Origin: Octopus sinensis | Taxonomy: Eukaryota | Reading direction: 5' to 3' | DNA length: 64,000 bases | Assembly: GCF_006345805.1 (NCBI RefSeq) | Contig: NC_043002.1 | Location: forward strand, 55,676,001-55,740,000 | Shown here: positions 1 through 64,000 of the stretch, piece by piece | How positions within the stretch are numbered: position 1 is the first letter of the stretch | How the letters are laid out: every line of letters begins with the position of its first letter | Notes under the pieces: generated by a model | What the model was told of the DNA's origin: nothing | The model's input: the letters and a program-made list of their open reading frames with translations, nothing else | Databases searched by the model: none | Made by a program: the position numbers and the translations under genes

Positions 1-95
1 CTGAACTGCAGACGTTAAGGGAACGTAAAAAACCAACACCGGTTGTCAAACGATAGTGGAGAACAACACACACAGATACATACACACACACACAC

Positions 96-222
<127 letters not shown>

Positions 223-559
223 CATACATACTCAATATATGTCGAGTTTCTACAGTTGCCCTCTACCACAAGGCTATAGTAGAAGGCACTTAACCAAGTT
301 GCCATGCTGTGGAACTGAACCCGGAACCACTTGGTTCCAATGCAACCTTTTTAACTACGCAGACATGCCTGCGCCTATCATTAAATTAATTATATATTTT
401 AATGACGTAATGATGTTTTCGCAACATCATAATGATGTTTTATGCTATTGAAACAGCTGTTGAGCACAATTAAATTACAAACTATACGCTTTCAGTTTTT
501 TATTCTAAATATCATTAGAATTATGGAGAACATCGTTAAGGCTTCATTTGCATTCAGGG

Positions 560-960
560 TCTATATTTTACCTGAAGTGTTTCTTTTTTTTCTGTACTTC
601 AACAAAATCCAAGGCTGTGAAATATTTTAGAACATTTATAAATAGGTCTTACAGCTGTTTCCAGGGTATTTTATATATCCCTTCATTGGAGACGGTGTGA
701 GAAAATGGTTAAGCCATAGTTATTTTAGATAAGATATGAAATAGAGAGTGAAGTGGAGGAATTTATAAATGTTCTAAAATCTTTCACAGCCTTGGAATTT
801 TATCTCATTCTGCAAATTTTTATATATACACATGCTGATATATGACCTACGTTGGACTCCTCATTCGCATAATCACCGAACCTGGAGCTTAACTATAGTC
901 TGTCCATAGCACTGACTCAGCATTACCTGACACCTTTGGGTCTTATTGACACCATTACTC
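560..960. repeat. Dispersed ~400-bp repeat, copy 1 (copy 2 at ~37540-37920); has a ~33-bp internal inverted repeat enclosing a degenerate hammerhead-like motif
   Basis: Colinear similarity to 37540-37920. aaggctgtgaaatattttagaacatttataaat (611-643) is the near-perfect reverse complement of ~762-793. Confidence 0.75.
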
Positions 961-983
961 CTCATAATCTCTATGTATATATG

Positions 984-1025
<42 letters not shown>

Positions 1026-1055
1026 AGACAGAGAGAGAGAGACAGACAGACAGAC

Positions 1056-1088
<33 letters not shown>

Positions 1089-1691
1089 GAGAAAGATGTA
1101 TGTAAGTGTGTATTTGTGTGTCTGTGTTTGTCCCCACAATGTCGCTTGACGCCCAATGATGGCATTTTTACATCCCCGTGACCTAGCGGTTTGGCAAGAT
1201 AATGTACTAGGCTTACAAAGAATAAACCCTGAGGGTCAATTCTTTCGACTAAAGGCGGTGCCCCAGCATGGCTGCTGTCAAACGACTGAAACAAGTAAAA
1301 GAAATAAAAGAAAAATAAAAGAAATACTATGTTGAATGTTAGTCACAGGATCACATTTAAATATTACGAGCAAAACAAAAACATTGGTGAGAACTAACCG
1401 GTCACAGAAAGATAAGGATAAGGAATTTAAAAAAAAAGGAACTGGAAGATGTTTTCTTTTTGTTTGTTCTGTTTTTTATTGGCTAGATATCAGTTTCTGT
1501 ATCGGTAAAAGGATTTCATAGCTGTGTTCTTTGTAAACGATTTGTTGTTCTTGAAGCATACCAATTCCATCCGCTATTCAGCTATCCTTCTATTGTTTTA
1601 TCAGTATAAAAGTCTGTTGCCCACTAGATCATAGCAAGCCAGATTTTCGTGTCTAGGGGCTCAGGTATCAGATACCTCATTAACCAGTGAT

Positions 1692-1737
<46 letters not shown>

Positions 1738-1813
1738 TACACGTGATACACAGATGTTTTCAGTGGCTTATATTCCACGTCTTACTATATTATATATATA
1801 TATATATATATAT

Positions 1814-2545
1814 AGTCTTCCAGGCAATAACAGAGGAATTCAAGACAGGATGCCCCTAGGAGCTCCTCTATGCTGATGAACTTGCTTTAATTGCTTAGTC
1901 ACTATCAGAACTCGAGGAAAAGTTTCAGTTGTGGAAACAAGGATTAGAATCGAAAGGCCTTAGAGTCAACCTGGCTAAAACCAAAGCCCTAATAAGTAGG
2001 AAGGCAGACAAACCACAAATCCGTTCAGGTAGAGGCCCTGCTCGATCTGTAGAAAAGGTGTAAGTAGTAATTCCATAAGATGTACCCAGTGTAAGCTATG
2101 GACACATAAGATGTGCAGCAATATCGAAGGAAGACTAACTGGGAAGATATTTTTTGTATGTGGTAAATGCTCAGGAGCAATAAACACTGAAAACGTGAAG
2201 AGAACAGCTTCTGTCACATTCCAGGGAGAAAAACTATAAGTAATTGATAGCTTCTGTTACCTAGGGGACCAAATCAGTAGTGGTGGGTGGATGCTCTGAA
2301 AGCGTAGCTGCTAGAATAAAAATAGCCTGGGCAAATTTTCAGAGAGCTCTTACCTCTGCTGGTAACAAAGGGCCTCTTGCTCCCTATCAGTCGAGGGAAC
2401 TGTGGAAGAGGTAGACCCAGGAAGCCTGGGATGAGGTGATGAAGCACGACCTTCAAACATTGGGCCTTACCGAGGCAATGACAAGTGACCGAGACCTTTG
2501 GAAATATGCTATGCTTGAGAAAACCCGACAAGTCAAGTGAGACCA
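1814..2545 (+). mobile_element. RTE/RTE-X LINE, 5'-truncated and frameshifted RT C-terminus
   Basis: Translates to ELLYADELAL (YADD-like motif), then GLRVNLAKTK, a Cys-rich insert (CSICRKG..CTQCKLWTHK.C), SFCYLGDQIS and GRGRPRK.W...D...W. These are typical RTE-clade motifs. Confidence 0.85.
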
Positions 2546-3274
2546 TAACGAGGGAGGGGTGACGATGAAGGGAGAGGGTGAAATGGAGAAGGTGGGTAGG
2601 AGTGAAGAGAGGAAGTAGGTGCCAAAGCAAGAAAGGAGAGGTAGGTGGGAGGAAGTAGGAATGAGAGGAAGAGAGGAGAGAGGAGGAGGGTTGGATGAAG
2701 AGGGGAGGAGAGTTGAGCTCATGTGGCACAAAGGAACGAAAAGAGAAGATTAATCCCTACTCACGACGAAGAGGGGTCGGACTGGAGTCGCCAGAAGGCT
2801 CGGTGAATGGTGCGTCGGAGAGGTAAGGTGGTGGGGTGGTAGGTGAAGAGAAACAGGTGATGGCGGGGCGGGTGCGGGGGCAGAGAGCAGATGCACGGTC
2901 CACGGAACGTGTACTGGCAAGGGTGGTGTGGATAGTGGTGAGGGGATATCCACGTAGGATGAAGTGGCGAGCCATGAGTTGAGACTGAGTCCCAAAGTCA
3001 TGGTTGTCGCGGCAAAGCCTGTGTAGACGGAGGAATTGGGAATAGGGGATGGAGAGCTTTGTGTGTTTAGGGTGGGAGGAGAAGAAGTTGAGGTATATCC
3101 ACTACTGGATATATGTATGTATATGTATATGATAGTTTGTGAGTATTAGTATGTGAACGTTAGCGTATATTTTAGTAAAGGTTTGATTCTAAGTCGTCGC
3201 ATCATGAATATGTACGAGTATATGTGTAGAGAGATATATATTCATATGTGTGTGAGTATATCTCAGAATAAGTA

Positions 3275-3665
3275 TGTATATGGCACTGGCAACGACCTCA
3301 CTCAAATGTTTTTTTCACGTGCCACAGGCACAAGGCCAGTACCACCGGCACAAGTGCCAGAAAGGCGACGCTGGTAACGATCACGCTCGAATGGTGCTTT
3401 TTACGTGCCACCGGCACGGAAGCCAGTTAGCCGCTCTGTCAACTATCACGCTCGGATGGTGCTCTTAGCGCTCCACTAGTACGGATGCTATTCATTGAAT
3501 TTGATTTCGATTTCACTTGCCTCAACAGGTCTTCGCAAGCAGAATTTAGTGTCCAATGAAGGAAAGTACACATAAGTGGGCTGGTTACACACCTGGTATA
3601 GGTCACGAGGTTATGGTCTCATTTGGCTTGCCGGGTCTTCTGAAGCACAGCATATTTCCAAAAGT
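3275..3665 (-). mobile_element. RTE LINE 3' end/3'UTR with internal acgtgccaccggcac repeats
   Basis: Same sequence recurs at ~13810-14140(-), 46885-47500(-), 53110-53610(+), 61300-61740(+) and 63830-64000(-). It joins the RTE ORF end (ctcaagcacagcatatttccaaag) and ends in a (GAT)n tail. Confidence 0.75.
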
Positions 3666-3675
3666 ACCATATATA

Positions 3676-3714
<39 letters not shown>

Positions 3715-3717
<3 letters not shown>

Positions 3718-4110
3718 GATAAATCTCAGAGCAAGTTATAAACAGTAGCGGTAACACATCGTGACGCATATTTGCCATTTGAATATGGCTAACCCCTAAG
3801 GGTGGATGCTACTGTAGTTTGTAGCCCCAAGAAGATATCTCCTCCAGCTGGCTATAGACACACTATCTGTGTCCTCTCAGTATTTGTGAAGGAGAGTCAT
3901 CCTCCCCGTCTTCAACTCATGATACACACGGACCCGAGTTTCAAGGTGTTTACCTTTCATCAGCGTGTGACAATCATGGTTGTCGACGAGAAGTCAGCTC
4001 CCTTCACAAATACATATACTTTTTCCAGTGTCGATTGACACTGATATTGAAAAAGTGAAATCAAACAATGATAAATCTCAGAGCGAGTTATAAACAGTAG
4101 CGGTAACACA
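3715..4110 (-). mobile_element. Hammerhead-bearing ~352-bp monomer plus partial tandem repeat (retrozyme/PLE pLTR-like family 1)
   Basis: aatgataaatctcagagc.agttataaacagtagcggtaacacatcgtga occurs at 3715 and again at 4067. Contains a canonical hammerhead and is homologous to 10636-10985. Confidence 0.75.
3925..3969 (-). ncRNA. Type I hammerhead ribozyme, canonical core
   Basis: Minus strand reads CACACG CUGAUGA AAGG UAAACA CCUU GAAA CUCGG GUC^CGUGUG: 6-bp stem I, full core, 4-bp stem II, short self-complementary stem III, GUC cleavage triplet. Confidence 0.9.
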
Positions 4111-4119
4111 TCGTGAAGG

Positions 4120-5390
4120 GTCAAACAAGGACAAATAAACGGATAAACGGATTACATCGACCCCAGTGCGTAATTGGTACTTAATTTATCGACCCCGAAA
4201 GGATGAAAGGCAAAGTCGACCTCGGCGGATTTTGAACTCGGAACATAACGGCAGACAAAATACCGCTGAGCATTTTCCCAGCATGCTAGCCATTCTACCA
4301 ACTCGCCACCTTCTAATCCTTTCTACTGGAAGCACAAAGCCTCAGATTTATGGGATGGGGACTAGTCGATTATACCGACCCCAGTGTTTAACTGGTACTT
4401 ATCGACCCCGAAAGGATGAAAGGCAACGTCGACCACGGCGGAATTTGAACTCAGAACGTAGCAACGATCGAAATGCTTCTAAGCATTTCGTCCAGCGCGC
4501 TAACGATTCTGCTAGCTCGCCGCCTTATAATGTAATGTAAAGTAATATAATATGATATCTTGTAGAATATGTATATGTTTAAGTGCACTTTTGTATATTT
4601 GTGTATGTATGTCATTATTCAGTTTTATTTCAAGATTATTTGCCAATAGAAAAAGAACAGGACTCTAACCTAGATCCAAGGCTCAGTCATTGGAACTTCA
4701 ACATCAACAACAGGGTATTTTTGTTTGTATGTCTGTTTGTCTATCTGTCTATCTGTCTGTCTGTTTGTATGTATGTATGATGTATGTATGTATGTATGTA
4801 TGTATGTATGTATGTATGTATGTATGTATGTATGTATGTATAGGCCAGCATGTGAACAGGAAAAAAATTAAAGAAATAAAATTTTTAATAGAAATTGCCG
4901 AACAAATACATAAAACAGAACGATTTCCATCTTATTCTCTTGATACCATCTCCGAAGGAATACCTTTATGTCTTACACGAGGCTAAACATAGAGGGGACA
5001 AACAAAGACAGACAAAGGGATTACATCGATCCAAGTGCGTAGCTGGTACTTATTTAGTCGACCCCGAAAGGATGAAAAACAAAGTCGATCTCGGCGGAAT
5101 TTGAGCTCAGAACGTAACAGCAGACATAATACGGCTAAGCATTTCGCCTGCCGTGCTAAAGATTCTGCTAGCTCGCCGCCCTTAAAATAGAAAATAGTTA
5201 TTTCTTTATTGCCCTCAAGGGGCTAAATATAGAGGGGACAAACAAGGACAGACAAAGGGATTAAGTGGATTACATCGACCTCAGTGCATAACTGATACTT
5301 ATCTAATCGACCCCCAAAAGGATAAAAGGCAAAGTCGATCTCGGCGAAATTTGAACTCAGAAACGCAATGTTTCTGCCAACTCGCCGACC
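4120..5390 (-). mobile_element. Cluster of at least 4 tRNA-derived SINE copies (family B, central gtcgactttgcctttcatcctttcggggtcgataa)
   Basis: Repeated ~190-bp units with box-B-like gagttcaaattcc on the minus strand. The same family occurs at ~17590, 20070, 20380, 32448, 46280, 57243 and 58390. The central region resembles what I recall of the MetaSINE domain (not verified). Confidence 0.8.
4612..4720 (-). mobile_element. 3'UTR fragment of an RLE-type non-LTR element embedded in (TATG)n
   Basis: Minus strand ends aataaaactgaataatga|catacatac. A near-identical copy is at 7206-7315, and the same 3'UTR follows the RLE-type ORF end at ~21490-21700. Confidence 0.6.
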
Positions 5391-5671
5391 TTCCTAATAT
5401 TATATTATGTTATAGTAGAGTGCTAGGTGTCATATGATAACTTTGGAAGTATGCTTTGACCACCATAGTCAGCAAATATGGTAGTCATGCAATCGCTCTC
5501 GGTTAATTTTTATCAAATTTCTTGGAGCTTAAATAATTTGAATATAAGTTTTCTGGTTGAAAAAATTTATTACAAAATCAAAAAGTAAAAAAATAATTGA
5601 AAATATAAAACTATGTCCGTGTGGATTTTATACTATAGAAGTTCACACACGCACACAGATACTGCCTCTCT

Positions 5672-5743
<72 letters not shown>

Positions 5744-5744
5744 C

Positions 5745-5775
<31 letters not shown>

Positions 5776-6048
5776 CTCTCCCTCTCTAAGTGCATATCTA
5801 TGTATATCTTTTACTGATTTCAGTCATTAGACTGTGGCATTGCTGGGATACCATCTTGAATTTAGTCGAACCGCTAAGTTATGGGGAAGTAAACACACCA
5901 ACAACGGTTATCAAGCAGTGATAGGAGAAAAACACAGAAACAAAGACACACACACATACACACACGTGTGTGTGAGTGTGTGTATGTGTGCGCACGCGTG
6001 CGCACGGTGGCTGCATGTGCGTATACTGCATATGTGTATATATACATA

Positions 6049-6100
<52 letters not shown>

Positions 6101-6146
6101 ATTACATTCTCCCCTCTTCCTCTGTCGACGATTCTTTCTCTCTCAC

Positions 6147-6187
<41 letters not shown>

Positions 6188-6479
6188 TCGGCCATTACCA
6201 CCACTACAATATGTGTACAGATAAATATGCCTTCCTCCTTATGTATGTTTTTAGAACAGGTTTGAACTATTTATAAGCACATCTAATAAAATATATATAT
6301 ATAATATTATGTAAGCAATTTTCATGCATGAAGAGGAGATCAATGATTGTCGTAATATTTTAATCTCATTAACAACGACTTGTGTGAGACATTTAGACGT
6401 TGAAAATAACAATGTTCAGTTGAGTGCATAACACATTAAATATATTTTAAAAAAAAGAAAGAAAACCCTGGCACACCGC

Positions 6480-6770
6480 CAGTTTCGACAATGAGGGTTC
6501 CATTTGACCCAATCAACCGAAATTAACGTGCAAGTGGCTGAGTGTTCCACAGGCAAGCAAACCCTTTATGTTGTTCTCAAAGAAATCCAGAGTGAAATAG
6601 AATGTGAAGGGAATGACCCTTTGAATTACAAGCACTATTCATTTTTGCCAGTGGAGTGAACCGGATCAACGTGAAATAAAGAGTCTTGCACAAGGACATA
6701 ATGCATCGCCAGGAATCGAACACACCTACGTACGATCATGAGCTGAGTACGCTAACCATTAATCCACACG
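6480..6770 (-). mobile_element. tRNA-derived SINE family C (head ggcttagtggttagg..., ttgtgtccttgagcaagacact core)
   Basis: Same family at ~8840(+), 10035(+), 18840(+), 24680(-), 27425(-), 49930(-) and 52650(+). Shows box A/B-like motifs. Confidence 0.7.
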
Positions 6771-6784
6771 TGGCGTATTGGGAA

Positions 6785-7190
6785 GGAGCTGGTTTCTTAC
6801 AAATTTACGAAGTTTCATTGTATGAATGTGGATAAGAAAGACTGGTTCATGCTTTGCACTTGAGAAAAGCCTTGCTTATATCCTACTTACAGATTGTATT
6901 TGTAATGTGCGAGTTGGTTGGTTGATGTTTTTCTCTGAAAACCCTGGCCTTTTCAAATTGTCCGTTAGACATTTACTCACAAAGCCAAGTTCACTGATTA
7001 TTATTTATATAATTGTGGATTTATTATCTAGGTACAGAAGCTGAATGTTTCGAAGCAGTTGTCCGTTGTTATCCTTTCTTTTTCTTATTTTCAAAGAGAT
7101 ATATGAATCAGCAGAGCGGCTGAGCTCTAATGTCGGGACATGCATCTTTTTATCTTTTCCAAACAACGACATCTGGCCTGTTGTGTGTGT
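6785..7190 (-). mobile_element. Decayed C-terminal restriction-like endonuclease (PD-D/ExK) region of an R4/NeSL-type non-LTR retrotransposon
   Basis: The frameshifted minus-strand translation approximates PDMSLFGKDKK..ELSRSADSYISLKI..K.DN.GQLLRNIQLLY..LGFVSKCLTDNL..GFSEK. Homologous to 21060-21480 and 23500-23790. Confidence 0.65.
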
Positions 7191-8244
7191 GAGTATGTAT
7201 GTATGTCATTATTCAGTTTATTTCAAGATTTCTTGCTAATAAAGAACCGGTTTCTAACCTAGATCCAAGGCTGCTTCACTGGAATTTCAACATCAACAAC
7301 AGGGCGTTTTTGTTTGTTTGAATGTATGTATGTATGTATGTATGTATGTATGTATGTATGTATGTATGTATGTATGTATGTATTATGTTTGTATGTCTGT
7401 ATGTATGTTTGTATGTATGTATGCACAAATTTGTATGTTTCATGTATGTATTCTCATGCCTATAGTTGATTATCTAGACAGGCTCATATATATTCTAAAT
7501 GGTAAACTTCTGGAAAATAAATGTATGTATGTATGTATGTATGTATGTATGTATGTATGTATGTATGTATGTATGTATATAGTTTGTTGATTAGAGACAG
7601 GTATTCTTTGTATAGAATACACATCGTAATGCTGAAGGGATTTGAACTTCAGCAGGTAAAGGAATAAATGTAAGGACAAGCAAGTTAGTCAGTCGATATA
7701 CATTAAATATTAAATATATTTAATACAAAAAATGTACATATGTATATATATAAAAAAAGTTTGACTGGGATCAGGATAGTTTTGTAGACATGCCCAAGGA
7801 TTGCTTATCCATGAGTGTTATCTATATGCAGCGCTCGGCTGAGCATAGTTTATAGATTAGAGAGAAGTATTCTCTGTATAGAATGCATTTCGTAATGCTC
7901 AAGAGATTTGAACTTAAGCAGGGAGAGAAAGAAATTACGCATGGATGAACCGTCAGCGACAATACTGACAACTCTACTAAGCCTGGTTGGTAAGGAGGGT
8001 GGTTTCCGTTAGACATTCTGCAGGACGAAAAACTAAACTTGTTAAAGGGCGGATGAACTCTGTAGAGTCAATGGCCATCCAACAGCTGGGAGTGAGAGAC
8101 CCCCTAGTCTTTGTTTAGATATCTCCCTAGGTAAAAGAAAACTCTGATGTAACACCTGCGACTTCGTTTGCATCCTATGACGTAGATTAGGTCTTCTTTG
8201 CGGACAAATGCAGACATCATTTAGATAGTGGGATTGGCCTGGCG

Positions 8245-8420
8245 CAAGGTCTTTTATCACCTTAAAAAGCTTCAGACACCGTCATATCGCTTGAATGTTA
8301 ACATCTCCCTTATCTCATGCATCCCATAGCTGGCGCTGCCGAAAAAAAGCAAGGCACTCAGCGAAAACTTCCATGATGGAATGAAGGTATATGTCAACGT
8401 AGGTGGTAAGCTCTATGAAC
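8245..8420 (+). mobile_element. RTE LINE RT fragment
   Basis: Decayed motifs: L.KAFDTV (ccttaaaaagcttcagacaccgtc) and FHDGMKVYVNVGGKL. Confidence 0.6.
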
Positions 8421-9922
8421 ACCTACTACAAGAAGCGCCCATCATTGCCACATCTTTAAATGTGTAAAAGAGTGTAAGGGCTGAAAAGGCACATCCGTGA
8501 TATTCGTATTCAAGAGAACAATCAAGCAATGACATTGATCGAAATCTAATAGCAGACATTATGTTTGTGTGTATTTCGATTTTTTTTTTGTCAGAAAGTA
8601 AGAAAATATGAGCTTGTGACACATAATTTTGTCAAAGGCATTTTGTATGTAAAAGATGTGAATGAACTTGGAATCGGGAATCGAAACTAATTCTTGGACT
8701 CTTAACCCTCACATTACTCACCATAACGAAAATCATTTGAAACAGACACAAGATATCTAAAAAGGAAAAGTTAGTGTTTGGATTAACTGTGCTGTAATTA
8801 GGGGTAGTAAGTTCTTGATAGTGATTGATCGTAGAGGCACACGGCTTAGTGGTTAAGACTTTCGACTCATGATCCTAAGATTGTGGTTTCCATTCCTGGA
8901 CAGAGTGATGCGTTGAGTTCTTAAGCAAAACATTTCATCTCACATTGCACCAGTCCACTTAGCTGGCAAAAATGAGGAATCCTGCAACAGACCGGCATCC
9001 AGGGGAGCAGGTGGGGCAGACATATGCCCCACGGAAACCAGGAAACCGGCCCTATGAGTCTATATGACTCGGAAAGGATCTATATCTGTCATCCCTCTAC
9101 ACTGATCCATCAATCATTCTCTGCCTTTGACCATATCAACCATTGACTTATTGATCGCTTCTGTAAAATAAGTAAACTTGTTGGAGATGGATATGATCAA
9201 TTTAATTGATCATGAATATATAACCAATATTTTCTTTTGTCAGCATCGAACTTCAAAGGATAGCAAAATCGATCTCAAACGGTTTGAACTCAGAACGAAA
9301 GTACAAAACTAAATATTGTAAGAAAGTACGAAACTACTGCTCCACCGCCTTTTAAAATCTTTGAATTACTTATATCTTACTGGATTACGAGATGAAACAT
9401 AAATGAAGAATCTAGTTTGATCTCAGACTATTAATGATAATTAATCTATTGACTCCAGAGGGTTTGAAATTAGAAACTAAAAAGATGAAATTAAACGCCG
9501 TAAAGCTGTAATTCTACCATTTTCCCTATTTTACTACTTTTACATCTGTAAAATAATGGTTTCTAACATTGGTACAAGTCCTTATTCAGGATTCGAAACC
9601 TAGATAATTATTTTATATATCCAAGAAGGATGAAACACAAAGTCTAGCATGACGATATTTCAACTTCGAATGTAAATACTGTAAGGTTAATTACCCTTAA
9701 CCTTTTTTTTTTAACTCTTCAATGAAAGTAAAGTTTTTGTTCTTAATGTCAGCAACGGCTTCAACCGTCAGACAAACGAGTAAGGTAACATTATCTATGT
9801 TAATCTTATAAGTAACATTATAATAAGAGCACATTGATTTCTTACACAAGGCAACACGATCGTGGAGGTGGTGACGGTAGATTTCATTGATTTCACGATT
9901 TTACTGGTATATACATTGTGTG

Positions 9923-9956
<34 letters not shown>

Positions 9957-10430
9957 TGTATGTATGAATGTATGTATGTATGTATGTATGTATGTATGTA
10001 TGTATCTATGTATGTATGTATGTATGTATGTATGTATGTGGCTTAGTGGTTATGGTATTCGGCTCATGATCGTAAGGTTGTAAGTTCGATTCCCGGCAGT
10101 GCATTGTGTCCTTGAATTGCTCCAGTCAAATCAGCTGGCAAACACAAGTTGTAGCTGTAATTCAAAAGGGTCGGCTTTGTCACATTCTGTGTCACGCTGA
10201 ATCTCCTTGATAATTATGTTGAGGGTACACATGTCTGTGGATCACTCAGCCACTTGCACGCTAATTTCACAGGCAAGCTGTTTGCTAAACGAATCAAGTG
10301 GAACACTCGTCGCCGTAGCCGACTGAGTACTAGTTATGTATGTATGGATACAAATACATAGACATATATATATATATAATTATATATACTACATACATAC
10401 ATACATTACATACATATATATATGTATGTA

Positions 10431-10466
<36 letters not shown>

Positions 10467-10473
10467 TGTATGT

Positions 10474-10524
<51 letters not shown>

Positions 10525-10533
10525 GTATGTATG

Positions 10534-10603
<70 letters not shown>

Positions 10604-10635
10604 ACTATATATATATATATATAAGAAATTATATA

Positions 10636-11255
10636 AATCTCTGAACGAGAATAAACAGTAACCGCTCGACAACATAAGGTGTACTAGCCATCTGAATGTG
10701 GCTAGCCACTGGGGGTGGGGTGTTACTGATGCTTTTAGCCCCAGGCGATCAACGTCACCAGATGGACTTTAGACACAATCTCAGTGCTCTTGTGTTATTT
10801 GCAAAGGGAGGTCATCATCCCTCGAAACCTAAGTGCTATATACGGACTATAGTTTCAAGGTTAATTGCCTCCTCGTCCACGCATGGTAAACACCGGTTTT
10901 CGATGAAGGAGCCCCCTGCAAATAATATTAACGTTTTCACAGCAACCACTGTCACTGATTAGAAAAACTGTCTGAAAGCAATAATAATCTCTGAACGAGA
11001 TATAAACAGTAACCGCTCGACAACGTAAGGTGTACTAGCCATCTGAATGTGGCTAGCCACTGGGGTGGGGTGTTACTGATGCTTTGCAAAATAACACAAG
11101 GGCACTGAGATTGTGTCTAAAGTCCATCTGGTGACGTTGATCGCCTGGGGCTAAAAGCACCAGTAACACCCCACCCCCAGTGGATAGCCACATTCAGAGG
11201 CTAGTACACCTTACGTTGTCGAGCGGTTACTGTTTATATCTCGTTCAGAGATTTA
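10636..11255. mobile_element. Family 1 retrozyme-like element: 350-bp monomer, then a partial repeat, then an inverted copy
   Basis: aatctctgaacgag at 10636 and 10986. 11085-11255 is the reverse complement of the unit start. A degenerate hammerhead lies at 10840-10884(-). Confidence 0.75.
10840..10884 (-). ncRNA. Degenerate type I hammerhead (family 1)
   Basis: Minus strand reads AUGCG UGGACGA G GAGG CAAUUAA CCUU GAAA CUAUA GUC^CGUAU. The core is mutated at positions 3-4; stem III ACUAUAGU is a perfect palindrome. Confidence 0.6.
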
Positions 11256-11468
11256 TATTGCTTATATATTATATTATATATATATATATACACATACATA
11301 CATACACACACACATACAATATTATATATATATATTATATATTTATATATAATATATTTATATATATTATATATATATGTGTGTTGGTGTAGGCCCGGGT
11401 TGAGTGGGGTTAACCCAAGTAAATAAGGTATCAATACATAGCAGAGTAAATTATTATTATATAGAAGG

Positions 11469-11519
11469 AGCTTCTACAGGACTAGAACTGTTTCATTCAA
11501 AAGAAATCATCAGGAAGCT
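11469..11519 (-). ncRNA. Type I hammerhead ribozyme (family 2)
   Basis: Minus strand reads AGCUUC CUGAUGA UUUC UUUU GAAU GAAA CAG UUCUAGUC CUG UA^GAAGCU: perfect 6-bp stem I, full core, 4-bp stem III, GUA triplet. The first pair of stem II is U.U (atypical). Confidence 0.75.
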
Positions 11520-12769
11520 AGTAGACAAGAGTGTTTTGGCATTATACATTTAGGCAGGTTTAAATGGGTGGTGGTGGGGGACTTTTTTGGGGGAGGCATG
11601 GCGCCAAAACTGTCATTATTAGGGGAGTGGTCAAAGGAATCGGTGGTAAAGTAGATAAAAAGAATAGATAAAAGAATAAAGAATAAATAGAAAAATAGAC
11701 AAATAAAAACAAAAAATAGAGTTTTAGGTAAGTAAGGAGACTTCATTGTACTCTACATATATATATAATATATATATATATTATATATATAAACCCACAT
11801 ATTCAATATACTATATATATATATATACATACAACCCATATATACATACATATATATATACATACATACATATAAAATATTAACATAACATATACATATA
11901 TATATACACATACCCATGTACATACACACAAATACACATATACATACATACATATACATATATGTATACACACTCGCACATATATATACATACACACAAT
12001 ATATTACACATGCATATACCTGCACACACATACACACACATTTTTATTCCCTTTTTAATTTTATTATTACTTTTGTTTATATCTTATTTTTATCTTGATC
12101 GCGGTCAGCCGTTCCAGGGATGATATAAAGAGTCCATTTATCTATCTACTCACTGATACGAACGCAAACACTCACTCACGCCCACACACTCAAACGTGTC
12201 ACTCATACCCATACCCACACGCACGTGTTATATTCATACACACATACATCTACATACATTCACGTATGTGAATATACGTGAATGTATGTAGATGTATGTG
12301 TGTATGAAATAAACACGTGCGTGTGTGTATGGGTATGAGTGTGTGTACGGTGGAGTGTTGTGGGTGTGAGTGAGTGTGCGTTCGTATCAGTGAGTAGATA
12401 GATAAATGGACTCTTTAGATCATCCCTTGAGACCGGCTGACCGCGATCAAGATAAAAATAAGATATAAACAAAAGTAATAATAAATTAAAAAGGGAATAA
12501 AAATGTGTGTGTTGTGTGTGCAGGTATAGCATGTGTATATATATGTGTGTTGTATATATATGTGCGAGGGTGTATACATATATGTATGATATATGTATGT
12601 ATATGTGTATTTGTGTGTATGTACATGGGTATGTGTATATATATGTAATGTATGTATATATATGTATATGTATGTATGTATATATATGTATGTATATTGG
12701 GTATGTATGTATATATATAGGTATTGTGAATATGTGGGTGTATGTATATATATATATATATTATATATA

Positions 12770-12813
<44 letters not shown>

Positions 12814-13057
12814 TGTAGATGTACAAGTGAGAGTCTCCTACTTACCTAAAACTCTATTTTTTTATTTTTATTTTTCTATTTTTCTATTTATTCTTTTATT
12901 CTTTTATCTATTCTTTTATCTACTTTACCACCGATTCCTTTGACCACTCCCCTAAGAATGACAGTTTTGCGCCATGCCTACCCCCAAAAAAGTCCCCCAC
13001 CACCACCCATTTAAACCTGCCTAAATGTATAAATGCCAAAAACAACTCTTGTCTACT

Positions 13058-13112
13058 AGCTTCCTGATGATTTCTTTTGAATGAAAACAGTTCTAGTCCT
13101 GCTGTAGAAGCT
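13058..13112 (+). ncRNA. Mirror copy of the family 2 hammerhead with small insertions
   Basis: AGCTTC CTGATGA TTTCTTTTGAAT GAAA+A CAG TTCTAGTCCTG+CTG TA GAAGCT. The extra A and extra CTG are either real decay or consensus errors. Confidence 0.55.
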
Positions 13113-13125
13113 CTTCTATATAATA

Positions 13126-13157
<32 letters not shown>

Positions 13158-13741
13158 CATACATACACATATACATATATATATCATACACACATATATA
13201 TATATACATACACACACATATATACATATACATATATATACACACATAGAAAGAGAGAAAGAGGGGAGAGAGGGGGATATGGAGAGAGAGACAGAGAGAG
13301 GGAGGGAGAAAGAGCAAGAAAGAGTTGTCAGATTAGTTCATTCGAGTTTTTCGTTTATATATATATGTGTGTGTGTGTATGTGTGTGTGTATGTATGTAT
13401 ATATTAATCCTTTGCAATGTTATTTAAATTCACACAAAAATTATTTTTATCATAGTGTTTATGGAGGGGGGTACCTCCGTTATTCCTCAACAACTTGTGT
13501 TTATTATTTTGGAAAGTTGAATGAATTTTACCTTTTTTCCGGCTTATGATGAAGAAGTGCCAAGTAAAACGTCAAATTTATCCCTACAGGAGTCGAATTC
13601 TAAAGCGTAATGTGTTGTAATCAAAAAAGAGCGCCAAACGTTCTGTCGTTAACAGTTAATATACCGGCCATATTTTGTATTAAAAATAAAACCGTAGTTA
13701 TCTATTGATTTCTTACATTGAGAAAATGTCATAAGTTCAGA

Positions 13742-13810
13742 GGATCGATTCTGAAGTGATTGGATCGATTCTGAAGGGATTGGATCGATTCTGAAGTGAT
13801 TGGATCGATT
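13742..13810. repeat. 20-bp tandem repeat x3.5 (ggatcgattctgaagtgatt)
   Basis: Directly visible; abuts the (CAT)n tail of an RTE 3' end. Confidence 0.9.
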
Positions 13811-14722
13811 CATCATCATCATCACTTAACATCCGTTGTCCATGCTGACATGGGTTGGATGGTTTGACCAGGGTTGGCAAGCTGGAAGGCTGCACCAAAC
13901 TCCGGTCTGATTTGACATGGTTTCTACGGCTGGATGCCCTTCCTAACACCAACCACTCCGAGAGTGTAATGGGTGCCTTTATGTGTCACTGGCACGGGTT
14001 CCATTTGCGTAACATCGGTATCTGCCATGATACAATTTCACTTGGCTTGACGGGTCTTCTCAAGCATGATATAATGCCAAAAGTCTTGGTCATTGCCTCC
14101 GTGAACCCCAACACTTGAAAGGAACTCAGCCACTTTGCCTCCGCGTCTGGTTCTTATTTTATTAAACCTAAGGTGATGAACATCAAAATCTAGTTTTGTA
14201 AGTAAGGTAACTATCAACAGCCAATTCAATTTCACTCTCAGTAAGTGGTCTGAGAATATGGTGTATTTCACAACTATTCTTAATAACAAGCAGCAATGTG
14301 AAGTGAACAACAAACAGTAATGTGAAGTGAACATGAGATTCACTGACTTGCAGTCGAGAATTCGATTCTGCATTTGAGGAAAATATTATTTACGATAGAA
14401 TACTGTCTTATCCAGGAGTACTTTTATGTTTCATTAAAGGGGATGGGCAGTGAAATGGCAGAAACGGGGGAAAGTCCTATTAAATGCCTTGTAGTATTTA
14501 TAGTTCTGAGATGAAAACGTAGTGATATTCACTTTTTCATTCCCTCGAGGCCAATAAAATAAATACCAGTAATTCCAGGTTCAGTCCCACTGCGTGGTAA
14601 CTTGGGCAAGTGTCTTCTACTACAGCCTCGGGACGACCAAAGCCTTGTGAGTGGATTTGGAAGATGGAAACTGAAAGAAGCTCGTCATAATCAGACAGAC
14701 AGACAAACAGACAGACAGACAA

Positions 14723-14827
<105 letters not shown>

Positions 14828-16028
14828 CGAGTGTGTGTGTCTGTGTTTGTTCCACCCCACCACTACTGTTTGACAACCGGTGTTGGTTTGTTTACATCCT
14901 TAGAAGTTAGCGGAATGTAAACAAGAGATAGATAATAAGTACCAGGCTTACAAAAAATAAGTACTGGCGGGGGGGGGGAGTCTTTCAACTAAAATTCTTC
15001 AAGGCGGTACCCCAGCGTGGCCGCAATCTAAAGACTGAACCAAATAAAAAGTAAAAGATAGCAATAGCAACCACAAATACAAGAACAACAACATTGATGG
15101 TGAGAAAAGGTAAAGAAGAGAAGCAAGCGATGAACAGGTAAGATTTTATTTCATAAGAAGGAAGACACAGAAGAGTGCAATGGACCAGTGTGCACAACTC
15201 ATAATTCTTTAATCAAATTCTTTAGTCAAGTTTTTTAGTCTTGTAAATTGGGACAATATTCCATTCTGGCAACGTTTTATTCACACCATCATTGCAGTCA
15301 GTGGACGAGAGAGAGGGAGAGGGAGAGAGAGACAGACAGAGACAGAGACAGAGACAGACAGACAGACAGAGACAGAGACAGACAGACAAACATTCAGAGA
15401 AGGGGGTGGAGAGAGTGTGGGGGTAGAGTGGTATTAAAAGATAATCAGTCTGTAAGTAATACCTCTGAACATAAATGTGGAAGTCAGAACATCAGCCAAT
15501 AAGATTGCTTACTTTAAAGTATACACCCTTACGTAAGTGTCTGCGCGTGTGTGTGTGCGTGCGTGTGCGTGTGTGTGTATGTGTGTGTGTGTGTGCGTGT
15601 GCGTGTGTGTGTAGGAATTTATATGAACAAAACTAAAATACCTGAAACAAGCTTAGAGTAAAACATACATACATATATAAATATTAATCAAGATACCTTT
15701 GGCCGGGAGAGTAGCCTGTGGTTTACACCTCGCCTGGATATTTACCACTTCTGCAGTTCCGCTCGTTATGAAACATACGTAGCCTGGATCTTACCTATTC
15801 CATTCCGTAACTCTTGTATTCTTTTTGCACAGCCAACCGGCAACCCTGATCGCCTACCGTGAAATATAAAAAGAACTTTTTTTCCGTTTATTGTTCTTCG
15901 ATACAAAAAAATTCCACAACCTTCCATCTCAATAAACCACTATTGTCCCTGAAAGTTGTTTTTTTTTATATTTACTACGGATTGCTTGAAGCTAACTTTC
16001 TTCCTACACCTCGATCCCTGGATCTTAC

Positions 16029-16070
<42 letters not shown>

Positions 16071-16227
16071 ATATATTATATATATATATATACACACACA
16101 CATACCAACATATGATACACTCAGTTTTCTCTATATAGAACATCCCTGGTCTTATATTACTTAGTTCCAATGATAACCATGCCTTAAATTTATTTTACCA
16201 ATCTCTCCTCCTCTCTCTCTCTCCCTC

Positions 16228-16328
<101 letters not shown>

Positions 16329-16844
16329 CTGAGATGTACTTTCTGTAGAATCGTCTGAACTGAGACCAAACTGTTTGTTGTTAGAGACTAAAGCCATTGC
16401 TTCTAAAACACGCCAAAGCTGTTAACTTCCCTAGAGCATTTTTTAGTTGGCGCCAAAATTTTCGTTATACCAACGCGACTTCGTCCCAGACACATACCAG
16501 CGTAAATAAATTCATAATATTTATACATGCTTTGTGGGTGCATGTGCAAACTTAAATACGTAAAATAGCCTTGATGTGTAGAGACGTGACACAATAGACA
16601 TAGTCGTCTGCTTTTTGTCTGCAATATATATATATATATAGTGACAGCGAATCAATAATCTGTCAAATCGATATCTGTTAACATCGACTGACTGACTGGA
16701 CTTAACAGAAATCACCAATCAGAAATCACACAATCCAGACATGAACACAAAACATGGAAGCTTGGTTGTCTTTGAGAATCGCTCCAGTAAAATTCCTATG
16801 CAAGTATTCTTCAATATTTTCTTTTTATAACTCGTTCCGTTAGC

Positions 16845-16861
16845 TAGTATGTATGTATATG

Positions 16862-16893
<32 letters not shown>

Positions 16894-16945
16894 TGTATGT
16901 ATGTATGTATGTATGTATGTATGTATATGTATGTATGTAAGTATG

Positions 16946-16992
<47 letters not shown>

Positions 16993-17268
16993 GTATATAT
17001 ATATATGAATACATATATATATATATATATACATACATACATATATATACATATATGTATATATATGTATGTATACATGCATTTATTTATGTATGCATGT
17101 GCATGTATATATGTTTTATACCTACATATATATGTGTATATATATGTGTGTGTGTGCATGTGTATATGTATGCATGTATATACATTATGTTTACATATAA
17201 ATGTATATTTGTATAAATGTAAACATACATGTGTATATATATATATATATTATATATATATATATATT

Positions 17269-17306
<38 letters not shown>

Positions 17307-17422
17307 GTATACATGTGTGTGCACATATATGCAATGCATACACATAAACGTATATATGCACAATTATATAAATCTGTATATATACATGTATAGATTCTCA
17401 GAAGTATGTTTAACATATATAG

Positions 17423-17480
<58 letters not shown>
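16845..17480. repeat. Compound (TATG)n/(TA)n/(CA)n microsatellite
   Basis: Directly visible; source of several spurious ORFs in the track. Confidence 0.95.
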
Positions 17481-18325
17481 TCACACAGAGACACACACAT
17501 ACGAACATTGATGCTTCACTACTTCAAAATCTAAATATATCTGGAATTTAAAGAATATTAATTTTGGCTTTAAATTTTGACAAGGGGTCCAAAATTGCTT
17601 ACATCAACCCCAGTGTTCAACTGGTACTTATTTTTCGTCCCAGAAAGGATGAAAGGCCAAGTCGACCCAGGCGGAATTTGAACTCAGAACATAAAGACGT
17701 ATGAAATGTCCCTAAGCATTTTGTATCAGCGTGCTAACCATTCTGCCAGCTCGCCACTGATTGGTTTATTATAAAACACGTGTCCCCTGCATTCACGGTT
17801 CCAGAAGATAGGATGTCTATCTCCCAGAGAAACGCAGCATTCTGTTACAGATTTTTATAATGTTTTGCAAAAGATTGGAATTGGTCTATTCTTGCAGACA
17901 TTCCACAGCTATTTATTGAGAAATTTTCAATCACTAATCGGATAATATATTTTATTTCTTACGTAATGGACATACCACACGAATGAAAAATAATCATATA
18001 TCTTTTATCTTTTACTTGTTCCAGTCATTGGACTGCAGCCATACTGGGGAACCGCCTTGAAAAATATTTTAATCTGGTACTTATTCTATCTGTCTCTTTT
18101 GTCGAATCACTACGTTGCAGGGATGAAAACATGCTAGCACTTGTTGTCAAGTTTTGGGGCTAACAACACACACAAACACACATATACGACGAGCTTCTTT
18201 CAGTTTGCGTCTACCATATCAAGACTATAGTAGAAGTGACACTTTCCAAAGTGCCACGCAGTGGGACTGAACCAGAGCCAGGTGGTTGGGAAGCAAATTT
18301 CTTACAGAACAGCCACGTCAGCGCC

Positions 18326-18378
<53 letters not shown>

Positions 18379-19232
18379 TGTGTGTGTGTGTGTGTGTGGT
18401 GTGTGTGTGTGTTTTATTATTTTTTTAAATAAACATTAATTTATTCATCAACATTTTAACTTCAGTAACTGCTGCCTCGCCAAAGTACGAATCTTCTACA
18501 TTGTATATTAAATCCATGAAAACATCACGTGATTTTGCACGTGAATGGCTTGAAATAAGTCTTCCGTGCATGATGGGGAACAGATCAATGTGCTTTTAGA
18601 CTATCAGTCAAACCTTCAGACTAATCATAGTCTGATTCACATGATTGTGAATATATTTTTTTACCACACCCATTTCTTTATTTCAATCACTTAATGAAAT
18701 GGCTCGGTAAAATTCATGAACCTTTTGCTTCAAGTAAAATCTACGCTCTGTTATGTCGAGCATTTGTCCTCATTCGTAAACATAAACCTCCACAGTTCGT
18801 GCATATATTATATACGTATATACATTTATGCGGAGGCAGGTTGCTTAGTGGTTAGGGTGTTGCACTCATGATCGTAAGATTGTGGTTTCCGTTCCCGGAC
18901 CAGGCGATGCAAAACACTTCATTTTAAGTTGCTCCACTTCACTCAGCTGGCAAAAATGAGTTAATCCTGCAATGAACTGGCGTCCCATCCGGAAGAGTTA
19001 TATATATGCCATGGAAACTAGAAAACCGGCCCTTATGAGGCCGCATGACTCGAGGAGGAAGGAAGGAAGGAATATCCATACAAACATAATATTTATGTAT
19101 ATTATACTGAACGAGATAGTATTTAGATATTACACGCCAGTCAATACGACAGATATATATATATTTATATATATATATGTAGGTATATATATTTATATAT
19201 ATGTGTATGTATATATATATTATATATATATA

Positions 19233-19280
<48 letters not shown>

Positions 19281-19501
19281 CGTTAAACCCTCCTTCTTTC
19301 CTTCTTTCCTGAGCGTCCAATAATACTATATTTGTTCCACGTCCTCGCGATGTTGTTTTTTTTTTTGCTTTCTTGTTTGGATTAACTATATATATGTGTG
19401 TGCGTGTGTGTGTGTGTGTGTGTGCATATATATATATGTGTGTGTGTATATATATATCTATATATATATATAATATATATATATAATATATATATTATAT
19501 A

Positions 19502-19534
<33 letters not shown>

Positions 19535-19668
19535 ACGGAGTTGAAATTTTGCAGAAAACAAAGACGAAGACAGGTGTATAAACAACAGACAGGTGTCTTA
19601 GTTTAATACTCAGGAAGGTGAAATAGTCTTTTACGTTTCGAGCCTACACTCTTCATATATATGTATGC

Positions 19669-19722
<54 letters not shown>

Positions 19723-20989
19723 TGAGACCACATTTTCCTAGCACCATATATATGTGTGTGTGTGGTGTGTGTGTATTAATCGAAGTGTACAGTTATATAT
19801 CCATTGCAGCCGATCTTACCAATCGGTTTCACACTAGGGGTTCAACGGTGTGTTAAGTAACAGTCCGATTATGTAACCTACACTCATCAGAGGTAGCCGT
19901 TATGAAATGACATAAGGTGATCGTGAGCCGAATACCCGAACCATTAAGTCAAACGATTTCACCAAAGGCATGTCACAGCGAATAGCGACAAAAGAATGAT
20001 TAATCAGTCGTTTAATTAATTGGTTAAATAGCTAATTGACAAATATATAATTATTTTTACTATTGGCACAAAGCCTCAATTTTTTTTCTTTTTTTTGTGG
20101 AGAGCCTAATCGATTACATAAATCCCAGCGCTCAGCTTACACCCTGAAAGGATGAAAGACAACCGCGACTTCGGTTGCATTTGAACTCAAAACATAAAGC
20201 TGGAAGAAATATCGCTAATCATTTAGTCCAGTATTCTAACAATTCTGCTAGTTCACCACCCTACTTACAAATGAATACTAAAGAAGTGAAACATAACCAA
20301 TATATGTGTTTATTATTGCATAATGATCCCCATTATTTTTCGACTGAACGTCAAGAAATACAAGTAAAATTTGGTTTCAAATTTTGGTACAAGGCCAGAA
20401 ATTTTTGGGGCGGAGGTATGTCGTTTACATCGACCCCAGTTTTCAACTGGTACTTATTTTAATTGATCTTGAAAGGATGAAAGGCAAAGTCGACCTCGGT
20501 GGAATTTGCACTCAGAACGTAAAGACATTTTACCCGGCATGCTAACGATTCTGCCAGCTCACCGCCTTAATAAAAGTAAATATTAAAAGACATTTTGTTG
20601 CGTCTGGGGAGAATCATTCTGTTTTAATGCCTTATTAATTAACGCACTCACCGGCTCAATTTCCCCTAATTTACTTTTTTTTTTTTTTTTCTAAAATTTC
20701 TGTTACTTCTTCCAACCTCTTCAATTGTTGTTGACTGTCCGTTATTGAAGCTGCATATTTTAGAAATAAAAATTAAATAAGTAAATGAGTGGAAATTGAA
20801 TCGGTATTAATTAATAAGACATTAAAACAGAAAGACTCTTCCCAGACACAACGAAATATACTTCAACACACGAATTCACATAAAGAATCTTGCAAACCAA
20901 ATACAAAAATTAAATTTTTAAATGATTTTTAGTCCGATTTATCATATAGCGTCCGAAAACTCATTCTATGTCTGAATATATTTACATAG

Positions 20990-21054
<65 letters not shown>

Positions 21055-21059
21055 CTTTT

Positions 21060-21480
21060 ATTTTTAATTATCTGAAATCTTCCTGTAAGGAAAGAATCTG
21101 GTTTCTAACAAAGACACAAAGCTCTGCTGTTGGAATGTTGATAACAATAACAATGTCACATTTTAAACTTGACAAATGTCTTGCATATTCTTACTGTTCC
21201 GCTTACAGAATATATTTGTAATGTGCAGATTAACTGGTTGATTTCTTTTTCTGAAAACCCTCGTTAATCCAGATTGTCATTTAGGCATTTACTCACAAAA
21301 CCAAGTACGCCAGTCATAATTAGTATAACTGCAAATTTATAATCGGGTTACAGAAACCGCAAATTGTCTATAGTTATCCACTTTCTCTTTGACTTCTGAA
21401 GAAATATTCACATCAACGGGGCAGCTGATCTCTATGACGATACATACATTTTCTTATCTGTCCCAAGCAACAATATCCAG
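21060..21480 (-). mobile_element. RLE-domain non-LTR retrotransposon 3' fragment
   Basis: Minus strand approximates R.DIVAWDR.ENVCIVIEISCPVDVNISSEVKEKVDNY...GVLGFVSKCLNDNL..GFSEKEINQL..LQIYSVSGTVRICKTFVKF, i.e. a PD..IE.S.P.D..K.EK..Y RLE signature. Confidence 0.75.
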
Positions 21481-21489
21481 CCTATTATG

Positions 21490-21700
21490 CATGCACTAAT
21501 TAAAAGAGTGCAGATACAAGCCATCACTAGAACTGTCAAAATATGTAAAACTCTCCAAATGTTTAGCTTTTAAGCACATTTGTACATGTCTGACATACAA
21601 ATCTGCATGTGCACTAATGCCAAATACTTGTACATATACACAACAGTCCTACTGATGTTGTTGAAATTGCAATGTGAAAGCCATGGCTCTAGGTTAGATA
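21490..21700 (+). mobile_element. Second RLE-element subfamily, ORF end plus 3'UTR; an inverted copy lies at ~22835-22995
   Basis: Translates IKRVQIQAITRTVKICKTLQMFSF*. The reverse-complement match at 22835-22995 is visible. Confidence 0.65.
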
Positions 21701-21734
21701 TTATTATTATTACTATTATTATTATTATTATTAT

Positions 21735-22289
21735 TGAGTGAGAGAGCAGTGCATGCCATCAAAGTGACACTGGGGTAAAATATACGAAGCCCAATATACC
21801 CATCATGACTACCCGTCTGATAAAGGTACACCAGGCACATGCATCACAACCATATGTGCGCGATATGGTGATCTCATATCAAGATAAACAGCACATGACC
21901 TTGCAGGTGGGGCCCAGTTAGAATTTTCTTCAGATCGAGTAACCCATCCCGCTCAAACGGTCCCTGAATAAGGGTTGTTTAAGGATGTTGAAAGAACCAC
22001 CCATGTTTCCAGAGGTGAACTATTCAAACCCCAAAGAATCCTTCTCAACACATGGCTATGATGCTCCCCCACTACTTCCGCTCGTGATCAGAGATGCACA
22101 TATCGTCAGCCACTAAGGGACATGCTCAACTGGTTACGGTCAAACAACTGACAAGCAAATCTGTGGTATTGAGCAGAATATTTGCTGTAGCCCATCTTTT
22201 ATACGAAGACAAAACAATGTACATGATAACACTTCCAATCAGTTAAGATCAGAAGCCATGACAGCCACTGTCTGGGACTGCATCAGGGC

Positions 22290-22292
<3 letters not shown>
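21735..22292. repeat. ~560-bp unclassified element flanked on both sides by (ATT)n
   Basis: GC-richer block between (ATT)n at ~21700-21735 and ~22292-22375; no ORF. Confidence 0.55.
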
Positions 22293-22378
<86 letters not shown>

Positions 22379-22390
22379 TTTATATATATA

Positions 22391-22759
22391 CTAGCAGTAT
22401 CGCCCGGCGTTGCTCAGGTTTGTAAGGAAAATAACTATAAAGCATTTTTAGAGAGTTATAGCCAAAAAATGGGAAAAAATGATGGTAATTTTTTTTTTAG
22501 AGTTAAAAAAGGTGGAGTTGCGTCCCCTAGACAGTTTGTGGTTTGTGTTTCTGATTCTCGACCCCATGTCGAATTTATCGATTTTTTTCAGAACTGGGGG
22601 AACTTTACAAAATTATCGCTGCGTTAGTTTTGAATTATGACATTGGGCTATGTGTGTGTCAAGTTTCATCAGAATCGGTTGAAAGCCGTGGTCAGAGTGA
22701 GGGTACAAGCAAACAGACACACAGAAACACGCACAGACAAACTGCCGTTTATATAGAGA
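22391..22759 (-). mobile_element. Non-autonomous Helitron
   Basis: Minus strand starts A|TC and ends with the hairpin cc(t)gagcaacgccggg followed by cgatactgCTAG|T. Confidence 0.75.
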
Positions 22760-23499
22760 TATATATATATATATATATAATATTATGTTATATTATATTA
22801 TTATTATCTTATATATTATTTAGTTTATATTTTTAGATTTCTGTGAAAGAGTCAGTTTCTAACCTAGACCCAAGACTCCCTTAATTATATGTCCTTAGAC
22901 ATGTGCAAATGTGCTTAAATGCTAAACATTTGGAAAGTTTTACTTATTTTGACAGTTCTATTGATGGCTTGTATCTGTACTCTTTTAATTAGTTTCTCGT
23001 TTCTGGTTTTGAGAACTCTAACTTCTCACGATTAGTACAAAGGCAGTTTGTTACATATCGTATATATGTGTGCATGTATGTATGTATGTATGTATGTATG
23101 TATGTATGTATGTATGTATGTATGTATGTATGTATGTATGTATGTCAAAGGACAGATGAACTCAGTGGAGTCAACGGCCACCCAAAAGCTGGGAGTGAGA
23201 GACTCTTAGTCTTTGTTTAGACCATTTTTCTTCGAGAAGGAGATTCCGAAATAATTCCTGCCTCATTGCAAAGCCGGAGATCTTGCTTTTACTTGGGTGA
23301 GAGTCTTATCGGTGTTGTGCAAGCTGTTGTTGACTTCAAATTTCAGCACGGGCATTACTGACAGCCATTCTCTTTAACATTTGCGATAAGTTTAATTCCT
23401 GAGTGATGGTCATACTCGCCTACGAGTCAGTAGTCAACATGTATGCATGCATGAATGTATGCATGTATCAATGTATGTTACCATCTGTTTTTAATTATT

Positions 23500-23790
23500 T
23501 AAATTCTTCCCCTTAGGGAGGAGCTGGTTTCTAACAAAGATAGAAAGCTCCATCGTTGAATTGTAGATAACAAAAACAATGTCCTATTTTAAACTTGAGA
23601 AAAGTCTCGCATATTTTTATTGTTCCACTTACACATTGTATTTGTAATGTGAGAGTTAATCGGTTGATTTCTTTCTCTGAAAACATTAGCTTATCCATAT
23701 TGTCACTTAGGCATTTACTCACAAAGCCAAGTACACAGATTATTATTGGTATAAATATGTGAAATTTATAATCTGGATATAGAAGCTGGA
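23500..23790 (-). mobile_element. RLE-domain non-LTR element 3' fragment
   Basis: Track ORF MSKCLSDNMDKLMFSEKEINRLTLTLQIQCVSGTIKICETFLKFK is homologous to 21060-21480 and 6785-7190. Confidence 0.7.
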
Positions 23791-25383
23791 GGTTTCGTCT
23801 GTAAAAGAGAGAACTCTTACGAAAGCTTTTAGATCCTCAAATGTTTGGATAGTTTATATTTGATTTAAGCCTTTGTTTATTGCCCCTTCTGTATGCTGCC
23901 GCGAACCCGTGTCAATGTTTTTCACTGCACCAATTAAAACCATTGAAAACCATTGTATTGTTCCAAACGTTCACTCCCGTCTGGTGGTCGGCTCTGTCAG
24001 ACTCAGAGCGACAGACTGAGGTTTTTCAGCTTTTCAATCGAACACCATATTTTGTTCTACCTTTCGTATTCGAGTATTATTTTTCTCCACCTTGTTTTTT
24101 CACCTATATGCTCACATGTGTGCGCGTATCTGAGTGTGTGTGTATGTGTATATCTGTGTGTGTGTGTGTGTGTGCGTGCGTGCGTGTGTACGTGCGTGTG
24201 TGTGCGTGCGTGCGTGCGTGCGTGCGTGCGTACTTGTGTGTGTGAGAGCGTGTGTGTGTGTTTTATGGACGTTGGCATGTAACTTTCGGGATCGAAAATC
24301 GTTCTCTACACCTGTTCTTCAAAGCAACTGTCTTATTATTCCATCCATTTGATTCTCTTTCTGGGAGTATCAGCTCTCCGGGTTTAACCATTAAATAATA
24401 TGAACAGATGCTAATGGCATCAAACGGAGGAAATATCACAGAGCTTTTTCGCGATGCCGCATTTACTGAGGAACATAAATTATAACTGTGTTTTTTTTTA
24501 CTTATTTATAAATGAATAAATGTTGAAAATTTTTTAATGTTTCTTGTTGCCCTAATTCTAATTAAAGAATATGGCTCATGTTGTTGTTTAGATTTAAATG
24601 AATAAAATAAAGACAAGCTATAGTTGTGATGTCTGGCCAGGGGGTGAACATGACTATTTTGAATCCTAGGGCTCAAAAGACTGGTTACTCAGTTTCTATG
24701 GCTTATAAGTGACTGAGATCACATTTTTCCCTGGATGAAACGTCAGTCACTGACACGGTTACTCGCCTACGGCTGAATGAACTGGAACGACGTGAGATGA
24801 AGTGTTTTGCTCAAGAACACAGTCTGGGAATCGAATTCATGATCTTGTAATCGTGACTGCAACACCCTAACCACTTAGCCATGTGCCTTCACAGCCTGAG
24901 AATGGCTTGGGGAAAAATATACATTCACGTTCAACACATACTGTGTTTTAATACCTTGTCAGATAATAGAAGGATAAAGGGAAACCATATTAGGTTGAAC
25001 TTCAGGCACCAGTTAGCCTTCTGGCACTGGTAACTATTCTCTTGTTGGTTCAATCATAAATAAATTAATGGTTTCTCATAGAATCAGGACCTCAAATTAG
25101 TAAAACGTTGGTATAGGTGAATCTAAAATGGTAATTTATTCCGTTTAACAAATAAAAAAATGTCTCATAAATTTCTGGTCTGTAAGCCATTTGGTATATT
25201 TTATCATCTACAAAATAAGAATGGAATATATCTAAGACTATGGGGGAAAGAATTTCAATATCTTTAAGGTATTTATTCCATGATTCTAATGTTCTGTTAC
25301 CACCCATTATATATTATAAATAATATAACAACGATGTATTTTTATTGTTTAATGGTTCCGTTTTCTTTTTCTTCCCGTTTTAG

Positions 25384-26303
25384 GTGCCACTCTTGTCGAT
25401 ACAGATTTGTCCACGACTGAAAGATCAACGAAAAACGAAGTAGAGCCAGAAAAAACTAACTTGAGCCATTTGTGCCTGAAATATGAAGCTCGTTGCATGC
25501 CGGACGGAATTCGATCGTTTCTCCCCAAAAGCCCTATCATTAAGAAAGTTGATCAGCGCCTGTTGGTGGGACGCAGTAAGAATGCAGACGTTTTCCTCAA
25601 TGATCAATGCATGTCGAGGAATTACATTGAAATATGGGCGGCGAGCAACGACTCCCAAACATACTTTTTGAAGAACGTTAGCCAAAATAAATCTGTTCAA
25701 ATAGACGGCATTTCCCTTCGGTATGGAGAACTGGGAGTACTCAGAGATAAATGCGAATTAGTCCTCGACTACATTACTTTCGCTGTCAGCGTGAAACCAG
25801 GAGATGAAGATGGTGAGTATTATATACTGAGCACAGAGTGCTGTGATGACATCGGCAACAGACACGATATTTATACGATTCGGGGAGATTTACTCCCTAC
25901 TCAAGAGCTGTTCACCGGTTTCACGTTGATCCCAGGTTATCCAATCTCTTGTAAAAGTGGTATGTCATTTAAATTGGTAAACGGAAAGAACCCTATGTCT
26001 ACCAGCCAGAACGGTCAAATTCTTGGCCAATTCCCGTCCATTTCTCCGAAATCTTCATTCGTTCCAAACAACACGGTTAGCGTTGGCTCGTTGACTTCGC
26101 GAGTAGAGTCTAGTCAAGTTTACAACTTTACCACCCCGATTCTGTCTGCGTCGAGTCCAGAGGAACTTTATCATATTCGTCATCCTGAAGAACATTCTAT
26201 GTCTCAGGAAAAAGTTAGGCGTTTTCCTTCTGAAGGATTAGATATTCCAATGAACGAAGGCAAAGGACAAATTGATTATTACAAAAATACTGAACATTAT
26301 TAA
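25384..26303 (+). CDS. TIFA: TIFA-like FHA-domain adaptor protein, large coding exon (start codon lies in an unidentified upstream exon)
   Basis: Open ~306 codons after a strong acceptor (ttttctttttcttcccgttttag, AG 25382-83). FHA motifs VGRS, DQCMSRNY and LKNVSQNKSVQIDG..L.Y align by eye with human TIFA FGRN, DKQVSRVQ and IKNMSKKTNLIVDS..L.Y. A C-terminal PSEGLD fits the TRAF6 motif PxExx(acidic). Stop codon at 26301-03. Confidence 0.8.
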
Positions 26304-26427
26304 AAACAAAACACATTTTAAATGAATTTTTAACAAAAAATTTATTTCAGTTCTTTTCTCTCTCTCTCTCTCTTTCTCTCTTCTCTCTCTCTCTCTCGCC
26401 TTCCTTTTATTTCTCTTTTCCTGTTTA

Positions 26428-26462
<35 letters not shown>

Positions 26463-27074
26463 ACAATCTATATACATATTTATCTATTTAGCTACCTAAC
26501 TACATATTAGCCGATATATCGAACTATCTACCACAATTTCATATTTGTAAATCGCTTTCTTTCAATTTGTATATCTTCCTCTCTATCGTTCTGTATATAT
26601 CGATCTATTTATCTATTGATCCTGTAAAATTTTGAAGAGATTGGGTTCTAAAATAAAATCAACTTTCTGAAGATTTATGTCTGCTCTTGTAATTCCGTTT
26701 ATGTCTTGGATCTTCATCGTCATCATCATCATCATCATCGTTTAACGTCCGCTTTCCATGATGGTATGGGTTGTGAATATTAAATTCAGCCCTAGTACGT
26801 GACTGGTATTTTATTTTCCCCACTCTAAAACGATGAAAGTATCAGAAATTCCGTGAGTCATTTTAACACGTTAAACAAAACACGTGATCATCTTAGATCC
26901 GCAGTCGTCACGTGTGTTATTTTGGCCAATGAGAAACTAATATGCTGAACTTTTTGCGGGCTTATATTAAGCAAGTTGAAAATCTTTTTGCTCACTTGAC
27001 TCATTCGCTTTGGTACAAATTTCACTCTTTCTCGCACCAACAGCCATAGCTACGCATTCTTTCACACTCTATAA

Positions 27075-27208
<134 letters not shown>

Positions 27209-27769
27209 AGTCTCTTCTTTATTACGCTGGCAGTAAATTTTTCTTCAAATTTTAACCTCTGCAGAATAATTTTCACCAGTTTAAAAGCAGATACGTTATC
27301 TATTTTTCCGGCTGACTACTGTCTGATTTCATAGATCTGATTCTACAATACAATAAATTCCATGAACATATAAAAGTTTCTACGCACATTATCCAAACGG
27401 CATTTTGCAAATTCAAAGACGTGCGAACACGCACACGTCTGAATCTCCGTCGGTGACGACGATGAGGGTTCCAGTTGATCCGATCAACAGAACAGCCTTC
27501 TCATGAAATTAACGTGCAAGTGGCTGAGTACTCCACAGACACGCGTACCCTTAACGAAGTTCTCGGGTAGATTCAGTGGGACACAGAATGTGAAATGGCT
27601 ACTTCCTTTGAATTACAACGCATTAACTCACTTTTACCCGTTAAGTGGACTGAGGTAACGTGAAATAAAGTGTCTTGCTCAAGGACGCAGCACACCGCGC
27701 TGGGAATTGAACTCACAACCTTACGATCGTCAGCCAAATACCCTAACCACTAAGTCTTCACTACACACA

Positions 27770-28165
27770 CACAGACGCTTTCACTACACACACACACGCA
27801 CACATGCGTATGCACATGCCTTCACTATACCCGCGCGCGCCTTCACACACACTCCTTCACACACACTCCTTCACTACACACACACACTCCTTCACTACAC
27901 ACACACACTCCATCACTACACACACACACATACACACTCCTTCACTACATATACACACTCCTTCACTACACACACACACACATACCCCTTCACTACACAC
28001 ACACACACACACATACTCCTTCACTACACACACACACATACTACTTCACTACACACATATTCCTTCACTACACACACACACAAACATACTCCTTCACTAC
28101 ACACACACTCCTTCACTACACACACACACACACGCCTTCACTACACGCACACACACACACACATT
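27770..28165. repeat. Minisatellite of ~20-bp units (tccttcactacacacaca..) derived from (CA)n
   Basis: More than 12 variable-length units are visible. Confidence 0.85.
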
Positions 28166-31100
28166 TTTACATTTTCCTTGGTGCCCCGAAAACCAGCAGG
28201 CTGAGAATCTGCCTGGGGTTAAACTAGTAGAAACATTCATCTTCCACTTTGATGTGGCTGCTCGCTTTACTGACTTAAAATAGATTTTCGCAAATATATT
28301 TATATAAACTTTTCAACGGTTGACGTTGTAAATGATATAATATCATTTTCGCTGAGGAATTTTTAATGTTATATTATACACTTGAATTCTGTCCTCCATT
28401 GACTTCTACTCAAAAGCTGTGAGTACAGTACAATTTATAAGTGCATTATTCTTCCAATAAAGGCAGCAAGCTGGCAGAATAGTTAGAATTCAAATGCCTT
28501 ATGGCATGTGTTCTTGCACCTTACTGAGTTCAAAGTCATTGTTTTACCTCATTCCAGGAACGGTAATATGAGGCTCCAATCCAATACTGAGATCGATGTA
28601 ATTGACTCATTACCTCCCATCATAAAGAGCTGCTCTTGTGCCTAATTCAAAAGCCGTTATTCTACCAACAAGATCAGAAAAGACCTTTCTTTTTTTTTTT
28701 TTTTTGTTGTTATTTAGGGGAAAATAGAATTCATACTTTTTCTTATTTTTAGGAATAATCTTTTAATTTCTTACAAGAAGTAACTTCGACTTTTGAACAA
28801 ACTTTCCACGCTTCTGATTTGAGAGTTATGAATAAACCTACCGTTTGAGATCTGAAAACTTTTAGACAGAGAATCTTTTATTAGAATTACAGTTTTCTGA
28901 TTGGGAAACACTGCGTATGTTTATTGTTTCGCCTCGGCGAGAAATACCTCAAACCAACTACAATGCAACAATAACTAACCAAACGGACAGTTGACCAAAT
29001 CAGCAGGACAACAGCTGTGCCACCATCTCTTGCTCCAGGCGGCTCAAAAACTGAGAATATGACAAATATGGAATAACTCTCTCTCAACATTCTTCGAGCA
29101 AAACCAAGAAACACCAAAATCAGTAAGTAATTCCTGACGCACACAAGCAATGTTTATTTTTATTTGAATTGCAGTTAATCATTTCAACGCATTAACTTTT
29201 TTGAAACATGTCTTTTCCTTGTCGACCATCCAACAACAAATTTTCCTTACATTTTCTTTTCTCGAATGTAATCATTGTGGACTCGGTCTTGATTTGTTTT
29301 ACACGCGCACATACACGTTTGCATGAATATAGATGCAATAAACGTGACGACACACGTTTTACAGTTGAATATCAGAACTTTTGCCGTCTACAGTTTTCAC
29401 TTTTACTCTCTGACTTAGCATATATTTAAAGCATGTAGTAGCACGAAAGCAATCCATACTAATATCTATTTTACTTTCCTGCTGACCTAATTGGATGAAA
29501 ACTCACGCAACGTTCATTTTCTACAGACTCACTTGTATGAAAACACATCTTACAGCGCCACTTCCACTGAACATTTGCTTGCCCAAGATGCAGATCTCAT
29601 TTTCAGCTAGTACACACAAACAAGTCTGCCATCCGTAATTATGCACGCCTCTTTAGATTCTCGTTCTCACCGTAACCGACTCCCCATATTTATTTTTTCA
29701 TTCCTTTAAGGTTAGTAATTTCGCATCTTCATTTTGCACCCCTAATGATTAGCCCCTAATGATTGCTGTTTTCCCAGCAATCTAGAAAACAGCTTATGTA
29801 GCAACGTCATTTTAGTTTCACTATTGTTACGTATGTTATTTTGACCAATCAGGAATCTTGGCTCCTGATCAATTGTATGTGTTAACAAAAGAGGTGTTTG
29901 TTTTCTTTAATATTTTGATGACAAGTCCAATTGTAAGAGAAAAAGTGTGACGTTCTCGACAAAACAGACACGTGATGGCCGGCAGAAATGAAAAAAAAAA
30001 CAGTGAATAGGTTAAAAGGTACGGACAGAAAGAGAATGAGAGAAGAAAATCACGATTAATGAGAGACACATGAAGTGAGGAAGAAAGGCCATGAAAGAAT
30101 TTCAACTCCCTGGGGCATAAATACACGCCTATATTTCTTCCAATTTCTCCACCCCCTCCTCCCCGATCCCCGTCATTTACTTCCCCTCAGTTCGTTGCTT
30201 TTTGTTTGTTTTTCTCTATATTCACGTCACTGGTTACCTCACATTTACCGACCTTTCCTTTTACCACTTTAAGCCTTTAGTATTTAAACCGGCGATATCT
30301 GGCCAAATATTTTCTCCCTGCTTAATGTTCAAACTGGACAGATTTAGCCTCTCATGCCTATCCAGCCATGTCATAAAAGAAACAAAAAATCACACCAATA
30401 AAATCTCAAAGCTACAAGATAATGCATGATTAGTTCAAATCAATATGGATGAATATGTATTACATTTGACAGAGTATTCTGAATGCTAAAGAGTTAACTC
30501 ATTCCACACTCCATTTCAATCAACCTGTTACATGACTTACTATATACACTGAGGTTTATATGAGGCAGAGTGGAAGCCAATATTAACCAAATGAGTTGCG
30601 TGTAGTTGGTGGTGGAAACAGAAAGTGTGACATGTCGAAGAAAGCGATGTTGCTTCTACGCCGTCAAATCCGCGACTGGTTTGAAACTGCTGCTTCTCTG
30701 CTGTAGTGAGTTCCTCCTGGTAAGGCAGATCATTGCCGTTTTATTCATACGCCTCCAGCTCTGATTGGCCGGAATCTGCCACAGCACAACTGAACTATGC
30801 CGTGACGTAATAGATCTTTACTGACTCGCTACAAATCCCTCACATCATCCACTTCTTTCTCAGCACTCCTTCTCCATATTCCACCCCTCACTACCAACAT
30901 CATTCATTCAATGTCATTCCTTCCGTATCCTCTTCCTTTCCCAACCATTTTACCTATTTTCTTCTTTCAAGTTTATTGGCCACTACATAATGCTTTTGCT
31001 GAACTATGTTTCACTCATCAAACTTTTCTCCTCTACAAAACAAATATCCACATTTACAAATTCTTTTGGATTTTGTTACTGTTGTCATCAGAACCAGGTC

Positions 31101-31793
31101 AAACCGCTTTCCTTGGGGGTCTTTATTTCTTCTACGATTCTAGGGGCGTCATGGTTGACAATCAAATGACTGGAGAGACCTTTTATCTTTTACTCATTTC
31201 AGTCATCAGACTGTGGCCAGGCTGGAGCACTATCTTGAAGAATTTTAGCCAAACGAATCGACCTCGGTATTTTTTTTAAACTTGGTACTTATTCTATCGA
31301 TCTCTTTTGCCGAACCGCTAGGTTGCGAGGGCTGAAACGCATCAACACCAGTTGTCAAGCAGTGGTGGGGGACAAACACTGACGCGCGCGACCGACCTCT
31401 TTCAGTTTCCGTCTACCGAATTCACTCACAAGAGCTATGGTCAAGGGGAGGCTACAGTAGAAGACACTTGCTTAAAGAGCCACGCAGTGGGACTGAACCC
31501 AGAACTATGCGGTTGGGAAACGAACTTCTTGCCACACAGCCACGCACACATCATTTTAATTAAGTCCTAGCCGCAATTACGTATTTTTAATCAGCTGAGT
31601 AGCTATTTGCAATATCAGTGGATATTTCATTCACTTTTACCTATATGAGAAACGACGAATTCTTGTCTGAGTATGAGGTAGTTATTGTTAGATAATAATG
31701 AAACCTATTCATTCACCCTTCATCCTAAACTAATAAAAAGGCCACCGTGAGTCAATTTCACAACGACACAAAATATAAATAAATATGAGATTA

Positions 31794-32312
31794 CAGTAAT
31801 CCCTCGCCTTATGGCGATTCACCTATCGCGGTTTATTATTTAAGACTAGTTTAAGATGACCCGCTCTACGCGCGGGTGAGGGTGTGGTTGTTACTTTCTG
31901 TTGCTTCCTTTCTGCTTCTTATCGCCACATTCTCCCTCTTTGTTTCTCTCTCTTTTCTCACTTTCCCACTCTCCTACTCTTCCTTTCCTTCGGACTCTCG
32001 CTCGTTTTCACTTAATCTCTATCTTTATCTATCTCTCTCCCATTTATAAAAAATTAGATTTCAGCGCTTAAATTACAAATCCGCTTCAACTTAACCATCT
32101 TAAAAATTAGATTGAAATCGGGCAACAGGTGTCTAATCTTAGAATAACTTAGCTATTCGCCAATCGAGATAGATAAAATAACTTAGCGGTTCACCAAAGG
32201 GATCGATAAAATAACCTAGCGGTGTGCGATTGGAGATCGATAAAAAAATACATCAATTCCTCTGTGTTGTCGCTTTGCATTTATAACAGCCGCGATAGCC
32301 GAGGGATTACTG
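31794..32312. mobile_element. Tc1/mariner(pogo/Tigger)-type MITE
   Basis: TIRs cagtaatccctcg / cgagggattactg with a TA target site on both sides; internal ~35-bp tandem repeats (aaaataacttagcgg..). Confidence 0.85.
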
Positions 32313-32447
32313 TATATATTTATTTTTATTGAAATCTCGCTAAAATTAAAATGATTCTTCTTTTCTTTTAGACAACAAAAAAGTAACAAATATCACCGGA
32401 AATAAATATTCTGAAACAATATTCAATAATAATAACGAACCAAATAT

Positions 32448-32843
32448 CCTTTTCTACTCTAGGCACAAGGCCCGACATTTTGGGGGAGGAGACCAGTTGA
32501 TTAGATCGACCACAGTATGCAGCTGGTACTTATTTAATCGACCCCGAAAGGATGAAAGGCAAAAACGACCTCGGCGGAATTTGAACTCAGAACGTAGCGG
32601 CAGGCGAAATACCTATTTTTTTACTACCCACAAGAGGCTAAACACAGAGAGAGGACAAACAAGGACAAACAAACGGATTAAGTCGATTATATCGACCCCA
32701 GTGCGTAACTGGTACTTAATTTATCGACCCCGAAAGGATGAAAGGCAAAGTCGACCTCGGCGGAATTTGAACTCAGAACGGCAGACGAAATACGGCTACG
32801 CATTTCGCCCGGCGTACAAACGTTTCTGCCAGCTCGCCGCCTT
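32448..32843 (-). mobile_element. Composite family B SINE insertion with a 15-bp target-site duplication
   Basis: taacgaaccaaatat at 32433-32447 and 32844-32858 brackets two fused SINE units. Confidence 0.85.
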
Positions 32844-33349
32844 TAACGAACCAAATATTTCAACAAACAATTAGTGTTGCTAATTAGTCATGAAACAGAG
32901 AGTTAGGTTCATTAGTTTGGCATTCAATGTGTTGAAAAGAAACTATAACTGTTTGCCAATGAACAAGTATGGTCTGTTACAATTTGAATGCCACAAAAAA
33001 TTTTATGTGTTCATGTTTAATCATTTTTTCGAAGAAAATGTTAGAGACTGTATTTATCTTTGTGAAAACATATTTAATTTTTGATTAGATTTTTTTTTCT
33101 TTTCTTTATGGTTTCTTTTTTGCGATGGTCTTGGAACGACTTTTGTTGTAAGAATGATACTTCAAACTTTTCATCCATCCTTCTATTTTTCTCCTCACCC
33201 CCCCCCCACCACCACCACCATTATTCCTAGAAAGTCGTGTGAGTAGAGTCCTCAAGCACCTCCTTCATAGGATCCTATCAGAAGCAACCATCGATTACAC
33301 TTTCCTGATGGGTTCCCATGTAAAACCAACTGAGACTGTAATTATTATC

Positions 33350-33640
33350 AACCATCTCGATCTTGGTCTACTCCTAAGTTTCGTCTTCCGGTTGGTTCGA
33401 GTTGAAGAATCCGTCTTGTGATTCTTTCCAGTAGAATTCTAATCACATGTCCGCAGTACTGAAGCTTTGATCTCCCGATGCGGAGAAGTAACAGGTTGAC
33501 CTGGAGAGATTCCTTCATCTCTAAGCTATGCACCCTTTCGAGTAACGTTGCTCCAGAAATCTTTCGAAGAAAGCCCATTTCGACCGCTTCTATTCGCGAT
33601 TGAACTCTTAATCCAACATTGATGACCATAAGCGTGCGAT
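33350..33640 (-). mobile_element. RTE LINE RT C-terminal fragment
   Basis: Track ORF EAVEMGFLRKISGATLLERV...RSKLQYCGHVIR...RITRRILQLEPTGRR, followed by a frameshifted RPRSRW. Confidence 0.8.
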
Positions 33641-34599
33641 TTGTCAGTTTCCAATGTCAAAAATCCTTATTTGTGACACGACCAGAGTCTTAGCCTTCAT
33701 TATTATTATTATCATTCTCGCTTTTTTACGAATGCTGCACTAATAGAATTCAATACTTCAAATCAGTTGTCAGAGATGTCCATTTCTTATATCAATAAAT
33801 TCTATTATACACCCAGGAAAACTCTATTGGTTAGAGTCACGTGTAACTGGTGACGAGATGCGAGTTGCCGATCATTCAGCTCGTTGTCGGATACTCCTAT
33901 CAATTCACCCACATGTACTCTTGATTTTAATGGTTTTTTAAGGATTCACTTCTGATCGAGGTGAGTCAGTGGTTCACACCATGTCACTGTCGCTGGTAAT
34001 ATTTTCCTAAGACACAGAGAGAGTTACTCACTATTCCACGCAACTATTCCTAGATGCTATCGGAACCATGATATAAGTAGTCACAGTAACAACCAATGGG
34101 TTTATTTGTATTTATCAGTGAATGTTTGTGATCATAAACTTTAACTTTGAACCTGACTAACTACCCACAAGATGTCCTACTATAATTCATTGCTCTGGGT
34201 AGCAGTAGTTCTTTACAGTTGACAAGGGATTTGTCAGTTTACATTGTCGAGTTTCGATTCCTTCCGTAGGCCAAATCTATTTGAAATGGACGAATGTGTT
34301 ATTCAGGTAGAGATTTATACATCATCTGCTTAAACACGACAGAAACCAGAGATTAACATTAATCCTAATAGTGTTTTTGATTCGGACAAGACTTGGGTTT
34401 TTTTGTTTTTTTTTGTAGGGGTTTTGTAATTGTGGAGCTATTGATTACGGAAAATAGCGGTCGGTTAATCTACTTCTGTTCTTACTAGCATGACCAAACT
34501 CATCAACATAATCTATTCTTATCGAACACGTTGAGAGAGCGTGTGTGATTGAAGATTAATTTAAGTGACACATATATTGAACCAATAAACTTATAAGCG

Positions 34600-35140
34600 T
34601 TCATCTAGCAATGTGTGACAAAATATGAAAGAAATTGTTGTATACAGTACTCAGGTGCACTACAGCTAATTAAAAAGCCACCAGGTGTACTGTTGGCGGA
34701 TTTCAGGAAGCATGGAAGTTTTGAAGGATGTAATGTTTCGACAGGTAACAACTGATGCGGATAGTTTATTCTATGCTTCAACAATTCTGAGCGTGAAATA
34801 ATGTTTCCGAAAGTCATGGGTGCTGTGTTATTTTTGATTTTGTGAACATGTCCAAGAGTGTTTGATATATGGAATTCAAAAAGGTTGTTGTTGTTGTTGG
34901 AAAGATGGTGGATAATCTTGTGGGTATCTACCAAATCAGTCGCCAGAAGTCTGAGCTTCAATGTGTCCATGCCCATGAAAGCAAGACGTTCAGTAATGGT
35001 AGATGCCTGACGGCGGGTATTCGTTTTGTTGCACGTTTCTGAACAGTTCCCAGGAGATTTATATGCTGAGCAAGATAGGAGTTCCAGACTGGTGATGCAA
35101 ATTCTAAGTGTGGACGTATCGTTGTCATATAATAAAAGTT
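34600..35140 (-). mobile_element. CR1/L2-clade LINE 3' fragment
   Basis: Translates YMTTIRPHLEFASPVWNSYLAQHINLLGTVQKRATKRIP, then ..LKLRLLATDLVDTHKII, the typical CR1 RT C-terminus. Confidence 0.85.
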
Positions 35141-35312
35141 GACAATTATTTTTATCTTATATTTATTTTGTAAGCATTTTATTAGCATTTTATATTTCTT
35201 TCTTTTCTGGAAACACGCCGCGTGCCGGCTGCTGATGGCTCGAGGACCGACACCAGTCCGCGGACCACAGCTCGATTTCCGTGGGCGATATTACAACTGT
35301 TTCCTGTTTTCT

Positions 35313-35352
<40 letters not shown>

Positions 35353-35631
35353 TGGCCGCAATAAGATGTAATAAACATTTATTACTACCAACCATATGAT
35401 CTTTATTAAGTTTCCCTTCTGTTAGCAGGTCATGGAATACAAGGCATTAATCAAACAACGGGAATTCAAAGGTTAAAAATAAAATGTGACAAATAAAAAA
35501 AAAATATCGTATATACGCATGTGGAAGCTCTCACATACTCTTTCATCTTTCAATGTATCTAATTATCCATCTATCTATCTCTCTTCCTTTCTGTTTGTGT
35601 ACGAGTGTGTATGTGTGTGTGTGTGTGTGTG

Positions 35632-35662
<31 letters not shown>

Positions 35663-35688
35663 TGAGTGTACGTGTGCGCGCGAGCGCG

Positions 35689-35719
<31 letters not shown>

Positions 35720-35729
35720 CAAATTTACA

Positions 35730-35885
35730 TGAAAACAAAAAGACGAAGACGGGTGTATGAACAACAAGCAGGTGTATTAGTTTGGCACTCGGGAAAGAGA
35801 GAAAGTCTTTTACGTTTCGAGCCTACGCTCTTCAACAGAAAGGAATAAGAGAAAATAAAAAGACAGAGAATAAAAAAAACTTGTG
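35730..35885 (-). repeat. Repeat family 4 (also ~19555-19655, ~59255-59700 and inverted ~41340-41585) with an atypical hammerhead-like motif
   Basis: Shared aaaacaaa(a)gacgaagac..gtattagttt..gaaagtcttttacgtttcgagcctacgctcttcaacagaaag. Confidence 0.7.
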
Positions 35886-35975
35886 GATTTATCAAGCATG
35901 GCGATCCAATCGCCGTGTTCGATCGCTAAATCTACATTTTCCTTTTTCTTCTTTTATATGAATATAAACTATATG

Positions 35976-36035
<60 letters not shown>

Positions 36036-36384
36036 CCTATTAATATATATACCCACTTGTCAATGGGATACAGATAAATCTTTTCAGTTCCGTTTGATGT
36101 ATCATTGAATTCAAATTTGGATCAGCCTCCGGTTCGAGAACCATCAGTTTGTTGCGAGAACAGGACAGGATTTTCTATGGATGTCTGTCTGGCAATATGG
36201 CCTGTCCAAAGGAGATTTCTCAACATCAATAGATAGTGCATGGATTGAAAGCCAGCCTTCTTCAACACTTCAAAGTTTGGGATAGGCGTCTTCGTTTCTT
36301 AAGCATACACGCATACATACCTACATACATACGTATGTATGTGTATATATATATACATACATATGATAAAATAAATATATATAC

Positions 36385-36548
36385 GCGTAGGAGTGGCTGT
36401 GTGGTAAGTTGCTTGCTTACGAGCCACATGGTTCCGGGTTCAGTCCCACTGCGTGGCACCTTGGGCAAGTGCCTTCTACTATAGCCTCGGACCAACCAAA
36501 GCCTTGTGAGTGGATTCGGTAGACGGAAACTGAAAGAAGCCCGTCGTA

Positions 36549-36595
<47 letters not shown>

Positions 36596-36830
36596 TTATG
36601 TGTGTGTATGTTTGTGCGTCTGTGTTTGTCCCCCCAACATCGCTTGACAACCGATGCTGATGTGTTTACGTCCCCGTAACTTAGCGGTTCGGTAAAAGGA
36701 GCCCGATAGAATAAGTACTAGGCTTACAATGAATAAGTCCTGGGGTCGATTTGCTCGACTAAAGGCGGTGCTCCAGCATGGCCGCAATCAAATGACTGAA
36801 ACAAGTAAAAGAGTAAAGAGAGAGTAAAGA
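36385..36830 (+). mobile_element. Near full-length tRNA-derived SINE family A (CORE-like ccttgggcaagtg..ttctactatagcc, internal microsatellite, gagtaaaa tail)
   Basis: Box A/B-like head ggagtggctgtgtggtaag..ggttcagtccc. Other copies at ~1-365(-), 1120-1320, 14570-15060, 18010-18330(-), 31170-31545(-), 47510-47930(-), 53615-54060 and 59690-60590. Confidence 0.85.
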
Positions 36831-37407
36831 GTATATATAAATACAGTATATATATATATATATAAGAAAAGAAGAGATATAGAAAGAAAGCAAACCACAC
36901 CTGTTTTTTTTTTTTCTTTTTTTAAGTGGTCACTATCCTTAAACTCATTCCAATACAATGGTAAAGGAAAAAGTAATTAAATAAATGAATGAATGGTGAA
37001 TAGGAAGGTGGATACCCCTTCTCTCTCTCTTTCCCTCTACCCATCTGTCTATCTATCCATCCATCTATCTGCATATCTATCTATCTCCCGATATTTCTAT
37101 CTATCCATCTCCATTGTCTTGGAACCTCACCCAAAAAAAACAAAAACAATGTTCCCTAAACAAAACCCCCCAAAAAATATCTGTTTTATATAAATGAACA
37201 AGTTGTTTGTACATTCACAAAATTGTATTTGACAAGTTCTAGAGAGGAACGAAAGCGCTAATAATAATGAAGAAATAAAAGGATTTTTTTCCAAAATTCT
37301 GACGACTTTTTTCTCAATATTCAAATCTGTACATCACACCAACACTCTATACATACATACATATACATACATACATACATACATACATACATACATACAT
37401 ACATACA

Positions 37408-37438
<31 letters not shown>

Positions 37439-37456
37439 GTGTATATATATATATTA

Positions 37457-37499
<43 letters not shown>

Positions 37500-37539
37500 T
37501 GTGTGTGTGTGTAAAAAAATTTTCCGTAATGAGATAAAA

Positions 37540-37920
37540 AACCAAGGCTGTGTAGATTTTAGATTTTATAAATAGAAGGTCTCACAGCTGTTTCCAGGAT
37601 ATTAATTATATCCCTTCATCGGAGACGGTGTGAGAAGATGGTTAAGCAATAGTTAATTTAGATAAGATACGAAATAGAGAGTGAGGTGGAGGAATGAAAA
37701 TAGATGTGAGATATGCAGGGTTCTAAAATCTACACACTCCTGGGTTTTTTACTTCATTACGGAAAAAAAAATGTTTATATACACACACTGATATATGACC
37801 TATGTTGGACTCCTTATTCGCATAATCACCAAACCTGAAACTTAACTATGGTCTATCCATAGCAATTATTCAGCATTACCTGACATCTTTGGGTCTCACT
37901 GACGCCATTACCTCTCACAA
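37540..37920. repeat. Dispersed ~400-bp repeat, copy 2 (see 560-960)
   Basis: Colinear with 560-960. Confidence 0.75.
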
Positions 37921-37963
37921 CTTCCATATATATATAATATATATATATATATTATATATATAT

Positions 37964-37995
<32 letters not shown>

Positions 37996-38324
37996 ATATA
38001 TATATATTGGAGAATCACTTTGGATGGAAACAATTGCAGTGATTAAAAAGTAACTGTCCACCCGTACCCCTTCATGTTGACTCCAATTTCTTCAATTTTA
38101 TATTCACACACGACAAATGTCCAAACATAAACATGAAAGTATATAATAATGCTAGCGGATAGTATTGTGTAATTCTGGGGGTGGACGAGCTTTATACACC
38201 ACTCTGCCACATTCCTAACGAAATATATCATAACTGTGTACATATATATATATATAATTTCAGTAAAACAATTAAGGTTCAAATGAGTTCCAATGAATTC
38301 ACATGAATGCGGTACTTAACTTAG

Positions 38325-38585
38325 ATGCACCAGAAATCTTTATGGTATTAACCATAAAATAATGTGGGGTGATTATAAACAAGAAAAAAGCAACAAGAAT
38401 GGATTAGTTGTTCAGTACAATTGTTTCATACGAAGAGCAGATTTATTAAAAGCTGCAAATATTGCAGCAAATACAAGTTTCCCGTATTCATCAGCCAAAA
38501 CACATATGAGTTTTCCAAACATCCTAGGGGGTGAGGCTACACTCATGAAGTATCGAAGAGAGTTCTATGAAAGCAAAATTGGATT
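38325..38585 (+). other. Candidate orphan coding exon (261 nt, phase 2-2, open frame)
   Basis: cttaacttAG|...GGATT|GTAAGT brackets an 87-codon stop-free frame (CTRNLYGINHKIMWGDY...YRREFYESKIG). No homologue recognised; weak polypyrimidine tract. Confidence 0.35.
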
Positions 38586-38833
38586 GTAAGTAGACTTAAA
38601 ATGTTCTCTAATGATGCACAGTTTTATAAAAGGTTTTTAAAAAAGTTTGTTAGCTTCACAGAAAAGGTAAATCCATCCATAATAATGCAGGTGTAATTTC
38701 CGGAGATATGAGGAGAGATTTTAGTCTCAGAGGAGATGAATGTATCCATAATAATGTAGATGTAATTTCTTGATATATGAGGAGATGTTTATCACACTAC
38801 TATTGGTTTCACAAAACTACTATGCTGGAAACA

Positions 38834-38886
<53 letters not shown>

Positions 38887-39155
38887 TACTCGTTGATGTG
38901 CATTGTTTTGTTCTGTACTATTATGTTTGACTTGATGTTTCATATATAGTTGGTTAATAAATTATGCAATTGGTATTATCCGGTAGTTGATTATTGATTA
39001 AGGTGTATTTCTCCATTTTCTTATTTTGTATATATATATATATATATATATAAAATAAATATAAGAGAGTGGTCACTATATGGCTCACTCTAGCACCAGT
39101 TAATCCAATTCTCTCACCCTTATTAATTAATTATATATATATATATATATATATA

Positions 39156-39546
39156 CTAGCAGTATCGCCCGGCGTTGCTCGGGTTTGTTTCGACCCACTG
39201 GAATTGGAATTTTTGAAAAGTAGAAATTTTGCATTATGTAGCTTGTTATTCTCTTCAAGTGAACATTTTTCTGGTTGAAATACACCGAAAAGTGGCGACA
39301 CAGCAGTGAAAAAATCGTAAAATATAGGGATTTTCATAGAAAAAAGCACCTTTTTGATGTAAATAATTTTTGGTGTTAACATGGTCCGATTTGAATTTTA
39401 TCTTCTACGGAAGGAAGAGCAACCCTTCTTCTATCATACTCTCAATTTTGGTCAACTTGCGCCGCAGGGTCTCGGAGGAGATAGTGTTAGTTGAAGGCTA
39501 CCAAACCTGCCGCACACAGACAACTTCAGCTTCATATAGAGAGAGA
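39156..39546 (-). mobile_element. Non-autonomous Helitron
   Basis: Minus strand A|TCTCTC start and cccgagcaacgccgggcgatactgCTAG|T end. Confidence 0.8.
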
Positions 39547-39690
39547 TAACACACACACATTAATACACATACATACACACACACACTCACACACACATGT
39601 ATGTATGTATGGATGTATGTATGTATATATGTTCATCTGTCCACTTCTTGCCATATTTTATCCTTCACTTCCTACACACACACATACACA

Positions 39691-39735
<45 letters not shown>

Positions 39736-40223
39736 GCACACATACACACACACACCTTCTTAGCTTATAATTTCTTTCTTTCAACAATTGACAAGTGAAG
39801 TACGCTCGCCAATGAATACTACCAAAAGTTAACGACAGATCTCTGTTTCCTTTTTTTTTTTAGGATTGGTTTAAGCATTAATAAGAGAAAGTAGCAGAAT
39901 GTGTGATATTGAATAAGAGTTACAGAAAGAGGATATGATAGTGGTATACACTTGCAAAGAGAAAGTAGGAGAAAGTGTGGTAATAGCAGGAGTAAAGCAT
40001 TTGAAATGAGAGAGGCAAATCGTAAAATATTGAGTTTTTTCGAATTTTTGCTTAATTGGGGGTGAAATTGAAAAAAAATGTATATGCCATGATCCAATGG
40101 AATCTACTTCGAAAAATCATAGGTAAATTCCAATTGAAGAAATTCTTTATTGTACAATTGTATTAAAAACAAACTATGTGAGAGGCAGAGAAAATCTGCC
40201 TTTTATCATAAGAATAAGAGATA

Positions 40224-40288
<65 letters not shown>

Positions 40289-41584
40289 ATATATATATAA
40301 TATATATATATACACATACATACATACGTGTGTGTGTGTGTTATGCATATACATGTATAAGAAAACTATATTTAATGGAGACGCCAATGAATCCTAATAC
40401 AGACGGAAGGATATTAATTATTTACGCTGTCTCGCCAGATATGCCCCATCTTCTGTCTTCAACAACCTTGAAAATACATAACACGGGCAAATGTAATAAA
40501 AACGAACAGAGAGCAAAAGAGAGAGAGAGAGGCAGGGGGGGGAGAGAAAATGAAAGGCAGATAAATGTATGAGGGAGCGGTGCTTGTATGAGTTAGAGAA
40601 ATTGGGAGATAGAAAATATAAATAGCAAAAATAGGTGAACGAGAGAGAAAGGAGAGATTTAATCGGATTTCTGTAATCTCTATACGATGCTACAATGAAG
40701 CTAGATTTCTGGTAATCGCTGATGATGTTATTTACATTCAAATGCTTTCATTTTTTTTAATTTTTAATGTCTCTTTCAGTTCAAGGCGGCGAGCTGGCAG
40801 AAGCGTTAGCACGCCGGGCGAAATGCATTGCACCAAAAGTCTGGTATCACTGGTTGACATCATTAAGCTGCAGCCGGCATAACAGAATAGCAGCTTTTAT
40901 ATGCAGATTCAAAACGTTTCCCGCAAATAACTTGAAGGATATATATATATCTTCCACTCACACCTACTTCCTCCCACCCACCTCTCCCCTCTTGCTCCAA
41001 CCCCTACTTCTCTTCACTCCTACCATGCTTCTCTCTTCTCTTCACTCCTACCCACCTTCTCTCTTCCCCATCTCCCTTCATTGTCACCCTCCCCCGTAAC
41101 GCCATCCCTACACAATCCAACCCACCTTCCCTAGCCATCCCATCCCACCTCAACCCCATCCCTTGCACCCACTCCCACATACCCAACCTCTACCCCCCCA
41201 CCCTCAACCTAACCCACACGCCACCCTTGCTTTCCCCATTCTCACCTCCGCCACATCCCAACAACACCACACCATACACCACCCTACCACATAACACCAT
41301 ATCACATCACGCCACCACGCACACACTAGCACTGACCACTTCCCAGCCCCACATCCACAGACCTACACATGCACACATGCACACGTCCTGGTCACCAGCC
41401 CTCTTCCACACGTACATACATGCTCTCTTATATACACGCACGCGCACCTTCGTTTGGAGATCACCACTACTTTATTATCTCCTCTTCTTCCTAGATCTCC
41501 TGTGTGACCCCCTCTGTCCGGCATTCGCCATGATAGATCGCTAGCCACTACACATTCTTTATTTTTTCCTCTCCTTGTTTCTTG

Positions 41585-42135
41585 GATACACAAATGTATC
41601 CATATAACCTTCGAACAAGGGAGGTCGCGCTCCACACTACTTGATCGACAGCTTTATGATGGATACATTTTGTGTATCAAATAGCTAACTTAATGCGGAT
41701 GGCCCATGGAGCAATAAGCGGTACAGCTTATTCTTATTTTATATAAGAATGCCATATTAGTATGGCGATAACTATTAATTTCCAGGACGCTGCCATGTTC
41801 TCTTTTAGAGAGACTTAGTAATTTTAATATTTCTATTATTGAAAACAAGTGGATGTATTCCACGAAACTAGGTAATAAACCTTCGAACAGAGATAGTCGG
41901 AAGCGACACCTACTGGTCTGACTACGCTACATTGACAAGGGCAATACCCAGCGAACGCGTCTGTAGCTGTCGATCAATAGTTGGAGCGACTGACCTCCCT
42001 TGTTCGAAGGTTATATGGATACATTTTGTGTATCAAATAGCTAACTTAAGGCGATGGCCTCATGGAGCTAAAGCGTGACAGCTTTATCTTATTTTTATAA
42101 AATGAAGCCATATTAGTATGGCGATAACTATATTA
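41585..42135 (+). mobile_element. Family 3 retrozyme-like repeat: ~1.3 monomers (~356 bp) preceded by a short inverted piece
   Basis: Homologous to the 55121-56607 unit. ggatacattttgtgtatc at 41661 and 42017; ~41585-41655 is inverted relative to ~41960-42030. Confidence 0.8.
41926..41967 (+). ncRNA. U3:A8 hammerhead, degenerate at the GAAA strand
   Basis: GCTACA TTGACAA GGG CAATA CCC AGCGAA CGCG TC TGTAGC. Confidence 0.55.
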
Positions 42136-42171
42136 ATATATATATAATATATATATATCTATATATATATA

Positions 42172-42221
<50 letters not shown>

Positions 42222-43799
42222 ATATATATATATAATATATATATATATTGTGAAATAGAAAGATGAATAATCTTGTTGCAGATTAATCAAAAGTTAACCA
42301 ATACGTTCAACTCCATTTCTTTTCTTCAATTCACTAATTATATTATATATATATAATATAGATATATATATATATATCATAAAAATTCTGTAATTATGAG
42401 TATAATTATAATTAGGGTTCAGCAAAATTTGCTTCCCACACCACTTACGAAATTTAGAAATAGCAGTTAAAAACTACAATGCTACTACTATAAATCTCCC
42501 AGACAGCAATGCTCAACAACTCACGCAGATAAAGAGAAAAAATAACGAATCTACTCGGCTCTGATTACGCGTTTCGGAGTTAGAGAGATGGGAAAAATGT
42601 AAAATCATATTTCTACTCACTCACTCTCCTCACATTAGTACAGTATTTCAATTTTTAAATTTGAGAGCACTGATAATTAACATACGTATTTGACCAAGCG
42701 AAATTCTCGTCATATCGATGCCCGCCACCCTTGGTAAGATCCAAAAATTCGACACCGCGTGCTTCTTCAACACAAAGCTCGCGTTAATTTGGCCAAAAAT
42801 GCTATTTAAAAGCTCAGTTAAGAAATTCTACTGCATCCACCTTATTCTCCTGATATGGCGCTTTCAGTCGCTCTTCGAATCAAACTCGGTGATTAAGAGA
42901 TTAACAAGCGAGTGGAACATTGACAAGAAGCCATGAACAATGAAAGAATATATTGTTGACTGATTTGTTAAAATTGTTGATGAAAAATAGGAATTAAAAT
43001 AAATGGAAGAATAAAACAAACAAATTCATCTGACAACCCAATACACAATTAAAATTTTTATTTGTTCGACACACATGATTCATTCTATAGCGCTATTTTC
43101 ATTCTGTACGCAATTTTCTAGACGGCTAAAAGGATTGTTCACACCGAGAAAAACCACCTTCGAAGTTTCATACCTCATAGAAAAGAAGAGAGCTCGATTT
43201 GGGGGTTTTTTTTCTTTCTTTTCATTATCTAAATATTTCTGCATTTTATGAAACTAAGATCACAGTTCTGAAAAAATAAATTCTCCAAAACTAAAAACAA
43301 ACTTCTAAATTTTAGCATTTTTTACAGCCTCCCTATACACACACACACACACACACTCATACACACGCGCGCGCATACACACACTCACTCGCTCGCACAC
43401 ACTTCCATATCATTTTCCTTTCCTGTCTGGTATGAGACTTCGAGAATAGCCATTCGAAAATACCGTCGGAAAATCTGAATGGCAACAGAGGGAAGGACAT
43501 GATTCCAACGGAAATAACTGGTTGGTGGAAAAGGGGGAAAAGAAAGTGTGTGTGTGTATGAGAGAGAGAGAGAGAGAGAAGGAGAGTGTGTGTGAGAAAA
43601 AGAGAGAGTACGAGAATGTGAGAGAGAAAAAGAGGTGTCTGTGATAAAAAAAAAAGAGAGAGTGAAGAGGGAGTATGTGAGAGAGAGACAAACAGACAGA
43701 CAGAGAGGTGTGTTTGTGTGTATGAAAGAGAAATAGTGTATGTGTATGTATCTAATATGTACGTGCATGTGACTGCACGTGCAATTTGAATAGACAGAC

Positions 43800-43907
<108 letters not shown>

Positions 43908-44423
43908 CCTTCGTTATTGCCTATGTGGATTTTCACAACTTCTCAAGAATCAAATGTTTCAGAAAAATATACAATTTCATCATACAATTTTCCAAATAAC
44001 CGTGGTATTTCCACCGGTACTGCAAGTCAACAATGGTTCTATTGAGATTGAATTAACTTCGCCACGATGAATGGCGGAGTGGATCTTAGTAAAATTTGAA
44101 CTCGTAACTCTTCAAATTTTACTATATTACAGCTTAACATTCTACCCAGTTTTCCACCGTTTTAATAAAACTAATATAAATAAAATATACAACAGTGTTC
44201 ACAAATTTCTTTACATTTACATAATAATCAAGGGAGATCGTTGTAATTTGCTTGAAACATTGTTATAAAGAAGTAAAATAACAAAATAATGAAGACAAAA
44301 AGCAATCTTCACAGATATGTTATTTTTCTAATAAATAAGAGATATTTTAAAGCTAAAACTACAAAACGAAAAGACAAATACGAAACTAATGTGATAGAAA
44401 TATCGTTTAACACCTGTTCAAAG

Positions 44424-44477
44424 GAGCAGACGACAAATGTGTCGTCTGCTCTTCACTGAAACCTCCATTCAGACAAG
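44424..44477 (+). promoter_or_regulatory. Candidate non-coding first exon (3' part) of MEIOB with a perfect 12-bp hairpin
   Basis: GAGCAGACGACA-AATG-TGTCGTCTGCTC (44424-44451), then a consensus donor CAAG|GTAAGA at 44478, 2.1 kb upstream of the acceptor at 46562. Confidence 0.4.
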
Positions 44478-45812
44478 GTAAGATGGACACAAACATTTTT
44501 CTCTCGTCTTTTTGCACAAATAACTATGGTTATTTATTAATTTCAGAAACATTTCTTTAAATTTCATACAATTGAAGAAACCGCGATGATATAAAACATT
44601 ATATTTTATGTTTTAAAACATTATTTCGTTGCGGCGATGATGTTTTTGTTCATAATCGATACACACGATTTTCTCAGTTATTTTAAAAAGCTTCATCAAA
44701 CTTAAGAAAGACAAAAGGCATAATTAAGTCGATGATATCTTTTACAAAATAATTAAAGAAGGTTAAAAACAAAACGTTTTTGCTTTTTAAGAAAACGAAT
44801 GGTAGAAAAGTTTTTGTGTTAGTTTAATTTTCTTCATATAATAGCTTTTCTCTGACTACATATATTTGTATAAATCTACAACGAGTTTAGAGTGTATGTG
44901 TATATATGTCTATATATGTGAATATGTAAAAGGTGTTCAAAAAGTCACAGTGCAGTTGTATGTGTGTGTGTGTATGTGTGTTTGCGTGCGTTTGTATTTG
45001 TATATGTATGTGTATATATTTATATCTATATCTTTTACTTGTTTCGGACATTTGACAGTGGCCATCGACTCCAGTACATATTTTTAAAAATCTAGTACTT
45101 ATTCTATCGATCTCTTGTGCCAAATCGAGATATATATATTATCTTATATGTATTAAATTTTAATGTATATATGTATATTATTATGGTTCTCATTTTGTTA
45201 AATAAATAAATAAGTCAACATTCTAATATCTTAAAGCTGATAAACCAACTAAATTGTTTCTCCATTTTCTTATTTGTATCATAAATTAATGGTAAAATAT
45301 TTCTTTACCTTCGCCCATTTAATACAATAAGTAAGTTAATTGCATTGCAATTAAAAACACTTGTGTATTAATAATTTGGGTATTATACCAACAGTATATT
45401 AGATAAGTATTATTCCTTAGTAGGTTGGATCCACAACCCCTAACTTACTTGATGGTATATATATATATATAATTGATTAATATTATCTTCTTTCCCCACA
45501 GACTAATAACAGGTAAGGTATATATATATTTTTTAAATATGTTTAAATAATTTATAATTAATTCTTATTTATAATTAATTTATTCTTATTGTATGTTATA
45601 GTCGGCTTTAAAATGCTTATATTATTAGATTAGTATTTTGGATATAATTTTCTATGTGTACTCCAGTAAATAAGGTTGTCCTGAAATTGAAGCTGTGGTC
45701 CTGTTGGTAAAATCCCAAATTTGTAATAATAATAATAATAATAATTATTATTTATATATATATATATATATATATATTGATGTGGGTGTACGATGGGCTG
45801 CTTCATTTACTT

Positions 45813-45945
45813 TCCATCTACCAAATCCACTCAATTTACTTTCCATCTACCAAATCCACTTCATTTACTTTCCATCTACCAAATCCACTCAAAACATTCA
45901 AACAGCTATAGTAGAAGGCACTTGACGCTATAGTAGAAGGCACTT
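45813..45945. repeat. Local tandem duplications inside a SINE (3x ~29 bp tttactttccatctaccaaatccact; 2x 22 bp gctatagtagaaggcacttgac)
   Basis: Directly visible. Confidence 0.85.
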
Positions 45946-46580
45946 GACCAAGGTGTCACACAGCGGGACTGAACCCAGAACCAAGTGGTTGAGAAGCAAA
46001 CTTCTTACCACACTGCCACACACACACACACACACACATAAAACAGAGAGAGGGAGAGACCTTCTGCACAGCTTTTGTTTCCCAAGATATTGACTAATGT
46101 GATGTTATAAAAAGAGAGACTTGCTCAAGGGTCCATGCAGTGAGATCAACCCTAGAACCATGTGGCTGCAAGACAACTTTCTTAACCACATGACAATACC
46201 CACATTTTTACAAATTGCTGCCCTCAAACCAATTAAAGACATCATTATTTCCTAATTATTCTTTTATAAAAAATATGGATTTCAAGTTTTAGCACAATGC
46301 CAACAATTTTGAGAGGGGAGATATGTCAATTACATCAACCCCAGCATTCAACTGGTACTTATTTTATCAACCCCAAAAGGATGAAAGGCAAAGATGACCC
46401 CAGCTGAATTTGAACTCAGAACATGAGGACGGACAAAGTGACAATAAGCATTTTGTCCGGCATGCTAATGATTCTGCCAGCTCACTGCATTATTCTTTCA
46501 CAAGAATACTAATTAGTTTTTTTTATTAATTGATTTATATTCTATATTCCATTTATTTTCAGGAGACAAGTGAAGTAAAA

Positions 46581-46742
46581 ATGTGGGCAGGACGATTTAA
46601 TGATATGGTTCCACAAGACAATATGAAAAATACAAGTTTTCAACAAAAAAATAGGAATTATCACCAAAATGACTTGGCTGTGAAGGAAACGAAACAACCC
46701 TTATCAGTGATCCAGAGTTTACAGCCAGGTTTTACCACAAAT
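46581..46742 (+). CDS. MEIOB: MEIOB coding exon 1 (exon starts 46563; ATG 46581)
   Basis: Acceptor ttccatttattttcAG; AAAATG context; MWAGRFND...LSVIQSLQPGFTTN. The phase-0 donor GTAAAC is weak, so the 3' end is less certain. Confidence 0.65.
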
Positions 46743-47701
46743 GTAAACAGACGTTTATCAGCATTAAGAGCAGTAGTTTTTGACCCATTTTTGCATATGG
46801 ACTCCTTTCATTCCTACTTTACTCTACTGGGTCCCCATAGCCATTCAATGGATATGAAGAAAAATCCCTCTGTTTTTATAATTAAATCATCATCATCATC
46901 ATCGTTTAACATCTACTTTCCATGCTAGCATGGGTTGGACTATTTGACTGAGGACTGGAAAACCAGATGGCTGCACCAGGCTCCAATCTTGATCTGGCAG
47001 AGTTTCTACAGTTGGATGCCCTTCCTAACGCCAACCACTCCGAGAGTGTAGTGGGTGTTTTTATGTGCCACCGACACGAGGGCCAGTCAGGCAGTACTGG
47101 CAACAGCCATGCTCAAATGGTATTTTTTTACATGCCACCTGCACAGTAGCCAGTCCGGTGGCACTGGCATCGACCTCACTCAAATGTTTGTTCATGTGCC
47201 ACCGGCACAAGTGCCATTAAGGCGACACTGGTAAAAATCATGCTCAAATGGTGCTTTTTACGTGCCACTGGCACAGAAGCCAGTTAGCTGCTCTGGCAAC
47301 GATCACGCTCGGATGGTGCTCTTAGCACTCCACTAGCATGGATGCTAGTCATCGAATTTGATTTCACTTTTCGATTTCACTTGCCTCAACAGGTCTTCGC
47401 AAGCAGAGTTTAGTGTCCAATGAAGGAAAGGTATGCATAAGTGGGCTGGTTACACCCCTAGCATAGGCCACAAGTTATGGTCTCACTTGGCTTGCCGGTA
47501 GGAATTATTCTTTTACTCTTTTCAGTCATTTGGCTGCAGCTGTGCTGGAGCACTGCCTTTAGTTGAACAAATCAACCCTAGAACTTATTCTTTGTAAGCC
47601 TAGCACTTATTCTATCAATCTCTAAAGCCAAACTGCTAAATTACCGGGAATGTGAACACACCAACATTGGTTGTCAAGTGATGGTGGGAGGAAAAACACA
47701 A

Positions 47702-47788
<87 letters not shown>

Positions 47789-49689
47789 AGCTTCTTTCAG
47801 TTTCCGTCTACCAAATCCACTCGCAAGGCTTTGGTTGGCCCAAGGCTATAGAAGAAGACACTTGCCCAAGGTGCCATGCAGTGGAACTGAACCCAGAACA
47901 ATGTGGTTGGGAAGCAAGCTTCTTACCACATTGTATAACAAAATAAAAATATTTTGTGTATTTTAGAAACATAAGCAATTTATTGCAGATAAATTTTAAC
48001 AACTAAATCTTATATGGACCCCCAAGGACCATATGGACCCCAGTTGAGCAAAGTAAAAGGAAATTTAGAAATGTGGGAAGGAATTTTAAAAGTTAGGTAG
48101 CTCTTTAAAAATGTCTCCAACATTCATCGTAAACTTCCCTAGATAGAGAGTTTTACATATAGATGTGTGTGTGTATTGTGTGTGTGTGTGTGTGTGTGTG
48201 TGTGATCATCATCATTATCTGATGCTCATTTTACAGTTTTCTATACTGACATCAGGGTCAACTCAAGGTACTGGCAACTCAGGCAGTCACCCAGGGTGCC
48301 ATGTAGTTTTTAGTCTACATTTTCAGTTTTTTCTCCTTGCAAACGTTTTAAAAAATTATACTTGTGAAAGCACCAGTTCAGCTTGCCCAGCACACCAGCA
48401 ACCCAATGGTCGGCCCTGACTGACATTTGTTGGATAGTTCAAAAAGATATAGTCAGAGGACCACATCATCTTCCACTGTCTGCTTTGGCTTGGTTTCTAT
48501 GGCTTGATGCCCTTCCTAAAGCTAACCATTTTACAGAGTGTGCTGGGTGCATTTTTCATGGCCCCTATAACTGAAGAACAACAGAACAGAGGATGCAATA
48601 ATTTTAGGTAGGCGTGAGGTGATGAGAGATGGTGAAGTATGATGAAAAGAATAGATTTGTAGTTTGTGAGGAGAGTATAGCAAAGAGAGAGTAACACAGT
48701 AGACCCTATTAGAGGAGAGAGTGTGTGGAAAGGGACAGGGGAAAGGGAAGGGATTGGTGTCAGGGTTAGAGAAAAATGGAGGCATAGAGGGATAAGTGTG
48801 ACAAGGTGGTTTGTGTGAAGTGGATCCAGAGTTATCCCACATTAAAAGGTCAAGTATGAGCAGAAGGTGTGAGAGAAAGGGAGCATAAAAGAGATAAATA
48901 GATGAGGGTGGCAAGGAATCTGGAGAGTCATCAAAAGAGGTGTTGTAGTCATGGTAGGGTAAGCCAGCGAGGAGGAGGAGATGAGGGGGTGTTGCAGAGG
49001 AAGAGAAACTGGTAGAGAAGACAGTGAGATAAAACAGGGCTAAGATGGGGGTATTGAGTGAATGCAGTAAGAAGAGTGGGGGAAAGAGGGGCTGAGAGGT
49101 AGGGTAAGAGGAAAGAGATATGTATGAATGGCAAGAAAGCATCTCAGGTGAGGAGGCTGTGGAGAAAGGATGGTGAGAGAAAGGTAAGGGGAGCAGAGAG
49201 AGAAAAACAGCTGATAGGCACCCTTGAGGTGGTGGCAGAGAGAGAGTGGGGGAGAGAGAGAGAGAGAGAACATAGTAAGAGAGCAGTGGGATAAAGAGCC
49301 AGGGGGGGGGATACTTTATATGTTTATATATTATCTTTTGCTTTGCTTGAAATATCAAGTGAAATCTTATTTGGTTTCACACAATCCAGGTTTAATTGGT
49401 AAAACCATGTTCACATACCCATTACCTTTTATGGTGATATGGTTAATTTCTTGTAGCTGTCCTTTCATTTTTATGGCAATATAACTGGTCTGTGATTCTA
49501 AACTGGGGGATTTGAGCAAGATGGTTTGAAACTCAGTAAAGCCTCACCATATGTTCAAATACTTATTTGTGTAAACAATGTACAGTATTTAAAACAACTC
49601 ATCCTTTCTCTGTGTGTGTGTGTGTGTGTTAAAGGGGACAACAAACGTTTTCTAATAATAATAATGTATATGAGTTGAGATGTTTGCCT

Positions 49690-49822
49690 TGCCTTAACGT
49701 TTGTTGTCCTCTTTAACAATTATATATCCGCTGCATCGGAAATCTGCATATATATATACAAATCTCAGATTTCCGATGCAGCGGATATATAATTGTTAAA
49801 GAGGACAACAAACGTTAAGGCA
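49690..49822. repeat. Perfect 57-bp inverted repeat with a 19-nt loop in MEIOB intron 1
   Basis: 49690-49746 is the exact reverse complement of 49766-49822. Confidence 0.9.
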
Positions 49823-50157
49823 TAGAGAGCATGCGAGAGAGACAGAAAGAGAGAGAGAGACTTGTTTGTGTGTGTGCATGCATATGTATGTATAATGATA
49901 AAATAAAATAAATGCGCCCTTTTAAAGCCTAACCAGGCTCATGGGCCCGGTTTCTATGGCGTATGTGTTCCCCAGCTGGACGGGACGCCAATCCATCGCA
50001 GTGTTACTCATTTTTGCCAGCTGAGTGGACTGGAGCAACGTGAAATGAAGTGTTTTGCTCAAGAACACAACACGTTGCCCGGTCCAGGAATTGAAACCAC
50101 AATCTTACGATCATGATGCTGACACTCTAACCAGTAAGCCACGCGCCTCCACATATG

Positions 50158-50159
<2 letters not shown>

Positions 50160-50215
<56 letters not shown>

Positions 50216-50232
50216 TAATAATAATAATAATA

Positions 50233-50277
<45 letters not shown>

Positions 50278-50297
50278 TAATAATAATAATAATAATA
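50160..50297. repeat. (AAT)n microsatellite ~30 nt upstream of MEIOB exon 2
   Basis: Directly visible. Confidence 0.95.
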
Positions 50298-50327
50298 TAT
50301 TTACATGTAAATGTATTTCTTGAACAG

Positions 50328-50382
50328 CTTATTGGAGTTGTCCTGAAAAAGGAATCACCAAGGTGTGTTATAAGCAAAAAGA
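50328..50382 (+). CDS. MEIOB: MEIOB coding exon 2 (55 nt, phase 0-1)
   Basis: ttcttgaacAG|LIGVVLKKESPRCVISKK|GTGAGT; compare human VIGIVIGKTDVKGFPDRK (recalled). Confidence 0.85.
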
Positions 50383-50795
50383 GTGAGTATAGTTATTTTT
50401 ATATCTAACAACCATGATATGATTTAGATTGTAAAGAAATGAAATCGAGTCTGTTTGAAATATATAACAATATATTAAATATTTATCAATATATTAAGCA
50501 TTTAAGTATATAAATGAGGAAAATATATAAAATTATTGATATTTTGATGTATATTAATTTACTGCTAAAGATCTACCTATAACAGTGTCAGTAGACAATG
50601 CCAGTAACTTGAGCCTTTGCTCAAGTACCACTCACTGGGAAATACCACATCATGTGTTTGAGATCTGCAAAGAGATATGTGTGCTTAGCAATCACATGTG
50701 AATGAGTATGAGCTGGTAGATAATGCCATACTCACTAATTGTTTCAAGTGGCTGTGTAGCCATGAGCAGGCATAGACAATAGACACACACACACA

Positions 50796-50846
<51 letters not shown>

Positions 50847-51179
50847 TCTCAGCCTTCCCATCCTTGATCCACAGGAACATCTAGGATATGTCAGCAGGAG
50901 AAAGGCTTACCTCCATTAGACTGCCAGTACTGATTTTTAACCACATAGACTGAAGCAGCATGAAATGAAATTAAATGCCCTGCTCAAGGACACAATAAAC
51001 TGCCCAGTTCAGGAGTAAATCTTGTGACCTTATGATCATAAAGCCAACCCCTTAAACTTTAGACCACACACCTTCCCTTTCAAAAATTACCAAGAGGTAA
51101 AATGTGAAAATAGTAGATAAAATAACACTTTATGCCTAGATTTAATTGATTGCAGTTAACATTTTATATTCACATTTAC

Positions 51180-52114
51180 AGTTTTTACTCAAGTAAAATT
51201 TTTTTTTAGATTTTATTCATAAGATCATCAAAATTCAGCTTACCAGGAGCACCAGCAATGTTAAGGCTGGCTCTGACCAATAATCCAAAAATATGAACAT
51301 TTGAGAAACATCACTTCAGAAATATCTCGGGGAAAATGCCTGTTCTTATTTGAATGAATTACAAAGTGACTTTGATGTCAAGAGTCAGTTTTTAAATAGG
51401 AATCTGATGGACTTCTACAAATACGGTCTGCCTCACACTCAATATCCAAATCTTACTTGCTACTCAAAACGCTTTCTCGTTTTGTTTGGTTCGACATGGA
51501 TATGTGAATACCTCTTCAGTCACATGTAATTGATAAAATTAAACAAAAGAAATTCTTTGAGTGATGCTCACCTCAAAGATGAACTCCGACTGGCCTTAAC
51601 AAATATTCCAGCAGACATTGAAAAGCTTCTTGATGACTCGAAACAATTTCAAGTTTCTCACTGATATTTTCATTCATTACTGGTATACATCTAAAATAAA
51701 ATTGTTTTATTATCGAAATACAAGCCATTTATTTGAACAAATGTTTGTTTTTTTAATCTTGATCAATTGTTAAATTTGTTTTATAGGATGTAAGGTTCTA
51801 AATCAAAATCTTTAATGGTCATTTCATATTCCTGTAATATCTGGAGACTATAATTTTTTGATAGCAGTGAAGAAGTAATAGAAATAGTATTATATGTAGG
51901 ACCCCTATGTTTAAATTGAATTATTAATTATAATTGTATAATGGATAATTTCTATAAATAGAATAATAGAATCAATGTTTTCAGTTCAGAATACTTTTTC
52001 AAACCATTTCAAATAGTTGTATTAAAAAATGAAAGGCTAGAAATGTGAGTCTGGCCCACTAGCATCGTTTTTTCTTAAATCTGGCCCATGTTCGGAAAAG
52101 GTTGGGCAGCACTG
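51180..52114 (+). mobile_element. hAT (SPIN/Buster/Charlie-like) transposon remnant: transposase C-terminus plus right end
   Basis: LNELQSDFDVKSQF..MDFYKYGLP..YPNL...LFGSTWICEYLFSHM*LIKLNKRNSLSDAHLKDELRL..QFQVSH* (stop at 51662-64). Terminal ctggccc subrepeats and ttgggcagcactg end at 52114. Confidence 0.85.
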
Positions 52115-52184
52115 TTTTACAGCAATATTATTTCCATTCCTTTTTTTTTTCTTATTGCCATCATTTTGTTTCTTTTCTCTATAG

Positions 52185-52316
52185 GCCCTTATAAGGAAAG
52201 ATATTGTTTGGGCTTCACTATAAGAGACTCTCTTGACTGGTTTATGAATGCGACATGTTGGGGGGAAAAACCTGCAGTCTTTTATCTATCTGAGTGTTTT
52301 AGAATTGGGGAAGTCA
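52185..52316 (+). CDS. MEIOB: MEIOB coding exon 3 (132 nt, phase 1-1)
   Basis: PYKERYCLGFTIRDSLDWFMNATCWGEKPAVFYLSECFRIGEV; compare human [49 protein letters not shown] boundaries. Confidence 0.95.
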
Positions 52317-54076
52317 GTAAGTATATATGGTCTTTATAGTCTTTCACACACCACACACACACACATACATATTATTTTATTCTTTTATTCTTTTACTTGT
52401 TTCAGTCATCAGATTGTGGCAATGCTGGGGCACCATCTTAAAGAATTTTAATCAAACAAATTGTCCCCAATACTAATTTTTTAAACAATCCTGGCACTTG
52501 TTCTATCAGCCTCTTTTCCCAAAATACTAAGTTAAGGGGACATAAACATGCCGACAGCAGTTGTCAAGCAGAGGTGGAGGACAAACGCAGACACAAAGAC
52601 ACACACACACACACACATATACATGTGTGTGTGTGTGTGTGTGTGTGAAGGTGCATGGCTTAGTGGTTAGGGCATTTGACTCATGATTGTAAGGTCATGA
52701 TTTCAATTCCCAGCAACGCAGTGTGTTCTTGAGCAAAACACTTTATTTCACATTGCTCCAATCCACTCAGCTAGCAGAAATGAGTAGTACCTGCATTTCA
52801 AAGGGCCAGCTGTGTCACACTCTGTGCCATGCTGAATCTCCCTGAGAACTACAATATGGCTACACGTGTCTGTGGAGTGCTCAGCCACTTGCACATTAAT
52901 TACATCAGCAAGCTGCTTCATTGATCATATCAGCTAGGGCCCTCATCGTCGTAACCAATGGAGTGCTCCTATGTGTGTGTGTGTGTGTGTGGTGTGTGTG
53001 TGTGTGTGTGTGTAATGGGTTCCTTCAATTTCCATCTACCAAATCCACTCACAAGGCTTTTGTTGACTCAAGGTTTTAGTAGAAGATACTTGCCTAAAGT
53101 ACCACAAAGTGAGACTGTCCAACCAGTGCCAGCATGGAAAGCTGACATTAAATGACGACGACGATGATGATGATAGTGGAGCGCTAAGAGTACCATACAA
53201 GTGTGATCATTGCCAGAGCAACAAGCTGGCCTCCGTACCAATGGCACGTAAAAAGTGTAATCGTTACCTGTGCCGCCTTACTAGCACTTGTGCTGGTGGC
53301 ACGTGAAAAAACATTCGAGCAAGGTTGATGCCAGTACCACTGGACTGGCTCCTGTGCAGGTGGCATGTAAAAAGAACCATTTAAGCATGGCCGCTGCCAG
53401 TACCACCTGACTGGCCCTCGTGCCAGTAGCACATAAAAGCACCCACTACACTCTCAGAGTGGTTGGCGTTAGGAAGGGCATCCAGCTGTAGAAACTCTGC
53501 CAGATCAAGATTGGAGTCTGGTGCAGCCATCTGGTTTGCCAGACCTCAATCAAATCATCCAACCCATGCTAGCATGGAAAGCAGACGTTAAATGATGATG
53601 ATGATGATATATATAGGTGCAGGAGTGGCTGTGTGGTAAGTAGCTTGCTTACCAACCACATGGTTCTGGGCTCAGTCCCACTGCGTGGCACCTTGGGCAA
53701 GTTTTCTTCTACTATAGCTTTGGGCTGACCAAAGCCTTGTGATCAGATTTGGTAGATGGAAACTGAAAGAAACCCATTGTATATATGTATATAAAAACAG
53801 ACATTAGCATGGAAAACAGACGTTAAACAATGATGATAATGATGATGATGATATATATGTATATGTGTGTCTGTGTTTGTCCCTGCGCAATTGCTTGACT
53901 ACCGATGCTGGTGTGTTTATGTCCTTGCAACTTAGCGGTTCAGCAAAAGAGTCCAATAGAATAAGTACTAGGCTTACAAAGAATAAGTCTTGGGGTTGAT
54001 TTGCTCAACAAAGGTGGTGCTCCAGCATGGCCGCAGTCAAATGACTGAAACAAGTAAAAGAATATATATATATATA

Positions 54077-55034
54077 TAAATGTAATATGTGACAATTATT
54101 CGTTAGCCATGATAAAACTCCAAGTTTCAGATGCTGAGGTGGAAATCCATGTCGCCATCTCTTCAGTTATCTAGCCATCAGAAAAATGCTATCCTTTCAA
54201 ATAATGGTCTTAAGCATGCAATGAACAAAATAAATGAATTCAATATAAATTCATCCTATTGTAAAATTGATGAAAACCTTAAATCAAAGAGTGGATTCAA
54301 AATACATATCTATATATATAAAACTGTAGTTGTGTGAGTGTCTGTCCCCTTCGATTTAGATTCCTAACTACTCCCACATTTTGCGATGCAGTTTAACCAA
54401 ATTCGGGTATCTTATAGTCGTGATTCATATCAAGCCCGTCTGGCTATTAGCACGCGTCTACGATGAGTCTACGATTTAAAAAATAATTTAACATCATTTT
54501 TTATTCCATTTTAATGCATAATTTTTCGTGTGTCGATGGCGGCAGAGTTGGCGTCCATGGTCACACCTGCACCTGTTTGCTTCTCCCCCCTTCTTCCCTC
54601 CCTCGTGAAGCTGTGGGGAAGGGAGTTAAGGGAATCAACATCGTAAAGCGTTGTCAAGGAGACCAGCGTTCTTTTAGAACAACGACTTCATGGCTTGAAG
54701 ACACCAAAACAGAAATGGCTAAGAAAGCCCGAATTGGCATCTGTAAGGGAAGTAACTCTCTAAAAATGCTTATATAGTTATTTCCCTTATAAACCCGAGC
54801 AACGCCGGGCGATACTGCTAGTTGTAAATAATTATATACGAAATATAATTCAATTAGCATATTAAAATTAAAATTTTCACGCTGCATTACATAAATATTT
54901 CACAACAGTATATACCCATAGTGCATTTTCCGATGGCCAGATAACTGAAGAGATAGCGGCGTGGATTTCCACCTCGGCATCCGAAACTCAGAGTTTTATC
55001 ATGGCTAACAAATAATTGTCACATATTACATTTA
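54077..55034. mobile_element. Foldback/MITE with ~110-bp terminal inverted repeats, interrupted by a Helitron
   Basis: taaatgtaatatgtgacaattatt..ttagccatgataaaactc.. at 54077 mirrors ..gagttttatcatggctaa..aataattgtcacatattacattta ending at 55034. Confidence 0.8.
54309..54821 (+). mobile_element. Non-autonomous Helitron
   Basis: A|TC start; cccgagcaacgccggg hairpin, then cgatactgCTAG|T end. Confidence 0.85.
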
Positions 55035-55287
55035 CAGATAAATTCCTCTATTTACATAATATTGAGGTCTCTTTCTTTCTTTTGTTGTATTACCATTTTT
55101 ATCAATATATATATATATATATTAGTTATCGCCATACTAATATGGCATTCTTATAAAAATAAGAATAAAGCTGACCACTTATTAGCTCCATGAGGCCATC
55201 GCCTTAAGTTAGCTATTTGATACACAAACTGTATCCATATAACCTTTGAACAAGGGAGGTCAGTCGCTCCACACTACTTGGCCGGCA

Positions 55288-55329
55288 GCTACAGACGCAT
55301 TTCGGGGTATTGCCCCTTTTCAATGCAGC
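55288..55329 (-). ncRNA. U3:A8 type I hammerhead (stem III C>U variant)
   Basis: Minus strand GCUGCA UUGAAAA GGGG CAAUA CCCC GAAA UGCG UC UGUAGC. Confidence 0.7.
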
Positions 55330-55649
55330 GTAGCCAAACCAGTAGGTGTCGCTTCCGACAATCTCTGTTCAAAGGTTTTATTTACCTAGCTTCGGTGGAA
55401 TACATCTACTTGTTTTCAATAATAGAAATATTAAAATAACTAAGTCTCTCTAAAAGAGAACAACGGCAGCGTTCCCGGAAAACATTAGTTATCGCCATAC
55501 TAATATGGCATTCTTATAAAAATAAGAATAAAGCTGACCACTTATTAGCTCCATGAGGCCATCGCCTAAGTTAGCTATTTGATACACAAACTGTATCCAT
55601 ATAACCTTTGAACAAGGGAGGTCAGTCGCTCCACACTACTTGGCCGGCA

Positions 55650-55691
55650 GCTACAGACGCGTTTCGGGGTATTGCCCCTTTTCAATGCAGC
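55650..55691 (-). ncRNA. U3:A8 type I hammerhead
   Basis: Minus strand GCUGCA UUGAAAA GGGG CAAUA CCCC GAAA CGCG UC UGUAGC. Confidence 0.8.
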
Positions 55692-55971
55692 GTAGCCAAA
55701 CCAGTAGGTGTCGCTTCCGACAATCTCTGTTCAAAGGTTTTATTTACCTAGCTTCGGTGGAATACATCCACTTGTTTTCAATAATAGAAATATTAAAATA
55801 ACTAAGTCTCTCTAAAAGAGAACAACGGCAGCGTTCCCGGAAAATATTTAGAGAGACTTAGTTATTTTAATATTTCTATTATTGAAAACAAGTGGATGTA
55901 TTCCACCGAAGCTAGGTAAATAAAACCTTTGAACAGAGATTGTCGGAAGCGACACCTACTGGTTTGGCTAC

Positions 55972-56013
55972 GCTGCATTGAAAAGGGGCAATACCCCGAA
56001 ACGCGTCTGTAGC
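55972..56013 (+). ncRNA. U3:A8 type I hammerhead, sense to MEIOB; predicted cut after 56007
   Basis: GCTGCA TTGAAAA GGGG CAATA CCCC GAAA CGCG TC^TGTAGC. Stem I extends through TTGGC/GCCAA and CTAC/GTAG. Confidence 0.8.
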
Positions 56014-56334
56014 TGCCGGCCAAGTAGTGTGGAGCGACTGACCTCCCTTGTTCAAAGGTTATATGGATACAGTTTGTGTATCAAATAGCTAACTTAAGGC
56101 GATGGCCTCATGGAGCTAATAAGTGGTCAGCTTTATTCTTATTTTTATAAGAATGCCATATTAGTATGGCGATAACTAATATTTTCCAGGAACGCTGCCG
56201 TTGTTCTCTTTTAGAGAGACTTAGTTATTTTAATATTTCTATTATTGAAAACAAGTGGATGTATTCCACCGAAGCTAGGTAAATAAAACCTTTGAACAGA
56301 GATTGTCAGAAGCGACACCTACTGGTTTGGCTAC

Positions 56335-56376
56335 GCTGCATTGAAAAGGGGCAATACCCCGAAACGCGTCTGTAGC
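56335..56376 (+). ncRNA. U3:A8 type I hammerhead, sense to MEIOB; predicted cut after 56370
   Basis: Identical motif 363 nt downstream of the previous copy. Confidence 0.8.
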
Positions 56377-56602
56377 TGCCGGCCAAGTAGTGTGGAGCGA
56401 CTGACCTCCCTTGTTCAAAGGTTATATGGATACAGTTTGTGTATCAAATAGCTAACTTAAGGCGATGGCCTCATGGAGCTAATAAGTGGTCAGCTTTATT
56501 CTTATTTTTATAAGAATGCCATATTAGTATGGCGATAACTAATATTTTCCGGGAACGCTGCCGTTGTTCTCTTTTAGAGAGACTTAGTTATTTTAATATT
56601 TC

Positions 56603-56644
<42 letters not shown>

Positions 56645-56708
56645 TTGACATATGTTACGTTTTAACTGTATTTAACCTATTCCTTTTGATTTAAATTTTT
56701 GTTTCTAG

Positions 56709-56778
56709 TTGAAATAAAAAATGCAATGGTTATGGCAGCCACATCATTTGATGAAAAGTTTAGACCATGGACCTCAAG
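56709..56778 (+). CDS. MEIOB: MEIOB coding exon 4 (70 nt, phase 1-2)
   Basis: ttttgtttctAG|IEIKNAMVMAATSFDEKFRPWTS|GTATAA; compare human [25 protein letters not shown]. Phases fit both neighbours. Confidence 0.88.
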
Positions 56779-56837
56779 GTATAAAAATAGCTTCCATCTT
56801 TCTCTTAACTTCTCCCTCAGTTCATAAAATTTACTAT

Positions 56838-56875
<38 letters not shown>

Positions 56876-56962
56876 ACACACACACACATGCAGTCACCTT
56901 TAACACAGCAAAAACAACAGCTAAAAGCCTTCTCTTCGGTGCCAGTTACTGATCCTCAACAG

Positions 56963-57216
56963 CAGCAGTTCCCAACCATTTTTTGCCTATGGATCCCTTT
57001 GATTTCTATTTTACTCAGGTGGACCCTCATAATCATTCATTGTTTAAAAATACCCTACTACATTTATAGCATTAAACATTATTTGGAATTGTATAAAAAA
57101 AAATTTTAACATTTTGTGTATTGTAGAAGTATAATCGAATTATTGCAGATAGATTTTAACAACAAAATCTTGTATGGACCCACAGGGGCTATATGGACTC
57201 TGGTTGAGAACAGCTG
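56963..57216. mobile_element. hAT (Charlie-type) MITE
   Basis: TIRs cagcagttcccaacc / ggttgagaacagctg; partial second copy at ~47930-48045. Confidence 0.7.
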
Positions 57217-57242
57217 ATCTACAAGATATATGTGCAGATAAT

Positions 57243-57655
57243 AGGGCAGTGAGCTGGCAGAATTGTTAGCATGCCTGGTAAAATGCTTAGCAGTATTTCA
57301 TCTGCCATCACATTCTGAGTTCAAATTCTGCTGAGGTCGACTTTGCCTTTCATCCTTTCGAGGTCGATAAATTAAGTACCAGTTACGCACTGGGTCAATG
57401 TAATCGACTTGATCCATTTGTCTTTCCTTGTTTGTCCCCTCTGTATTTAACCCCTTGTGGGTAGTAAAGAGATAGGTATTTCATCTGCCATTACATTCTG
57501 AGTTCAAATTCTGCTATGGTTGACTTTGCCTTTCATCCTTTCAGGGTTGATTAAATAAGTACCAGTTACACATTGGGGTCGATGTCATTGACTTAATACC
57601 TTTGTCTGTCCTTGTTTGTCCCCTCTATATTTAGCCCCCGTATGGGCAATAAAGA
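57243..57655 (+). mobile_element. Head-to-tail dimer of family B SINE
   Basis: Two consecutive ctgagttcaaattctgct..gactttgcctttcatcctttc..aagtaccagttac units. Confidence 0.8.
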
Positions 57656-57687
57656 AATAAATATATGTGGTGGTGGTGGTGGTGGTT

Positions 57688-57698
57688 GATGATGATGG

Positions 57699-57793
<95 letters not shown>

Positions 57794-57848
57794 TTGATGA
57801 TGATGATTGATGATGATTGATGATGATGATGGTGATGGTGATGATGAT

Positions 57849-57892
<44 letters not shown>

Positions 57893-57916
57893 GATAATGA
57901 TGATGATGATGATGAT

Positions 57917-57966
<50 letters not shown>

Positions 57967-58052
57967 GTGATGATTGATGATGATGATGATGATGATTGAT
58001 GATGATGATGATGATGATGATTGATGATGATTGATATTGATGATGATGATGA
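57688..58052. repeat. ~365-bp (GAT)n microsatellite ending ~35 nt before MEIOB exon 5
   Basis: Directly visible. Confidence 0.95.
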
Positions 58053-58087
58053 TGGTTACAACAGAAATGTTTCCTATATTTCAACAG

Positions 58088-58277
58088 TCCTCTGAGTTTG
58101 AACATCAGTGATGCAGGTAACATAATCATATACACAGGGCCTGACAGAGAGCAATACCTTTGTTACAGTCACTTACCAACTAAAATTTACCGAGACTATT
58201 ACACTCTAGAAGACATCAACATCAATGGACAATCCCTACATGGTGAACATGTTAATTTACTGGTAGCAGTGAAGAAG
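58088..58277 (+). CDS. MEIOB: MEIOB coding exon 5 (190 nt, phase 2-0)
   Basis: ..SHLPTKIYRDYYTLEDININGQSLHGEHVNLLVAVKK; compare human [45 protein letters not shown] boundaries. Confidence 0.95.
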
Positions 58278-59962
58278 GTAAGAATATCTTATCTTGATTT
58301 ATTTCATTGTTGTCATTGTTTTAATGTCCACTTTTCCATGCCTGCATGAGTCAGAGATGGAATTCATCAGAACAGGACTGGATTCCCAAAAAGGCGGCAA
58401 GCTAGCAGGAAACATTAGCACACCAGGGGAAATGTTTAGTGGTATTTCATCTGTCTTTATGTTCTGAGTTCAAATTCTGCCGAGGTCGACTTTGCCTTTT
58501 ATCCTTTCAGGGTTGATAAATTAAGTACCAGTTGCATACTGGGTCGATCTAATTAACTGGCCCCACCTTTCCCCAAAATTTCAGGCCTTGTGCCTAGTGC
58601 AGAAAAGGACTGGATCCCATCTCTTCACCTGTTTCCAAAGAAAGTAATGTGTTTCCCCATGGCTGGACATATTTTCGTAGAAGACTGGATACAAATGATA
58701 CCTCTTGTATGACAGTGATACTCACTTACAGCCATCATGTAATGTCAGGACAAACACACACACACAAATATAAGATGGGCTCCTTTCAGTTTCCATTGAC
58801 CAAATTCACTCATAAGGCTTTGGCTGGCCAAGTACTGTAGCTGAAGATACCTGCCCAAGGTGCCATGTAGTAGGACTGAACCTAAAACCATGTAGTTAAA
58901 AAGCAAGCTACTTAACTACAACACATCCACACCTGCCCCTTTGAAATTTATAGTGATTTATTTGTATCCAACTTCCCATCCTAGGATGATGTTTGAAACT
59001 GTGCAAGACACAATGAAAGTAAGATAAGTGTGATTTGAAACCCCCAAAATGGTTTAATTTGTTAAGCTGCCTCCTTGTCAACAATCAGCATAACAACAAC
59101 TGTAAACTCCTGGTCATGTTTCTTTTATTATTGTACACTGCATAGGCATGGCTGCGTGGTAAGAAACTTGCTTCCCAACCACATGATTCCAGGTTCAGTC
59201 CCACTGCACCCCTTGGGTAAGTGATTTCTACTATAGTGAGAATTTACAAAAAAACAAAAGACGAAGACTGCTGTGTAAACAACAAACAGATGTATTAGTT
59301 TAACGTTCGGGAAGTGAGAAAGTCTTTTACATTTCAAACCTACGCTCTTCAACAGAAAAGAACACAGAAATGAACAAGGAGAGAAAATAAAAAAAGGTTT
59401 TGTGGCTAGTAATCTATCATGGCAAATGCCGGACAGAGGGGTCACACAGGAGAGCTAAGAAGAAGGGGAGATAATAAAGTAGTGGTGATCCCTAAATGAA
59501 GGTGTATGTGCATATGTAAGAGCATGTATGTGCATGTGGATAGGGTCTGGTAACCTTGACGTGTGCATGTGTAGGTGTGTGTGCACTGGTGTGGGTGCGG
59601 GAAGTGGTCAGTGTGAGTGTGTGTGGGGTGGTGTGTGGTGGTGCTGGGGTGTGGGGGAGGCGAGAGTGTTTGTGTCTGTGTGTGTGTGTTTGTGTTTCTC
59701 CCCCACCATTATTTGACAACAATGCTGGTGTGTTTATGTCACTGTAACTTAGCAGTTCGGCAAAAGAGACCGATAGAATAAGTACTAGGCTTACAAAGAA
59801 TAAGTCCTAGAGTTAATTTCTTTGACTAACACCCTTTAAGGTGGTGCTCCAGCATGGCCACAGTCAAATGACTGAAACAAATAAAAAGAAAAGGTTTTTA
59901 ATTTTTAAATAAAGTAATTTACCAAAATTATTTATTGTTCCTTAATGATTGTGTGTGTGCAC

Positions 59963-59996
<34 letters not shown>

Positions 59997-60609
59997 AAAA
60001 AACTAGGAGAGAGAAGAGAGAGAGAGGGGGAAGTGAGAGAGACCTTTTCTCAATTTTTATTGATTTCAGTTTTTAATATTTCAATTAATTGGCAAATTTA
60101 TTAATAGGAGACAGAAACTGAAAGAACACCATCGTGTGTGTGTGTGTGTGTGTGCGTGTGTCTGTCTGTCTGTCCGTCTGTTTGTCTGTCCCCCCACCAT
60201 CGCTTAACAACCAATGCTGGTGTGTTTATGTCCCTGTAACTTAGCAATTTGGCAAAAGAGACCAATAGAATAAGTACTTGGCTTACAAAGAATAAGGGGT
60301 TGATTTGTTTTACTAAAGGCAGTGCTCCAGCATGGCTACAGTCAAATGATTGAAGCAAGTAAAAGAATAAAAAAATAAAAGAATATATGTATGTAACTTT
60401 GTGTTCATCCAGCACCACGGCCACTTATCAACCAGTGTTGGTTTGTTTATATCCCTGTAATTTGACAGTTCAGCAAAAAAGAATGATAGAATAAGTACCA
60501 GGCTTAAGAAAAAATAAGAACTGGAGTTGATTTGTTCAACTGAACCCTTCAAGGTGGTGCCCCAGGATGGCCACAGTTCAATGACTGAAATGCTTGCTTT
60601 GCTTAAGTG

Positions 60610-61030
60610 CAGTCCATCTTGACAGATGACGACGTCAACTTTGATCCTTAAAGGTTGTCTTGATGTCATTGGCAGGCCCTCTCGTAGCTGAAAAGGCCAA
60701 TTCTGGAGGCACATGTCCGATTACACCGAGAGCAGCAAAGAGGGCTCTGATGGAGATGAGCTCATCTTAGGATTTTGCTGACGTTCCTTGAGCTGTCACT
60801 GCTTTTCTTCGCAAAGTCTAGCCCACTCATCCTCTAAATGCTGCATACCAGTTTGGACCTACCCCATCCAGGTAGTACGTTCTGTGGCCAGCGTTTCTAG
60901 TTCACCAGGGAAGATATTGCAGAGCTTCAGGGATTTCTTGAGATGATCTTTATATCGCTTCTTTGAACCTCCGTGCAGTCAGTTATCCACTGCTAACTCC
61001 CCAAAAAGCACAATCTTGGGTGTATGGCTT
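60610..61030 (-). mobile_element. RTE (BovB-like) LINE 3' end
   Basis: Minus strand IIRMPESHTPKIVLFGEL....HGGSKKRYKDHLKKSLKLCNI...LETLATERTTW. Confidence 0.8.
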
Positions 61031-61174
61031 TCTGGCATCCTGATAATGACTGAAATAGGTAAAGGATAACAGACAGAAGTCTCTTAATGAATGAATGTGT
61101 GTGTGCACATGTGTGTAAGAGAGATTTTGTTTCAGTTTTTCTTAGTTTAATTGATTGTGTTTTTGTATTGCCAG

Positions 61175-61275
61175 GTAAATGAAGTAAGAAATATTAAAAC
61201 CAAAACAGGGAAACAAATGAAACAATGTGAAGTGAAACTGTTTGATGAGACTTGTTCCACATTTACATTAATGCT
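61175..61275 (+). CDS. MEIOB: MEIOB coding exon 6 (101 nt, phase 0-2)
   Basis: VNEVRNIKTKTGKQMKQCEVKLFDETCSTFTLM; compare human [41 protein letters not shown] boundaries. Confidence 0.95.
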
Positions 61276-61707
61276 GTAAGTTATTTTTGTATATTTTCAT
61301 TGCACTGGTATGAAACAACAGTCATGGCTGATGCCAGTGCCGTCTGACTGGTACCTGTGCCGGTGGCACATAAAAGCACCATTAGAGTTTGGGCCTCAAG
61401 GAAGCAGCAACAGGTGACCAAGACCTCTGGCAATATACCATGCTTGTGTAGACCTGTCAAGCCAAGTGAGACAGTAACTGTGGCCGATGTTAGTGTCAGG
61501 TCAATGACACCTGTACTGGTAGCACATAAAAAAAGCACCCACTACACACTCAGAGCAGTTGGCATTAGGAAGGGCATCCAGCTGTAGAAACCTTGCCAAA
61601 TCAGATCACAATCTAGTGCAGCCTCCCCCCACCACCACCACCATCCCCGGCTTACCAGTTTCCAGTCAAACAGTCCAACCCATGCCAGCATGGAAAGTGG
61701 ACCTTAA

Positions 61708-61742
<35 letters not shown>

Positions 61743-62681
61743 ATATTGCTCTACATATTTCTCTAATGTGAAGTGTTCTTGAGCAAAACACTTCATCTCA
61801 TGTTGTTCTGTGATCACTTAAACACCTGACACATGGTATGCTGTGCACCAGTTCAGGCAACTACAAATTCTTCTCAGACTACAAGTGACTACCACCACCA
61901 CCACCACTACCACCACCAATTCCAACACCACCATCATCATCGTTTTTACACTCTCTTCACTGAGGCAGATTTTTCATGGCTAGATACCTTCCTGTCACCA
62001 ACCCTCACCTGTTCCTAAGCAAGTATATTTCTGTTAGGCCTTGGAATATGTACAGCACAATGGCTGGACATAATTTTTGGGAAGATTGCAAATGAATGGT
62101 TTCGTTTCCATGGTGGTGGTGTTTGTTGACAAGGCAACACAAACTTACACACACACACACACACACAAAGCAGGATTCTTTCAGTTCCCATCTACCAAAT
62201 CCACTCACAAGGCTTTGGTCAGCACTATGCCGTGTCCCTGCAAAAAGACATTTAACTGCCAATGACTCGGTCCCCTTCATTGTAAACAGAGCCATACACT
62301 TACTCTCTTGAAAGCACCATCAACCAGTTTTATCATTATTTGTCAATTCTTAACTCAAATCTTCTCAAAGGTTTCAAGATCATATGAAACCATTTCATTG
62401 TGTTTTCATTTCTTTTTAATTTCTGTCTAAACACGATCAATTTCACTGATGTCTCAACAATTCCATAGCATTTTTCTTTAATCTTTTTACATGTTTCAGC
62501 CATTAGGCTCTGGCCATGTTGGGGCACTGCCTTGAAGAACTATTGGTTGAATGAATCAGCTCTATATTTCTTTTTTTTTTTTTTTGAAAGCATGTGGTTG
62601 GGAATCAATATATATAGCCTTGTCTGTGCCTATATATTGTATTGTATTTGAATATTATGAGATGTTTTTGTTGTTTTATAG

Positions 62682-62734
62682 ATGGGATGATCAACTCATC
62701 AACAATGCATTATCTTGGCTTTCAAACCAAACTG
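62682..62734 (+). CDS. MEIOB: MEIOB coding exon 7 (53 nt, phase 2-1); the gene continues beyond the window
   Basis: (L)WDDQLINNALSWLSNQT; compare human [26 protein letters not shown] boundaries. Confidence 0.92.
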
Positions 62735-64000
62735 GTAAGCATAAGATTTTTTATTTAACCCTTTAGCATTTAAACCAGCCATATCCAGCCACAAAATTCT
62801 ACCTGTCTTATGTTTAAACCAGCCAGATTCAGCCTCTCACCTACAATGTCATACTAAAAATGATATTATCAAAGTCTCATAGCTACCAGATAAGTGATTA
62901 ATTCAAAACAATATAAATAAATAAGCATTGGATTTTGACTGAGTAATCTGAATGCTAAAGGGTTATGTATTGCTAAATACTTAAAAAATCGTGGATTGGA
63001 AGGAGTAATAAAGTGACAGAGGAATTCATCATCACCATCATCTTAATCATCACCATTTAATCCTTTTGTTACCAACCTGGACCAAAAGTTTTAACCTACA
63101 ACATAAACATTTACGAAAGCCTCATGAAGACTTTGCCATCAGATTGTATGGTGAAGCTTGTCGTCACAAAACCATCAATAGTAGCAAATAAATGCATCAT
63201 GTGGCACTGTCAACAAAATGAAATCTTGCAATAAACCTAATAATTTAGAGCGGTTTGAATACGAGGGCTTAAATTTTGATTCAACACTACTTAAAATCTC
63301 ATTAGTACATTCATGAAAACACATCATTTCTCTTTGTAAATAGTGAAATACAGTATCCGACATTGTTTGATGTGATATCTGAGCTCTAAGAATTTTGTGA
63401 GATTTTTTCTACATTTTTTCTTTGGCGATTTTATTTTTCAACTTTTAAAATGGATAACAGTTTCATGCTACCAAGCAGTGATTGCAAATTTGAGGGTTTT
63501 TGAATGGAAGATATGGAGAAATCAAGCAAATATAAGCTTGTAAACTTGTTTGAAGCGATCACACCGGAAACAAACCATTACGCAGAAAGTAAAGAAACCA
63601 AGAAAAAAGATAGCTTGTGGTTTACCTGTAATTAGAGTCAGTTTGAGACAAAAGTTATGCAACAGAATTAAGAATCTTTTCTTCAATTGTATTTTAAAAA
63701 TCACATTAATATGACAAAAAATAAAAATGTTACGGTTGTTTAATGAAACCAGTGTAAAATTGTAATAATTTTAGAATTTACTTGAAATTCATAAGAGGTG
63801 TGTTTTCGTTAGAAATATAGTTAATGTCTCTTTCCATGCTGGCATGGATGGACAGTTTGACAGTAACTGGGGAGCCAGAGAACCGCACCAAGCTCCAGTC
63901 TCTGTTTTGGCACTGTTTATATAGTCTGATGCCCTTCCTAAAGCCAACCACTGTACAGGGTGTTCTGAGTGCTTTTTACATGGCACCAGCACTGGTGAAG

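What the first reader, a model, noticed from the sequence alone, without database searches (positions are those of the whole stretch)
55972..56708. Sense self-cleaving ribozymes in MEIOB intron 3, preceded by their own antisense copies
Seen: two hammerheads lie on the MEIOB sense strand (predicted cuts after 56007 and 56370, the latter 338 nt before the exon 4 acceptor). The ~690 nt just upstream in the same pre-mRNA (55121-55813) is their near-perfect reverse complement. Inference: unmasked, they could cut the nascent meiotic pre-mRNA and release a 363-nt monomer from host transcription. The earlier-made antisense arm could instead trap them in a ~690-bp duplex, making the insertion tolerable. 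Such a duplex would also be a strong ADAR substrate (extensive A-to-I editing is established in coleoids) next to a 70-nt exon.
Basis: inference. Interest (0 to 1): 0.8.

Follow-up and report, generated by a model that had tools for sequence, protein, structure and literature searches.

The report
Palindromic hammerhead retrozyme insertion in MEIOB intron
A young, non-coding mobile element carrying variant hammerhead ribozyme motifs sits as a head-to-head palindrome in an intron of the octopus meiosis gene MEIOB; the "antisense mask" is real on paper, but it looks like the usual by-product of how these elements insert, not a special adaptation.

Summary
Positions 55119-55848 carry 2.0 units and 55847-56608 carry 2.1 units of a 363-nt repeat in opposite orientation. 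The arms are about 99% complementary. They lie in a 4,392-nt intron of a MEIOB-like gene on the + strand (Octopus sinensis), 100 nt before a 70-nt exon. Each sense unit carries a type I hammerhead-shaped motif, with predicted cuts after 56007 and 56370. The motif is non-canonical: U3-A8 replaces C3-G8, and helix III is a palindrome (ACGCGU) that can form only between two copies. Rfam does not detect it, but Rfam also misses a canonical-core hammerhead elsewhere in the window.

The window holds four such repeat loci from three families. All abut (TA)n, and three of the four are head-to-head inverted. That is the published insertion signature of Penelope-like elements, the proposed mobilisers of animal retrozymes. 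All six differences between the four units are private to one unit, so the palindrome arose at insertion.

Folding predicts a 697-bp duplex (-1327 kcal/mol) that buries both ribozymes. Head-to-head geometry puts the antisense arm first for transcription in either direction. Masking is therefore a plausible consequence, not evidence of selection. This is a new member of a known kind, of moderate to low interest.

The parts
52185..52316 (+). MEIOB-like coding exon upstream of the intron. It ends in phase 1 and is followed by a GTAAGT donor.
   Evidence: tblastn with a recalled human MEIOB gives aa 47-85 at E 2.8e-07. Pfam OB_MEIOB_N scores 9.1e-19.
52317..56708 (+). Host intron of 4,392 nt with GT...AG ends. 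The array fills 1,490 nt of it.
55105..55122 (.). Left flanking (AT)n microsatellite, abutting the 3' end of the antisense arm.
   Evidence: sequence read
55119..55848 (-). Antisense arm: 2.0 units of the 363-nt element, sense on the minus strand. Its 3' end faces outward at (TA)n and its 5' end lies at the centre.
55288..55329 (-). Hammerhead motif of the outer left unit. It carries a private CpG>TpG change (C15.2 to U).
55650..55691 (-). Hammerhead motif of the inner left unit, identical to the sense copies.
55817..55846 (.). 30-nt unpaired centre. It is the 5' extension of the left arm (unit positions about 332-363). The junction shares a 2-nt microhomology (TT at 55847-55848).
55847..56608 (+). 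Sense arm: 2.1 units on the MEIOB sense strand. Its 3' end faces outward at (TA)n.
55972..56013 (+). Hammerhead motif 1: GCUGCA|UUGAAAA|GGGG-CAAUA-CCCC|GAA|ACGCGU|C^|UGUAGC. The predicted cut is after 56007.
56335..56376 (+). Hammerhead motif 2, same sequence. The predicted cut is after 56370.
56008..56370 (+). Predicted 363-nt monomer between the two cut sites. It folds into a stable branched rod with its ends paired.
   Evidence: MFE -121.1 kcal/mol, z-score -6.12 against 100 shuffles
56606..56643 (.). Right flanking (TA)19 microsatellite.
56644..56708 (+). Candidate branch-point region (my reading of the sequence, not tested) and polypyrimidine tract with the AG acceptor. All lie outside the duplex.
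56709..56778 (+). 70-nt MEIOB-like exon, phase 1 at its start (…VIEIKNAMVMAATSFDEKFRPWTS…).
41582..42134 (+). Older locus of the same family, about 90% identical. A 72-nt inverted piece (41582-41653) sits head-to-head with about 1.3 sense units. The sense part ends at the same unit position (GGCGATAACTAT) in (TA)n. Its hammerhead at 41926-41967 keeps U3...A8 but has a decayed 3' box.

Best explanation
The array is one recent insertion of a 363-nt non-coding, hammerhead-bearing element of the animal 'non-LTR retrozyme' kind. It landed in an intronic (TA)n microsatellite of Octopus sinensis MEIOB.

Inferred mechanism:
- Reverse transcription of a homogeneous, probably circular or multimeric, RNA template was primed from both sides of the cut (TA)n target.
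- This gave two tandem cDNA runs whose 3' ends face outward and whose 5' ends meet in the middle.
- That is the tandem-plus-inverted structure typical of Penelope-like element integration.

The palindrome is therefore a by-product of insertion, not a later adaptation.

When MEIOB is transcribed, the antisense arm comes out first. The sense arm should then zip onto it from the 30-nt centre outward, giving a duplex of about 697 bp. That duplex buries both ribozyme motifs.

These motifs are weak on their own. They have a U3-A8 core and a helix III that needs two copies to pair. Cleavage of the pre-mRNA is therefore unlikely.

The element is probably near-neutral. The splice signals lie outside the duplex.

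What is shown:
- the architecture
- the motif
- the recurrence at other loci
- the star-like pattern of mutations
- the folding energies

What is inferred:
- the priming mechanism
- the Penelope-like partner
- catalysis
- the duplex in vivo
- editing
For: 1. Architecture and flanks.
2. Each unit has a hammerhead-shaped motif. Helix I is 6 bp. Helix II is 4 bp with G10.1-C11.1. The core boxes are UUGAAAA and GAA, followed by A15.1, U16.1 and C17. Five motifs are found against 0.037 expected by chance.
3. The helix III box is a palindrome in all three families in the window (ACGCGU, ACUCGGGU, ACUAUAGU). My descriptor did not require this. Two copies cofold into a double hammerhead at -40.7 kcal/mol against 2 x -17.3.
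4. The U3-A8 covariation is reported for hammerheads of Schistosoma Penelope-like elements (PMC4209133). The 10%-diverged older copy also has U3...A8 and differs in that box only at the free position N7. Its helix I has A-U where the young copy has G.U.
5. Retrozyme traits are present. The units are 363 nt and 40.5% GC. There is no coding capacity and no protein homologue. The monomer fold has z = -6.1 with paired ends. Mussel retrozymes are 350-390 bp (PMC7229834).
6. The insertion signature matches Penelope-like elements. Four loci in the window abut (TA)n, and three are head-to-head inverted. PMC8557442 describes partial tandems plus an adjacent inverted 5'-truncated copy and a microsatellite/(TA)n bias.
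7. All 6 differences among the four units are private to one unit, and 3 of the 5 substitutions are CpG transitions.
8. The hairpin folds at -1327 kcal/mol against -491.5 for the two arms folded separately. The ribozymes are fully paired to the antisense arm.
Against: - No Rfam hammerhead hit, even at E<=10. The same kind of search also missed the canonical-core motif at 3925-3969, so this negative carries little weight.
- No other family copies could be retrieved. Covariation support therefore rests on one decayed copy.
- No Penelope-like reverse transcriptase ORF is in the window, so the mobiliser is inferred from the literature.
- No RNA data exist, so catalysis, circular RNA, the duplex in vivo and editing are all untested.
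- The 30-nt centre is element sequence, not the foreign 30-40 bp 'tail' described for Penelope-like elements.
Confidence: 0.75

Rival explanations
1. Sense hammerheads in a meiotic pre-mRNA are harmful, and this insertion persists because the upstream antisense arm traps them. On this view the arm is what makes the allele tolerable.
For: The duplex buries both motifs in the minimum-energy fold at every transcript length tested. Xenopus retrozymes are depleted in introns relative to intergenic DNA (preprint 10.64898/2026.07.22.740005).
Against: The inverted arm arose with the insertion, because all differences between units are private. The same architecture is seen at loci outside this intron. 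It is also the default for Penelope-like insertions. The hammerhead is a dimer-dependent U3-A8 variant, probably slow. About 43% of Xenopus retrozymes sit in introns. The older locus at 41582-42134 carries sense units with only a 72-nt inverted piece that does not cover the hammerhead. It persisted long enough to diverge 10%, although whether it is transcribed is unknown.
Confidence: 0.12
2. The motif is only a relic. The 363-nt repeat is a satellite or retrozyme-derived repeat whose hammerhead no longer cleaves, so there is nothing to mask.
For: C3 and G8 are both replaced, helix III cannot form in a monomer, and there is no Rfam hit. PMC4209133 reports low in vitro activity for minimal hammerheads of Penelope-like elements.
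Against: U3-A8 is an isosteric covariation and is retained in a copy 10% diverged. All other core positions, G10.1-C11.1 and the palindromic helix III are intact in all four young copies or pairable through G.U. The family was mobile recently, since the units differ by only 0.4%.
Confidence: 0.25
3. A tandem dimer inserted first. A later DNA-level fold-back (replication template switch at the small TCTC-N-GAGA hairpin near the unit junction) then created the inverted arm.
For: The junction lies next to a short palindrome (ctctctaaaagagaa, 55808-55822) and has a 2-nt microhomology.
Against: No variant is shared by mirrored units (0 shared against 6 private), so any duplication must have followed insertion almost at once. 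Three independent loci show the same head-to-head form.
Confidence: 0.08
4. Assembly artefact: a chimeric fold-back long read produced a false palindrome.
For: Near-perfect palindromes are a known artefact class of long-read libraries (own knowledge). PMC8557442 notes that such structures trouble assemblies.
Against: The arms are unequal (730 vs 762 nt) with different outer ends. Both ends stop exactly at element/(TA)n boundaries, with distinct unique flanks. The six mirror differences include CpG transitions. Diverged loci with the same form (84% and 97% arm complementarity) cannot be artefacts.
Confidence: 0.04
5. The palindrome works as a hairpin-RNA locus. Transcribed within MEIOB in the germline, its dsRNA is diced into small RNAs that silence the retrozyme family.
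For: A perfect duplex of about 697 bp is predicted inside a germline-expressed gene. Such hairpin-RNA loci are known in Drosophila (own knowledge).
Against: There are no small-RNA data and no sign of conservation. The insertion is very young, so there is no evidence of selection.
Confidence: 0.07

Closest known systems
Metazoan non-LTR retrozymes (Cervera & de la Pena 2020, PMC7229834)
   Same: Short tandem repeats of 150-450 bp with low GC and no coding capacity. Each unit has a type I hammerhead, and the monomer RNA is highly structured. Mussel units are 350-390 bp.
   Different: The array here is a head-to-head palindrome, not a simple tandem. The hammerhead core is U3-A8. Circular RNA expression is not shown. 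I found no cephalopod retrozymes in the searchable literature.
Penelope-like element insertion structures (Craig et al. 2021, PMC8557442)
   Same: Partial tandems with an adjacent inverted 5'-truncated copy. There is a bias toward microsatellite targets, (TA)n for Naiads. Target-site duplications cannot be discerned.
   Different: No reverse transcriptase or GIY-YIG ORF is present, so the element is non-autonomous. The 30-nt centre is element sequence, not a foreign tail. In that paper the (TA)n bias is stated for Naiads, which lack canonical hammerheads.
Minimal hammerheads of Penelope-like elements with U3-A8 covariation (Cervera & de la Pena 2014, PMC4209133)
   Same: U3-A8 in place of C3-G8, a G10.1-C11.1 pair, palindromic 15.2-16.2/loop 3, expected action as a dimer, and copies found on opposite strands 100-700 bp apart.
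   Different: [quoted passage not shown]
Amphibian satellite 2 / axolotl HHR_Amex1 hammerheads
   Same: Helix III is a single base pair capped by a palindromic tetraloop. The motif is weak as a monomer and efficient as a dimer of tandem units of about 330-350 nt (PMC7229834).
   Different: The amphibian motifs have a canonical C3-G8 core. The conserved loop 1/loop 2 contacts were not assessed here.
L1 twin priming (own knowledge)
   Same: Two cDNAs primed from both target strands give inverted 5'-truncated copies joined with microhomology.
   Different: A different retroelement class. Here both arms are multimeric, which suggests rolling-circle or multimeric templates.
Intronic hammerheads conserved in amniotes (de la Pena & Garcia-Robles 2010, cited in PMC7229834)
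   Same: A sense hammerhead inside an intron of a protein-coding gene.
   Different: Those are single, ultraconserved, canonical motifs with a stable helix III. This is a young repeat copy with no evidence of conservation.

Membership tests
Hammerhead ribozyme, type I | Conserved core nucleotides U4 G5 A6 A9 / G12 A13 A14 / A15.1-U16.1 / H17 in the right order around three helices | tested here: met
   UUGAAAA ... GAA A ... U C at 55978-56007 and 56341-56370
Hammerhead ribozyme, type I | C3-G8 pair in the core | tested here: inconclusive
   It is replaced by U3-A8, an isosteric covariation reported in natural hammerheads of Penelope-like elements (PMC4209133). The older copy has the same pair. 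Activity is unknown.
Hammerhead ribozyme, type I | Helices I and II flanking the core, with G10.1-C11.1 | tested here: met
   Helix I is GCUGCA/UGUAGC (6 bp, one G.U) and helix II is GGGG/CCCC. Both appear in unconstrained minimum-energy folds.
Hammerhead ribozyme, type I | Helix III | tested here: inconclusive
   In a monomer only A15.1-U16.1 closing CGCG can form. The ACGCGU palindrome gives 6 bp between two copies. This is the known dimeric type.
Hammerhead ribozyme, type I | Score at or above the Rfam gathering threshold | tested here: not met
   No hit even at E<=10. The control canonical motif at 3925-3969 was also missed.
Hammerhead ribozyme, type I | Compensatory changes in helices across homologues | tested here: inconclusive
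   Only one diverged copy is available. It shows G.U to A-U in helix I and variation at N7. No further copies were retrievable.
Hammerhead ribozyme, type I | Site-specific self-cleavage | not testable with these tools
   Needs in vitro transcription or RNA end mapping.
Non-LTR retrozyme | Tandem units of 150-450 bp, each with a type I hammerhead, low GC, non-coding | tested here: met
   363-nt units at 40.5% GC. The longest stop-free frame is 72 aa and has no homologue.
Non-LTR retrozyme | Unit-length RNA with a stable rod-like or branched fold | tested here: met
   -121.1 kcal/mol, z = -6.12
Non-LTR retrozyme | Expression as linear and circular unit-length RNA | not testable with these tools
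   No octopus RNA data are available here.
Penelope-like element (autonomous) | ORF with reverse transcriptase and GIY-YIG endonuclease | tested here: not met
   No such ORF lies in or near the array. The array is not itself a Penelope-like element.
Penelope-like-type insertion | Partial tandem plus adjacent inverted 5'-truncated copy, with a microsatellite target | tested here: met
   The pattern recurs at 41582-42134 and 10633-11263.
Penelope-like-type insertion | 30-40 bp tail at one end | tested here: inconclusive
   The 30-nt centre and the 63-nt right-hand extension are both element sequence.
MEIOB | N-terminal OB domain of MEIOB | tested here: met
   Pfam PF24903 at 9.1e-19, 67.6 bits against a cut-off of 27. 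The exon hits are collinear.

The most novel reading that the evidence does not exclude
Head-to-head twin insertion may be a built-in self-neutralising geometry for ribozyme-bearing retroelements. The 5' ends meet in the middle, so any read-through transcript, from either strand, makes the antisense arm first and the sense ribozymes second. Host pre-mRNAs would then be protected from cleavage, and a long dsRNA would form that could feed ADAR editing or small-RNA silencing of the family. If sense intronic copies without a twin arm are depleted genome-wide while twinned ones are not, this would be a general rule linking insertion mechanism to host tolerance. It would also be independent structural evidence that Penelope-like elements mobilise animal retrozymes.
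Probability: 0.15. Interest if true: 0.6.

Novelty: new member of a known kind. Interest (0 to 1): 0.33.

Why it matters
The specific locus is most likely an ordinary young transposon insertion. Two points have some value.

First, retrozyme-like repeats in an octopus show the insertion hallmarks of Penelope-like elements: a (TA)n target and head-to-head inverted, 5'-truncated tandems. [quoted passage not shown] It also extends the natural U3-A8 hammerhead variant to cephalopods.

Second, a near-perfect 1.49-kb palindrome inside a germline-expressed gene is a clean natural test case. It can be used to study competition between dsRNA formation and ribozyme folding, hyper-editing in a coleoid, and palindrome stability at the DNA level.

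Tried and rejected
- **Rfam.** I searched the whole window at gathering score, then 54900-56800 and 55940-56040 at E<=10. There was no hammerhead hit. The strong miRNA 'hits' at 55716-55946 only reflect the long hairpin and all fall below gathering score.
- **Alternative register.** I considered helix I as GCUACG/UGUAGC with a 12-nt 5' core (CUGCAUUGAAAA). I rejected it. It does not give a hammerhead core, and the unconstrained fold chooses GCUGCA/UGUAGC.
- **More family copies.** I searched the big protein collection with the longest stop-free frame of the unit and found no candidate. An exact 23-mer scan of metagenome contigs gave 0 hits. A comparative test beyond the window was therefore not possible.
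- **Upstream MEIOB exons.** A short-word tblastn search for exons that would check the label 'intron 3' gave nothing convincing. The numbering is left unverified.
- **Monomeric helix III.** A 2-bp stem with a 2-nt loop is sterically disallowed.
- **Other ribozyme classes.** None was found on the antisense arm.

Full report
**1. What is in the sequence**

Reading 54900-57000 and the repeat tools show two adjacent tandem arrays of one element in opposite orientation.
- 55121-55848 has period 362, 2.0 copies and 98% matches.
- 55847-56608 has period 363, 2.1 copies and 99% matches.

The arms are 99-100% complementary. For example, 55567-55816 against 55847-56096 is 100% over 250 nt with 30 nt between them.

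Aligning the reverse-complemented left arm to the right arm gives 1 indel and 5 substitutions over about 698 nt.

The left arm is 730 nt and the right arm is 762 nt.
- In sense orientation the left arm starts 30-32 nt further 5' than the right arm. That stretch is the unpaired centre, 55817-55846.
- The right arm runs 63 nt further 3'.

Both outer ends run straight into (TA)n: about 55105-55122 on the left and 56606-56643 on the right.

**2. Host gene and organism**

A recalled human MEIOB sequence, used only as a probe, gives collinear + strand tblastn hits at 52196-52312, 58170-58280 and 61172-61336.

Exon 52185-52316 ends in phase 1 before GTAAGT. The 70-nt exon 56709-56778 follows a ...tttctag acceptor and restores the frame (…RIGEV-I-EIKNAMVMAATSFDEKFRPWTS…).

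The joined peptide matches Pfam OB_MEIOB_N at 9.1e-19, above the curated cut-off. It also matches a named MEIOB protein at 1.4e-26.

The intron is 52317-56708, 4,392 nt. The array fills 1,490 nt of it and ends 100 nt before the acceptor, so the polypyrimidine tract and a candidate branch-point region lie outside the duplex.

An upstream ORF at 25407-26300 is 100% identical to an Octopus sinensis protein, LOC118763929, an FHA-domain protein.

I could not find the N-terminal MEIOB exons. The labels 'intron 3' and 'exon 4' are unverified.

**3. The ribozyme claim**

Rfam gives no hammerhead at gathering score or at E<=10, even on a 101-nt slice.

By hand, and with my own descriptor, each unit contains this motif:

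GCUGCA | UUGAAAA | GGGG-CAAUA-CCCC | GAA | A-CGCG-U | C^ | UGUAGC

On the + strand it lies at 55972-56013 and 56335-56376, with C17 at 56007 and 56370.

The descriptor allowed C3-G8 or U3-A8. It found 5 motifs in the window against 0.037 expected per random 64-kb sequence.

The core differs from the canon at two positions that pair with each other: U3-A8 instead of C3-G8. This covariation is reported for natural hammerheads of Schistosoma Penelope-like elements, with about 1,300 hits (PMC4209133).

Helix III cannot form in a monomer beyond the A15.1-U16.1 pair closing CGCG. The box ACGCGU is a palindrome, and two copies cofold into a double hammerhead with a 6-bp helix III at -40.7 kcal/mol against 2 x -17.3.

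This is the dimer-dependent design described for amphibian satellite hammerheads and for hammerheads of Penelope-like elements (PMC7229834; PMC4209133).

Unconstrained folding recovers helices I and II. It also extends helix I into a long stem that joins the two ends of the 363-nt monomer. That monomer folds at -121.1 kcal/mol with z = -6.1.

The fifth descriptor hit is a canonical-core hammerhead on the minus strand at 3925-3969:

CACACG CUGAUGA AAGGU-AAAC-ACCUU GAA ACUCGGGU C CGUGUG

Rfam also fails to report it at E<=10, so the Rfam negative says little.

My conclusion is that the motif is a credible hammerhead of the retroelement type, non-canonical and probably slow. Catalysis is untested.

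**4. Other loci in the same window**

BLAST of the unit against the window finds an older copy at 41582-42134, about 90% identical.
- It has a 72-nt inverted piece (41582-41653) head-to-head with about 1.3 sense units.
- The sense part ends at the same unit position as the left arm of the young array (GGCGATAACTAT) in (TA)n.
- Its hammerhead keeps U3...A8.
- It differs in the 5' box only at the free position N7.
- It has A-U where the young helix I has G.U.
- Its 3' box is decayed.

The canonical hammerhead at 3925-3969 belongs to a second family. It has a 351-nt unit and 1.15 copies on the minus strand at 4113-3712, ending in (TA)n.

A third family is 68-71% identical to the second. It lies at 10633-11263, with about 1.27 units on the minus strand plus a 175-nt inverted piece on the + strand. 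The arrangement is again head-to-head, with (TA)n on both sides.

All three families have palindromic helix III boxes: ACGCGU, ACUCGGGU and ACUAUAGU.

In total the window holds four loci. All are at (TA)n, and three are head-to-head.

**5. What this architecture is**

PMC8557442 describes insertions of Penelope-like elements as follows:
- partial tandems;
- a bias to microsatellites, (TA)n for Naiads;
- target-site duplications that cannot be discerned.

The array fits these descriptions. The ribozyme polarity defines the sense strand. Both arms have their 3' ends outward at (TA)n, and their 5' ends meet at the centre with a 2-nt microhomology.

The outer termini all lie in A/U-rich stretches that merge into (TA)n. 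This suggests microhomology priming on a circular or multimeric template (inference).

All six differences among the four units are private to one unit, and three of the five substitutions are CpG transitions.
- The units were therefore identical when the palindrome formed.
- The inverted arm arose at, or essentially at, insertion.
- The differences look like real mutations, not assembler noise.
- Divergence from the consensus is about 0.4%, so the insertion is young.

**6. Consequences for the transcript**

Folding 55119-56608 gives a hairpin of -1327.3 kcal/mol with 697 pairs across the centre. The two arms folded separately give -491.5 kcal/mol.

Both hammerheads are paired to the antisense arm, 42/42 and 41/42 nt. 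This is already true in a transcript that ends at 56013.

Kinetically (inference), the sense arm emerges next to its partner at the 30-nt loop, so zippering has minimal contact order. The ribozyme needs two copies 363 nt apart to be free at once.

It follows from geometry, though. With head-to-head arms, the antisense arm is transcribed first whichever strand is read.

It does not show that the arm was selected. The preprint reports about 43% of Xenopus retrozymes in introns, although depleted relative to intergenic DNA.

From established knowledge, not tested here:
- Long perfect dsRNA is a strong ADAR substrate, and coleoids edit heavily.
- Long palindromes with short spacers are fragile DNA.

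**7. Verdict**

The best reading is a recent Penelope-like-type twin insertion of a hammerhead retrozyme into an intronic (TA)n. The masking is an automatic side effect.

This is a new member of a known kind. The more novel reading, that twin insertion is a general self-neutralising geometry, is not excluded. It needs a genome-wide census and RNA data.

Noticed in passing
window 3712-4113 (minus strand); hammerhead at 3925-3969: A second retrozyme-like family. The unit is 351 nt, with 1.15 tandem copies ending in (TA)n. It carries a canonical-core type I hammerhead (CUGAUGA ... GAAAC-UCGG-GUC, cut after 3931). Rfam does not report it at E<=10.
   Followed up: partly
window 10633-11263: A third family, 68-71% identical to the second. 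About 1.27 units on the minus strand plus a 175-nt inverted piece (11089-11263) lie head-to-head, with (TA)n on both sides. The hammerhead at 10839-10885 has a decayed 5' box but a perfect palindromic helix III (ACUAUAGU). Relative to the second family it shows one C-G to U-A double change in helix I.
   Followed up: partly
window 41582-42134: An older copy of the finding's family, about 90% identical. A 72-nt inverted head-to-head piece is present, and the 3' end in (TA)n is at the same unit position. It is not known whether it lies inside MEIOB or upstream of it.
   Followed up: partly
window 25407-26303 (+): A 298-aa ORF 100% identical to Octopus sinensis LOC118763929 and 81% to an Argonauta hians protein, with a weak FHA domain. 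It is a separate gene upstream of MEIOB and identifies the organism.
   Followed up: yes
window 55716-55946, both strands: Rfam plant and animal miRNA-precursor models score up to 99 bits here (E 4e-22), all below gathering score. These are artefacts of the long perfect hairpin, not miRNA genes.
   Followed up: yes
window 54068-54185 and 54926-55043: Another inverted repeat (118 nt, 89% complementary, 740 nt apart) in the same MEIOB intron, upstream of the array. It is probably two copies of another interspersed repeat.
   Followed up: no
window 57293-57638 and 57687-58054: Two direct copies spaced about 183 nt apart (86-89% identical) are followed by a (TGA)~120 microsatellite. Both lie in the intron after the 70-nt exon. 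An (AC)25 run lies at 56839-56888.
   Followed up: no
window 4166-4540, 32497-32874 and other places: A frequent interspersed repeat whose translation reads ...RPRKDERQ(S/R)RPRRNLNSER..., often in pairs. It looks like a SINE-type element. One copy directly abuts the 5' side of the second-family retrozyme.
   Followed up: no
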